This document shows positions 1 through 64,000 of a stretch of 64,000 nt of DNA, one piece after another. The DNA is from Phoronis australis (taxonomy: Eukaryota; Animalia; Phoronida): positions 124,001 to 188,000 of the forward strand of contig NMRA01000130.1 in NCBI GenBank assembly GCA_002633005.1, written 5' to 3'. Both the position numbers and the translations under genes were made by a program. Under the pieces are notes generated by a model that did not search any database, was not told the origin of the DNA, and saw only the letters and a program-made list of their open reading frames with translations. Numbering within the stretch: the first letter of the stretch is position 1; each line of letters opens with the position of its first letter.

Positions 1-3000
1 CTTGTAATGGACCTCTTTCAAATAAGTATAAGCTTTAACTTTGTTTAAAAAGATTAACATCTACAGTGTGCAAATGGACTCAGTTTTCACATCACAAATT
101 TCAACCATATCCATCACGCCATAAAAAATCCTTGTAAAAAACCTTCTTCCATAGATATACATGCAGCAGCATTTGCTTGTGGAAAAGAAGACTAGGGTGA
201 AAGAATTTGGGGGGAGGGACATCGCTCGTGTGTCACTGCCACAGGGGCTAGTAATTCCGAGTTAAAATACTGAAACAATTGTTACGGTCAGAGTAAAAGA
301 GGTTGACATGTACTGTTCAGAGAGCCAACCACCATGAATGCGAAGGTTTGAATGAAATTGACCCCTTGAGAGATAAAAAAGATTGCATGCATAGTACATC
401 GCTGTGATTCCTAATTGAATAATTCCTCATCAATGACTTGTCATAAGTGTTCAGCCAAGAACAATAGCCACTAATACAGTGTAAGTAAACATGCGCAGAA
501 GTCACAGCTGAGTCCAAGTTCACTGACCACATGTTAGTCCTGAGATCAAATCAATAACATCCAAGTATACTTTCATAATTGTCATTAATACGATCCCACC
601 TTTCGACACGCATCAATTAAGTTGAACAGCAGGTTCAACACTGGTACTTTATTCAAAATGGTTCACATCCTGACTGCGAAAAGGACACACTGTTGGGAGT
701 TCATTTCAAGCCACATGGGTAACCTCAAAAATCAAGCTGCTTCATCAGATCACTCATAAAACTCCGGTGCATTTTGTGACAGATACCTAGCTAGATTACG
801 GTAAAAATTCTCCAGTTTGGGACAACGGAAGATTAATTACCAAATTTAGAAATGGGCAATACTGTCCGTCCCAAATTTAAGAATTAAGATCCACGGCAAA
901 TGAATGTTCACCTCGATGTTACCCCCTATGGAGCCACGTGAAAATGATATGTTGGTTGCTATTTTACAGTTGTCCAAATCTGAAGCATTATCAACTTCTG
1001 ACATCTCAGCCTAGAAGTGAACTGAGCATGAAAAAAGAAGAGATTTGTTTATAGCAAGTGGCCTAAATCAAAAGTTGATTTTTTACAGAAGACACAAATT
1101 TATGGACCTTTTGAATTTTCAATAATTGTGTGACTTGACTAGAATGGATTCAAAGACTTTGATGAGTGTCATCTACGGCGCTGCTGCTGTTTTTAAAAAT
1201 TATTGCATTGATAAGAATAACAGCACACCAAATGTGGTTAACAAGTTGCCCCGTTTCGGAGAAGCCAGAAACTCGCGAAAATGCAAGAACCTAAAAGTCT
1301 TCGCTAGATATCACCATCCTTAGAAGTGAAGCAAAATGGTCACGCAAGGTTTTCATGTCAGTCTATGTAATGCAGTCCACTTTACACAGCTAACAATCTA
1401 CTGAATTAATAAAACGTCTCAGAAAAGACTCTCAATTGGGTTTTATCTCCATAATAAATCAAGTTTTAAAAGATCTGTGCAATGTCTTTGATTCGTTGTG
1501 AACAATTGTCTATTTTTGCTTCAAACTGTTATCTCAACTTAGAGGTGATTTATTTGTTAACCGGATTTCAGTATAAAGTTTCCATAGAGATGATGAAGGT
1601 AATTTCACGCCTAAGGACATGGGCATTATCTGATCAAAGACAGCTCCGACAGAGAAAGATTATGAAAGAATTACACAAGAAATATATTGGCATACCACAA
1701 AGAAATCCATATAAATCTATTTAGCCAAATTAACTTATATTCGCTTAAAGTACGATCACGTGAAATTTAAAATTTGAGCACAACGTATAGTGAGTCTTTA
1801 CCCAAAAGACATTCTGATGGTGAAGTGCAACTTTCCAATGCTACCTGTAACTGAGGATTCAAATAGTACGGTAAACATCATACAAAGCGGATAGACCAGC
1901 TTTACTTCACATCAATACTACATTAAAGCTTTCAGTTTCCTCGTAAATCTCAGTCTGTTACATGCAATGGAAACGAGATAACCGGAACCAATACTCAACA
2001 AAATCTAGTCGCGCAAGAGTTTGCAAATCTTCCGTTTCACCACACGACTGTTTTTGCAATACGCTAATAAAAATGAAGGTCAGCGAGTAAATTTACAATA
2101 AAAACAAGATATTGTGGACTTTCGGTGCAGGGAAATCCCCTGGTGGTAGTACTTATTGATTGTCATCCATTAGGACCTGTTGCGAAGGTGAAAAAACTGA
2201 CGATTGATGAGACTACGTGACTGAAGCATTCAATGAAGGAGGATACAGCCATCAAATGGTTTAATCGCTAAATGTCTGCGCATTTTATTTTCAAAGAATG
2301 ATTTCTAACCCCCCTTTACATATCCAGTGAAACTTTTAGAGCATTCAACGATTTATATATGTAATATTGTCTGAATATGGGAAGGGGAGACTGTCCGGTG
2401 ATAGAGCCGCAGGTTGTACTGCCACCTGGTGGTAGAGGATGAGAAAGAGACAGTTCATGGAGACAGTTGGGCAGAAATTTACCTTTTTTCGTAAACAAAT
2501 ACTCAGAATTTATTTCAAACAAAATTGTCAAGACAATTCGTAGGTAGAAAAACTAGCAATTTTCAACATTCAAAACGATAGAAAGAACAAGTGACAAAGC
2601 TGCTACGGTAGAATCTCAACAATATACGGTAAAATAAGACAGACAAGAGAATTTTTCTTCATAAAAGATAAGTAACACCAAATACTTAAAAATTTATGCT
2701 TTATATCATAGGTACCATCATCAGTGAGAAACAGCGTTTAACTACTATGGAATGCTGTTGTCACGTCTTTCGACCATCATCTCTATCATCCCTGTACTGC
2801 TCCTAATTTCATAATTTGTCTTATTTGTGTCTTAGTCTTGTTATCAACGCCGTAACATGCTCATCACGGGCGTCTGTATCCTAATCCGCCTCATCGCCAT
2901 TCCCCTCGATCAATTTTACAAGGCACAGTACAAGCCAAAGTATTCAGCACTCGGACAAAATGACCCAAAATTTCCAGTGGTCAGAGTAGTCTCCCCTCAT

Positions 3001-6000
3001 GACCGAGAATGAAGAGGAAGCAACAGGAAAGTTAGTTAGGTGACTATAAGCCGTTATGTAATTAGAATTTTGCTGCCCAAAAAGTTTTCACCAGTGATCT
3101 TAAAAGTACATACAGAGTTACCTGTCATGAGGGGAGAACAGTATTGTATCTGGTTACTTTTGTTTTACGCTATATCCTTCCCTTCGGTAATTTCATTTAG
3201 TGTCACTGTGTACCTCCCTACTGCCCCCACTAATTGCACACAGCATTCCCAATTATCGGCCAATTACATTGGCAAGAAAATAGTTAACAGACACCACGCT
3301 TTTTCAAGTAGGTGTAGCATCATGTGATGGGTAGGTAATACAAACAGTGGAATGTAAGAGTTCCGGTAACCATGGTTCCCGTGTACTCTTCACTGTTATA
3401 AGAAATCTGTGAAAAGCATCAAATAATCTATCTCTAAAATACAGTATTTGGGCTACTCTACATACGCCCAGACATTCAAGGCAATTTGGCCAAGATAGGG
3501 TAATTACAGTAGAACAAATTGATGAACTTCGTTGAATTCGCATCGAATTGATTCGAGAATCCATTTTGCCAAGGACCTTTTAGAAGTCACCACTTGGTGT
3601 GCCCTGTTAGGCCACACGAGACGTCAGTTGACATTTGTCAGCCTTGTCAACAGCAGAGAATATTTACGATAAACAAAAAATGATGTTGGTATTCTTCACA
3701 AAATGTCTTATTTCACAAAAACCTCGTCTGTATGGAGTCAAAAAAGAGTTCTGGAAAACTAAATACTTTCATAAATCTTACTTTCAAGAATGAATTGTAT
3801 TTTTGACGAGGTGACCACCATTTTTAAGACATGGCGTTTGCACATGTATACAGTACACCAAGGAGTTACCCTACAATGAGCTTCGAGAAACACGGATCTT
3901 AATGCTTTGGTATTAATTAACACAGAGTATGTCATTAATACACGTCTCCCTTAATGTATTGATAAAAAAATTAAAAGTATCACAAAACATTGTCATGCCT
4001 TGATATAAAAAGACATGTGGGCTTCAGTGGTCTAATTACTCCGGGACAAGAGTATTGCAGTCAATTTGGACTCGAGCCAAGGATGTTGCAAATGGAAAGC
4101 AACAGAAAGCATTCACTGGGTAGTCTTAGCGAAGAATGGGTCTTACTTTTCCTAACCGAAACAGAATGGGAATAGAAAGTGTGGGAGCATTCATGGAATG
4201 AGGATCTCAGACTGCTTGAAAACAAGCGCCACCTGGTGAATTTCAAATGCCCCCTATTGTTTCGTCAAAATGGGATCGAATTGTTGCACGGTCATATTAA
4301 ATTACTTCCATTCAGAACACACGAATGTGGGAAAGTTGAATTTTATTTTAAAAATTTGCAGCAAGTACTAAAAATTTTAGTCTGTGCTGTACACCTCTAA
4401 ATAAATGAAGCCCATTTCGAAAATGGAATATCGCGGATTGATATTTGAGCAAAACTGAAGTACAGTATATGGTTTTTGAATTTGGCCAATAAGCAAAAAA
4501 GAGATCTTACCAATGGTGGAAAATAAAAATTCTCAATCCCAAGTTCTATCAACTGCAACGTCAGGTTGTTTTTGTTACTTAAAATGTCACAGTCGTAAGA
4601 TTTTTCCCCGTCGATTTGCACTTTTGGTAGTGACATTACCAGCACTCAAGGTACAGATTACTTTAATATCGATTTAAGATGACGCATTGCCATGTCACAA
4701 TACGGTAAGAGCAAAAAATTGTTTTGAGAATATACCTCAGCATGAACAGGTGGATTTAACAGCGGTGCGTCGATGCTCCAACACGGTCTGAACGGTTGAC
4801 TCCGGTGTTATCGGAGTCACCAGCAGGTGTCATCAATAATGTGACCTGTTATGGTATTATTTGAAGTTTTTTATTGTTCACCGTAATACAGCATGTGTTT
4901 CATTTCATTTCTTATCCGAAATTTGCACAATATTTTTCAAGTGTCATCTTACGATAATTTCATTGACCTACAAATGAAACTGTTTTAATTTCGGTGTGAA
5001 AGGTTCAACTAACAGTTTACACCAGCACTCCTCTGATACCAGAGTTAAGTTGGTATAAAAATGTCTTTACTGCCTCTCCGTGTGAATATTGAGATAAATA
5101 CGCTGATGTGAATAGGTTACAACGCCATCTGGAGCCTTGGTCTTCTAAATGAAATGGTGGAAAATAAAACTACATGATGTTATCATTTATGATAAAATGT
5201 AAATTTTAGTTGCTATTGACCACACAACATTACGGTACATCAGCTCTTTCAAACTCAGTGTATTGTGTAATAGTGCACAAAGCTAATGAAACCAACACTG
5301 CGGAAAAACATTAATATTAGAATTTGAAACGTTCTTCTACTTTCTCTCAGATACTCTACAGACACATGGCACCAGCCTGGCCATGGAATACATTAGAAGC
5401 CGGCAAAACATACCTCAAGAGGAATGAACACACAGGTATGTATTGATGACGTCAATTCAAATTTTTTTAAATGTCAAGTAGTAGAATATTAAAAATGCTT
5501 AAATTATGAAGATGAAGTAAGCGAGCTTTTAACACAGGAAGTAGGGTCGTGATTGGTTGAGTTTCGAGTCTCGAGTCGAGTCTGAGTTTGGAATTAAGAT
5601 CCTAAGCCCAGATGTGAAATGTCAACTGTTGATTTATTAATTTTAACCTCAAGGTGTAATGTAACTGGTGTTACGTAACCTTTTGTGCAAAAACGTTACC
5701 TACTGATGAAAAGTAAATCTTCTGATCATAAATGCAGAAGATTTTAAAATTTTTCATTCCTATGTTTTAGCTAAAGGCTTTAAGAAACGGCCTTGCAGCT
5801 GCATCTTGCAAGATGGTGCTCCAAAAATGTGCAGGGATTTTTTTTCAATTTTGAAGTCTCGCCAACATGGTTGTATAATAAAATGACAGTATCATATAAT
5901 ACCTCAACAGGGGCCTTTACCGACACCTTCCCAAATATGCAGAGGTACCCAAGTTAACAGTGCAAACTGCATCAAAGCTATGGTGTTCAATCCACCTCAT

Positions 6001-7317
6001 TGCTACGAAGTTCGCTTACACCGTTAATTTCAATACAGGGCCAAAGTTGCCTCTTCATACCAACCAACACTGCCCATAACATTGATGAGTAGACGTTGGT
6101 ATGAAAAACCTTCTGAAGGTTAAAAGGTAAGTCATAAAACGTAAAAGCTCAAAGTCGCCATTACAACTGAGATAACAAATTAACAGGAACATGTTATGGT
6201 CAGGTGTGAAAAGGAAATATTACTGGCAACACTGGTGTGAAAATTAGCCTGGTATTTGTTTACGGCATGCTGTGTGCATGTGGAGGCTGTCAGGGGCAAA
6301 CAAGCCAAACCAAAACTATGCCAGAGCACCTCACTAAATCACCATTGCATTCAACTCCGATTACCAAGACACGTGTGGAAGGGCAAAGCACACCGATTAG
6401 CCTCGTAACAGAGCTTCACGTAGAAATTCATGAACAGAACATGTTGAATTTCAGACTATGGTAAAAATTCTTCAGTTTCAGACGCAATGTCGCGGACAAG
6501 TGAAATTTTATTTCATCAAATGTCACTACTGAAATAAATTTTCATGAAATTTTATTGTTTACTGTGCTTTTCGCCTACTATGTACTGTGCAGCGGTCGCC
6601 TAATGTCACCTGGTAAATCTTGTGAGCGTTTGCAGCTATGTAGTAAGCCTCCGAAAAATAAAAAATTCCAAAATAGCAATCATTTCTCTCCCAAATTGAC
6701 TAATTCTGAAACTTCATCCAGCCAGGTTTCATGTTTTAGACATCTTTCAATTTCAGAGACCTTTACTGCAACAGCACAAAGTTAAAAAGGAATTTAAGAG
6801 CTTTTGTAAATAACTTGGGAGACTGAATAAATTAATGTTATGCTGAGAGACATTTCTTTGGGCCCAAGGGAGGTAATTCCCATGAGGCTTAGCCATCATA
6901 GTCAGAACACCAGTACAAACTGTTTGCAGGTGATGTTAGTAAAAGTACATCAGAGCTGATTTGTAATCAACTTTTTTATCATTAACCTAATTCATAATGA
7001 CACGTAGATGAGGAAATTTAAATCTACACAAAATCACGCAGTTGTGGCTTGAACAATCGTAAACTACAAACAAAAAAGCTAATCCGTAATTCTGAAAATG
7101 AATGAAATTGGATATTAATGCATAATCGATTCACGCTTCTCAGTTCAACGCGTAAATGCAATGTTGAAGGAAGCTTTTGTATTTATTTGTAATAAAGATA
7201 TCGTTAAGTGAGCGAACTCCGTGTTTGTTGTTTACCTTATTTTGTACATGTTTTCAACTAAACAAGGGGTAATCAAATATCAATTAGTGCAAAGATGTCG
7301 ACTTGGAACCATTTTCA

Positions 7318-8158
7318 AGGTAGGACCCTCGAAAAATGACCGAATCTAGTTAACTTTTGAGCATCATAACTCAGAAATGGCCGACTGGATTGAAATGAAA
7401 CTTTATCAGATACTATGGCTTATGCACTGTTCGCTAAAAGGTCGTTACGAATTGGAGTTAAAATGTTCAAAAACAGGACTTTACGATTTCCATGAAAAAA
7501 TCCTGAAGTTGCATAAACCAAAAACAACATGATATTTTAGAAAACTGGAACAGCATTTTCGAGATATCTCCTTGATCATTTATATCAAATAAAACTTGAC
7601 CACGTTAATTGTATCGCTGTTTCGCTATCCACGTACCTGTCTTTTTTGTTAAGTTTTACTAAAAATGACATGACATGGTCACGTGACCCAACCAATAATA
7701 GACATTAAAATGCTAAAATCTAGTTTTCTAGGTATTTGGCTTAACAGACAGACCTGTTAGCAAAGACTGACATAACTTCATAAGATTAAGAGCTGAGTGA
7801 CAAAGCTGGTTTTACAGCCAAATTACTGCACTTTTGTAATCAGTGTATTGTTGAATAGGGTAGACTTCTTGAAGTGATTAGCTTTGACCAGAGCCAAAAA
7901 CAACAAAATCCCTCCTGTTTTTGAGACCGCTGAGGCCATGAGTTTGAATCTGTCTTGGGGATGCCTGAACATTTAATCACTTTTGTCTGTAATTTTGTCA
8001 GTCCCTTTAAAGCTGAACATGTCCAATTGCAGTTCATTAAATTTTACCAAATATGGAACTTAATTTCCCCTACTTTACAATTCATTATGCACAAGTGTAT
8101 GTTTTAGTTTAAATAATACCATATTTCTTAATACCACGCGGCACACAGAGCTAGACCT
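7318..8158. mobile_element. Old interspersed repeat; an inverted fragment of the same family lies at ~16360-16580
   Basis: 7632-7690 (acgtacctgtcttttttgttaagttttactaaaaatgac...ggtcacgtgaccca) is the approximate reverse complement of 16434-16488. Boundaries are approximate. Confidence 0.55.
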
Positions 8159-11100
8159 CGATGATGAAAAAGGTACTACGAAAATTTCGGATGAAAAATT
8201 CTATGAAATGGTTGTATTACAATTTTGACTAATCAAAATTCCGAGTTTGGAGTAAATCTATTCAATTGTTTATCGCACCTCGTTATCGTTGCAACAGGAG
8301 GGATTGTAGGTGATTCAGTTCTCTAACTAATTGCACTTGTAACCTAAAAGCCATTTAGATTTACTGATACAGTGTTGTAGGAATTTCTAAATACTGTAAA
8401 ATTTCACCACTTTTGGAAAAAAATGCCAAAATTGATCTTTTTCATTTTTCAAATGTTTCAAACCTTGTTGTGAATACCCACAATTTATTAAAACAGTTCC
8501 TGTCCATAGGTATATCATATAGAATTTAAAAAGGGTGAAAAAATATTTACTACATACTTTTTATGAAAAAATGAGCATACAAAACTTCACTTATCTGCCA
8601 AATCAGGCCCTAAATTGCTGAGATTCAAACATATCACAATCGCACAGCAGTGACACACCATTACTGGCAATAAACACAGGGGGCACCACTTAACGGTCGG
8701 AACATCAAAAAGGAAAAATTCTGCTTATGGTTTCAGAGAAAAATACCAAACAATGTCTACAGCTAATGAAAAACACTACCTCTAATTCGGAACAACACAG
8801 CTTGTGAAATAGGAAAAAACGTATAACAGCAGAAGGTAAATTGGGAAAAACATACTGTCAAAATTTGGAGAGTGACAATAATATTTAAACCGTTTAACTG
8901 ACACTGACAGCGACCTCTGATGGTAGCATTACAAAACGACTCTATGTCATCTGGGACCCAGCAAGTAATTTCAGTAATCCTTGTTATTTCAAATCAGCAC
9001 TAAGTATAACCTCAAGTCAATGTTCATTGACCCAGGTTCAAAGGTCGTACCATTGTTGCAGAACAATAGTCAGAGATAACAGAGTAAGACAACTGGACAT
9101 CACTTGAGGGAACACACATTTTAGCCGAGATATAATAACCCATTTTTGTTAGTCATAGGTTCAAGGTAGGAGGGGTTCGCTTGTTACAGGTGGGCAACTA
9201 ACTACAGCATTCTACTGAAACAACTAAAAGTCTGTCAAATTTCAATCACACCACTATAAAGCAAACCCTCTGGGCAATATCACAGCACCATGATCATAAA
9301 AACCAAGTGTCACGCTATTAATGGTAGAAAAATTAATATTGGGACAAAACGGATAGACGTATAAATAAGACTTGCGTCCGAGCTTGAAACTCACGAAAAC
9401 AAAACATAAAATTAAATAATAAAAAACTGAATGTGGTGTGATGGAAAAAGGATACAATATAGATGGTTTAAACAGATCAGCTGGTCCGCATGTTGTATTA
9501 GAATCTGAATGCATCCTGCATTATTTAAGACAGCGTAGGGTTTTTTTCAGCAACGCAACTTTAACGAACCCGCTGGCTTAAGTAAAATGACAGTGTGTCA
9601 ATTTTAATGTGCCAATGATGCAGGGCACGCTTCTAAAATTATCCCCAGGGTTTGTTGTTTGCTGGTTCTGAACTGCGATTTAGGGATCCTGGCTCTGGAA
9701 ATTGGAGGGACTGTTGCCCCTGAATATGGGATGACAAAGTCTGCATCTGAACCCAACATAGTCAATAAACATAATGACCCATCCAAATACACCAATTACA
9801 TGCCTATACAAGAGATGTACAAATATCTGACTCACATGAACAAAACCACCCTAGACTGAAAGAAACAACCTCTAGACCACAACAAGGTAAAAAAAACCCA
9901 AGGCGAGGATGTGGTTACATGTCCAAAGATGTGGTTACATGTCCAAAGATTTGGCCTCTGATGCAAATAATTCTGAGAAAATCAAAGGTAGGACTCACCT
10001 TAAGCCCAGTGAGTAGGCAAATACAATGACATTTTGTGATGAAACGAACCCCTGGTGTTTACATACATGCACTATAAATCATGGTTATTGGCAATAAACC
10101 TACTAGCTGACAGAAAACAGTATGTAATTTGGCTAGAAAACATGGAAGACTCCACAAAACACTTGTTAGATTTCACATTGAACTTTTATTAATCGATCCT
10201 TTGGGTAAATTAGTCTATCCAGCCACTGTTTTTCTTTTGAAGAACATACATAAAATACTCTCAAGTGTCGCTTAAGAAACCGCTACCAACTGCATTCAGT
10301 ACTCCCCTACTCACCAGATGTCACTAGCAGGCAACACCTGAACTGGTGTTTACCTGTGTTAGAGTGTTATTTGACCTTCTTGATTTATTTCCTGCTTGTC
10401 TCTCCTATCACAATTTGATAAGTTTCTTCATGGGCAGCCTGACAACATTTGCATGGCAAAATAAATATCACATTCCGGTACACATGAATACTGCACTGTG
10501 TTTACGAAATACAAAGAGCTTCATCTTTTTTTTCTATATTCTAATATTCCGGATTATTTTTTATTGCATATACAAGAGAGAGACAAGTAAATGGCTTTTA
10601 ACACAATTCATATAATTCAGAATCGGTCAGGTAGGGTATTTCGTTCTGGTACTTGAAGTAAAAGTTAGTGGAGAGAGGAAACTACCTCTTTAGAAATTCC
10701 ATTCCCATCTTGTGTGTATAAACAGTGGATATGTTTGGGTTACAGTGCTCCAATTAAGTAGCAAGTTTTTGTAAACAGGGCAGCAGGAGTGTTCTTTTGA
10801 TCTTTTACCTAGAAAAGTTTTCACCAAGTAAGGTTTCAAGGTACCTTTCAAACACTTTTTGTAAGATGACCTCATATTTGGCATACTAATCGGTGCTTTC
10901 CACAACCCGTTTGTTTCAATGTGTCGTTAAGACCCGTTTGGCAGTGCAGCATTTGTAAAACATTTGAATGGTCGTGGCATGTTTAAAAAAAGAGCAACCG
11001 CTTCGAAAAAAGGCATCGCCATAGCTAACGAAATTTTACTGCTGCAAATTCCAGGCTTAAGAACAATTGCCCATAGTTCACTGAAACTGAAACTTATTAG

Positions 11101-11550
11101 TGAGTAACAAAGCAGGTAAAAAGTGCAACTTAAAGCACATTTGCACTACAGAGAATGTCTTTCTGCACACTTCTGACACATTTGTTGGCATGGAGGCACT
11201 TCCGATAAATCTGTTTTCTGGCGTGAAGAACACTGGTACTTGACTATAGTCCCAAATTTTAAGTTGGCTAGCACTTTCAACTTTCAATTTTCTACCGTTT
11301 TAACCGCTGAAACTGCTAGCATTTTCGCCATTCATGTGAACGTAGTATTTGTTATAAAACAAAAAATGCTTCAACCCACTGAGCTGATGTTGAATGAGCG
11401 TATTTTGATCAAACTTAGTCAACCGATTTAAGTTTACAGTCACACAATACAAACGCTACCTATAGCAACGAAGCTCCTTTTGGTAAATATTAGTTGTGCA
11501 ATGACTAAACCTATACCAAAGTTGACGCAAATGGCCTGGTTGGTGGCAAC

Positions 11551-11582
11551 ATATATATTTATATATATATATATATATATAT
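11551..11582. repeat. (AT)n microsatellite
   Basis: Direct reading, one interruption. Confidence 0.95.
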
Positions 11583-11893
11583 GCACTTAGTCTTATCTGG
11601 GATTTTCACTTACCAAGACTCGAAATGTTCACAAGTCACATTTCTCTATCATTCGATGTTGCAAATGTCTAGAAGGATTCTATGTTGACTTAATATACAA
11701 GTCTCAAATCATGTTTTTGAGATCGAAGCATCTAAACCAGGGACTACACATCTAAACTTGGTAACTAATCTATCAAGAATGCTCCCTTACATGATTCATA
11801 AATTGCTCTATTGGATATAGTGACATTTATCATCATACACTTACTGTGCACACATAACTTTATCAGTATAATATCCGGACCTAAGTGCCTTCA

Positions 11894-12416
11894 CTGGGGG
11901 GGTACTAGATTACAGTGGTGCAGCTGAAAATTGGGATACCCATCCCTTTAAAAAGTCACCCTTTCGCAGAGCTTGGTTCCAGAGACGCTACCCTTTTGTA
12001 GGGGTTAATTTGTTCATAGGGATTTTTAGAGAACTGATTTTTTAACTCATAATGCCTGAAATGGAAATTGTCTGTTTTAATGAGCACGCATTTTGAGACC
12101 CAGTTTTCTCCACAGCATGGAATAATGGACATCAAATTGGTTCTCAACATGCCGGCATGTAATATCCGACTATTGCTCTTGGAATAATAAATCAACATAT
12201 ATCAGCGAGACAAAAATGTGCATTTCATTTGTAACCTAAAATACGGACAACCTTTTGTAGTTTTTAACTCCCAAAGTGAACTCTTTTGATGCGGAAAGCC
12301 ACCATTGGACAGCGAATTTTGTCAGAAAAGGTACTCTTTCAAAGGAAAGATGGTCGTGAAAAGTCCCCCTTTTGAGCGACACATCTGATAACCTCATCTA
12401 CGGGAATACCCCCTAG
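11894..12416. mobile_element. Decayed MITE with GGGGGGTACT...AATACCCCC termini
   Basis: Imperfect TIR ctgggggggtact / aataccccctag and recurrent accc-ttt motifs inside. TSD not resolved. Confidence 0.5.
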
Positions 12417-14640
12417 AGCAGAAACATCAGGGGGTAACAGCAGGTAATCCATGTTGTGTTATCGGAGTGTACAAGATCTAGTAAACTGATTTATCAAAAC
12501 CTCAAGTCACTCTGACAATTTTCAGACTGGGGCAAAGGGATCACTATCCAAAGAAGTGAACTTCAGGTGTGAACCCTTAGTTATGGCAAGCAGATTCCGC
12601 TGCAACTTTTTCATGCTCCACGGGGGGGAGTCCTAATTGGTGAAACGGGAATGACTACGTACACAACCGGAGTCATTTTGTGAATTACCAAACATGCGGG
12701 TCTCTATAAGAGACTAGATCAACAAATTGAACAGATACTCGATTTTTTTTCTCGTAACATAGGGGACAAATACTGTGGAATCAATCCCTGTATCATTTTT
12801 AAGCTCAATATCAAAACCAATATCCGACAATGTTTCAGATATTGTGACCGTCTGCAATGCAGCTAAAAACTTTTGAAAACTGGAAAAGGACAATTACGTT
12901 TGCCAGTATTTGACAGTGTATGTCATTGATGATATAATGACTTACTGGTGGCTGGGTAAAGCTATTCAATATACCATAATGAACAGTACCATCATGGGCA
13001 ATACTGTCATAACCATTCAAGTGAGCAGAGATGATGACAGGGATTTTAAAATGAGGTAATCCCCTTCTGTCAGCTTCACTCGATTATCTGGATGATAAAT
13101 TTTCACAAAAAATACAACAAATAAAAAAGGTATTCAAACGGAATAAACACCAGGCAATGCTGTCATTTTTACCGGGGCTATCTGCATAATAAATCTTGCA
13201 AATACTTAAAAGAGCTACCAAACATCCGGTAAGCGCATATATTTATCATCCAGGTACACTGTTGTTATCGCTCAACGATAATGATAAGAGCATCGGTCAT
13301 CGACTGCGTGAGTGCGGGCACAGACTCTGGTCAACCATACCGGTCAGTGAGTGGTCACCACAAATGACCACAATTTGCTATTTTTTAGCCAGAAGGGTAA
13401 GACGTCATGACATGAGACAAAGCCACATCCTTCTAATTGCTTGGAGTGGTTAAGGGGAAATATATCAGTAAATAAATACTTGAAGTACAGCAGTAAAGTT
13501 GTAGTTGTAGCATTTTAATGTCAAAGCATTTAATAGAATGAACGAAAAGTTTGATACATTCATGGTTAACGGAAACAGCTAATACTGACCAGAAAAAATA
13601 TCCAATTAACAAATCTAAAATTGAGAAACTACATAATCTGACTTTTTGTGAAACACCATAAAGCGCAAATTTAAGTCCCTCGGGTTGAAGTTCAGTATTG
13701 CGTCCTATGTGTGGAGTTATTTCTTAGCAATTGAAGCTCGCTTAAAAAAATAAGAAAAGGTGCTCAACGTGGGCACTCAAACATGCAGAATTCTGGGAAA
13801 TGAGAGCATTTCTAGCAAACTCAAGGTGGCATTCCGTAGACCAAGCAACATCATTCAAGACTAAACAAACTCATGCGAGTGAAAGGTGAGTGTTTTGTGA
13901 GTATGCTTAGAAGATTACAAGCATAATATAGCAAAACTGCAATCACAAAGTGATTGGTCGGTGAGATTGCAACGTTGAATCATGGGATGGAATTCAAAAA
14001 TATAAAACAGAAATTACTATTTCTGTCTCCATAAATGAAGATTTTTGCCGCCAATGCAACCTTATGTGCTCTGTGGCTAAGGAATGTAGCCACTGGGATC
14101 ATGCAACTGCAGGATAATTTAAAATGAATACAGGACTCCACCATGTGAACTCTGACTCCAGCAGTGTTATCACTGGCCAAGTCATCCAAATATTTACCAC
14201 AACAATAGACACAATGTCATGAGGTAACCGCAAAGGTGATAGTAGTTGTCTTGAATGACACTCAGTCAGGTTTGAATAAATGTTGAGGAAAAAGCCCTTG
14301 TTGGAACCTCTGATATGAGGAAGCTTTGAGCCAATAACACCTCTCTGTTCTTGAAATTACCTCACATGTAGCAGTGATTTTTTCATAGACAGGTAATACC
14401 AAATAGCAGGGCCTTATCTTTATTCCGCTGTACATCGTAGCTATGTCTTGTTGGCACTCACAATGGTGTCTGTAGTTGTAAAGCCTTTGCAAAATGAAAA
14501 AAGATCAAATTTTGGAAATATTTGTGTCCAAACATCAGGTGAGAATTTACCATAGGTTGTGTAAATCAAGTCATTCAGTTGCCAATCATATTGCGCCGAA
14601 ATCTGAGTCCACATCCAAGCGCAGTGGAAGTCCGTTTCTA

Positions 14641-14734
14641 CTGTTCATGTTCAGACTGTTCATTACCCTGTTCAAGTTCAGAATGTTCATCAACCCTGTT
14701 CATGTTCAGAATGTTCATTACCCCTGTTCATGTT
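14641..14734. repeat. 27-28-bp tandem repeat, ~3.4 copies (CTGTTCATGTTCAGAATGTTCATTACC)
   Basis: Direct reading, with an internal TGTTCA sub-period. Confidence 0.9.
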
Positions 14735-17261
14735 AGAGTATGTAAAGCACCAGGAGCATCCCAGGGGTGCAAGATGCATTGAAGAGGTCAGCAGACACCA
14801 CTGTTCAGCTGACTGGGGACAATGAGTCATCTGGGCACCCTGCCATGTCGTTCACCTTGATGATATCAAACATTGGGGCAGGAACACCTGCTCACAAGAT
14901 TCGAGTTATCAACCACACATGTTTATGAATGGCACTAAATTGAAAACTGTTGTGCTCGACAATGGAAAGAAGACTTGATGACGAACACTTTTTCTATATT
15001 TCCATTAAAATTTCATGACAATTTGCCAGTCCTTTAGAAATTCACCTGCTTCAAATTTCTAGAATACACAAGAAACCTACAGGAGTAGAGTCCTGCGGTG
15101 GACATTCCTTGCCCTAAACATCTCCAGCTCAACTGCTCACCCAAAAGGATTCCAGTCAAAACCAAAAATCTGATAAGGGCAAAATAAGTATCATTCTCCC
15201 AGTTGATAACCTTTAACTTTTGACTGGGGTATCCAAAGCTTTCACCACCAGACATCAAGCCTTACATCATTGTACAGAGGACAGGTGATCTACACATGAA
15301 CTTTGGATGCCTTCTGGCAACACTAAAACACCTGTTTTATAACCATATTTCTTGGTTCACAGATAACATACCAGGCCAGAAATAGTTCAAATAGGCCAAG
15401 GCAAAACAAGGTTGATTCATCAATGAAACTGAATCAAGGCCAAATGCTTTACATGTTCACCACTGCACTGCAAGACAACCATTTTGCCAATATTTTTAAC
15501 GAGGGACCTGAAGTCAATAAAAATGATTTAATTTTTGTACCCTCTATTGACCATTCTTAAAACTCTGAGCCCACAGTTCTTGAGTAATGAATGCTGCTTC
15601 TGCCAGCAGTAACTAATTTGTTGACAATCCTAGCAATATTTCCCACCAAAATCCATTTTCCCAAATGTTTAACAAATGGATCTTTGGAAATGGGCCCCCT
15701 ATTTGTATTCACCAAACCCATGACACTCCTGTAATTTAACCTATATGCATTTTCTAATGCAACCCTTTCAATTTACAAATACCAAACACAGCAAATCAAT
15801 GGAATCGAAGATTTCAGGGTTTGCATTTCACAGTGATTGGTTGACTGATAACAGGTGACAAAATCAAGGGTAACCTGATTGTTAAGCCCTGGACAAATCT
15901 TCCCTAATCAGATCCAATATGTGCAAACACAAAAAATAGAAAAGCGATCATGAAAAAGATAAGACACTCCTCAACAGAAGGAAAATCTAAGTCTGTTTTC
16001 ACAAACGTAAACACTTTGTTCAATGCTGTCTTTAATCCTATGTGATTTTTCGACCACGGAACAGAGTTGAATGAACACGCTATCACATGAACAAAGTGTG
16101 GTGTTTAGTTTCAGGTATACCAGGGCAAATGGATGAATGAGGTGGGTTGGACCAAGGTCAACCAATCTCTTGTGAGGTGAAAGAAAAAGGAAACCTTACC
16201 ACTAGTTATCTTTCTTGGATGCAGACAGTCCTCACCACAAATAGTTTGGACATCTTGTTATGATTGTGGTCTTGGCTTCAGGTTATTGCTCATCATCAGT
16301 GCTGTGTACTTAGCCAAATACTAAGCCAAATATTTACAATACTACTGATTTTAACTAGGTAAAAGTACATATTTTCTGAAAGAAGAAAGTCGGCAGAATT
16401 TCATTTTTGACTTAATACTAATCTAACATTAATTGAGTCACATGACCATGTGTTTTTAGTAAAATTTAGCAAAAAAAGAGAGGTACGTTTCTAGCAGAAC
16501 AAAGGTATCAATAACACTGATATTATGGTTCAGGATGGAATCTTGAAAAAGCTGTAACAGTTTTCTGAATTATAATCTTGTTTTTCATTCGACTAAAAAA
16601 AGAAAGAAAAGGCAACAAGGGTGATTTCAGAAGTGCCTGAGTATGACGGCATGCTTGCTCAGTTTGCCAGTTGTTCAATTCAGATTTCCCTTTGTTTTTT
16701 CATTTTCGACCGTTATCGGCTATGCGTCGTTTCTACGAGTCGCGACTAACACCATACAGGGTTTCCTTGTTTTGGCGAGCTCGTTTCTCCGTTTGGTGAA
16801 GTGGAAGTTTTGCCAGGTTGCGATTGGCGACTTTTGGCGACTTCACTTTATGCTAAGGGTGGAGCCCAGAACATGGCTTTTAATAATAAATCCGTCAACA
16901 ATCACATTCATTATGGCATGCTATAGCTACAAACAATGCCAAAGATTTCACTAAACTTCATTAAATGTGAGAAATAACACAACCAATGGCCAGTTAGCAG
17001 TTAACTACATCATCTTGTAAACTAATTATGGCTTTATGAGTTTAAATACAGTGACTCTGTTGGGATTTCTAAGCTTGAACTCCAGTGTAATCCCTTCAGC
17101 CTGCAACAAAACTGCCACCTGGTGAAACAATCTGATCAGCCAATCAAGAGCTCAATTTCACTCCCAAGGCAAGCCAAAGAGGAACTGACACCCATGGTAA
17201 CAAACAGAGGGAATGTAGGAAATCACCACAACAGTTCAAAACAAACCATGATAGGCTGACT

Positions 17262-18660
17262 CACGGGTGAGAAACAACATGACCGCCGGTCCTCTAAACA
17301 GGACCTCCGGGGATCAAATGGGACCGCCGCACCAGAAAATGGGACTGACGCACCCAAAAACATGACCGCCCCACCACAAAACAGGACCGCCGGGGACTAA
17401 AACCGCAACAACTAACAGGCTAAGATTTATTACCGTTAGGCCTACACAGATCATACAATGGGGCTATATACGTATGCATATGCAGGTCTTGTGCCGATTA
17501 ATCCACCGAAATCTTTTGTGAGCAACAAAGGACACTTCGCTTTGTAATACGCGGCGCTTTTGAGTTTTACTCATCACCAGGCTCCCGGCTGCGGTATGTG
17601 ACTTATAAACAGTTGAAAGGTCAACATTTAATAAATCTAACACAAAACAACCTCGTTGTACGCTTTTGAGCTAAATAATTATAATTTTATCCACTGCATA
17701 AGTTTTAGAACAAAATGAAAATCATTTTCTCCAATTTGACGTTTAAAGTTAGTCAAGTAAAAAAACGGACGTTCTGGTTCTCGGGTGAAGCATCATCATA
17801 CTAGCTGCCTTTGTGCGGCAAAGCTGTACATTAAATGTACAGCTTTGCGCCGATGTGGGTAAAAAACTGAACATGTAAAATCTTTACCCGGCGAATTTTT
17901 TTTAACGACACTCTTCCTTGAGTAAACTAAATTATTTCATCGGCGCTCGAGAGAAATTGTCGTTCTGTCGTTATTCTGCGTTCTCTTAAGTCGGCTTACA
18001 TTGGCCGGTTCCTTTTCCCCCGATTCTTCAGTCAACTGTCCTTCTACAAGGTTGCGTACCTGGCACAACAAATTATCGAAACTGGTTTCATTTCGTTATA
18101 AGTTTTCAGTACTTTAATACCAGCAAACCGAATTTCATAACAAACCTTGTTGCCGCCAAGTTGTCATCATCTTTCGAAAGATGTCTCAAAATTTTTCTGA
18201 GGAAATGGCGCGTGCACATGTCACTTATTATTACAACAGTTCATTAGATTGTTTTTCACTCAAGCGGTTGCAAACTGCAAGGTGAGTGTTGGTTGACGCC
18301 TAGATTTTGCATGCGCCTGCATCGGTCGCGCGCTCTACTACATGTTGATGTAAGTTCCACGACGAGGTGACGAGCAGAACTACCCGGGCTGTGGGCAATG
18401 TCGGGGATGTAACGGAGCTCAATAACGCAAGGCTGTCAAGCTTTATTTTGGCGATAGTCTTTACACAGCTATCTGACCGGTTACGTCATAACCCGCAGTA
18501 TCACACAAAGGCCTTAACTACTCAGTCCCCGGCGGTCCTGTTTTGTGGTGGGGCGGTCATGTTTTTGGGTGCGTCAGTCCCATTATCTGGTGCGGCGGTC
18601 CCATTTGATCCCCGGAGGTCCTGTTTAGAGGACCGGCGGTCATGTTGTTTCTCACCCGTG
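17262..18660. mobile_element. Young non-autonomous TIR DNA transposon with CAC...GTG ends and 5-bp TSD (Transib-like signature)
   Basis: 137-bp TIRs (17262-17398 and 18524-18660) with one mismatch seen. TGACT duplicated at 17257-17261 and 18661-18665. TIRs contain ~6 units of 21 bp. No intact transposase ORF. Confidence 0.9.
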
Positions 18661-21600
18661 TGACTGGTCTAGTGCTCAATGTGCTCCCATTAGCCTTAAA
18701 TCAGTAAAATCGAGCTCAAAAACCCAATTGTTAGAAACAGATTTGTCTTTCAGTTCATCTAGCCATAAAGTAGTTTAAAAGGGAGCGTCAAATAGTTCAT
18801 AAGTTTGCTAATAACAATAATGACTCCTCCTTCGTGACAAGTTAACGAGCTTGGGTATAAAAATGTTGAAAAATAATGTGGACACTGATTACCATTTCCT
18901 GTTAACAAGAGCAATTATCACCTCGGTGGATATTAGACAAAGTATGAGGGTGAATTCAAATCAATGCTGGTCTTCAATCAGAAGGCGTGTTTGCTCACAT
19001 GTCAGCGTTCACATGGCACTGCATCAGACAACAGATCTGACATAAATTCCAGTTAAAGAAAGTTCACATGTGCATGTCCACATTTGCTCAGGGAGAACCC
19101 CTTAACCTATGGTTAAACTCTTATTTGCGCGAGGTGATCATACGTGATTGGCCAGAATACTCCTAAGCAGAGGCCGCGACAGGACGTTTTCATAAACACT
19201 CACTGTAGGCGGCTAATTTGCTGGCTAATTCTGATCTACAATTTGATAAAGCAACAGCAAAACTTATAACATTCCAGACAGATTGAAAAATCAATTATTT
19301 TTAATCCAACAGCAAGACAAGTCCATCCTCGAAATATTTTTTATTTCCCCCACCCATCCTCACTCCTAGTAGACTAGTAGACAGTTCAATCAGATACTTC
19401 TCAGGGTGCGCTAGTTTGTGTTGAAAGCACATTTTGTTTTCATAATTGATTGTAACTAAAAAAGTTTTCATTGACTCCCGTACATATTTTACGGACAGCC
19501 GCATAACGGAGAAAATTGATTTTCATTTCACAATCCCAACTGATGAAAAGGAGTGCCGTCAATCGCTGGCCTAGTTACTCATTTAGAATGGTTTACCATT
19601 TACAAGGATTTACAAGGATTAATAAAAACACCTCACGCTACTGGAATTCTTCACCTGTTTAGTACTAGTATGTACTGAGCATACGTCATGAAACGATATT
19701 GGGTAAAGTTTCTGTTCTTTACCGCCATGTAATCAGCACATTTATTAGTGGAGAAAGTTACGAATTACCATGAGACCACGATCTTTAATCGATATTGGCA
19801 CTGAATATTGACTGAACTCCACAATGAAAAATACTTAAAAAATCAAGCAAAATTCCCTTCATCATGCCCAAAAATCCCGTCCACCTCAACCAAACATTCC
19901 CCTCTCAAAAGGCACAAGCACCCTTCCTTCAGCTGGGCATTAGGGCCCTAATAACCTGTGATAAACTTCAACAGATGGTCTATTTCCTGTCGGTAGTTTA
20001 TGTCCAATAAAAATCCTTCAACATGAAGTGATAAGTCATGATATGCAACACTACCAGTCAATGGTAGTTATCAAAATGTCATACATGGAGGTCAACTGGA
20101 ATGAAGTGTTCCAAAATGAATAATTCGAAAGTTCTCGTTAATGAAACTTAGCAATTGAAATCCAATTAGGAAACTATGACGTCATTTAGCGCACCCTTGA
20201 ACACTTCATTTGTTGATTGATTATGCAGCAATTTTTTCACAATCACTCTTGCAACGCATGACCTTGTAATGCCCCGTGGGTTCTGCACTCAACGTACAGC
20301 AATTTTTCAAACTTCGTACAAATATAGACGAAAAAAGCGTTTTCTATTGTTCAAAGCCCGCCTGCCCCCTGATAAATAATCACTTTAACAAAAGGTTATT
20401 CTATGACAGACAAACAGTACAGACCATGCTCATATATTGTAAGCTTTCGGTAACGTCCTGGGCACTTCAAAAGAAATAGACGCTTGAATCGGAAATTTCA
20501 AGAAACTGGGGGCCCTTAACCAAACATGGGCGCATAACCCGAGCCAGCTAGTCAAAATTCAAGTCCACAGACCTGAAGTTCAAAGAAAATCCGCAAGACC
20601 AGTTGAATCACTCGGTACTGAATACATGCCATATACGTAACGTGACTCCGGCATTCCTTTCGTTTCGCCTTTGCAGCTGAACAAGGCCGGAATTCGGCTC
20701 TTAAACTACTGTTTAAACAATAAATCTGTCGCAGTATGGCCGATTATGATCTCGGTAATACTCAATTTGCACTACAGAGAGCACTAAGAGAATACGATGT
20801 CCCCGGCGATAAGTGCAAACTTAAACACTACGACTTGAAGGTGATCTTGATTCTGTATTTGTTCTGAAAATCAATTCAGTGACGCAAGTGGCAGCGACTG
20901 ACACAAAAATATTCGACATCTCAAAATGTCTATGAATGAAAGAAAAGTAATTTCGTCCCAGCCAACTCGACCCGTTTTGCACACTAGAATTGGAAATTGG
21001 GTCGCGCAAAAGGTACTTTTGTGCTTTCACAACCTATAAGAATCGCAAGTACAATTTTTTTCTTTTCCGGAAAATTCTGAGCAAACAGACCCATATGTTG
21101 TTTATTTCTCCATCAGCACTAATGTGCAAACAAGCTAACAGGAATGATGAACATAATCATGATATAGACACGGCTGTTCTAACGAATGACCAACAAACAT
21201 GTTGTATTAGAGACGAAATTGGATTGTTGGAGAGCTCCGCACACATAATAAAACTTAACCTTAAATGACTGAAATCAGCGTCGTCATGCATGCGAGGTGA
21301 AAAATTGACTGTGACAGAGTTCACTAACATCAAAAATGTACACTATTTTACAAAAACGGATACAATCTGTTGATTTATATCTTGTTGTTCACCGGCATGT
21401 GTGCATGAGTAATGGTCATACGTACTGTACTGTAGTTTCATGTCAATTATATTTTAGTTTTAATCAGAACACATACAGTTAAAAAGTATTTATTCTGTTC
21501 ATTACCATTAGATAAGTCAACAAACTAGTGATGATGAATTGATGAATTCTAATAAATAATCAGAGAAATAACCAATTGTGTGAACACATGATATCATAAG

Positions 21601-23041
21601 CACCTTTCACACCGCCCTCGACCTATCAATGTCTCAGGGAGTCTGGTCACTGGTCAGTGTGAAAGGTTAATATCAGTATTGGATTTAAGTTTAAAATAGT
21701 CATTTTAAAACTTTGCAGACTTGTCAATACTGTCCCACATAACCGTGTCAAAAATGGCCGCCGCAGAGTCAACTTGCTCCGTGTCAGTCATGTTTACACA
21801 CACACTTGCGCCCGATCAGCTGTTCCATGTTAGTTGCTGCGTGACAGCTGTCTCTGGTGTAAATGCAACTAAAGTCAGTCTGAGAAGTTCAGCCAACTTC
21901 TGACAGTTCACATTGTCACTCCTCGTTGACCACAGTTAATTTTGATCTGAAATTATCCTCATTTCCTCATTATTAGCTGATGTTTACTTATTTACTTATA
22001 CTGCTACATCACTATTAAATTGGTTACCGGAACTGACAAAGTCAAAAACGAGGAAATACCAACTAGAATAAGTAAATTGACAAAGCACTCGACAAGTCCT
22101 TTTTCATTTACTGTAACAGTAAAACCTCAATTTTGGACAAAAATAATTGCCAACAATATATCACCACATGTATATTAATAAGTGGGTGCATTATTTTTTT
22201 TTATTTTCCAATGGCATCTAGCACAACTGCGAATGCTATTAAGTTTTCAACACTTTGTCTGATCGTAGCTGTGGGTAGAAAGTGTGAACGCGGAAGTGCA
22301 CTTCATTTGGTGCTGCGGATGCAGTGCATTGAAAAAATGAGATAATAAAATTTCACTTGTCAGACATAATGTGCCCCTGATAGACATGTTCAGTTTGAAG
22401 AGAAAATGAAGGAGGCAATTTTTTACTTCACGCGCTGAAAGCCGCTTAAACTTCGGCAGCCATTGACCGAACTTAATTTTCACCAGTAATATTTAGATTG
22501 CGCATGTGATTCGCATCTTGGAAACATTCCTCTTGCCTAAATACTGAACATTAGGCTAGGGTTCATTCTAAAGTCTGAAATGTACATGACGGCCAAGAGG
22601 AAACACTATTTGAACATTCGCAAGAACATTTGCTCTTCCCATAAAAACAGTTAAAAATACCACAACCCAAGAAGAGGAATCCAGGTCTTGTCCAATTACT
22701 GCAGGAGGGCATGAAAAAATGAAACAAGATTTATTGCAAATTGAACTATCTATTCCAGAGACCCTGACGATCTGCTTTCAAAATAGGAAACCCGTTTAAG
22801 CAAATTTAAAACTTTGTTCTCAGGTTTGAAATAGTAAGTTACAAGCTAATGACAATGCTCTACAAAATATGATAACGGTATTTAAAGCTGCGTTTCGCCC
22901 ATGTTTAGCTGTCAATGTTTAAGTATTAACCGATGTGCAGTGGGATTAAAAACATTACCACGCTGATATGACCCTGAATTGCTGCCGAATGAGCTGGTAA
23001 CTCTAGTCACAGGCACTGCAGACTCTCCCCCACCCCCGGGG

Positions 23042-23532
23042 CAGGCCTTCATGCAGCGTACGTCCTGGGCGTCCAAATGGACGCCCCAGCACTAATATGG
23101 ACGCCCTGGCAAGGACGCCCAATGTATCATTTGGACGCCCACTGTCAATAGGAACCTTTCAAGTTTGGACACACACATTGTAATGATTACTAGGAAGCCT
23201 CTGAAGGCTCACAGTGGGGGCTCTTTTTCAAAGCAGGAAAAAATATACATTGTATATACAAAGTATATACAATGTTGCTATGCTCACACTTGGTTGATAG
23301 CATTATAAAAGTCTTGGTCTACACCAATTTTTTATTAAAAATGCTCACTACAGAAGGCTGTTTTGTAAACTTAGATGAAAAACCTTGGTCTATGGATTTT
23401 TTTGTAAAAAAAATCTGTGTGTTTGGGGGGATTGCTGGGGATGGGGGGTTACGCGTCGGAATTATGGACGCCCTGGAATATTGGGAACCTCATTTTGGAC
23501 ACCCTATTTTCGAAATCCTGGATGAAGGCCTG
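23042..23532 (+). mobile_element. hAT-type MITE, copy 1
   Basis: TIR CAGGCCTTCAT...ATGAAGGCCTG, perfect 8-bp TSD CCCCGGGG (23034-23041 and 23533-23540), repeated subterminal GGACGCCC motifs. Confidence 0.92.
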
Positions 23533-26500
23533 CCCCGGGGCCATTTTCAAATCTACAGTTTTAGGGTTAAACAACTCCAATAGATTCTGAAGTGTTTTCT
23601 TGAGTCGCTGGTGTTTTTCACATTGTTGTTGGCAACGGAAACAGAATCCCACTACATAAGGTTAATTGACCTATCGCCAGAATTTTGAATGACAGCTTAA
23701 CTGACCATTTAGAATGCAGTATTATTGACACACCTTCGTTTCCAAGCCGCCATTTTACCCGACAAACAACACGTTGCCGGGTAAAACCTATTGTTTGTTA
23801 GTCGACATTACGCAAGGGGGCGGAGCTTGCGATACGTCAATTATGATATTCGTGTTTTTGTATCCAGTTAAACAAGGTGAAATGTACTAGCTTTAAATAA
23901 GTCTAAGTAAACAAAAACATTTTCCATTCCTCCATGCTTATAAATATTGCAATTCCACTATCTATACATGAGACATGGTGAACTACCTTTTGCTTTATGT
24001 TATTGAGGAAAATGTCACTCAACGCTTATCCTTGATTTTACAAAACTTTCTTTTTCAAGTGTCCTTGCTTGGCTAACATTGGGTTAGTTCTTAGTAGAAC
24101 AATCTGGTTCCAATCTCTTCTACTCGTTATTTATTCGTAATAGCAAAAATGATGTTAGGTGACTAGGTCATGATAGCTGGCACTCCAAACAAGGGCAGAG
24201 TGAGCGGTCACCTCAGTGAGATAATTTAATGTTACTTTTACTGCCACAATAATGCTGTTCAGTAACAGCAGCACCTTATAAGTTCTCACTCTGTGCACTG
24301 TTGGTTTTTTGTTTATTCCTCTTACTTTAATTTCAAATCATAACACATATGCATGTATACAAGGTGTACAGAAAACATTAGAGACAAGAAAAGGCAACAA
24401 AAACAACAACAAAATTAATGGTAAAAAACTAACACAAAACACATTACATCTGTCTATTGACATATTTTGTAAGTGTGTAAATTGATCAGTTTTACACTAT
24501 AGCATTTTAAAATTGGCCAAAGTGTAGACTATTACCTTTAAATTTTTGTTTGAAAAGAAAAGTCTAGCTAAGCAAACAACCATATTTTATACTACCAGGA
24601 AATACTTTCTTAGAAGTCGGAAAAAAACAAAGCTGCCTTAGCTGATATATAGAGATATTCTCACATTTTTTAGCCTATGGGATAATCTAATCCATAATGG
24701 TTTTACAACACTGCAACCCCAAAATGATTAGTTGCAATTAGCTGTAACTGCTGCTAGTTTGAAGAAAATATGCACCATTGACGTAAAACTTATCCTGAAC
24801 AAGGAACATTAGGACATTTAGAGCCGCAAATTAGGTGCTAGACTAGACTACCTTAAAAACAATACCTAATGACATTCCTCCGTGTTCTCTGCAGCCTATT
24901 CTACAACTCAAAACAGAACAACTACCGGGATTGAGGAACGATGGCTAAGTATCCACATAAGGAAGGGAATACTGTCACGAAATTCAATAGTATTTTAAAT
25001 CGCGCAAAGCCGACTGCGTCCTCTCGGTGACAAGGAAAGAGGCAAGGCTAAAGCCCAAAACCCGATTCTCAAGTTCAGTGCAAATGCCCAGTGCACCAAC
25101 CCCAACCTAGACACATAAATATGTAATCGCTAACAATTCGGACTTTTCGTCGCCCAAATGATAAAAACGTCACCAAATAACAAATGGGCATATCCACAGA
25201 TAACCTGAAAAATTATTCTTCACTCACTCCATAGATCAGTTTGGTAATGCACTTAGATTATAATTTCAGGTAAGTGAACTGGCAGAGACAAGTAAACAAC
25301 TTAAATTTCTGGTCGACTACAAACCATAAACATGACTTGGTGCCCAGATATGATTCATGGCTGAGCCTGTCACAGCGGAACGAGTGCGGCTAACCCCAAC
25401 ACCAATGAGTGAGCAGGGAAACAACTGTGCAATCCCAGTGTTATGTTTATCGACACCTGGGAATACTGACCACCCAAACCTGCTAACAACATGTATCAGA
25501 ACTTCCCCAGAGCTCTTAAATTACCTTAATTGCTCGCCATTTGCTTAAGATACCTTTGCAGGCTTTCTTTAGTTATGGATGACTTAAAAGACTTCACCCA
25601 ACACAGTTGGTAAAAGGTGAGGCAGATAACAAGCTGAACAGTAAATTCCTTTAATTAGAAATGCCAAATACACCCATAAGATCTAAATATTCTTTACTAA
25701 CGCAGATGGCAGGGCACCTCCCAAGACTTGTGTGCAATCAGACAAGCAAGTAATTTCTTCAAACAGTTTCATCAGGATGGTGAATAACAATTAACACAGG
25801 GAAATTCGTTTTTTCGACCGGACAAGCATTAAGTACCTGCAGACTGAAATTTTCTGATGTTATCTTCAGTGCATACTAGGCGGCGCTGTACACAGGACGT
25901 TGCTGTAAGTTGCGCTGAGTCATGAACCGAGGTGGATGTAAACTCAGCACAACAAGCAGGTGTAAAAATTTCTTCAGTTATTAAACGCTTTTTGGATGGA
26001 AGAAATGAATGTTCCTGTGTCAACAATAATTTCCCAGGTTTAGCACAAGCCACATACTTCTAGATGTATTACAGGTGTGTCACAAATTTCTAATGTGAAT
26101 ATTTTTGGGGAAAGTGTACATACCACACAGAACTTTTGGTATATCGCTATTATTATGAAGTGCCAAACAGTTCTTAAACAAGTACATTTCTGTGTGTTGA
26201 AATGTGCTTAACCAACATGTACTTTTGCTTAATCAATGCGTACTTTTACTTCTTTAGTCCTATGCTCAATTAACACACAGCATCTATTATAACTCAATCT
26301 GAAACTGTGCTACATATTCACAAAACTGAGCTACACAATAATAGCATTAGGGGTAGCTATTTATATTCACCCAACATACCAAACGATTTTGTGCTAATAT
26401 GTTAAGTGGTGGAATGCAATGAAACCCACAGCCAGAGTTATACACTGTATTCACCAATAAAATCTATAGGATCGCCAGCAATGGAAAAGAAAACTGGTTC

Positions 26501-28454
26501 AGAGGTAGATGTCCTACCAGAACTTGATCAGCATCGGGCACAAAGTTACAGAGCCCTCTACTGTGAGATTATCCAAATTGAAACAATGCCTAGTCCACAC
26601 ATTCTGACTTTTCGTTTGAACGACTTCGGAAATGACTAAGTGACAGGTCTTCCAGCTTGACTTTTCAAGCTAAAAACTTGTAGATTGAAACAGAGCTTGG
26701 TCAGCTTTATCATAGACTTTCATTCGATTTAGAAAAGATGGCTGGGCAGTCACAGTCTTCTATTTTGGAAGAGACCGGTAATGAAATGGTTTACATGGCA
26801 ATACACGCTCCCAAGTGATCTGTGACTCCCATTTGACAATGCCACAGAGCTATCAAAACAAAGCCACATGCGAACACTCAGAGTCCGAAGACAGAGATCA
26901 CTTATTATAACTTAGGCCTGCCGCACAACGCAGAAGCCCAGCGTTAAACACACAGGACTGACAACAAGGGTCAGCATCGTCCAACTGTTCTGTGCTAAAC
27001 CCCAAAATGTAGATTTGCCACTGTACTGGTTATGCACTCAATAAAAGCCATCATAACAATATTAAAATAACCTGACATTGCAAAAAGAACCAATAAATTC
27101 CTCAAGAGAATTGCAAAAAAAACAACAAAATTTCATTTCTCCGAGCTCTGGGACAACAGGGTTGTAGGCAAGTGTTGGCAACATAACTTCCTGAATGTCA
27201 ATGAATGAAACTCACCAGAGATTATATGTTATACTTTTTATTTAGCATGCACAGTCAGTATAGACATCCACAGAGGTTAGATCATGTTATCAACGACCCA
27301 GGGGAACAATAATAATCTCGTCAACATCATAATAGAGTAAGAAAATAGGATAAAAACTGTAAAGGTCGATAATATGTTCGTTAACACTTGTCCGACAACA
27401 GGGGCGGGGCAAAGATTCTTCAAATTCAAGCAAACAATTTCCAAAAATTGTCCTGTTCCACTTTTCAAATGCTACATACTTCCATAGCAAAAACGCAGAG
27501 TATTTCAGCATCTGTAGGTTGAAAGCATAGGTGCAGAATGTGCAAAACTGCAGTAAGATTTTCATCCTGATTTGTATGTGGACATAGGCTAATGAACAAG
27601 CTCTACAACATCAAATGTAACTGACTGTCAGGGCCTCAGCTGAGCATGACTTTGTAGCTAAGTTATCTCAAAGCTCATCTTTACTTAGAACTAGAGCAAC
27701 AACATGTAACAACATTAGGCCATCTGACAACTGGAGTCACAGCAGAAAATGACCACTAATTGGTTCTCAGCAATAAGCTTCGTACAGATACTCCACCTCA
27801 TTTTCGCTCAAACCAAGATAACTTACTGCTAACTAACCTAGTCTGGTGGCTAACTAATTAACCAACTTTGTTTATCTCCACAACACAATGGACAGAGTGT
27901 AAAAATCTATACGGGATAATTGATCCACGCCCAATATAGATCTGCAGTAGGAGCAGAGAGACTTGTGTTACCCACAGTTCTACACAACACATTGGATCAG
28001 CTGGCTTGAAGTCAATGCCACAAGCAACAATGCTAATACTTCAGTCATGTCCGATTGTACAATCATTGTTTTATTAAATTCTTACATTTAGTTTAATGCA
28101 AAATATTCACCAGAAAATTGAAATTATGAAATGAGTATAAGTTTGTTGCAGATTCTGCAGATCGACAAACATGGAAGCCCACCCCACCATGGATGATGGT
28201 TAAAGAAACCGTGGCAAAGAATGCAAGATTCAGGAAAGCTAGTCCTAAACCAGACATTGGCATGAATATGATTCAAGCATCATATCAAATCACAAGTATG
28301 GGTGTTGGTCTCCCAAAATAAAGTTTATAAAGTTTCATATTTCCACTCAAACAATTGTTGACCTCCGTGTGTTTGGTACAAGTTGACGCATGAGCAAGTT
28401 GTTGCCGCACCAAATGAACGGTGGTGGATCTACGATATCACGAGGGGACAGGTC

Positions 28455-28801
28455 CAGGCCTTCATCTAGAGGGTGCCCAGGACGTCTAAATGGACACCCT
28501 GACCCACAATTTAGACATCCTAGCTCGGACACCCAGTTCAGCATTTGGACGTCAAGGAAAAGTAAAAAAGTGTTAGTACAATGGATGTAGGAGCTCAATG
28601 TACAGTGGAGACTAAAAAAATTGGTTTAGATACGATGCAAGATACCGTGCAAAAAAATCAAATGCAGATCGACGGTAACATGCCACACTTATTTGACAAG
28701 GGGTCATAAAAACTACACAACGCGTAAATGATCATGGACGCCCTGAGAAATTGGGTAACCCATTTTGGACCTCCTATTTTGAAATCATGGATGAAACCCT
28801 T
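28455..28801 (+). mobile_element. Older related hAT-type MITE subfamily
   Basis: Starts CAGGCCTTCATC. The 3' end ggacgccctgagaaattgggtaacccattttggacctcctattttgaaatcatggatgaaaccct aligns with the end of copy 1. Degenerate TSD gacaggtc/gacgggct. A further fragment lies at ~34687-34760. Confidence 0.75.
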
Positions 28802-30117
28802 GACGGGCTCCAATACCAATTTCCGAAGGACAAGTGTTTGAGGAAACATAAGTCAATCTTGCGTAGTAGTCTTTTAGGATTAAAATCTGTCTTAGGCACT
28901 ATTTTCAAGATAAACTGGCCTGTGTTTGTAATATTTCAGGCACTAGTGATATCTGGAAAGCCCAGCAATAAAATGCAGGCAATAATTACAACGCCAGTCC
29001 TGTACTGTTCAGTCTTACTAAACTATTATGAAATAGCACATATTAAACATCCTCATCGGCTAATGACCAATCCAAACACCTAAAACTCTCCACTTGAAAG
29101 ATATTTATACAGACAGTAATAACAAACTACACACAACAATTATAAACCAATGCCAGCTGAAGTAAATAGAAACCAGGAGATTGCTGGACTTGTTTACACA
29201 CCAAGACCTGGACAGTGTACAGGCCCTTCCCAACCTGAGTCTGTCTCCAACAGTAATTCACAGGAACTCTTCAGCCAAAACCCACCAACTTCAAGACCCC
29301 ACTCACAGATGACTTTAGTAGCCCACCTCCCATCTTTTGCCCAATAAAATTTCATTGACAGACTATAAACACTCAACTCGGCCAACTGATGCATTAACAC
29401 AGCCTTAACAATCATGATTTTGTCTTGCTTCCAAAATATTATGTATTGTAACCAGACTGGCGCAACAACACAAACAGCTCACCAATACTTCAGTTTGTGA
29501 CCAAAACAACAGGCTCAGTGACAATCACTGCTCACATAACATACTTTAACTAGGATAGCAGACAAAATCACTCAAAAGATGCCTGGTCATCCAAGAGATC
29601 AAGTTGAAAAAGGATCGCAAAAAGTAACGTGGCCTTTGTCTTCCAACTCACCTCAAAATGGTAAGTGACAATGACAATGTTAATGCCAAAAATAACATTA
29701 CACCATTAATAATTAAATAAATCAAAAAGAGGATCCTCCAAAAACATTGTTTGAAAAGACATACGTTCACACAGAATCTAGAAACTTTAAGAATGCGCCA
29801 ATCCTGAAGAATTGATGAGCTTTCAAATGCATGACAAGATGACACCAAGTCAAAAATATCACCTCCAAGTCACTGTATGACCCCTGACCTCAGGAATGAT
29901 ATTTGCACATCTGTTTTCACTAATCCAGACAGTGGTTAAAAATCACAACCTCAGAATACGGTGTAAATGGTTACAGATCCCCTTCATGGCAACTACAGGT
30001 AGAGTGGTGATACCAACATAACATGATGAACTTTCAACATAGATTCTTGATCAGCTACAATAACATCAATAAATTGTAGAAAATTTGAAATCCATTAACA
30101 TGGAAGGGGAGGTGTGG

Positions 30118-30690
30118 CAGGCCTTTATCAAGGATTTCGAAAATAGGGTGTTCAAAATGGGGTCCCCAATATTTCAGGGCATCCATGGTTCAGATGCATA
30201 ACCCCCCACCCCCAGCAATCCCCCCAAACNGTCCAAAATGGGGTTCCCAATATTCCAGGGCATCCATGATTCTGACGTGTAACCCCCCACACCCAGCAAT
30301 CCCCCCAAACACACAGATTTTTTTACAAAAAATGCATAGATCAAGGTTTTTACATCTAAGTTTACAAAACAGCCTTCTGTAGTGAGCATTTTTACTAAAA
30401 ATAAACTGTAGACCAAGACTTTCCAATGCTATCAACCAAGTGTGAGCATAGCAACATTGTATATACTTTGTATATACATTGTATGGTATGTGTCTTCCTT
30501 ATTTGAAAAAGAGCCACTACTGTGAGTCTTCATATAGGCTTCCTAGTAATCATTACAATGTGTGTGTCCAAACTTGAAAGATTCCTACTGATAGTGGGGT
30601 CCAAATGATACATTGGGCGTTCTTGCCAGGGCGTCCATACTAGTGCTAGGGTCCATATTAGTGCTAGGACGTATGCTGCATAAAGGCCTG
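30118..30690 (-). mobile_element. hAT-type MITE, copy 2 (inverted relative to copy 1)
   Basis: CAGGCCTTTAT...ATAAAGGCCTG, 8-bp TSD AGGTGTGG (30110-30117 and 30691-30698). The body is the reverse complement of 23042-23532. Contains an N at 30230. Confidence 0.92.
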
Positions 30691-33600
30691 AGGTGTGGAA
30701 GGCAATCCCGGTGAATTTTCCTAAACATAAACAAATAAACAAAGCGAAATGTTTTCCATCCTACAGAACAAGGCCTGGAGGTAGACACATTCATTGACCA
30801 AAGGATGAGCTTTAAATGGCAGCTAACCCATGAATTGCCATTTCACCTGGTCATAGTGTTATTCAATTTACTAATAGGGTCTGTTTGGTAACTGAACTTG
30901 GCAATTTGGTGCACAGCACAGAGGAAGTGGTCCTGCCCTAAAAGGGCTCCAGGGTACTTCTAGATATTATGTTGATCCAACAAACTGGAGGTCACATCAG
31001 TGTTTTGTGGAGACACAAAAGAAAATCAGCCAATCAAGGCATAGCTAGGTTGCCTGTTGAATGCATAAAAACACTAAATTTCAGAATCTATCACTAACTT
31101 ATGAAATACTGGTAGAGGTCCTTGTTAAAGTTAATTCAGTGCCAGAATAAGCGCTGAATAGTATCAAGTTACCATGGAAATGTATCAAGACTTAATTTGC
31201 AACCTACAAATTTCCGTTTTAAATCCAAGAAAATCACACCAATCATGCTCCGGTCAATCACCCCCTCGCTAACACAACACAGGCACTAGTTGATTTGTAA
31301 CTATGTGGTAATTGATAAAACCAATATACCCAACACATTCAGACGTTGATAAAAATCAATCCATTTTATCCCATACACCATCAATTCTAGAACATTACAA
31401 CTATCAAAGTTTACGATCCAGCGAGGTTACTGATAAGAACGCTGACAACACTACCTGTGTCAAAACAACAGAACGAAGAGAATACCTGATGCTGCGGAGT
31501 CTGGAAAATGATTCAAAGCATTATTTGATGAATGAATTTAGATGATACGTGGACAGCTGGCACATCAGACTTAGACTGAAAAATTGCAATTTTATCCCTC
31601 TCCGCCGCGCACGCTCACCCATCCACCCTCTTGACGAATAGTACTATCACCCCCTACCAACTCAAGATGTGCGAAATCCCGCCTTGATCCACCTGACAAG
31701 TTTTCAGCAACCAGTATCCTACACCGACATCAGGTTATGGACTAGACTACATCGCAAAATGCCAGAACAAAAGGTTCCAAGACCCATTCCCTAGAGCCCA
31801 CACAACCCTAGGGCAGCCAACCCTACACTCAAACTCTACACGTAACCTTCATGTTAAAAAACTGCATTTCCAAATCAGAACTTTATCGATTTCCAACATT
31901 TTCAGAAATTTAAATTTCGATCAAAAGATGGCATGATACACGCCAAAACAACAATTTTCAATTTCAAATCTTATTTAACTTAAAAACGCAACACTGCATA
32001 AAACTCAGATCGTCACATCGACGCTTTTTGTCATTTAATGTCACTGGGTTGATAAATATTCATCACTCAAATATCAGTTTCACCAAACATCCAGAACTGT
32101 TTCTATTAGCAACTGGTTTTAGTTTCATGCATCATTTGTAAGGTTCATCAGGTAGAAATTCTTATGGTACACTAAAGAGGATGTTTGACTTCAGATAAGA
32201 TAGATTCCTGCATTCCTGAACATCAAGAGTAATTAGTGCAGATCCGTCATAATTGTCTCATTATAAATCGACATCTGTAACCCGCCAAATGTAACCTGAA
32301 AAATTCCCAGGTCGTCAAATGGGAAATGAGTTCGCCTCAACGGTATTTTTGTTTTCTTCCTTTTTTGCTCAAATGAAAAATTAGGGATGCTCGCATTCTT
32401 GCTGATGCCGAATTTCCTCATCCCAGGCTCAATATGATATACACAGGTTCAACAGCTCGCCAAAGGAAATCTTGAGTCCTAATGATGACCTGCAGGTCGC
32501 CAAATGAAGCCCTGATGTCTAAAACCCCTGTTCCTCAACCAATACAAAGTGCATGACTCCCTGAGATTTTCACATTGAGAGAATTCACATATGTAGTACC
32601 TGATTAATCAAAATACAGACAAGAGAATTCAAGGTACAGGTAAGACATGACCACGCGATGGTTTTGAAAATATAAATGCTTGTTAGACCAGGATTTTTTT
32701 GTGAAAAAATAATAAATAAAAATTACAGTGGTGGTTTTTTGATAGAATACCAAAGAATAGCTCATTCATATTGTTACGCAAGTGTTTCCATTTTCTTGAA
32801 CCTGTCAGTGAGTTATTGTTTGACAAGGCAATACCGTACGCAATGATCAGCGGATTTTGAGGAAAAATTGTATTCTAACCAAAGAATATTATAAAACTAT
32901 CCAAAAGTTTAGAAACTTGTTTTAATTTGTCAACAATTTTTTTTGTAATCTGTGATTATTGCTAAAGAGTGCAAGGTTTCCTTTCTCATTCAACCATTAC
33001 GATTTATGACCAAAAATGATATGTGGATACCCACTAAATGGTAAATTTGAGTTCTGTTTACAATCATCTTCACTTCCTCACTGCCAACAACTTCTGCACT
33101 GTTGCCCTTGGTAACCCATTTCCAGACTTTTGGAAGTGATAGCTGTGTTAAATGATGTTGTAACTGAATTATCTAAATCTTTCCATGGCAACATTTTCAG
33201 GTAGATATTGGCATCTGAGCTCGAGGGGTCTTCTCAATATCTGACAAGCGGGCCACATTTTATGACCACATTTTAAGACACACAGGGATGCCAATTAAAC
33301 TCATCACCAGCATGTTTTTGAACTGCATGACCAATCCTTTTCAATGTTTTGGTTACTGGCAGTTTAATCCAGCTCTGAAACCGATTGTATTCTTCCTTTT
33401 CAAACCAAGAGTTGCTATTGAAAGAAGATGGCAGTCAAGTTGGCAAAGTCTTTATCACACATATGTGCTTATTTTTCTCACTTAAAGAGTGGATTCTCCA
33501 TTGGTATGCAGCAAACAACAAACAGGCCAAAAACAACAATGCTGTCAACCACTGAATACCAATGTTCATTTCCTCATGGCAAATTCAGTTCAAGTATTCA

Positions 33601-36600
33601 ACAATGCCTTCAGTCATAATCTTAGGCAACTTATGGGCCACTTCCTAGAAAAGGGATCCCTCTGTCCAACTCTGCACACTACAGCACACAATAGCTGGGT
33701 GACCAATACCCAACCACCCAATCCCTCATAAGAGGTTTCAAGGTTACCTCATATGTTGTGGGTTGGCATGACATGTTACAATGACACAATGCTGTAAGCC
33801 TTGCTTTGAGTGATGAATGTCAACAAACTACAGTCAACACAAGCACAGGGCTGGATTTGAGGCAAGAGGGTCAGGTGTCTGCACCCATTGACAGAGGGTG
33901 TTCCATCTCAACATGTTTACTTTGAACAAGCTAGCTTAGGTAGAGTGGGTTAGACAATGCCATGCAGTTAATTGAAGTTGCTGGACCAGAATTTGGTGAA
34001 TAAGATGGTTAAACTTAAAATGAAACTGAATGTTTTGCATGTGGTATATCAGACGAATCATGATCTATGTTTTGGGTACAAAAGAACTCCAGAGCCACGC
34101 GTTAATGCATTTTCTAACAATAATTGAAGAAAATTTAGTCGGTAACCCCAGAAAAGCCATGGATGTTCATAAGACTGCCTACTTTTGTCAAAGCATATTT
34201 TGATGATTAAAATGGATCTCTTTGTAGGAAAAAATTAAACTTTGTAAAAATTCGTAAAGTCTTGTCTAGTTTTAACTCCAAACAATTCAAAACCAATCAA
34301 AAATTGCAAAATACAGAGATTCAACAATTTTGGTTCAGACCAGCTTCCAACTCAAAGCTATTTTTTCTTTCAGTTATCGCGGAATTTGACATTACCATAT
34401 CTGGGATGGGTCATTCACCTTCGTGTGATACTCTGAGACTGCTAATTAATACAGCTTCGCCAAAACCATCATTGGGAACCCCCCAGGGGTTTGATAAAGG
34501 TGATTCAAGGATGATGAATACAAAGCTCAAAGGCACGTTTATTAGTTTGAATTTTTTACATGCACTGTGGCGAATTCGTATGAAGATTCAACCTTAGTCA
34601 GTGCATTGAGTGTGACCTCACTGATATGAGCTGTTTATTACAAGACCATTGTTGATGTCAGCAAACCTTTAACAGTAACATTCTATCAGGCCACGAGGAA
34701 GCATCCAAGTGATCATCCGATTCAAAATTCGGACACCCTAGCTAGAACACCCTGTTCGGCATGTCGCTTCCAGTTCTAATCTTAGTATCATGCGCATCAC
34801 GCTCTTGGCACATCTAAGTTCCCCATGGCCATGTATTGCATTTTTATGACTAATCATTGGATTGGCACATCGTCCAGGGTATTTTAGTATCAATGGGAAA
34901 ATCGACCTGCAGACAAACTCTATTCTTCATCAAGGATAGAGACCTTAAATTAGGATAAAGGCCCCAAGTGCAATTGTAAATTGTTAAAATGATTCCTGAT
35001 GAGCCCGAGGAGGTTTTGAAAAGCACAAATTCAATACGAACTTTAGAAATGGTATCTTATGATGATGCACTTGACGTCTGTCCGTCCATTATTTAAATAA
35101 TTTCATCAACTCCCAGTAGAGGTTTCATTTATCAAATCTACAACAAAAATTCTTCAGTTTGTATCAATCCCCGTTAAGGTGTTCACCACGAAAGTGCTTT
35201 AAATCAGAACTCTTAAGTGCGAACTGATAATACAGATACAAAGGCAGCATACCTTGTCAATTCTAGCAAAATCGTCCATTGAGATTAATCTACAGAATGA
35301 GATGTTTTGACTACCTAGGTTCAGAAGAACAAGGCCATAGTGCTGTTTACCATGAAGACATTTTCACACCAACTAAACTCTGCTACCAGAGGAGCGTAGA
35401 TGTAAAATGCGAAGTTAATTGAACCTTTCACACCGGCTTAGGTAGTTAGAGAACATCGAAGTTACCGCAAGAAGGCACTCCAAAAATTTAATGCAGAAGC
35501 AAATTGTTTAAATTTAACGTGTTGTAAATGATGAAAATATCAAGTTGTACCATAACACGAGCTGTTACTGACAGCAACACCTGACAATAACTTCGAAGAC
35601 AGCAAAGCATTGAGGCTCCACTAAAAAGACAACCTGCTTATTGCGAACTTGCACCAGTAACTGATCTAAATACAAAGTCAAAACGTTTATATCGGCCAAC
35701 AATTCCCAAGAAATAGACACTTAAAAAAAAGCAAGATCTTGGCTGAAATTGAGGCAGGAGGCATGCTTTAGTCAGTGAGGGTGAGCGCAGGACTCAAAAT
35801 GAGTCCGCGGGAAGGATGGGGGGGAGGGGGTATGGACCACAACCAACTGTATCTTTTGGTCTGTCATCTTTCATCGCTCATTTGCGCTTGTGAACTGTAG
35901 ACCAAAGAGGCATCCCTGTACATCCAGACGTCATGGACATTTCCAGGTTCAGTACTACATAGTGATAAGACATATTAAGGTAAAAAAAATCGTTACAAAA
36001 TTGTACTTCACTTTAGTTTTGCCTGTAGGTTATGACTGTTGCGGAAACATCATTTGGCAAAATTTCGAGTATCTGCAGAGACATACCACATCAGAGAAAA
36101 TTTGATCCATTTGAATTTTAGCAATTGTTTATCACACAAATCAAAGGTTTTGCAGCATAGGAGGTGTTCACATTCAGGCAAGAATGGTGAAAATACTGCT
36201 TAAGATAGTACAGTCTGTGAGTATTCTTATGAACAGCTTTCTCTTCTCATGAACCCAAAACTTGAACATGCCGCAGTCATTTTGTTACAAACACAAAGTA
36301 TTGGTACCAACCCTCTAGTACTCATATACGATTTTTCAGGCATTGGGGCTATACATACATTCAGACATTAGAATTCCGCGCTGAAGAGAACCTCCCCATT
36401 CCTTCAGGTCCTGTATTTGCGGCTTGTATAACCATCACCCACTACAGTGCCTTCCATTCGAAACAAAGTCATGACCTCGTGATCTTCATTCGGGATGCTT
36501 AATTACTGCAAAAAAATCTCACCAATTTCCAGACAAAACTAAAGGTCGAAATTGACCTTTTTCAATTTTCAAAATCTCCTAACATCGTTCTGAATGGCTA

Positions 36601-37842
36601 CAGGGTTTCAAAATATTTTCTGCTGGTAGCTCGATACAAAACTTGAACATGACAGAGCATTATTTTGGGGCCATGTACCTTTCTCGAAAAAAAGAGAATT
36701 CAAAATAAAAATTTCACTCGTCCATTGTCATGTGCCCTAAATTGTCATAACTACACTACACTTAGTAAGGTTATGCTTCTAAATTGGACAGGTCACATGG
36801 CATGAGGAAAGAATGTCCAGATGGCCAAAGATAACAAAATGAAAAGCACCATCTCTTGCACTAATTAGGAATAACTAATTAGGTACTGGCTCCATGAATC
36901 ACACACAACATGTCAAGTCAAAATCATAGTGATAACTTTCCTTAGCTTCAATTATAATCAGGACAGACATAAAACATTGGACTCCAATATGGTATTTCCG
37001 TACGTTTAGTTAGCTAAACAAATGAAAATTGAATTCGCCCTTTCACTCTCGTAAACTCTGTCTGATAATATTTGTTACTGTGATAGGTTTCTATCTCTCC
37101 ATCTATGGCAAAGTAATTATCAAAAATTTGTATTTTCGCAAAGTTTAACAAGTTTGTACTAATCAATTTTAATTACCAAAAGTGTAGAACATGACATATT
37201 CATATACTGAATGGTAACAGTCCGATATGATGTACCCGCATCTTGAGAACCAGTTTTCGACACTGAATAACAGGCATTGACTGGTTCTCAAATTGTGGTT
37301 AAGTTATATCAGACTACTTGCCAAACAATATTTTTTACAAACAATGGACATTCATAACAATGTTAAGAGCCATTGAAAAATTTTGGCTGCTAATTTCTGT
37401 CTGAAATAGGTGAGATTTTACGATAACATCACTTTTCATAATCTATATTTCCAGAAAGCAATGATAGAAACTGGGTTTCTCAATTCAGTTGCAGATATTA
37501 CAGTACTGGCAATTTTTCCCCCGACACATTTGTAACTGGCAAATATCTGAAACCACTTTGATCAGAAAAGCATGAAAACTGTGAGTAATAATTGCCAATT
37601 TACGTAAAGACAATTAACAGCCCGGACTACGGACTACGTGACATAGAGCAAGTTTCTTGCAAGAAAAGAGAGATTGTGCAAGACTTTTCGCCAAATGTCC
37701 CTATGCATTATTATACAAGCAAAGCACGTTATCGCACCAGTTTTCTTTCACAAATATCTTGTATTGCAGAGCAGGTACCTGGTCAGCCAACAAAGGGATA
37801 TGCAACCTCAGCATTTATGTAAAGAAAGGTTGTTGTTTTACT

Positions 37843-37865
37843 GTTGTTGTTGTTGTTGTTGTTGT
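37843..37865. repeat. (GTT)n microsatellite
   Basis: Direct reading. Explains the poly-V/C/L/N runs in the overlapping ORFs. Confidence 0.95.
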
Positions 37866-39894
37866 CGCTGCCGCCATTGGGGTTTAAAAAAATGAGGTCA
37901 GAAATCTTGCAGTGCAGACCAAACAATACCCCTATGAAAAACAAACCTTTCCAGCAGTGTCTAAACTTTTCACCCAAAGCTCATTCTGAATCGGATAAAA
38001 AATCTGAAACTCAGTTTATACAAATTCAACAATTAGAGACACCTTGATAGTTCGTAAACCAAAATATGAAATAAAACATGGTCTACACCTGGGAGTAATA
38101 AACATAAATATTGGTCCTAGGTCTACACAGACAATCTTTGCTGCAAAAGGTTTTTGATATTTTCTTAATTCCATATTCATGCTTTAGCTCCTTGTAGTAT
38201 CCAGAACAAGAAACACTAAACAGGTGATTTGCTGCCCAGTGTTTAGATTATCTTCCTATCTTTTTGAATCATCAAGATAAAAAGCCATGGTCCAGCAGAG
38301 TTACATAAAAACCTGTGACAGATGGTGCATAGCTCCAGGCAGGTATTATTCAGCTTGTTTGCACAGGTACAGTCTATATACAAACAGAGACTGGACCCTG
38401 GGCTATTTGCCAAGGTCCTTGACAAGGAACAAGCCTCGAAATTGAAAGAAACCAGATGAACAGAAACTGGAAATAGTATACTGTGACAGAATTATAACTA
38501 ACATGGAGAGCAAGGATTTTTCAAAAAGAGGGTGAAACTGTAAGGTTTTAGTTCAAACTCGCTTAGCCTTAAAAAAACAAGAAATGAATTATCAAAAAGA
38601 GCAAGGAAATTCTTCATCTCTTTTAGCACCCAAGGACAACTCTCACCCCAGGGGAAAGGTGCATGTGCTCTCTGACGAAGTGGTTTGTTTTGCAGTGAGG
38701 GAACCCCCTCCGAGTGTCTGCCTGGGATGACACTGAGCTAACCTGAAGAGTATTTTTTATTATTTGAGGGGAGTTTCTGGGCCCACTGAGGCCCCCTGGC
38801 TACCTAAAATAAGGCAGAAAACGGGAATGTCATTTTACTAATATTTCTCAACACTAATTTCCACGGAAACTCCAATTCATTAAGAGTGCTGTGAATGGTA
38901 CTGTATTTATTTATTTATTTATTTATTACAATATTTAAAATGAGGGTGGCCTCTTCAGTGACAGCACTGCTTTCCAAGAGGTCCCTAAAACCATAAAACT
39001 TGGACAAGTAATAACACTGCAATTATTTGTAGCAAGGTAGTGGTCTTTGAGAAATCTATTACTTGGCCTGAAATGATGGAGAATCGCAACTGGATACTCC
39101 TTATCTTTTATGAACAAAATGAGAAAATAAAATTTCACTTGTCTTTGGGTCATAGGAACCAATATATCGGTTCCTAGATTGGAGAGACTGCCATAACCCT
39201 GATTCAATCATTTTTCCTACAGACCAAAGCAAATAACGCTTAGTATTTAGCCGACACAAGTGGTATGATACTTGAGTCAGAATGTACTATTATGTAAAAC
39301 CTGAGATTTCAGTTTCATAACGTATCTCACCAATTTCGGACAAAAATTAATTCGCCAAAATTGGTCTTTATCATTTTTTAAAAGCTTCTGATATTGTTTT
39401 GAATGTCCACTATTTCTCAGAAACATTGTCTGAATGATACAGCGCTGATTTGATGCTCTTATTAAAAAAAATGGAAACATAAATTTCACTTGTCGGCGGT
39501 ATGATATATATTATGACCTAAACTGGCAAGATTTGTGGCTTGACTTGGTTATAAACTTGCACACTTTGAATGTAGTGCGTGATTACAAAATATAGTCCTG
39601 TTGTACTTAAGTGACTCAGAAAAAATTCCAGTGCAAAAATAATTCAAGAAAGCCTGAAGTGCGACCTTTTCATGTAACAACAAATAATGTAATAATGTAC
39701 ATATGCTTTCAAATCCAGACAATTGGCATTTAACGTAGCAACCATGCCCACAATCACGCACACATGCAATGTTTGAACTAAGATCCAGAAAAGATTTTGG
39801 AAGAATGCTGACAAAAAATTCAAATATCTCTCTCATTCCATCTTTTTATCATCAAACAAAAAATAACATTCCTACCCAGTGTTCGCATATATTC

Positions 39895-40249
39895 AAACAC
39901 GCCATGAGCCATATTTGAAACGCTACGAGCAATGTTTGAAAAGCTATGAGCCATATTTAAACTCTTGAGCCATGTCTGAACAGCTATGGGCAACGTTTGA
40001 ACGCCTAAAAGCCATCCTTGAAATCTTGCGCCATGTTTGAAAAGCTATGAGCCATATTTAAACTCTTGAGCCATGTCTGAACAGCTATGGGCAACGTTTG
40101 AACGCCTAAAAGCCATCCTTGAAATCTTGCGCCATGTTTGAAAAGCTATGAGCCATATTTAAACTCTTGAGCCACTTCTGAATGGCTAAAAGCCATCCCT
40201 GAAATCTTGCGCCATGTTGGAAAAGCTCAGAGCCATGTTGGAAAAGCTA
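39895..40249. repeat. Minisatellite of 19-21-bp units (GAGCCATRTTTGAAA...) with a 101-bp higher-order period
   Basis: GAGCCATATTTAAACTC recurs at 39948, 40049 and 40150. Confidence 0.93.
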
Positions 40250-40738
40250 GATTTTTGTCTGCTTGTAAGAAACATGATTGAAATTGCGTTCTACACTAGT
40301 AAATTTTTTGTTTGTTCAACAAAAATGATAATATGCCCAGCAAGTGATAATCATGTGCAACTATTGTTTTTGTGACCTAACAGAAAGAGAGATTACTATT
40401 TGAGAAAATGGCATGCAATTGGCACAATGTTTGAATTTTTGTCCATGGAGAACCCTGCTTACCAGTGAACATGTGCCCATAACAGGGAAGAAGAAATTTT
40501 GGTACATTTACAATGTCAGAAGTATAAAAATTGAAGAAAGGTCAGTTTTGGCAATTATTTTTGTACGAAAATTGTGAGAATTTATAGTATTCCTTGGTGT
40601 AGAGCTTGAACGGCAAAGTGGGGGCCAAACATGATCATGTTAAACAGCTGAACCAGGATACAAAACGTCTTGAGTACTACCGTATGCCCAAAGGTGAAGT
40701 ATTGGCGAATACACTTAAAAAGGAATGTTGCATTTTTT

Positions 40739-40844
40739 CTTTGGGTTATGGCCGCAACAGGGCCCTCAATGCACTTTGGGTTATGGCCCGACGAGGACTC
40801 CTAAATCCACTTTGGGTTATGGCCCAGCGAGGACTCCTAAATCC
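40739..40844. repeat. 35-36-bp tandem repeat x3 (CTTTGGGTTATGGCC...)
   Basis: Units start at 40739, 40774 and 40810. Confidence 0.9.
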
Positions 40845-43800
40845 GGCTATGCTCGACTTCTCGATATGACTGGGATTGTTTAGACACCACAGTCAAAAGC
40901 ATGCAGTGATACTTTTACAGCACATTTTGCTTGTCCAAGGGAATTATTTTGAGAGGTCAAAAGGTCACTGGCACCTGAACATTCTATTAAAAAGACACTA
41001 GGAAGTGTCAAGAACAGGAGTTTTCTCAGGTGACTTGACACAATGTATGTGCAACACCTGTGCTGTAGTGGGGTGTAGGCGCACGTAGGCGCAGCCAACC
41101 ACCTTTTGGCATTTGAATGTAGCACTTACGTACCGTAAGTTAAGTTCAGTGCTCAAGGTGCTTTCAGGCACCTACTTACCTCAAATTTTACCACTAAAGC
41201 ACTGCACAACATTAAATGCTTTATCCACACAGAGTGACACTTGGAGCGTGAAAACATAGGCATGTGGGTTTTTAATGCTCCAGTGCAATCCCCAATCCCT
41301 TACATACAGCCAGGACTCCCAAGGATAAAATCAATGCCCCATGACATATCTACTGGCACAGTGGCATGTATACCATTCCTACTGAGCCCAAACAACAGAT
41401 GGCTGTAAAACACACTGACCTGTAATGATACACATGCACTCAGATTAAGGTGGTTCTCCTCGAATCCTAGAGCATAAATGCCCACCAAATTTTTCAAACT
41501 TATTTTTTAACTGTAGAAATTTATAATATCTTCCTAGAGTCGGCGCTTTCTTATTTAAATACGGTAAAATCTCACTCATTTCAAACAACGGTTTCTAACA
41601 TTGCCTTGAATACTTACAAGTTTTCATAGTATACTCTGTCCGCAACTCAATGGTACAGAGCTTGAATACCATATGGCAAATCATTAGAGTGGTACTGTAT
41701 ATCATTTATGAAAAAATGAGAAAATGAAACTTCACCCATCTGGCATCCTCAGTGTCCAACATTGGTGCAATTTAACCAAAACAAGCTTAAAGCCCATAGT
41801 TCCCATGGAAACGGTATAACCGAAGGAAACAAAAGGTGCAAAGATTTTTTCAAAATACTACAATCCAAGTTTATTACAACTTGAAGATTTTACGACTTTA
41901 CAAGAAATGAAGATCATCTCATGGAACTTCAGCACTTTGTGTAATTAGTCATCTTGCATTAATTATTACACCCTTTTTCGTCTTTTCACCATCAGGACTT
42001 TTGGACCAAAGGACTTTAAAAAGTTACTGTTTCTGAAATTCTGACCCACGTTACTTAAACCACAATTGTCTCCCCTGAAAGATAATGTTCAGCATCGTTC
42101 AGCTGCAGAAAGTCTTGTGTCAAAAAGTGAATCTTTTGGTTCAACAGTTGTCCGATAACTCGATTAACTCGATTAGTTCAACTTGGCTGAAGCATTAGTC
42201 ACCAACGCTTGACAAACACTTTCCAAGGAGTTTACTCCAAACTTTTGAGAAGCTTCCAGAGCAATACATACAAAAGTTCACATAAATTCTCAGTGCATTA
42301 AATGCTGAAACGTATCCCACTAATTTTGTGTTGATTTGTACAATTAGCTAATAAGGTTGGTGAAAAAGTGCTAGCACTAGGCATACTGAATTACTACATT
42401 TGATTGTGTGATTTTCTAGCCTTCCTCCTAGTAATAAAACTCTTCTGCCTAATAACGTAATATATATATATTGCACTATATGAATACAGGAAACAAGGAA
42501 TTAGCCTTTGGAAGTGCCCACATCTGTCTATGATAACTGGTACTTAAGACTTTAGAACTAATCAAAGTTTTGTGTTAACTTGAGAATTGCATTTGATTGC
42601 CTCAAATAGTGCTGACTTTCCAATCCACAGGAAGCAATGCTCGGGGTATCAAATGGAACCGCACACTGAAATGAGTTCTTGGGATGGTTCAGGAAAAGGA
42701 ATGCAAAATTACTTATGGTGAACAGCCAGTATGACGGTGATGATCATAAATTTCCCATTTAAACGATCGTTGTACTGCTTTTTGGATCAAAAGCAGTCAG
42801 GAAAGTTCTTTATGTACAGCATATTGACCAAGTCCATGGTATCAGGCTAATTAACAGTCAACGTTGAATTTTTTTACCGAAGCGTTTTTGGGGGTTTAGA
42901 AACAGTACCTATCTTATATTTTCTATTCCTGAATTGTTGCCAGCAACTCCAAGTCACGATAACAAAGACAAATTCACAATTTTAGGGTTGGCCAACCCCA
43001 ATAAGGTCTAAACCGGTCTGTCGAGTCGTTGATATAGCTCCGATGTAATAGTTGGCACAAAAAACGCAGTCCAGTCATGGCAGGGAATATCAAACGAGCA
43101 ACTTTATGGGCTTCAAAAACATTATTGAGGAGAATTAAAGCGATTTACGAGAGAATAGTCCCAACAGACTCAAAACATGATCCTTTGCGGTCACCAACAA
43201 CTGCTGAGCTAAATCTCACTTGGTAAATGGAAATGTATTACGTGTTTAAGTCATCAGCTTAATTTCAGGGAATCAGGGAATGTGTGGCTGACAATGACCA
43301 TAATTGGTGATTTATAATAAAATTACACATACACAACCGACTTTTTTCTCTTTATAGCTCTGGTCTAACTCATGCAACAACAAGCACAAAAATGCATTTG
43401 TGGCCTTAAAAATGATAAAATACCTTTAATTCATTTCTAATTGTTCTTTGGCCCACCTAAACCCTGAGGAAACGCAGTTTTAACGCTCATGGTGTACAAA
43501 ATCTTCTTAACACAGTCCTAGGACACACAAACACTTACGTATTTTAAATGAACATAACCATAGCCAATTTCATGGCAGCCTAATAACAACAGGTTGTTAA
43601 GTAACTGTTAAAATCAAGGAACAGGAGTTCATAGGGAAGTGCCATTTTCCTGGAAAAAAAGTTAGAAGAAACAACTGATATCTTTTCTTTTGTTCCGTCA
43701 CATTACACAGAATAAGTGTCATCACCGATGTGTGTCACTGATTTATTATGAATCACCTAGGCCTACTAGGGAAATTGTTACAGGTGGCCCGTGACGTTAA

Positions 43801-44213
43801 AGTGGGCAATCAGCTTTTATACAAATTTAATAATTCGTTGTTTACTGAATTAAACTGAAGAGTGTTAAAAATTGAACTACTCTAGACAAAGTTACAGAAA
43901 GCCTTAACATGATCAAAACTTGAATCCCGTGAACATTCGTAAGTTCCTTGAAGTTGAAAGAACTTGACGGTAGGCTACAGGAGCCAGACGAAAAATCCGA
44001 CTAAAACTTCTTATTAAAACTAGAATCTGGGTTTTAACAAGAAACCAGATGAAATAATTATGTGTTTTAAACATGGTGCGTCAGAACATGCAGCCTAACA
44101 AACGACAGCAGCAAGTGAAAATATGATTGAGTTTGACACTGACCCATATTTGAACTTTCATTCGTCCAGGTGCACGGTCGACTCTCATTTCGACCCTCCA
44201 TACTACGACTTAC

Positions 44214-44900
44214 CTCTGTGCTGTTCATAGGTCAACAAAGTTTCTGATAAACTTGCATATGCCAAGAAAATCGAAAAGAAACACAATATATTCCAGCCCA
44301 TTTCCGATCTTTCAAGCTCCCATTTGTTGAAGTGTTTAAAGTCCTATCGAAACGAACACTCCTCAACTACTCAATACTGTCCGAGACGTTTTCTTGTTAT
44401 AGACAATGTCGAAGAAGTGAACTGTTTCTAAATGGGTCAACAATGAATCGTGCTAGAGGTCGACCCCTCTGCCAATCGTGTCAAATCTGCCTCCCGTTCA
44501 GTAACCTAGGACCTTGCTAAATAGCAAGACTTCGCGAGATTACGTGAGATATTGTCGTGCATTTTAAATGAGAACACATGACTTTGACTAGGTTTTAGCT
44601 AGGTCCTAGCGTAGGTCCTAGCGTAAACGGAACGCACGCCTGGTATGTAGGGCCCGAGGTCAATCCCCCTCAAAATGACTTGAGTTCAGATCTATAGGAC
44701 GGCTGATAAGACTACAGCTCTTATAAATAAAGCACTACAACCAGTAAATAAATTCTTTTCAAAAATACGATCTATGAATACGACGGGACTTTGCCCAGGT
44801 TGGCCTCGTTCCCGGCCCGGCGGCGACGCTCGGCCGCGGGGAGTTCCGGCAGTTTTACTTTCCGAACAGTTACCGTGTAGGTTCAGTAGTGTTGACCCGT
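44214..44900 (-). other. Probable first exon of an unidentified large-intron minus-strand gene; may end with ATG-AAC-AGC-ACA-GAG (MNSTE)
   Basis: Consensus donor GAG|gtaagt (acttac at 44208-44213). ATG at 44228-44226 has an in-frame TGA just upstream. The + strand of 1-44 kb appears A/C-rich, as expected for minus-strand intron. The upstream boundary is uncertain. Confidence 0.45.
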
Positions 44901-45660
44901 ATCATTACCAAATATGTGATCCAGGTTTTTGTAATAAGTATCGACTTCTATTAGAGGAAGTCTGTAACGGGCCATAAAGAGCAAAGTGAAATGGACAACC
45001 AAGTCAGTTTCAGTTCCGGACTGATCGACGAGATATAATGCGGAGCGGAGCGGCGTTCATTGGCGGGCGGCAATCAATGACTGATACGTCGCCACTATCC
45101 ACCTATGTCACGGTGCCCGGCGAAATTTCTTAACTAATAGTAATGCGTGTATTAGGTTAATGCACCTCAAGACAAAAATTAGGAACCAGAAAAAACACAC
45201 CGTCATGCACTGCACGCGCCACAAGGTCAGAGTGAAAACAGTTTCCAATAGCACTATGAGCCACTGACAAGGCTCTCCAACAGAAGACAACTAGAAGCTA
45301 ATCAATAAAAATTTCGGAGACTTGCGTTCACCAACAGAACAATGCCGTTAACGAACGCATGCGCCTATATCAGTTAATTCACTCACTTAGACTGGCGCCT
45401 GCATGTGAGAAGACAAGCCAGTGTCCTGAAGGTGGGGCGGTAGTTTTTTTGTGACACTTATAATCTACCATTAAGCTTAATTTTACTAATTCTTTCTTAA
45501 ATTTGAATTGTTTCAACTCTACTATATGTAGCGGCAGCCACCTTCAATTCGAGCACCAACGGGTTCGGCTTACCAGACATGAATGCGTTGTAACATTTCA
45601 CATCACGCAATTCTGAGAAATAGCCTTTTACATGTCAAGTCTGCGGAAGTGACGTCATTC
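44780..45660. promoter_or_regulatory. CpG-rich, probably bidirectional housekeeping-type promoter
   Basis: Local CpG/GC enrichment. TTCCGG (ETS) ~45014, ATTGGCGGGCGG ~45059-45070, NRF1-like CGCATGCGC 45356-45364, GC box GGGGCGG 45434-45440, overlapping ETS-CRE CGGAAGTGACGTCA 45644-45657. Outward-facing splice donors on both sides (44213 minus, 45745 plus). Confidence 0.7.
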
Positions 45661-45744
45661 TCGAGCACTTCGGCATTTGTCTTTCATGTGTTAACTACGG
45701 TAGACAAGAAATCGTTTTTCTACTCGTTCTTGCCATAAACATAG
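45660..45744 (+). other. ABRACL: Probable non-coding first (5'UTR) exon of ABRACL, followed by a ~9.9-kb intron
   Basis: Lies directly after the ETS/CRE promoter motif and ends in a good donor, ATAG|gtaaga. The ATG exon begins with an acceptor, so an upstream exon is required. The + strand is T-rich downstream. The start coordinate is approximate. Confidence 0.65.
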
Positions 45745-46574
45745 GTAAGATTAATGCCAACACTTCATTGCTTGCCCCAAAATTTATACAGTAGCCAAAT
45801 TCAGTGCTTGGTTATGTTTTGTTGCTTTTTATTCTTGTTTGTTTGAGGAGTTGATGAATCACGGAATCTGACTCGCCTCGTTTCAGCATTTTCAGTAAGT
45901 CAGCTTTGTCAAGCCTTTGTCGTGTATTATCCCACGTTGTGAAAATGTAAACTCTGAAAACCGCAAAGTGACTGCCCCAACTGACCCTTAACTGTTTCTA
46001 TCCAGTCCTGATCGAAAACCCTGACGCAAAACTCGGGTGTCCTGATCGGCTGATGCCGAGGGTGGGTCAAATTACTTCCTGTTTGTTTGTTGATTTTGTA
46101 AATCATTACTGATGACTGGACTTGGGAACAGTGTGGCTAATTGTGTACAATTTTATTATTTTTGTTAACATCAGTCTCTATAATTCCTGAATCTGAGAAT
46201 ATGAAAATGACTTCTTTTATCAAAACAGCAGTAATAGCCAAAATTACCTCGCCTGGAACTCTAAGCAGCGACCCCAATAAAAGTATAATAGGCAATCGCC
46301 TGTTAGCGAGTGGCTGACAGAGGCTCATATGAGTCACCGTAAGCATATCTACAGCAGTAAACAGTAGGCCTACCACCATCTCAACTGGCTCCAGTATAGA
46401 CGTGGCCATCCCACAGGCCCATATTCCCTTGCACGAGCAGTGTAAAAACATCCAGCTGCTAATTTGGGCAACTGAATGAAGGACTGTTTGAAACAAAAGT
46501 TTGATTGCCGAAGCATTTTTTTTAAGCTTATAACAGTTAAAGACATCAACAGCCCCCTAAGGTGTCCTGTGTGC

Positions 46575-47030
46575 AAAATGTACTTATAGCACCATGACTT
46601 TGAGGGTTTAATCAGTGTGAGTCATAATGGGCCAAAAAGCTTCTGGATTGTGGAGGGCCTATGGGGTGACCACCATCTCTACTGGGGCCAGTTGAGATGG
46701 TGATACTGTCTAATCTGTACAAAGTTTCGCTCTACCTTGCGCTTTAAATCTCAGGCACCCTGACTTTAGGAACCAGACAGTCACTGAATAATGTGCCCGT
46801 TATTCAATGATTTGTCAAACATTATCGCGGCAAAAGCATACTCAGATTGCTGGTGGCGATCGTAGCCCCATGGTCTTCCTGCGTTTACAAATTACATCTC
46901 ACTCACCCTGACCATTGTGGTCAGCCCATTACCATAGCCTTTGTGTTTCCAATGCTGTTAGCCTAATTTGGTGGAAACAATTACAGGCACACCACTGTCT
47001 AACTAAGGTTGAGGCATTGATGTTTTGGGG
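46575..47030 (+). repeat. Dispersed ~450-bp repeat, copy A (ABRACL intron 1)
   Basis: Colinear with 54908-55380: caaaatgtactta...accatctctactgg...gctttaaat...ttaggaaccagaca...tcactgaataatgtgcccgt...gattgctggtggcga...caggcac. Confidence 0.85.
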
Positions 47031-47049
47031 AGTTACAGTCAGCATGAGC

Positions 47050-47400
47050 ACTTAACTTCGGTCCTGGATTGAAGTTAACAGCGCCAGTAAACTTCGCACT
47101 AAACAAGTTGATTCAACTTCGGTCCCATTGAAGTTATCGCTAAGTGCCACTGTTATCGTCAACAATTACAGGGTAGTGTTGTTGCTAATATTTGCTTATA
47201 TTTTGCTAATGATCATCAATCGAATTAAAAATAAGTTTTATGTCAATTAGCACATTTAAATGTTCCCAAATTGTCATATTAAAAGAATCTTAGTGTGCAG
47301 CGCTACCTTGTGATTACTTCGATGGCAACAGTGTCACCTACCGTTTACTTCGAAGTCCATTAACTACCGAAGCCAGTATGAATGGTTTAATTAACTTTGC
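47050..47400. repeat. Degenerate palindromic element (old MITE-like)
   Basis: gtgccactgttatcgtcaacaattacagggtagtgttg (47144-47181) pairs imperfectly with cagcgctaccttgtgattacttcgatggcaacagtgtcac (47298-47337). Repeated aacttcg motifs. Confidence 0.55.
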
Positions 47401-47906
47401 AGTTTACGTTGACGCTCCGCGCATACCGGACTCAGTATGAAAAGGCGTCATTTAACTCGGGCATATCTTTTTGAGTAGGCTTGACATGCTGATTGGCTGG
47501 GGAGTACCTTGCTGTCGCCAGAATTCCTTTGATATCCTAAGAGATCCTGGGGATAAAGCACTTCGCCTAGCCTAGTCTTGGTGTAGCAATTCCTGTAAAC
47601 GCTATTCCCAGTCATGTTCACTCACCAAACACAACTTCCAAATCAACTTGCCAATCAGAGTCTCTTACACTTTCTCCGTTTTACAGCAAACCTATTTGTA
47701 ATTGTGACCTTTCCCCCAGATTTAAAACGGAATTATAACTTCTTACTCTCTCTTGGTGACATGAAGTCACAAGGGCCAATGTCTCATTGTGTAATCTAAT
47801 CAGAATTGGAAAAATCTCCTTATTATCACTGGACAATGGTTGCTTCAGTTATTAATGAATGATGCCAATACTAGACATACCTTTATTTGGAATATGGAAT
47901 TTTTTT

Positions 47907-48397
47907 CAGGGCTTGGAATTTTCCGCGGAAACGTGGATTTCCGCTTTTTTCAAATGTGCTTTCTGCTTTTTTTATAATATTTCCGCGTAAAAAAATCGGA
48001 TTTGATATAAAATTTCCGCAGCAAATTCCTTTCTTACCGCGGTGTTGCAGACGACGTTCACCTCGAAAAGCGGAAGTTGCTCTTTATGTTCGGAGGAACG
48101 TAAATTGTCAACATTGCCGGGGCATATGGGACAGCGTGGTGGGATTTTCAATGGGGTCTCGTGTTATTGTTAAGTGCGGCGACAAATACTACCGCTCTGC
48201 AGCCAAAAATGTGTGGGTTGGGAGTGGACGGGCGAGCTGAAAGGACGCAGACGCATGCTAGTGATGGTGGTAACGTTTTTTTTTTTAGTCCTCCCGATTT
48301 TTGTCGGGGAAAAGTTCACCTTTCAAGGCAGGTTATCGGGCATGATTTGGGCCGTAAAAGTTTCCGCGTTTTTTGTCATTGGTCATTCCAAGCCCTG
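47907..48397. mobile_element. MITE with 13-bp TIR CAGGGCTTGGAAT (hAT-like end), in ABRACL intron 1
   Basis: CAGGGCTTGGAAT at 47907 and ATTCCAAGCCCTG ending at 48397, repeated TTTCCGC subterminal motifs, CpG-rich. Inserted in a T-run with no clean 8-bp TSD. Confidence 0.8.
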
Positions 48398-49148
48398 TTT
48401 TTTACTATTTGAGCAAAGGTCATGGTGTCGAAATTGACATCATGCATGCAATTTTAAAAGCAATGAAGGCTGTCACTTGCCAATTCCAGCAGAAATTAGT
48501 TGTATTATGTATTATTATATAATTTGGAAAAATTATAAAGTTATGAATTCATATTTTGGCATTACTAATCCTAGAGCTGCTGCCATGGTAACACAATTGT
48601 AGGTCCTTCTAAAAGCTTATTTGTGAATGTGTGTCATGTCCATCTACACGCAAATTTCTTGTTCAAACTTGTGCCATCTACACGCTTCTCCGATGTCCCG
48701 CTGGAAATTGAGAAAAGTCTCAGCACGTCCTCGTACTAAGTTGCCACAACCACCAGAAACACTGTAACTTGGCATAAACCACAGGAAAACCATGACTTTT
48801 GTCACTAACACAACTTACAGAGAATGGCCAGTGCTGTGATTGGTTGTCACAATTTTAAGTACTATCTTTCAACCAATAAATGCTTGTCACTTGAGATCAG
48901 CTAATTAACATATCGCCGGATGGCGTTTGCGGGCATTTTAATTTGACAGCTGATCAACTGAGGTTGTTTTTGTGTTTTTGATATGAAATTGGTAATTTTT
49001 TAGCACTTTAATGCAGATCTCATCACGATTTGATCCCGAAGTCTACTTTACCGCTTCGTCACTTACGTACATTTTCTGATACTTTGTTTCTTCCCTAAAT
49101 TGAATTCCTATTATTTTTGATAAACAGTTATGTGGAGCGTAAGACCAA

Positions 49149-50235
49149 TTTTTATGCGCCCACATATTTATATGTGGACGCATTATGCCGTCATCTCTGT
49201 CCGTCCGTCCGTCCGGGCGGCGTCCGTCCGGCGTCTGGCGTCCGGCGTCCGCTGCTCTATCTCCAAAACCCTTTGACATACGTTCATGAAATTTGGCACA
49301 TATCTTCCATTCATGAATGGGACGGCATGTGCGAACTTTCGGACGGATCCGACTACCGGTGTGCCCCCTAGTGGCAATTTTAGTTTTTTACGCTTACCTT
49401 TGTATCTTCAAAAGTCCTGAACGGATTTTCATGAAATTTGGTATGTAGGCACCTAGTAGTGAGATGACGCTATCCTGCCGTTTTCGGATGGATTCGACAT
49501 AGTTTGCGCCACCTAGTGGCCATTTTTACTGTTTTCGAGTCTGTATTTTTGCGTCCACCCCTCTATCAACCAAACCGCTCAAAGGATGATTGTGAAAATT
49601 GGCGTGTATGTGCTTACTATAAGGAAGACAGCTGACAATGATTTTCAGACGATTTGGACTACTGTGGCGCCTCCTAGTGGCAGTTTTGTTTTTTTGCGCC
49701 CATGGCTGTATCTCCCAAACCGTTTGCAGGATCTTTACTAAATTTAGCAAGTGTATTTATGTGATGTTGACAACGGACGATGACGACTTTAGGATGATTC
49801 TGATTACCGGTATGCCTCTAGTGGCAATTTTAGTATTTGCCTCTAGTGGCAATTTTAGTATTTTACATTGACCTCTGTATTTTCATAGGTCTTTAGGTGT
49901 ATACTTTGTGTTACTTCGTGACTGTGAAGGAAAAGTTCCAAGTAGAAATTTGTTTCTGGCATTCTAATGCTGTGCTAATCTCGTATGTTGGTAAATTTGT
50001 TTTTAATTCTATGTTTCTGTGGTGCTTTAAGCAACTGGTGTATAGGATGTGCTTGTATTATGAAGATTACTCACATTTTGCCCCTAGCCTATTGAGGAGA
50101 CAATGATCATGCCTTTCCATTTTGCAAAGTATGCCCTCTACTGGCCACTTTATGGTACCAATAAACAACCCTAGAAGGATACCGTATGCGGTGCAATTGT
50201 GGGCGCATTTCTACGCTCCGCGTTGCTCTTGTTTT
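49149..50235 (+). mobile_element. Helentron-associated / DINE-1-like non-autonomous element (HINE) with an internal tandem array
   Basis: T-run, 5' subterminal IR ATGCGCCCACA (49154-49164) forming a hairpin with TGTGGACGCAT, (CCGT)n microsatellite, ~145-160-bp tandem monomers, 3' IR TGTGGGCGCAT (50198-50208), small hairpin 50211-50225, terminal CTCTTGTTTT. No TSD. Confidence 0.88.
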
Positions 50236-50350
50236 CTTATGTCTCTAATACACATTTTCTGAAACAGGCTCCTGATTTAAACTTCAAGGAACTAATCACT
50301 GGTCAACAGACTACTGTCTTAACTATAAACATTTACATGTAGATGCCTAT

Positions 50351-50566
50351 AGCACTATGTATTTACAGCACTCTGCATTTACAGCACTATGCATTTACAG
50401 CGCTATGCATTTACAGCGCTATGCATTTACAGCGCTATGCATTTACAGCGCTATGCATTTACAGCGCTATGCATTTACAGCGCTATGCATTTACAGCGCT
50501 ATGCATTTGCAGTACTATGCATTTGCAGCACTATGCATTTGCAGCACTATGCATTCGCAGCACTAT
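50351..50566. repeat. 16-bp minisatellite (CAGCGCTATGCATTTA), ~13.5 copies
   Basis: Direct reading. The 16-aa periodicity of the overlapping ORFs (3 x 16 nt) confirms the period. Confidence 0.97.
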
Positions 50567-51204
50567 CTACGTATAGTTTTCTGCGGACAAAGTAAAAATG
50601 CTTTCAAAATAATTTCTGTGACTAGAGCTTCATTAGATTTTGTGTTAGTCCAGAATTTGTAATTACTTGACTTGCATTTACACTTACATTCAATAGCAAC
50701 ATATTACCTTTAATCAACAGATTCAACTTGAAACATGACTGATGATAGTATCTGTTGTTTAATTGTCTAACTATTTCTTGTGGAAATTTATTTAAGGTTC
50801 CAACCTACAAATTTTTCTAAATATTTCCCCATAAAGCTACAATAATGCTGACAAAAACCCTGTCAAATGATATGACACCTATGCAGTACTTCATTGATGG
50901 GATATTTGTCTAGGATCCTGCATAACCTTAACTCATGACCCTGGTTTAAAAGGAGGCCTATAATCCCCTGGGTTAATCATGGCCAAATTAAACACACACC
51001 TTTGTTGTGGCTCTGGGAAATACACAAGGGCAATTCCATTTGTGATGGACCTACAATCAGAGAATATTTTGATCAATTGTGAAAAAAATGTTCACCTTAG
51101 GAAAATAATTACTGTAATACCTCAATTGATAGGTCTCACTGATAGCTTTCAAAGCATGTATCACTTTCCCCCTATCTTTTAATCTGACTGAGAAAATTGA
51201 CTTT

Positions 51205-53760
51205 AAAGGGGTGTGACGGACATACGCAGAGAATTTGAATTTTTTTTTAAATTTTAATGTTAATTTTCTGTGATTTGCATTAAGTTACAATTTTATGTTT
51301 TACATGATGACTTAGTGGAATGTTTACAAAGTACAACACACTAGTTTATTTGATGATATCTGCTAAGAAATTTTTGTCAGAGAACTCGACATAAGTTGAG
51401 TTACTGTGACGGACGTGTGTGATGGACGTACGCTCTGAATTTTTAGTATTAAACTGTTTGTTGTGACTACGATATCAATTCAGAATGATTCAAACTTTTG
51501 CAGTATTTAAGCAATATTGGTATTTTGCTACTAATACAATGTTTTTTAATTAAAATGTACCGACTGACCTTTTGCACGAAATCATCACAGGTAGGGCAAC
51601 ACTAGGAATATACTCTAGGATTTTAACTTTTCAATACATTTGATTAAAGATATAAAACAATCACCTAAAATCTTCTCTAAGACTTCCTTTTAAAGAGGGT
51701 AAGCATTATCGGTTGGATTGAGAGTGATAATCATTTTGTATTTGACAGGTGTGAGTTATCTGGAAAATCTGTTTTTAAGCGTTAAATAGAACACTAATTC
51801 AAAGCTAGTACGTAAATATGACAGTCTAAATATAAAATGTGACATAAAGTTTGAAACATTTCTAATCACTGGCATAAAAATGCATTTTAATTATTTGTTT
51901 TTTAAATTAGAACTTATCCTCAGAGCTTGTACAAAATCATTCTCTGGTCCATGCTGTCGATGGTTCTGATGCATGCCCATGTAAGTAATAACTGTGATGT
52001 TTTTAAAGTGTTAGTAACAGGACTTCAGTGTCTTATTAAAACCAAGTGTGAAGCATATGGTTTAGTAGACATCATCCACTTTTGGCATTCATGTTTTGAT
52101 TCAAATCACCCGTGCTATCTTTCAGTGTGAAAAAAAGACATTTTAAATTAATTGCATATAGGATTATGATTTAGGAATATGTATAGCTAACTTATCAGAT
52201 GCTGGGTTCTATTTAGTGATTAAAATGATTATGTTTTCATCCAGCTCTTTAACTCATGCCTTCTTTTCAAATTTAATAAGAGGCTTTAAATAATGCCACA
52301 TCACATAACGCACATCCACGATGGCATTTTTATCGAGTTTCAGAGAATATCCCAGCACATATTTATTCTTCTCCCGGTTGCGTCTGTTCTTCCCGTGGTC
52401 TCAAACAATTTCTTCTATCCTTTCTAAATGGGGTTTAATCTCCTCGAAGCTCAGCAGAAAAAAAAAATAATCGACTAATTCTTAAAAAGATTGAAGGATC
52501 AAGAATATGTAAGATTAGACAATGTAATAATTTGCTATGAAGTAATTTCATGCAAGCCACCCAATGACCCAATACACTGAAAAACACAAAAAGAGTGCCT
52601 ACAGTAAGTGAGGGTGTGACAAAAATGCTAAATAAAGTAGGTGACAGATGCTTACCACTTGAAAATTCACGGTATGGGCTTTTTCAACACAAGCACAACA
52701 TAGCAAGTCGAAGCAGAAATAACATGTTGATTCCAGTGCAGTAGCAAGTTGGCATGTGTTCCTTTAGGTCTCTTGTTATTTGCTATACTCTAGAGCAACT
52801 TAGGATTTCTTTTGTATGAATATTTTTGCATCCTGAATTTCCCAAAAGCTAAGCATTTCTGTACTAACACGGGGTACCAACAGAAAACAAACAGTAAGTT
52901 CATTAAATTAACATTTTGTTTTATTTACATTTTATAATGTGGTACAACTGTTTGATTTTAATAGTTGAATTTTACTAAGAATAACTAGATTACATTGTAA
53001 ACTAAACTTTTCTGCAAATACTTTTGAAATTCAAAAAAACCAATGCATTTAGTTAAAATCTGTAACAACTTCTTCACTTAATTTTAAAGATGCCTTTGTA
53101 ATATTTTATGGTTTTAAGGTTCTTGGGTGTGAGACACATTTTATCATGCAAGTTTAGAAAGTAAAAATATGACCTAAGGTTATTTTTATTGGCTGAAAAA
53201 TTGCAATTTCATGGGTGTGACGGACGTACGTGACGGACGTACAAATTTGCTGTACGTCTGTCACACAATTTCTGACTAAACGAATAATCCCTGGGATCCA
53301 AAATTTTGGTCAATAGTATTGAGTAACGAGTTAAAAGAGAATCTGAAATTATTTTAATTTTGATTAAAAACTTATAACTTAACTAAACTTTTTAACACTT
53401 TGTGATGGACGTACGGCACCATGATATCCAGGAGTTGACCTTTGACCCCAAGAGGTCATTGATGTGCCAAAGTTGAAATGCTATTTTTTATAAAGTTTGG
53501 GGTTCATGTGATTGCACAAAATTGATAATATAGTGAAAACACCATAATTAGCTTTGTTATGACAATAATTAGCAAAACACATGAAAATAGTGCTAATTTT
53601 TTAGGGTCAAGTGACCCCCAAAAATGGGTCCATTTAAGCAAAAAATTTAAAGTTATAGGACAGTCAAATATGGGTCCTGAAACTAGAGAGAGAGGGCTTT
53701 CAGATGAGACCAAAAATGTTGGTATAGCCACAATTTTAATTTTTTGTGTCTAGGTTGACC
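51205..53760. mobile_element. Probable large AT-rich non-autonomous repeat with clustered GTGACGGACGT motifs near both ends
   Basis: Motif at ~51211, 51406, 51420, 53217, 53230, 53254 (reverse) and 53402. No ORF. Termini not resolved. Confidence 0.45.
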
Positions 53761-54809
53761 TTTTCACGGAATTGTCCACAATGTGATCTACCGTACCTGT
53801 ATGTTGGTATCCTTGGTATAAACAACCAGAGATGATGTACAGTACTCCTGACTAAAGCCTGTTTGTACGGATTACTATCACAAAAATCTATTATCGTAAT
53901 TCTCTTGCTGGGCTTCAGTAACATCTTGCCAAATACCGTAATTGAATCATTTTTAGCTCTGCAATAGGACAAGTTTAGGCTTTTTCCGTACTGGGTTACT
54001 GCAATTTACTGCCCTTCTCATTCCTATGTTTCAAGTGAAGTAAATTTGCTTTTGTAGTAAAGTAATTACCGTATTAAGTCCTTGTTTTGCTACCAGAATT
54101 TACTTTGCTTGTGGCTTTTAGGAATGTTACTGTAAATCGCTTAAGTGCGAAAGTGGCGTTAGTACTGTTTTTGGTTAGCATTCTGTTGTCTTTTTAAAGG
54201 TGTTCAACACTAGGTATAACCATGGCAGTGAAAGGATTAGTCAAGTCTAGTGCTGAGTGATCCTGTGAGGCAGGGAGACTAGAACACCTGGTAGTTGAAA
54301 AAATGCCGCAACATTGACGAAGGTTTAATAATTTTATGACTTCATCGTCAAACTTTTAAGTTGCCATTCATGTTCATTATTGTTTATCCATGGTGAATAT
54401 ACACTATTGTTACTGTATATTTTGCGTGGTAAATATTCCCTGCTCACTGCAAAAAATCAGGCTCTCTTACCCTTTGTTAAGTACGACCACTAACATAATA
54501 TTTGATCAAAGCTAAATATGTAGGCCTTCTAGTGGGTGTTTTCCTTGTGTTTGCGTTTGAAAAGCCTGCTGCCAACTGTACCTCAGGCAAATAGTGCTAT
54601 GCATTCGGGACCACAAAAGTATGGGTCATGATTATAGGCTTGCTTGATAAACAAATTTTTCATAGAGATTCCAGATGGCCGTGTCATGAGAGAACCCCAC
54701 CATAAAGCCGTCAGTTACCTGAGGGAGTATTTCCATAGAAAGTGCGCATGGCCTGTGCTGCGTTCTCTACAAAAGAGTGCCTACTCCAAATATGTTCCTT
54801 TCAAAAACG

Positions 54810-55508
54810 ATCAACGTTGATCAACAAAACTCGTAAAGAAATTATTCTTTTCATGAAAATTTTCTCAGAAATGTTGTTTGTGTCCTCTTAGTTGTCCTTT
54901 TATGCACAAAATGTACTTACTGCAACATGACGTTGATGGTTTTATCAGTGTGAGCCATAATTTGGCTAAAAGCTTCCATTGTTTGAAGGGCCTGTAGGTT
55001 GGCCTGCTTGGCCACCATCTCTACTGGAGTCAGTTGAGACTATGGTAGTGCCTAAATTGTACGGAGTATCACTCTACTTGTCGCTTTAAATTTCAGGCCG
55101 CCCTGATCTTAGGAACCAGACATTCACTGAATAATGTGCCCGTTTTTCAGTGATTTTTCAAACATAATTTCGGCAAAAGCGGGATTAGATTGCTGGTGGC
55201 GACTTTATCCCGATGGACTTCATGACTTATAAGCCGTGTTTACAAAATATACCCCACTTACCCTGATCACTGTAGTCCACACCTTACCACACTCTTTGCG
55301 TTTCCAATGCAATAATTTTTATTTGTTAGAAATAATTACAGGCACGCTACTTTTTAACAAAGATTTACGCATTCAGTTAAGGAGGACTTGTCTTTATGAG
55401 TAGACTATTCCACATTCAGTCCCTACAAAACCGATCAATGTTGATAAACAAAACTTGTAAGGAAATTATTGTTTTCTTGAAATGTTCTAAGAAATGTTGT
55501 TTATGTCC
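54810..55508 (+). repeat. Dispersed repeat, copy B, with a partial tandem second unit (period ~620 bp)
   Basis: Matches copy A. The segment gatcaacgttgat...gaaatgttgtttgtgtcc (54810-54886) recurs at 55434-55508. Confidence 0.8.
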
Positions 55509-55685
55509 ACCTCCTAGAAGGAATCTTCACTTGCACCCCTTGTAAAAAGTTGTCAAAATACCCCCTTACTATGGCTCTAAGGTACTTACTGTGACAATTC
55601 TAATGTAAAAGAAATAGAGATTATTGGTGTTGCATTGATTTCCGTTAATTTGTTTCAGGTAGTCATCTTCCAACTTATCCTGAAA

Positions 55686-55746
55686 ATGAATGTTGAACAT
55701 GAAGTCAAGCTTTTAGTAGATGAAATTAAACGTTTAGGAAACCCAG
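55686..55746 (+). CDS. ABRACL: ABRACL / Costars family protein, first coding exon (MNVEHEVKLLVDEIKRLGNP + 1 nt)
   Basis: Acceptor tgtttcag ends at 55658, followed by a short UTR, aaaATG at 55686 and donor CAG|gtaagt after 55746 (phase 1). The translation closely resembles the vertebrate ABRACL N-terminus (MNVDHEVNLLVEEIHRLG, recalled). Confidence 0.96.
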
Positions 55747-56537
55747 GTAAGTGTTAGGTTTGGACCACTTAAGCTTTTAAAGGTAAGCAAAAAGTGTTTT
55801 CCTTGTGTTATTGAGCCTTAATTTTTCTTCCTATTTATTCACAAAAACAACTATTTACATAATATTTTAATTTAATTTGCATGCCAGTTTCAGTTTTACT
55901 GAAAGTGCTACTGCAATTAAGTTCCACTGATGAGTAAATTAAGTGTAAAAGTGGTGACCCGACATTTCACCCTAAAATTTCCAATTCTAACAACATGAAG
56001 AACGACACTCAACTGCACGCTAACACAGAACAATGACTTTGCACCCTCCAAATATGTCACGAGAAGCAGCGCTCCAACCTTCGTTAGAGAATGTAAATTA
56101 ACTTTTTGATGTTGAATTGTTTGTGAAATTAATCAACAACTCACAGAAAACTATCCAAAATTTATTCAGAATAAAATACTTTCCTTTTAAACTTAGTAAA
56201 TTATCTTACAGCATTCATCCATTTGGAGTGGCTTGTCATCATTCTTATTTATAGGTTTTTTAATTGTTTTATGTTTAATGCATTTATTTAATTAGAAACC
56301 ATATTATTACTGATTGTTGGATATGGCTGGGGTTGTGTGTCCCCAGCTACATTACCTTACAATGTATAAAGCCTTGCATCGTACTGAACAAATACAAATT
56401 TGAAAATCTCTCTTGATGACTGGGCTTACAAATAACCTGAGATTATTCTAAAAGAGGGGCACAGCAAAAGGTAAGATGATTTGGCATGTGGCTTCAAAAG
56501 ACAGTTCTTTAACATTGAAAGTGTTTTTCTTTTCCAG

Positions 56538-56722
56538 ATTCCAGTGGTTGCTACGTGACTACGTTCGGGGTGCTGTTCAAAGATGATAGATGCGCCAACA
56601 TATTCGAGGCTCTTGTGGGTACCCTACGTGCAGCCAAACGTAAGAAGATCGTGACATACGAGGGGGAGCTACTGCTGCAAGGAGTCCACGATAATGTGGA
56701 AATCAAGTTGTTACAGCAGTGA
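56538..56722 (+). CDS. ABRACL: ABRACL / Costars family protein, last coding exon (DSSGCYVTTFGVLFKDDRCANIFEALVGTLRAAKRKKIVTYEGELLLQGVHDNVEIKLLQQ*)
   Basis: Acceptor tttttcttttccag, phase matches the previous exon. 61+185 = 246 nt = 81 aa plus TGA. Contains the Costars signature FGVLF..D.CAN.FEALVGTL.AAK..K.V.Y.GELLLQGVHD. Confidence 0.97.
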
Positions 56723-58107
56723 TTTGTAGCCTCTAACCCGTCTTTGTAATTTTTTGTAACAATTATCAAGTCCTGAAGGTTGCGCGCTTCCGTAATTTAG
56801 TTAACACAATATTTGAAGCGCCTAAAAGGTTAATTGGGCGCTGACATTTACAAAGTGATTGTATTGCTGCATGGTTAGAATTGTAAGTTAGATAGGAAGC
56901 ATCAGTGACCATCACTGATCTTAACATTGGAAATTGACTTCAGGCAAGTATTGTCGAGTCTGGGAACAAATGTTGCTCTTGATTGTAATGTCTGGAGTTG
57001 AACACAAAAATGCAAGGTACTGTAGTGGTTAGGATGCACAAATTACTCAATAAATTCTTAGAGACTAAATCTTGACAAGGCTAGTGCAAATGTGGGAGAA
57101 GTCTTGCAAAGTCTTCTGCTTTTGGGTTTATGATAGGTTGTAATATGCGCGCAATTTGGAACCAGGTTTTCTCCCCTGGATAATGAGCATCAAACTGGTT
57201 CTCAAAATGCGGGCACTTTATATACCGCTATTGCCCTTTTTAGCAGACTTTTTTCTCCTCATAGATTATCCTTCCTCAGCCTTTGATTTTCTTTTCCCTC
57301 AAATAATTTTAGAAGATTGTGAAATCATAACTACAGTAGCTATTGAGCCCTTTTCCCTGCATTTGGTTTGTTGTCTTGTGAAAAAAGTGCATAGTTATAA
57401 GCAATTTGAACGTCTTCATAAAATCACATTTAGCATGGTAACATGTTAATTACCATCTTGTCACGTTCTCCATCGGTTTGTGAATGATACGATTACCTTT
57501 ACTAAGAAAGTTTTTCTTAAAGGTAGTAATTTGCAACACAGGTCAAATAATTGGTGTCTCACCTGCCTTCAGACGTATTACAGGTAAAAATGGCTTCGAT
57601 CTACAAATTTTTGCGTATGTGATCTTGATATCACCAAAGATTTTTCAACATTTTCAGTTATCGTTTCTGGTAACTGTACACAAATATATTTTGGATTGAG
57701 CAAAGTTCATAAATGGCCTCTGTGGTTAGATATTTAGGTCAGTGTTGAGAATCATCTGACCTTGTTGCTGAGTGGCTTAACTGTGACCTATGTTGCTGGA
57801 GGGGTTGTCTCCTTGGACCACAAACGTAGTACTCAAATAGTGTGAATGCGTTTGATAGGAATGCAACACCTGTGTAGTGGACCAATTACTGTTAAGTTAT
57901 GAATTCTATTGGTGCTGGTGAGGAGTCCATGTGCAATGTTTTTGTAACTTTGTGATAGACATCTTTCACTTTTTTAGGCATAACTTTATTTTGGATTTTC
58001 GCTATGACTCTTACCTGTTCGGAAGGCTGTGTAATGTTTATTAAAACTATATTTAGTTAGATTCATTTTAGAATTATTGTATATAAGCTGCTGAATTTTT
58101 TAAAATG

Positions 58108-58113
58108 AATAAA
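58108..58113 (+). terminator. Candidate ABRACL polyadenylation signal (AATAAA); a proximal alternative is at 57049-57054
   Basis: AATAAA followed by GT-rich (tgtgtctgtt) and T-rich tracts, ~1.4 kb after the stop. Confidence 0.55.
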
Positions 58114-58923
58114 TGGTCAGTTTGCATTAGTGTGTCTGTTCACTGCAGAATTTTTTTTTTCTTAATTTTGCTTTTTGGGAAATCGAATTAAAGTTATCCA
58201 TTATGGGATTACTGATCCATTTAATAGTTCCCTGCTTTGAAACTCACTGAAAAACATCTTTACAGGCTGGTACCAACTCTGAACAGGTTGTTGAACTTTT
58301 CTGTAAGAATTGCCAATCTACCAGTATTACATGCATGACGTTTTGGGCACCGTATTCAAAATGAAGGGAAAGCTTTCGTTGATAAATGTGTGAATTGTGA
58401 GGCTGCTTGGCTTAAGGGGGGGGGGGGAAGTATCCTTCAGAATCGATACGTCCCTGGTTATTTTGCAGAGACATTTTCTAGTAATAACTACTTTTCCTAC
58501 AGGTGGTAGTTATACATGTAAGGACTCAGGATTGCATAAATGGCACAGTAAATGGTTCTGCTTTAACCTCCATTAACACAAATAGGCGACACATAGTGTG
58601 TTGAATAGTGAACAGGATATTGCCTTTGCTCAATGGAATTCAGAATCATGATGCAGGCCTTTTGCTTAGTGGAAGTCACTTTTTATTGCTTCTAGGAATG
58701 TGAATACATGCCAAGTCGACAACATCTGTTGAAGATTTCCAAGGATGCAACCACATTTACGTACGTGTGTGCATATTGCCGTCATCTCTGTCTGGGTGTC
58801 TCGCGTCTAGTGCTGTATCGCGTCAATCCCTTGCAGGATCCTAATGAGATTCAGCTGACGACAAATAATGATGAATTTCGGACCGATCTGATTATCGCCG
58901 TGTCCCCTAGTGGCAATTTTAGC

Positions 58924-60762
58924 TTTTTATGCGCCCACATATTTATATGTGAACGCATTATGCCGTCATCTCCGGGTGGCGTCAGTCCGGCGTCCGCTGC
59001 TCTATCTCCAAAACCCTTTGACATACGTTCATAAAATTTGGCACATATGTTCCATTCATGAATGGGACGGCATGAGCGAACTTTCGGACGGATCCGACTA
59101 CCGGTGTGCCCCCTAGCGGCAATTTTAGTTTTTTACGCTTACATTTGTATCTTCAAAAGTCCTGAACGGATTTTCATGAAATTTGGTATGTAGGCACCTA
59201 TTAGTGAGATGACGCTATGCTCCCGTTTTCGGATGGATTCGACGTAATTTGCGCCACCTAGTGGCCGTTTTTACTGTTTTCGAGTTTTTGCGTCCACCAC
59301 CCTATCAACCAAACCGCTCAAAGGATGATTGTGAAAATAAGCATGTATGTGCTTACTATGAAGAGGACGGTTGACGATGATTTTCAGACGATTTCGACTA
59401 CTGTGGCGCCTCCTAGGTATCTCCTAAACCGTTCGCAAGATCTTTACGAAATTTATTTAGTATATTTGTGTGTTGTTAACAACGGACGACGACGACTTTT
59501 GGACAGATCCGACTACCGGTGAGCTCCCTAGTGGCAGTTTTGTTTTTTGCGCCTATGGCTGTATCTCCTAAACCGTTCGCAGGATTTTTACGAAAGTAAA
59601 TAAGTATATTTATATGATGTCAACAACGAACGGCAATGACTTTTGGACAGATCTGACTACCGGTGTGCCCCTTAGTGGCAATTTTATTTTTTTTACGTTT
59701 ACCTTTGTATCTTCAAAAGTCCTGAACGGATTTTCATGAAATTTATTATGTAGGCACCTATTAGTGCGGTGACGCTATCCTCCTGTTTTTGATTGGATTC
59801 GATGTAGTTTGCGCCACCTAGTGGCCATTTTTACTGTTTTCTGGTCTGTTTTTTGCGTCCACCCCTCTATCAACCAAACCCGGCACTCAAAGGATGATTG
59901 TGGAAATTGGCATGTATGTGCTTACTATAAAGAGGACATTGACGATGATTTTCCGACGATTTCGAGTACTGTGGCGCCTCCTAGTGGCAGTTTTGTTTTT
60001 GTTGCGCCTATTGTATCTCCTAAACCGTTCGCAGGATCTTTACTTGATTTAGCAAGTGTATTTATATGATGTTGACTACGGATGACGACGACTTTCGTAC
60101 AGATCTGACTACTGCTGTGTTCCCTAGTGGCAATTTTAGTTTTTTACGTTTAACTCAGTATCTTCAAAGGTCCTCAACAGATTTTCATAAGATTTTAAAT
60201 ATAGGCATCTATTGGTGTGATGACACTATCTTTCTGTTTTTGGATGGAATCGAGGTATTTTGCACCACCTAGTGGCCATTTTTGCTGTTGTTTTTGGTGT
60301 CCACCCCTGTATCAACCAAATCATTTGAAAATTGACATATATGTTCTCAGTGTGAAGACGACCTTTGATGATGGTGACTGACTACTGTGGTGCCTCCTAG
60401 TGGTAATTTTGGTTTGCGCCCATAGTTGTATCTCTTAAACCCACTGCAGGATCTTTACTAAATTGAGTAAGTGTATTTATGTCACATAAATATGAAGATA
60501 ACAACAGACGACGACGACTTTCAGGCGGATCCAACAGACATTGTGCCCACTAGTGGCAATTTCATTTTATTCTGTTTTCCTTTCTTTTTCTGAAGTTCCT
60601 TGACAGATTTTTATGAAATATGGCATGTTCCTGTTTTTGGATGGATTGTATGTTTTTGCGCCATCTAGTGGCCATTTTTACGATACAAATAAATAACCCT
60701 TAAAAGCACACCATTTGCAATGCATTCGTAGGCACATTTCAACGCTCCACGTTGCTCTTGTT
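58924..60762 (+). mobile_element. HINE, young copy with an expanded array (~12 monomers), nested in an older copy
   Basis: Same 5' end TTTTTATGCGCCCACATATTTATATGT. The first ~450 bp are nearly identical to 49240-49680. 3' end CGTAGGCACAT plus CAACG/CGTTG hairpin plus CTCTTGTT. Confidence 0.88.
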
Positions 60763-61675
60763 ATGCCTCTGTATCTTTTAAGAATTCCTGGATGGATTTT
60801 CATAAAAATCCAAAAATACATATAAAAAGACAATGCCTCGTCTTTTACAGACGGGTTTAATCTATTCTGTGCCACATGGTGGCCATTTTTATAAGTTAAA
60901 AGTCCTTGGCACCTCTAATTGCCAAACCGCTCGAAGAATCACGAAAATTAGTATGTGTTCCTACTGAGAAAACCATGGCTGATATCAATCACGAGATGAT
61001 TATTATTATGTGGTGTCTCCTGGTGTCAATTTTGTTATTTTTTCATAGGCTTCTCTATTTCTTTAATTATTTACAACAGCTCTGAAATTTGACTAATGTT
61101 TCCCTATGAATGTGGTAATGGGTGACCATGGTTTTTCAACGGATCTGATAACTGCTGTCCCCGATTATAGTTTTCCGTTTCCAACATTTGCCTCATCTTC
61201 AGCCTAGTTTCAGAAAAAAAAAATTCCAGTCTGTTGTTCCTCTCTATCGTTCAAGCCACTCAGTCATGAAAATTGGTAACTTTGATCCTACTGACAAGAG
61301 CATGACTGATGTCGCTCTTCAGGTGGGTCTGACTAGTGTGGTACATCCTAGTGGCACGTTTTGGCATCTGTGACTGTAACGCCTGGTCTTTGTAAAATTT
61401 GGTAAGTATGTTCCTATGAACTTGAAAGCAGATGTGGATTTCTTTTGGACGGACTAACAATGTGCCACCTTGTGGCAATTTAATTTTACATTTGCCTCTC
61501 TATCTTTGGGGTTGCTTGACAGATTTTCATGAAAGTTGGCAGATAGTCTTCTATGAGTGATGATACTTTCCCATTTTCGGAGGAGTACAATGTATTCTGC
61601 AGTCTAGCTGCCTATTATATAAAAGCATGAAAGTTTTGAGACATCCAGCTGAGGAAAGAAAATGCAGAAAAACTA

Positions 61676-61812
61676 AATCAAATACCTGAATTTGCTTAAT
61701 TGAGTTAGTGACGTTGCGTCCGTCTCTCATGGACTTCATCTAGCCAAGCTGAAATCCGTGAGAGATGGACACAATATCACTAACTGGGGTAAGCAAATTC
61801 CAGTATTGGATT
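61676..61812. repeat. Imperfect foldback (~63-bp arms, ~11-bp loop), probable small MITE inside the old HINE
   Basis: Arms 61676-61738 and 61750-61812. The two opposite ORFs MRDGRNVTN... and MRDGHNITN... mirror each other. Confidence 0.8.
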
Positions 61813-62104
61813 CTATATTTCTTTATTCTGCCTATTATATCACACTAACAGACACCTCTAGAAGCATGCTGTTTGTAGTTCAATCATGGGCGCATTTCAA
61901 TGTGCTGTTGCTCCTGTTACTAAAGGTAACAACAAACACGGGTTTAGTTTCCTTTAAAGGCATTCTCCCATAGCTGACACGGAAAATAATTTATGTGTTC
62001 GAAAATTCTAATGACTTGTGGGAAGAGAGCAGTTCATGATTACTTTTAAGTTGATGTAGACACTGGAAAACAACAACTCAAAACAACAATTAAATACATC
62101 AAAT

Positions 62105-62110
62105 TTTAAT
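62105..62110 (-). terminator. Candidate polyadenylation signal (ATTAAA) of the RDEL gene
   Basis: Minus-strand ATTAAA followed by GU-rich ttgttgttttgagttgttg, ~0.95 kb downstream of the TAG. Confidence 0.45.
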
Positions 62111-63043
62111 AATAAAAGAGAAACATTTAACAATGCAACTTGACAAAAAAGACAGATTGCATAACCACATGACAAATGTGTGTGACCCTTAATGAAACGT
62201 GAAAAAGCATGGATCTGAGTAAATTGGTGAAAATGCTAGCTTTCGATGTGTATTATAAACTGCAGTGTCATTCTGATTGGCTACTTTAAAGCATTAAAAG
62301 ACATGACTTTGTTACATGTATGTAAACTACACAAAATAGCATTTCAGATGCACGTGAAGTAGATCTCCGCTATACGTAACTAGGAAAAAGTTATGTAGTA
62401 TGGCCGTTAAGTGTAATGCGCTTGGCTTTTCACAGAAATTAGATTTCACTTTACACATATAAAATCTCAGTCTCGTTAGATCAGACTGGTACAAACTTTA
62501 CTACGAGAGAAGATGGGAATTTCCCCGTTACTACAAGCTGCATCTACATCATTAACTGCCAGCTACTGGAGTGTTCTCTAGCCGACTACTCAGCCTCTCT
62601 TCAACGTAACGACTCAGTTACCTTCCAGTACACTCACAAGTACATATTACTTTCCCAGAATTCCCTGTTTACATGTAACTTTCCCAGAATTCCCTTTTTC
62701 GACTTAAAATACTAATGTGCACATTACATAGCTAAGAAATCGTGTCAACGATCAGCCAAACATAACAGCTCCTGTACAATATAAGCACCATTTTCACAAC
62801 TACACGGGCATGGCATATGAGTTGAGGTAATAAGGAAGAACTCTAGTCAACTCAGAATAGAACATTCTTAAAATGCAGAAAATGAACAAATCCAGTGGCA
62901 ACGTACTGCTCATTGTGCCTAAATTCCTCTTAACAACTTCTTAACAGCAACATAGTCAACTCCTTACAATCAAGAGCAGCAGTGAGCAAACCTAATAATG
63001 AGATGAAACTGAATAAATTAGTGGCACTATCTCGACTCAGGAA

Positions 63044-63139
63044 CTAAAGCTCGTCTCGAAGGTTTTGTTGCCGATATTTTTTGGCGAAGTAAATGATCTC
63101 ATCGGCATCCGTCTCGAGCGAGCTCCACTGATAAAACTC
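63044..63139 (-). CDS. Terminal exon of a probable ER-luminal protein (EFYQWSSLETDADEIIYFAKKYRQQNLRDEL*)
   Basis: Minus-strand acceptor atctttctttacag at 63140, a CpG-rich coding-like island, and a phase-0 frame ending RDEL then TAG. The remainder of the gene was not located in the window. Confidence 0.75.
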   Translation of the reverse strand, partial: EFYQWSSLETDADEIIYFAKKYRQQNLRDEL

Positions 63140-63558
63140 CTGTAAAGAAAAGATTACTTTGCTCAGCTCTAACTAAGAATATTTCGAAGTACTTGGGAAA
63201 GTAGTTATATATAGTCTCACTGGAGTAATATGAATACCTGATATATTTATTTTTAATCTCTATTTAAAATTGCCTGAAAGCATTAATGAAAGTGAGGAAG
63301 ACATTAAATGGAAAGTACTAGAACAACTGGTTGCATAAAGAATTTTTGGATGACTAACATAATAGCATGTACTTTTCAACTCAATTAAATACAACAACTG
63401 GAAAAGTGTTCCCAATTGCCAAACTATACGCAAACTCGTACTTTTATTTCACTGTCCACATAAACCACAGATTTTCTTCAGAGCAACTTTCCAACAGTAT
63501 TTTTTCATTTCAATGTGAGGAATTTCATTAACACTTGTCTAGTTTTTGGCCATAGTAA

Positions 63559-63706
63559 CAGGAGAAAGTTGAAAATGAAAATATTTCGGTTTATTGGCCT
63601 AAAACCATCATCAGGAAGCAACATTGACAATTTGGATCATGAATCGCTTCCTGATGATGGTTTTATGCCAATAAATCGAAATGTTTTCATTTTCAACTTT
63701 CTCCTG
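63559..63706. repeat. Foldback (~61-bp arms, ~26-bp loop) with a CTGATGA...CGAAA motif in each arm; possible Penelope-like terminal fragment
   Basis: 63559-63619 is the near reverse complement of 63646-63706. Confidence 0.85.
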
Positions 63707-64000
63707 AGGAATTTCAAGAATTGTAATGAAGCTGAGTAATAGCAAAAAGATAGAAAACCTCCATGTTGTCATCATTCCTTCAGAAACACTTTGCCTACAG
63801 TAGAATCTCAACAAATTTAGGACACAATAAGGACGACGAGTGAAATTTCTTTTTCTCATATCAGCTGAGTAGCACCAAACGAATACTTTTCCATGTTCTA
63901 ACTCTGTAACCATAGATACCAACAGACAATATTTTGATCAGTTATTGGCATTTGCAACAATTTCAGAAGACTGAAAAGGGAAAAGGGGCAATTTTGAAAC

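Follow-up and report, generated by a model that had tools for sequence, protein, structure and literature searches.

CTCF-like sites in the tandem repeats of a high-copy non-autonomous Helentron from Phoronis australis

Does a mobile element that carries a periodic array of CTCF-like sites insulate the host genes between which it lies, or do these sites serve the element itself? The question is raised by a locus within a 64,000-nucleotide stretch of the phoronid Phoronis australis (contig NMRA01000130.1, positions 124,001 to 188,000; hereafter, the window), for which the original prediction, made from the sequence alone, described a rolling-circle-type element with about 16 co-oriented CTCF-like motifs and proposed that it was a mobile insulator cassette. 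The region 58745-61921 consists of two copies of a non-autonomous Helentron (HINE), one nested in the other, which jointly encompass 19 monomers of ~145 bp each, and a third copy, which is absent from the original prediction and is denoted copy A here, is located elsewhere in the window.

49148..50233, plus strand: copy A, a separate full-length member with T-rich ends
58745..61918, plus strand: outer, older HINE copy, 7 monomers
58924..60761, plus strand: inner, younger HINE copy, 12 monomers, in a T run just behind the motif of outer monomer 1
58929..58958, plus strand: inner 5' subterminal inverted repeat with a nested inverted repeat (hairpin), then a short GTCC/CGTC microsatellite
60728..60761, plus strand: inner 3' subterminal repeat (degenerate) and terminus, with a 5-bp stem-loop at 60740-60754
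61886..61918, plus strand: outer 3' subterminal repeat and terminus

HINEs are recognized by subterminal inverted repeats that are 11 bp or longer and lie close to either end (available text of PMC4067079), and such repeats are found here, perfect over 11 bp in copy A (49154-49164 and 50198-50208) and degenerate in the other two copies. As in other HINEs, an inverted repeat is nested with the 5' subterminal repeat and is followed by the GTCC/CGTC microsatellite; the 5' hairpin of copy A is the same as that of the inner copy and has a fold z-score of -4.8. A 3' stem-loop with stems of 4-5 bp is present in copy A (z -0.75) and in the inner copy (z about -1.9), and is not retained in the outer copy. 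The target is T-rich and lacks a duplication, again as expected of HINEs: T runs border two of the three copies on either side, with the flank unduplicated, the inner copy among those without a duplicated flank, and the ends of the old outer copy show no clear T runs. Genome-wide, the loose flanks in the reads are T/A-rich and diverse, and no true empty allele was seen among the reads. The copies are non-coding (judged by frame length, they contain no stop-to-stop frame of more than 114 codons), dispersed and abundant, with central tandem repeats, which is also typical of HINEs. By its ends, nesting, copy number and monomer subtypes, the family is a high-copy non-autonomous Helentron, so that the rolling-circle-type element of the original prediction is borne out, with HINE-type anatomy.

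The nesting is apparent from one outer monomer that continues across both flanks of the inner insertion. The monomers belong to four subtypes, a to d, which follow the order a b c d d b c d b c d b in the inner copy and d, the inner insertion, b, c, a/d, c, d, b in the outer one. The outer and inner copies are 73% alike at the 5' end and 73% at the 3' end, the 5' end of the inner copy is 97% identical to that of copy A, and the age gradient together with the subtype labels identifies the inner copy as the younger of the two. The 5' end of the outer copy is also present on another haplotype in the read data. Read depth steps sharply at both ends of copy A, where the loose flanks are diverse, and in other genomic copies the 5' end of the element recurs right behind a motif (joint 49521 to 49148).

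We scored CTCF-like sites with a vertebrate count matrix after JASPAR MA0139.1, which may not be that of the host, at a threshold of 12.5 bits.

58898..58916, minus strand: CTCF-like site of outer monomer 1, 19.8 bits
59104..60674, minus strand: twelve inner monomer sites, 11 of the 12 scoring 12.6-25.9 bits
Inner site starts, minus strand: 59104, 59249, 59404, 59519, 59663, 59809, 59972, 60115, 60260, 60388, 60541, 60656
60867..61613, minus strand: six further outer monomer sites
Outer sites, minus strand: 60867 (17.5 bits), 61011 (14.6 bits), ~61155 (lost), 61339 (9.1 bits, weak), 61460 (18.6 bits), 61595 (lost)

With this vertebrate matrix, 15 of the 19 monomers contain a site at or above the threshold (12.5-25.9 bits), all on the minus strand. 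The 15 matches in 58745-61921 compare with a mean of 0.075 and a maximum of 1 in 200 dinucleotide shuffles, and a matrix-free pattern, expected 0.16 times in the window, matches 18 times. All 16 positions originally proposed bear the motif in a single orientation, and the matrix scan of the monomers that had been suggested along with them places 14 of the 16 at 12.5 bits or more; the proposed spacing of 115-163 bp within the inner copy was recovered as well. The site at 61011 and the two site-less monomers at ~61155 and 61595 had been overlooked, and the inner site at ~59404-59406 has been half removed by a deletion (4.2 bits). Copy A contains sites at 49359, 49504 and 49665 (23.6-25.9 bits) and at 50129 (19.1 bits), whereas that at 49809 is damaged, with a local 25-bp duplication. 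In the rest of the window, outside the elements, CTCF-like matches are enriched too, numbering 16 versus a mean of 4.1 and a maximum of 8 (at 10 bits, with two sites counted on both strands). The upstream module of vertebrate CTCF sites was not found, its place being taken by an A-rich run in all 8 sites inspected; because invertebrate-type sites also lack this module (10.64898/2026.10.19.759930, available part), we do not hold its absence against an invertebrate site.

The claim that the motif is better preserved than the spacer holds for the monomers of the window. Among 22 aligned monomers, CTAGTGGC is the best-conserved 8-mer (0.93 vs a column mean of 0.63), a figure that on its own is biased because the motif itself served to find these monomers. 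A profile built from the spacer only also recovers the monomers, including those that have no site. The subtypes are only ~45-72% alike and the site is still their best-kept block: with one representative of each subtype, 7 of the 9 high-information motif positions are invariant, compared with 33 of 127 positions outside the motif, and in the 7 outer monomers, lost ones included, the respective counts are 49 of 63 and 416 of 842. Substitutions in the motif cost 2.2 bits each as against 3.5 +/- 0.4 bits for random ones (P 0.001, both lost sites included), and none of 2000 column-permuted matrices fits as well as the actual one (19.2 vs a maximum of 8.0). Conservation within the core (positions 3-17) is lowest at 12 and 16, at which the matrix permits two letters. 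Sites of at least 12.5 bits persist in 4 of the 7 outer monomers, compared with 13-21% under neutral decay (P 0.007-0.04). Protection within subtypes is modest, with 15.7% of the high-information positions changed compared to 25.0% of the non-CpG spacer (P 0.008, in rows that are not independent) and no difference between high- and low-information motif positions (P 0.40). Conservation correlates with information content at rho 0.55 for 21 sites (P 0.015) and 0.41 for 9 sites (P 0.08). In subtype d, the right half of the site is often eroded and GCCACTAG is kept.

The summed contig depth divided by the single-copy depth, a ratio that is not a true copy number, is 13,000-34,000 at the element ends and 34,000-65,000 per motif bin, which suggests that the genome contains roughly 10^4 copies with up to ~10^5 sites. 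Read depth is raised in the motif bins and in neighbouring bins as well, and because of the latter, we do not count motif-bin depth as evidence. Raw RNA reads aligned to the window indicate that many copies sit inside transcripts and that, in transcribed copies, sense reads are 16-190 times commoner than antisense ones. Among the matches listed, copies differ most often by C>T and G>A, and the CpG observed/expected ratio is 0.47 in the outer copy versus ~1.0 in young copies; therefore, the copies have likely been methylated over the long term.

The array had been placed between the convergent 3' ends of ABRACL and a gene encoding a protein that ends in RDEL.

56539..58145, plus strand: last exon and 3' UTR of ABRACL
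63044..63139, minus strand: last coding exon of a gene ending in RDEL

ABRACL and its 3' end stand: the gene encodes a Costars domain (E 9e-22), is 75-90% identical to homologues from plants through fish, and its RNA ends at ~58025-58145, about 0.6-0.7 kb ahead of the element, so that the array is outside the ABRACL transcript. For the second gene, whose 3' end here is putative, the minus-strand exon stands; a homologue search with this exon yielded no match. A Pfam search with 83 of the 762 open frames (83 of the 106 that pass the splice filter) found only Costars above the cut-off, and an exon search across 1-44 kb of the window recovered no exons.

In the reading that we prefer, and to which we give about an even chance, the ~145-bp HINE repeat keeps a CTCF-like site to which CTCF or a comparable zinc-finger protein likely binds, to the benefit of the element's own copying; judging from sequence, the sites likely serve the escape of the element from silencing rather than the insulation of neighbour genes. 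An autonomous Helentron RepHel would mobilize the HINE in trans, and insertion into T runs, among them the one that follows a motif, together with recombination between copies, would make the arrays grow and mix. Binding of the site by CTCF, the presumed binder, or by a similar protein would keep copies open and unsilenced, and open copies would favour the copying of the element. The main selection would then be for benefit to the transposon, not the host, most copies would decay after insertion, and effects on neighbour genes, such as locally opened chromatin or a silencing barrier, would be incidental, although at some loci the host may retain them. It is rather unlikely, in our estimate, that the full extension of this scenario holds, namely, a transposon with a self-expanding satellite of true CTCF sites, ~10^5 of them seeded and nearly all directed against host transcription in transcribed copies, that would be the chief origin of CTCF occupancy and of chromatin barriers for an invertebrate host, would shield itself from silencing and would thereby shape the domains of host chromatin.

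The conserved block could instead be a signal for the element's own machinery, such as a point at which RepHel docks, nicks or stops, or a hairpin of the single strand, with an incidental likeness to CTCF sites. CTAG is the canonical Helitron 3' end, and it is contained in the core; nested insertions land just behind the core, one deletion breaks directly after CTAG at 59416, and in subtype d, GCCACTAG is steadier than the GGC half. Nevertheless, we consider this explanation unlikely: the true 3' ends do not terminate in CTAG, the oyster HINE arrays in the supplement text searched are nearly devoid of the core, and the match spans at least 15 positions with apparently CTCF-like tolerance. As for the hairpin, subtype b does form one (z -3.2), but fold z-scores rule it out for three of the four subtypes, with a, c and d folding no better than shuffles (-0.04, 0.17 and -0.70), and substitutions at position 12 are not compensated at position 6, with which it would pair. 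That the site was captured once in a founder monomer and has since been a neutral passenger, its conservation reflecting ascertainment or gene conversion, appears quite improbable. The monomers were initially located by the motif, the protection within subtypes is modest, the site is lost or weakened in 4 of the 19 monomers, and the counts are not independent because the copies are related; yet the motif excess persists when monomers, lost ones included, are found by the spacer-only profile, and the site is retained across subtypes that are 45-72% alike.

A host-domesticated mobile insulator, in which CTCF-bound arrays would block enhancers or split domains, here separating ABRACL from the RDEL gene, with the sites kept by host selection, seems distinctly unlikely to us, even though the array does lie between convergent genes and beyond the ABRACL transcript, and the old outer copy, common to another haplotype, has kept 4 of its 7 sites. 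Enrichment of CTCF motifs at domain boundaries in echinoderms and amphioxus (PMC13317027; 10.1101/2022.01.04.475009) and the retention of nothing but the CTCF motif in DXZ4 (PMC3491370) also speak for insulation, as far as the available parts of these sources go. However, there are ~10^4 copies, many within transcripts, and the sites decay once inserted. The shared orientation is built in because tandem duplication produces it, and the available text on oyster HINEs (PMC7492417) likewise states a fixed repeat orientation in tandem arrays. According to the accessible portions of recent work, invertebrate CTCF is not a loop anchor, in human cells its orthologues rescued neither loops nor insulation (10.64898/2026.10.19.760054), the orientation of motifs is uninformative in protostomes and echinoderms (10.64898/2026.10.19.760054; PMC13317027), and annelid CTCF motifs are mostly single and located at promoters (PMC7854359). 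A host-serving cassette set between convergent genes is thus unsupported so far, given that co-orientation is automatic and that the copies are too many and too decayed (3 of the 7 outer monomers below 12.5 bits) for selection on individual copies to seem likely.

If the preferred reading, escape of the element from silencing through bound sites, is correct, it would provide the first concrete function for the conserved boxes of HINE satellites. Subfamilies with strong, weak and broken sites at thousands of loci constitute a natural experiment on whether CTCF acts in invertebrates to open chromatin, to block silencing or to insulate, and so bear on the role of CTCF outside vertebrates. They also call for caution: 62,987 CTCF motifs were counted in amphioxus (10.1101/2022.01.04.475009, available part), and motif scans of such genomes may be dominated by one repeat.

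HINE arrays, transposons with single CTCF sites and tandem repeats with CTCF motifs have all been described; for the combination of a HINE array with CTCF sites, no published report was found in the paper texts and journal supplements searched. The likeliest prior report to reduce the novelty is that of Shi et al. 2023 (Cell Rep 42:112151), who reportedly found Helitron-marked supersized loops in Xenopus tropicalis sperm, where, going by the title alone, Helitrons are linked to anchors of the 3D genome. In metagenome contigs, at least 118 loci match a three-core pattern, with no periodic CTCF array among the matches listed; the two-core pattern gives 132 loci in viral contigs, and none of the 250 metagenome and viral loci among the matches listed aligns to the element by blastn at E 0.01. 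One metagenome locus, L077, has 7 irregular matches on both strands.

Mobile families that spread CTCF motifs genome-wide include TDR13B and other non-autonomous DNA transposons of zebrafish (PMC7182764), the lamprey hAT-Tip100 (PMC5504073) and mammalian SINEs, as cited in the available text of both papers. These families are vertebrate and ChIP-supported, whereas the sites of the element described here, up to 12 per copy, are predicted from sequence; the available parts of the zebrafish and lamprey accounts do not describe internal periodic arrays (PMC7182764; PMC5504073), and none of the 40 families in the zebrafish Table S3, as far as available, is named Helitron (PMC7182764). The DXZ4/Dxz4 macrosatellite is also a tandem repeat with conservation limited to the CTCF motif, but it is a single mammalian locus at which binding has been shown, unlike the mobile high-copy family known from sequence here (PMC3491370, available text). 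Chromatin barriers formed by the internal repeats of Helitrons are likewise found in C. elegans, whose Helitron-minisatellite PATC barriers, per the accessible text, work through DNA mechanics with a 35-bp unit in a species without CTCF, not through a protein motif (10.64898/2026.08.08.743475). The closest relatives are the HINE/DINE-1 elements, including the oyster Cg_HINE, Pearl, DTC84 and MgE, which, in the available parts of PMC4067079 and PMC7492417, share the subterminal inverted repeats, 5' inverted repeat, microsatellite, central 140-180 bp repeats in fixed orientation, T-rich target and absence of target duplication and, less clearly, the 3' stem-loop. Within these parts, the word CTCF does not occur in either paper, the motif strings are absent from 10 text supplementary files of PMC4067079, and the 8-mer appears 3 times, both strands counted, in 3.37 million supplement characters of PMC7492417. 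What sets the Phoronis element apart from HINE/DINE-1 is that its monomers form a d-b-c trimer of ~451 bp in which the shared block is the CTCF-like site.

Between the convergent ABRACL and RDEL genes lie two nested HINEs (non-autonomous Helentrons), an older outer copy at 58745-61918 and a younger inner copy at 58924-60761, with CTCF-like sites in their ~145-bp internal repeats (monomers). Sequence checks of the window bore out the motif positions of the original prediction, and the scan it proposed, run with the vertebrate CTCF count matrix JASPAR MA0139.1 (threshold 12.5 bits), gave 15 matches of at least 12.5 bits in 58745-61921, all 15 on the minus strand, compared with a mean of 0.075 and a maximum of 1 in 200 dinucleotide shuffles of this region. 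A matrix-free pattern matched 18 times in the whole window (0.16 expected), including three matches inside copy A, a separate HINE at 49148-50233. A profile built from spacer sequence only, combined with the motif scan, brings the monomer count of the nested region to 19: the inner copy holds 12 and the outer one 7. Sites of at least 12.5 bits are present in 11 of the 12 inner monomers, the other site being half deleted, and in 4 of the 7 outer monomers, where one site is weak and two are lost.

Outside the elements, 16 CTCF-like matches were found at 10 bits against a shuffle mean of 4.1 (maximum 8; 40 shuffles), a roughly 4-fold excess that weakly supports a CTCF-using genome; according to the available text of two sources, bilaterians have CTCF, whereas none is reported from cnidarians, ctenophores, sponges, flatworms and some nematodes (PMC7021899; PMC10658182). 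Single sites outside the HINE copies are located at 2417 (23.8 bits, matching on both strands), 4224, 4817, 8908, 17110 and 35462.

Copy A combines subterminal inverted repeats that are perfect over 11 bp, a hairpin at the 5' end (z -4.8), a microsatellite of GTCC units, central repeats, T-rich ends and flanks without duplication, which is the HINE feature set as given in the accessible part of PMC4067079. The 3' stem is short and weak, with z -0.75 in copy A and -1.87 in the inner copy; the old outer copy no longer has T-run ends. The inner copy is inserted in a T run directly behind the first outer-copy motif, and the flanks of the insertion join into one monomer that is 73% identical to a young monomer. 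Because the inner copy is 97% identical to copy A at the 5' end but 75% at the 3' end, and the divergence of its monomers rises towards the 3' end, the copies are likely to be chimeras of young and old parts. Four monomer subtypes, a, b, c and d, are distinguished, with a d-b-c trimer as the arrangement; its 451-bp step is also seen in copies elsewhere in the genome, the joint 49785 to 49335 appearing in 12, 8 and 9 contigs (three runs, one sample) and in 147 RNA reads. At either end of copy A, contig depth rises abruptly and the loose flanks are diverse. The ratio of summed contig depth to single-copy depth, 13,000-34,000 at the element ends and 34,000-65,000 per motif bin, is not a true copy number, so we read from it only an order of magnitude: some 10^4 copies, with at most about 10^5 sites. 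The window contains the following further repeats.

61661-61741 / 61747-61827, inverted repeat, 81 nt, 75%, within the 3' part of the outer copy
63559-63619 / 63646-63706, inverted repeat, 61 nt, 95%
17262-17398 / 18524-18660, inverted pair, 137 bp, 99%
23042-23500 / 30231-30690, inverted dispersed repeat, 467 bp
39889-40236, minisatellite, 21/40/101-bp units
50351-50566, minisatellite, 16-bp unit, directly behind copy A

The inverted repeats at 61661-61827 and 63559-63706 are probably small MITE insertions. At 44213-44300 on the minus strand lies what is probably a first exon, coding for a signal peptide; no further coding exon was found in the next 44 kb (1-44000), and the first intron may be very long.

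That the motif is better kept than the spacer, as originally proposed, is supported by 22 aligned monomers (located by motif), in which the core 8-mer is the best-conserved block (0.93 vs a column mean of 0.63), followed by ATGAAATT (0.81). Of 2000 column-permuted matrices, none fits as well as the CTCF matrix. Within positions 3-17, conservation is lowest at 12 and 16, both two-letter positions in that matrix. Identity between subtypes is only ~45-72%; with one representative per subtype, 7 of the 9 motif positions of high information show no variation, compared with 33 of 127 outside, a count that includes the poorly aligned last 30 columns. For the seven outer monomers, lost sites included, the figures are 49/63 and 416/842, respectively. 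CpG observed/expected (0.47 in the outer copy vs 0.98-1.05 in young copies) makes post-insertion decay visible, and neutral decay at 30-35% divergence predicts 13-21% of sites at 12.5 bits, whereas 4 of 7 were observed (P 0.007-0.04). Motif substitutions are milder than random, at -0.5 vs -3.2 bits in the nine motif-keeping sites and -2.2 vs -3.5 bits with the two lost sites included (P 0.001). On the other side, within-subtype protection of the motif is modest (25 of 159 positions changed vs 365 of 1461 in non-CpG spacer, P 0.008, from rows that are not independent), there is no difference between high- and low-information motif positions (P 0.40), and subtype d has often lost the right half of the site. 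The constraint signal is therefore mostly an old one, between subtypes, which is what selection on elements that went on copying would be expected to give.

The RNA data are three stranded runs of one study; reads on the ABRACL exon have the first mate on minus only. ABRACL RNA drops at 58025-58145 and depth stays near zero until the element, which places the array outside the ABRACL transcript. Across all copies genome-wide, the sense/antisense read ratio is 16-37 and 26-193 (two read sets on 49148-50233 and 58924-59300), 609-933 reads per run cross the 5' edge of the element out of a variety of flanks, and no accumulation of read starts is listed at the element. The sense excess and the entry from diverse flanks indicate that nearly all transcribed copies run in the direction of the host transcript; in such copies the CTCF-like site points upstream. 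In this window sense strands have only 1.3-3 times as many T runs, so the choice of target does not seem strong enough by itself to explain the bias; early cleavage, or a loss of antisense copies, may add to it, AATAAA occurring four times on the minus strand of the inner copy against none in copy A. Within the ABRACL 3' UTR, 57166-57223 is a short palindromic, high-copy MITE-like piece across which the read strand switches. A haplotype of run X2 over 57788-58794 (27 differences in 1007 bases) also contains the 5' end of the outer element.

The most likely reading, to which we give an even chance, is selection at the level of the transposon: CTCF or a similar zinc-finger protein would bind the sites and keep copies accessible, and accessible copies would be favoured, preserving the site; both binding and benefit we infer. 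A nucleosome covers 147 bp, so that, at 145-bp spacing and full occupancy, none would fit between sites, and the bound array would form an open patch, not a point boundary. It is rather unlikely that the conserved site serves as a signal in the replication of the element itself, given that only one of the four subtypes folds. Slightly less probable still is an insulator, as in the original prediction, that is kept by host selection: motifs are enriched at amphioxus boundaries (10.1101/2022.01.04.475009), but, as far as the available text of these sources goes, invertebrate CTCF did not restore loops or insulation (10.64898/2026.10.19.760054; 10.64898/2026.10.19.759930), echinoderm motifs have no orientation pattern (PMC13317027), and annelid motifs are mostly single and at promoters (PMC7854359). 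Neutral carriage of the site appears the least probable of these readings.

Judged from sequence, the CTCF-like array in this HINE is a real feature, with a predicted role as CTCF sites. Oyster HINE arrays are almost devoid of the core and no relative of the element is among the 250 metagenome and viral loci listed, so such arrays are not a general HINE trait. Cluster CL7 in supplement file 2 of PMC7492417 includes two oyster ~180 bp arrays with a CATCAGATGGC / CATCAGAGGGC stretch of some CTCF-core likeness. The metagenome locus L077:1325-2271 has 18 core 8-mers and 7 CTCF-like matches, on both strands and irregularly spaced, and no similarity to the Phoronis australis HINE. The literature searched, covering few subscription papers, yielded no description of CTCF motif arrays within HINE/Helitron repeats. 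Shi et al. reportedly described Helitron-marked loops in Xenopus in 2023. From the accessible parts of the respective sources, the separate components are known: 140-180 bp arrays in HINEs (PMC7492417), CTCF sites carried by zebrafish (PMC7182764) and lamprey (PMC5504073) transposons, a tandem repeat with conservation confined to the CTCF motif (PMC3491370), and Helitron repeats acting as mechanical barriers (10.64898/2026.08.08.743475).
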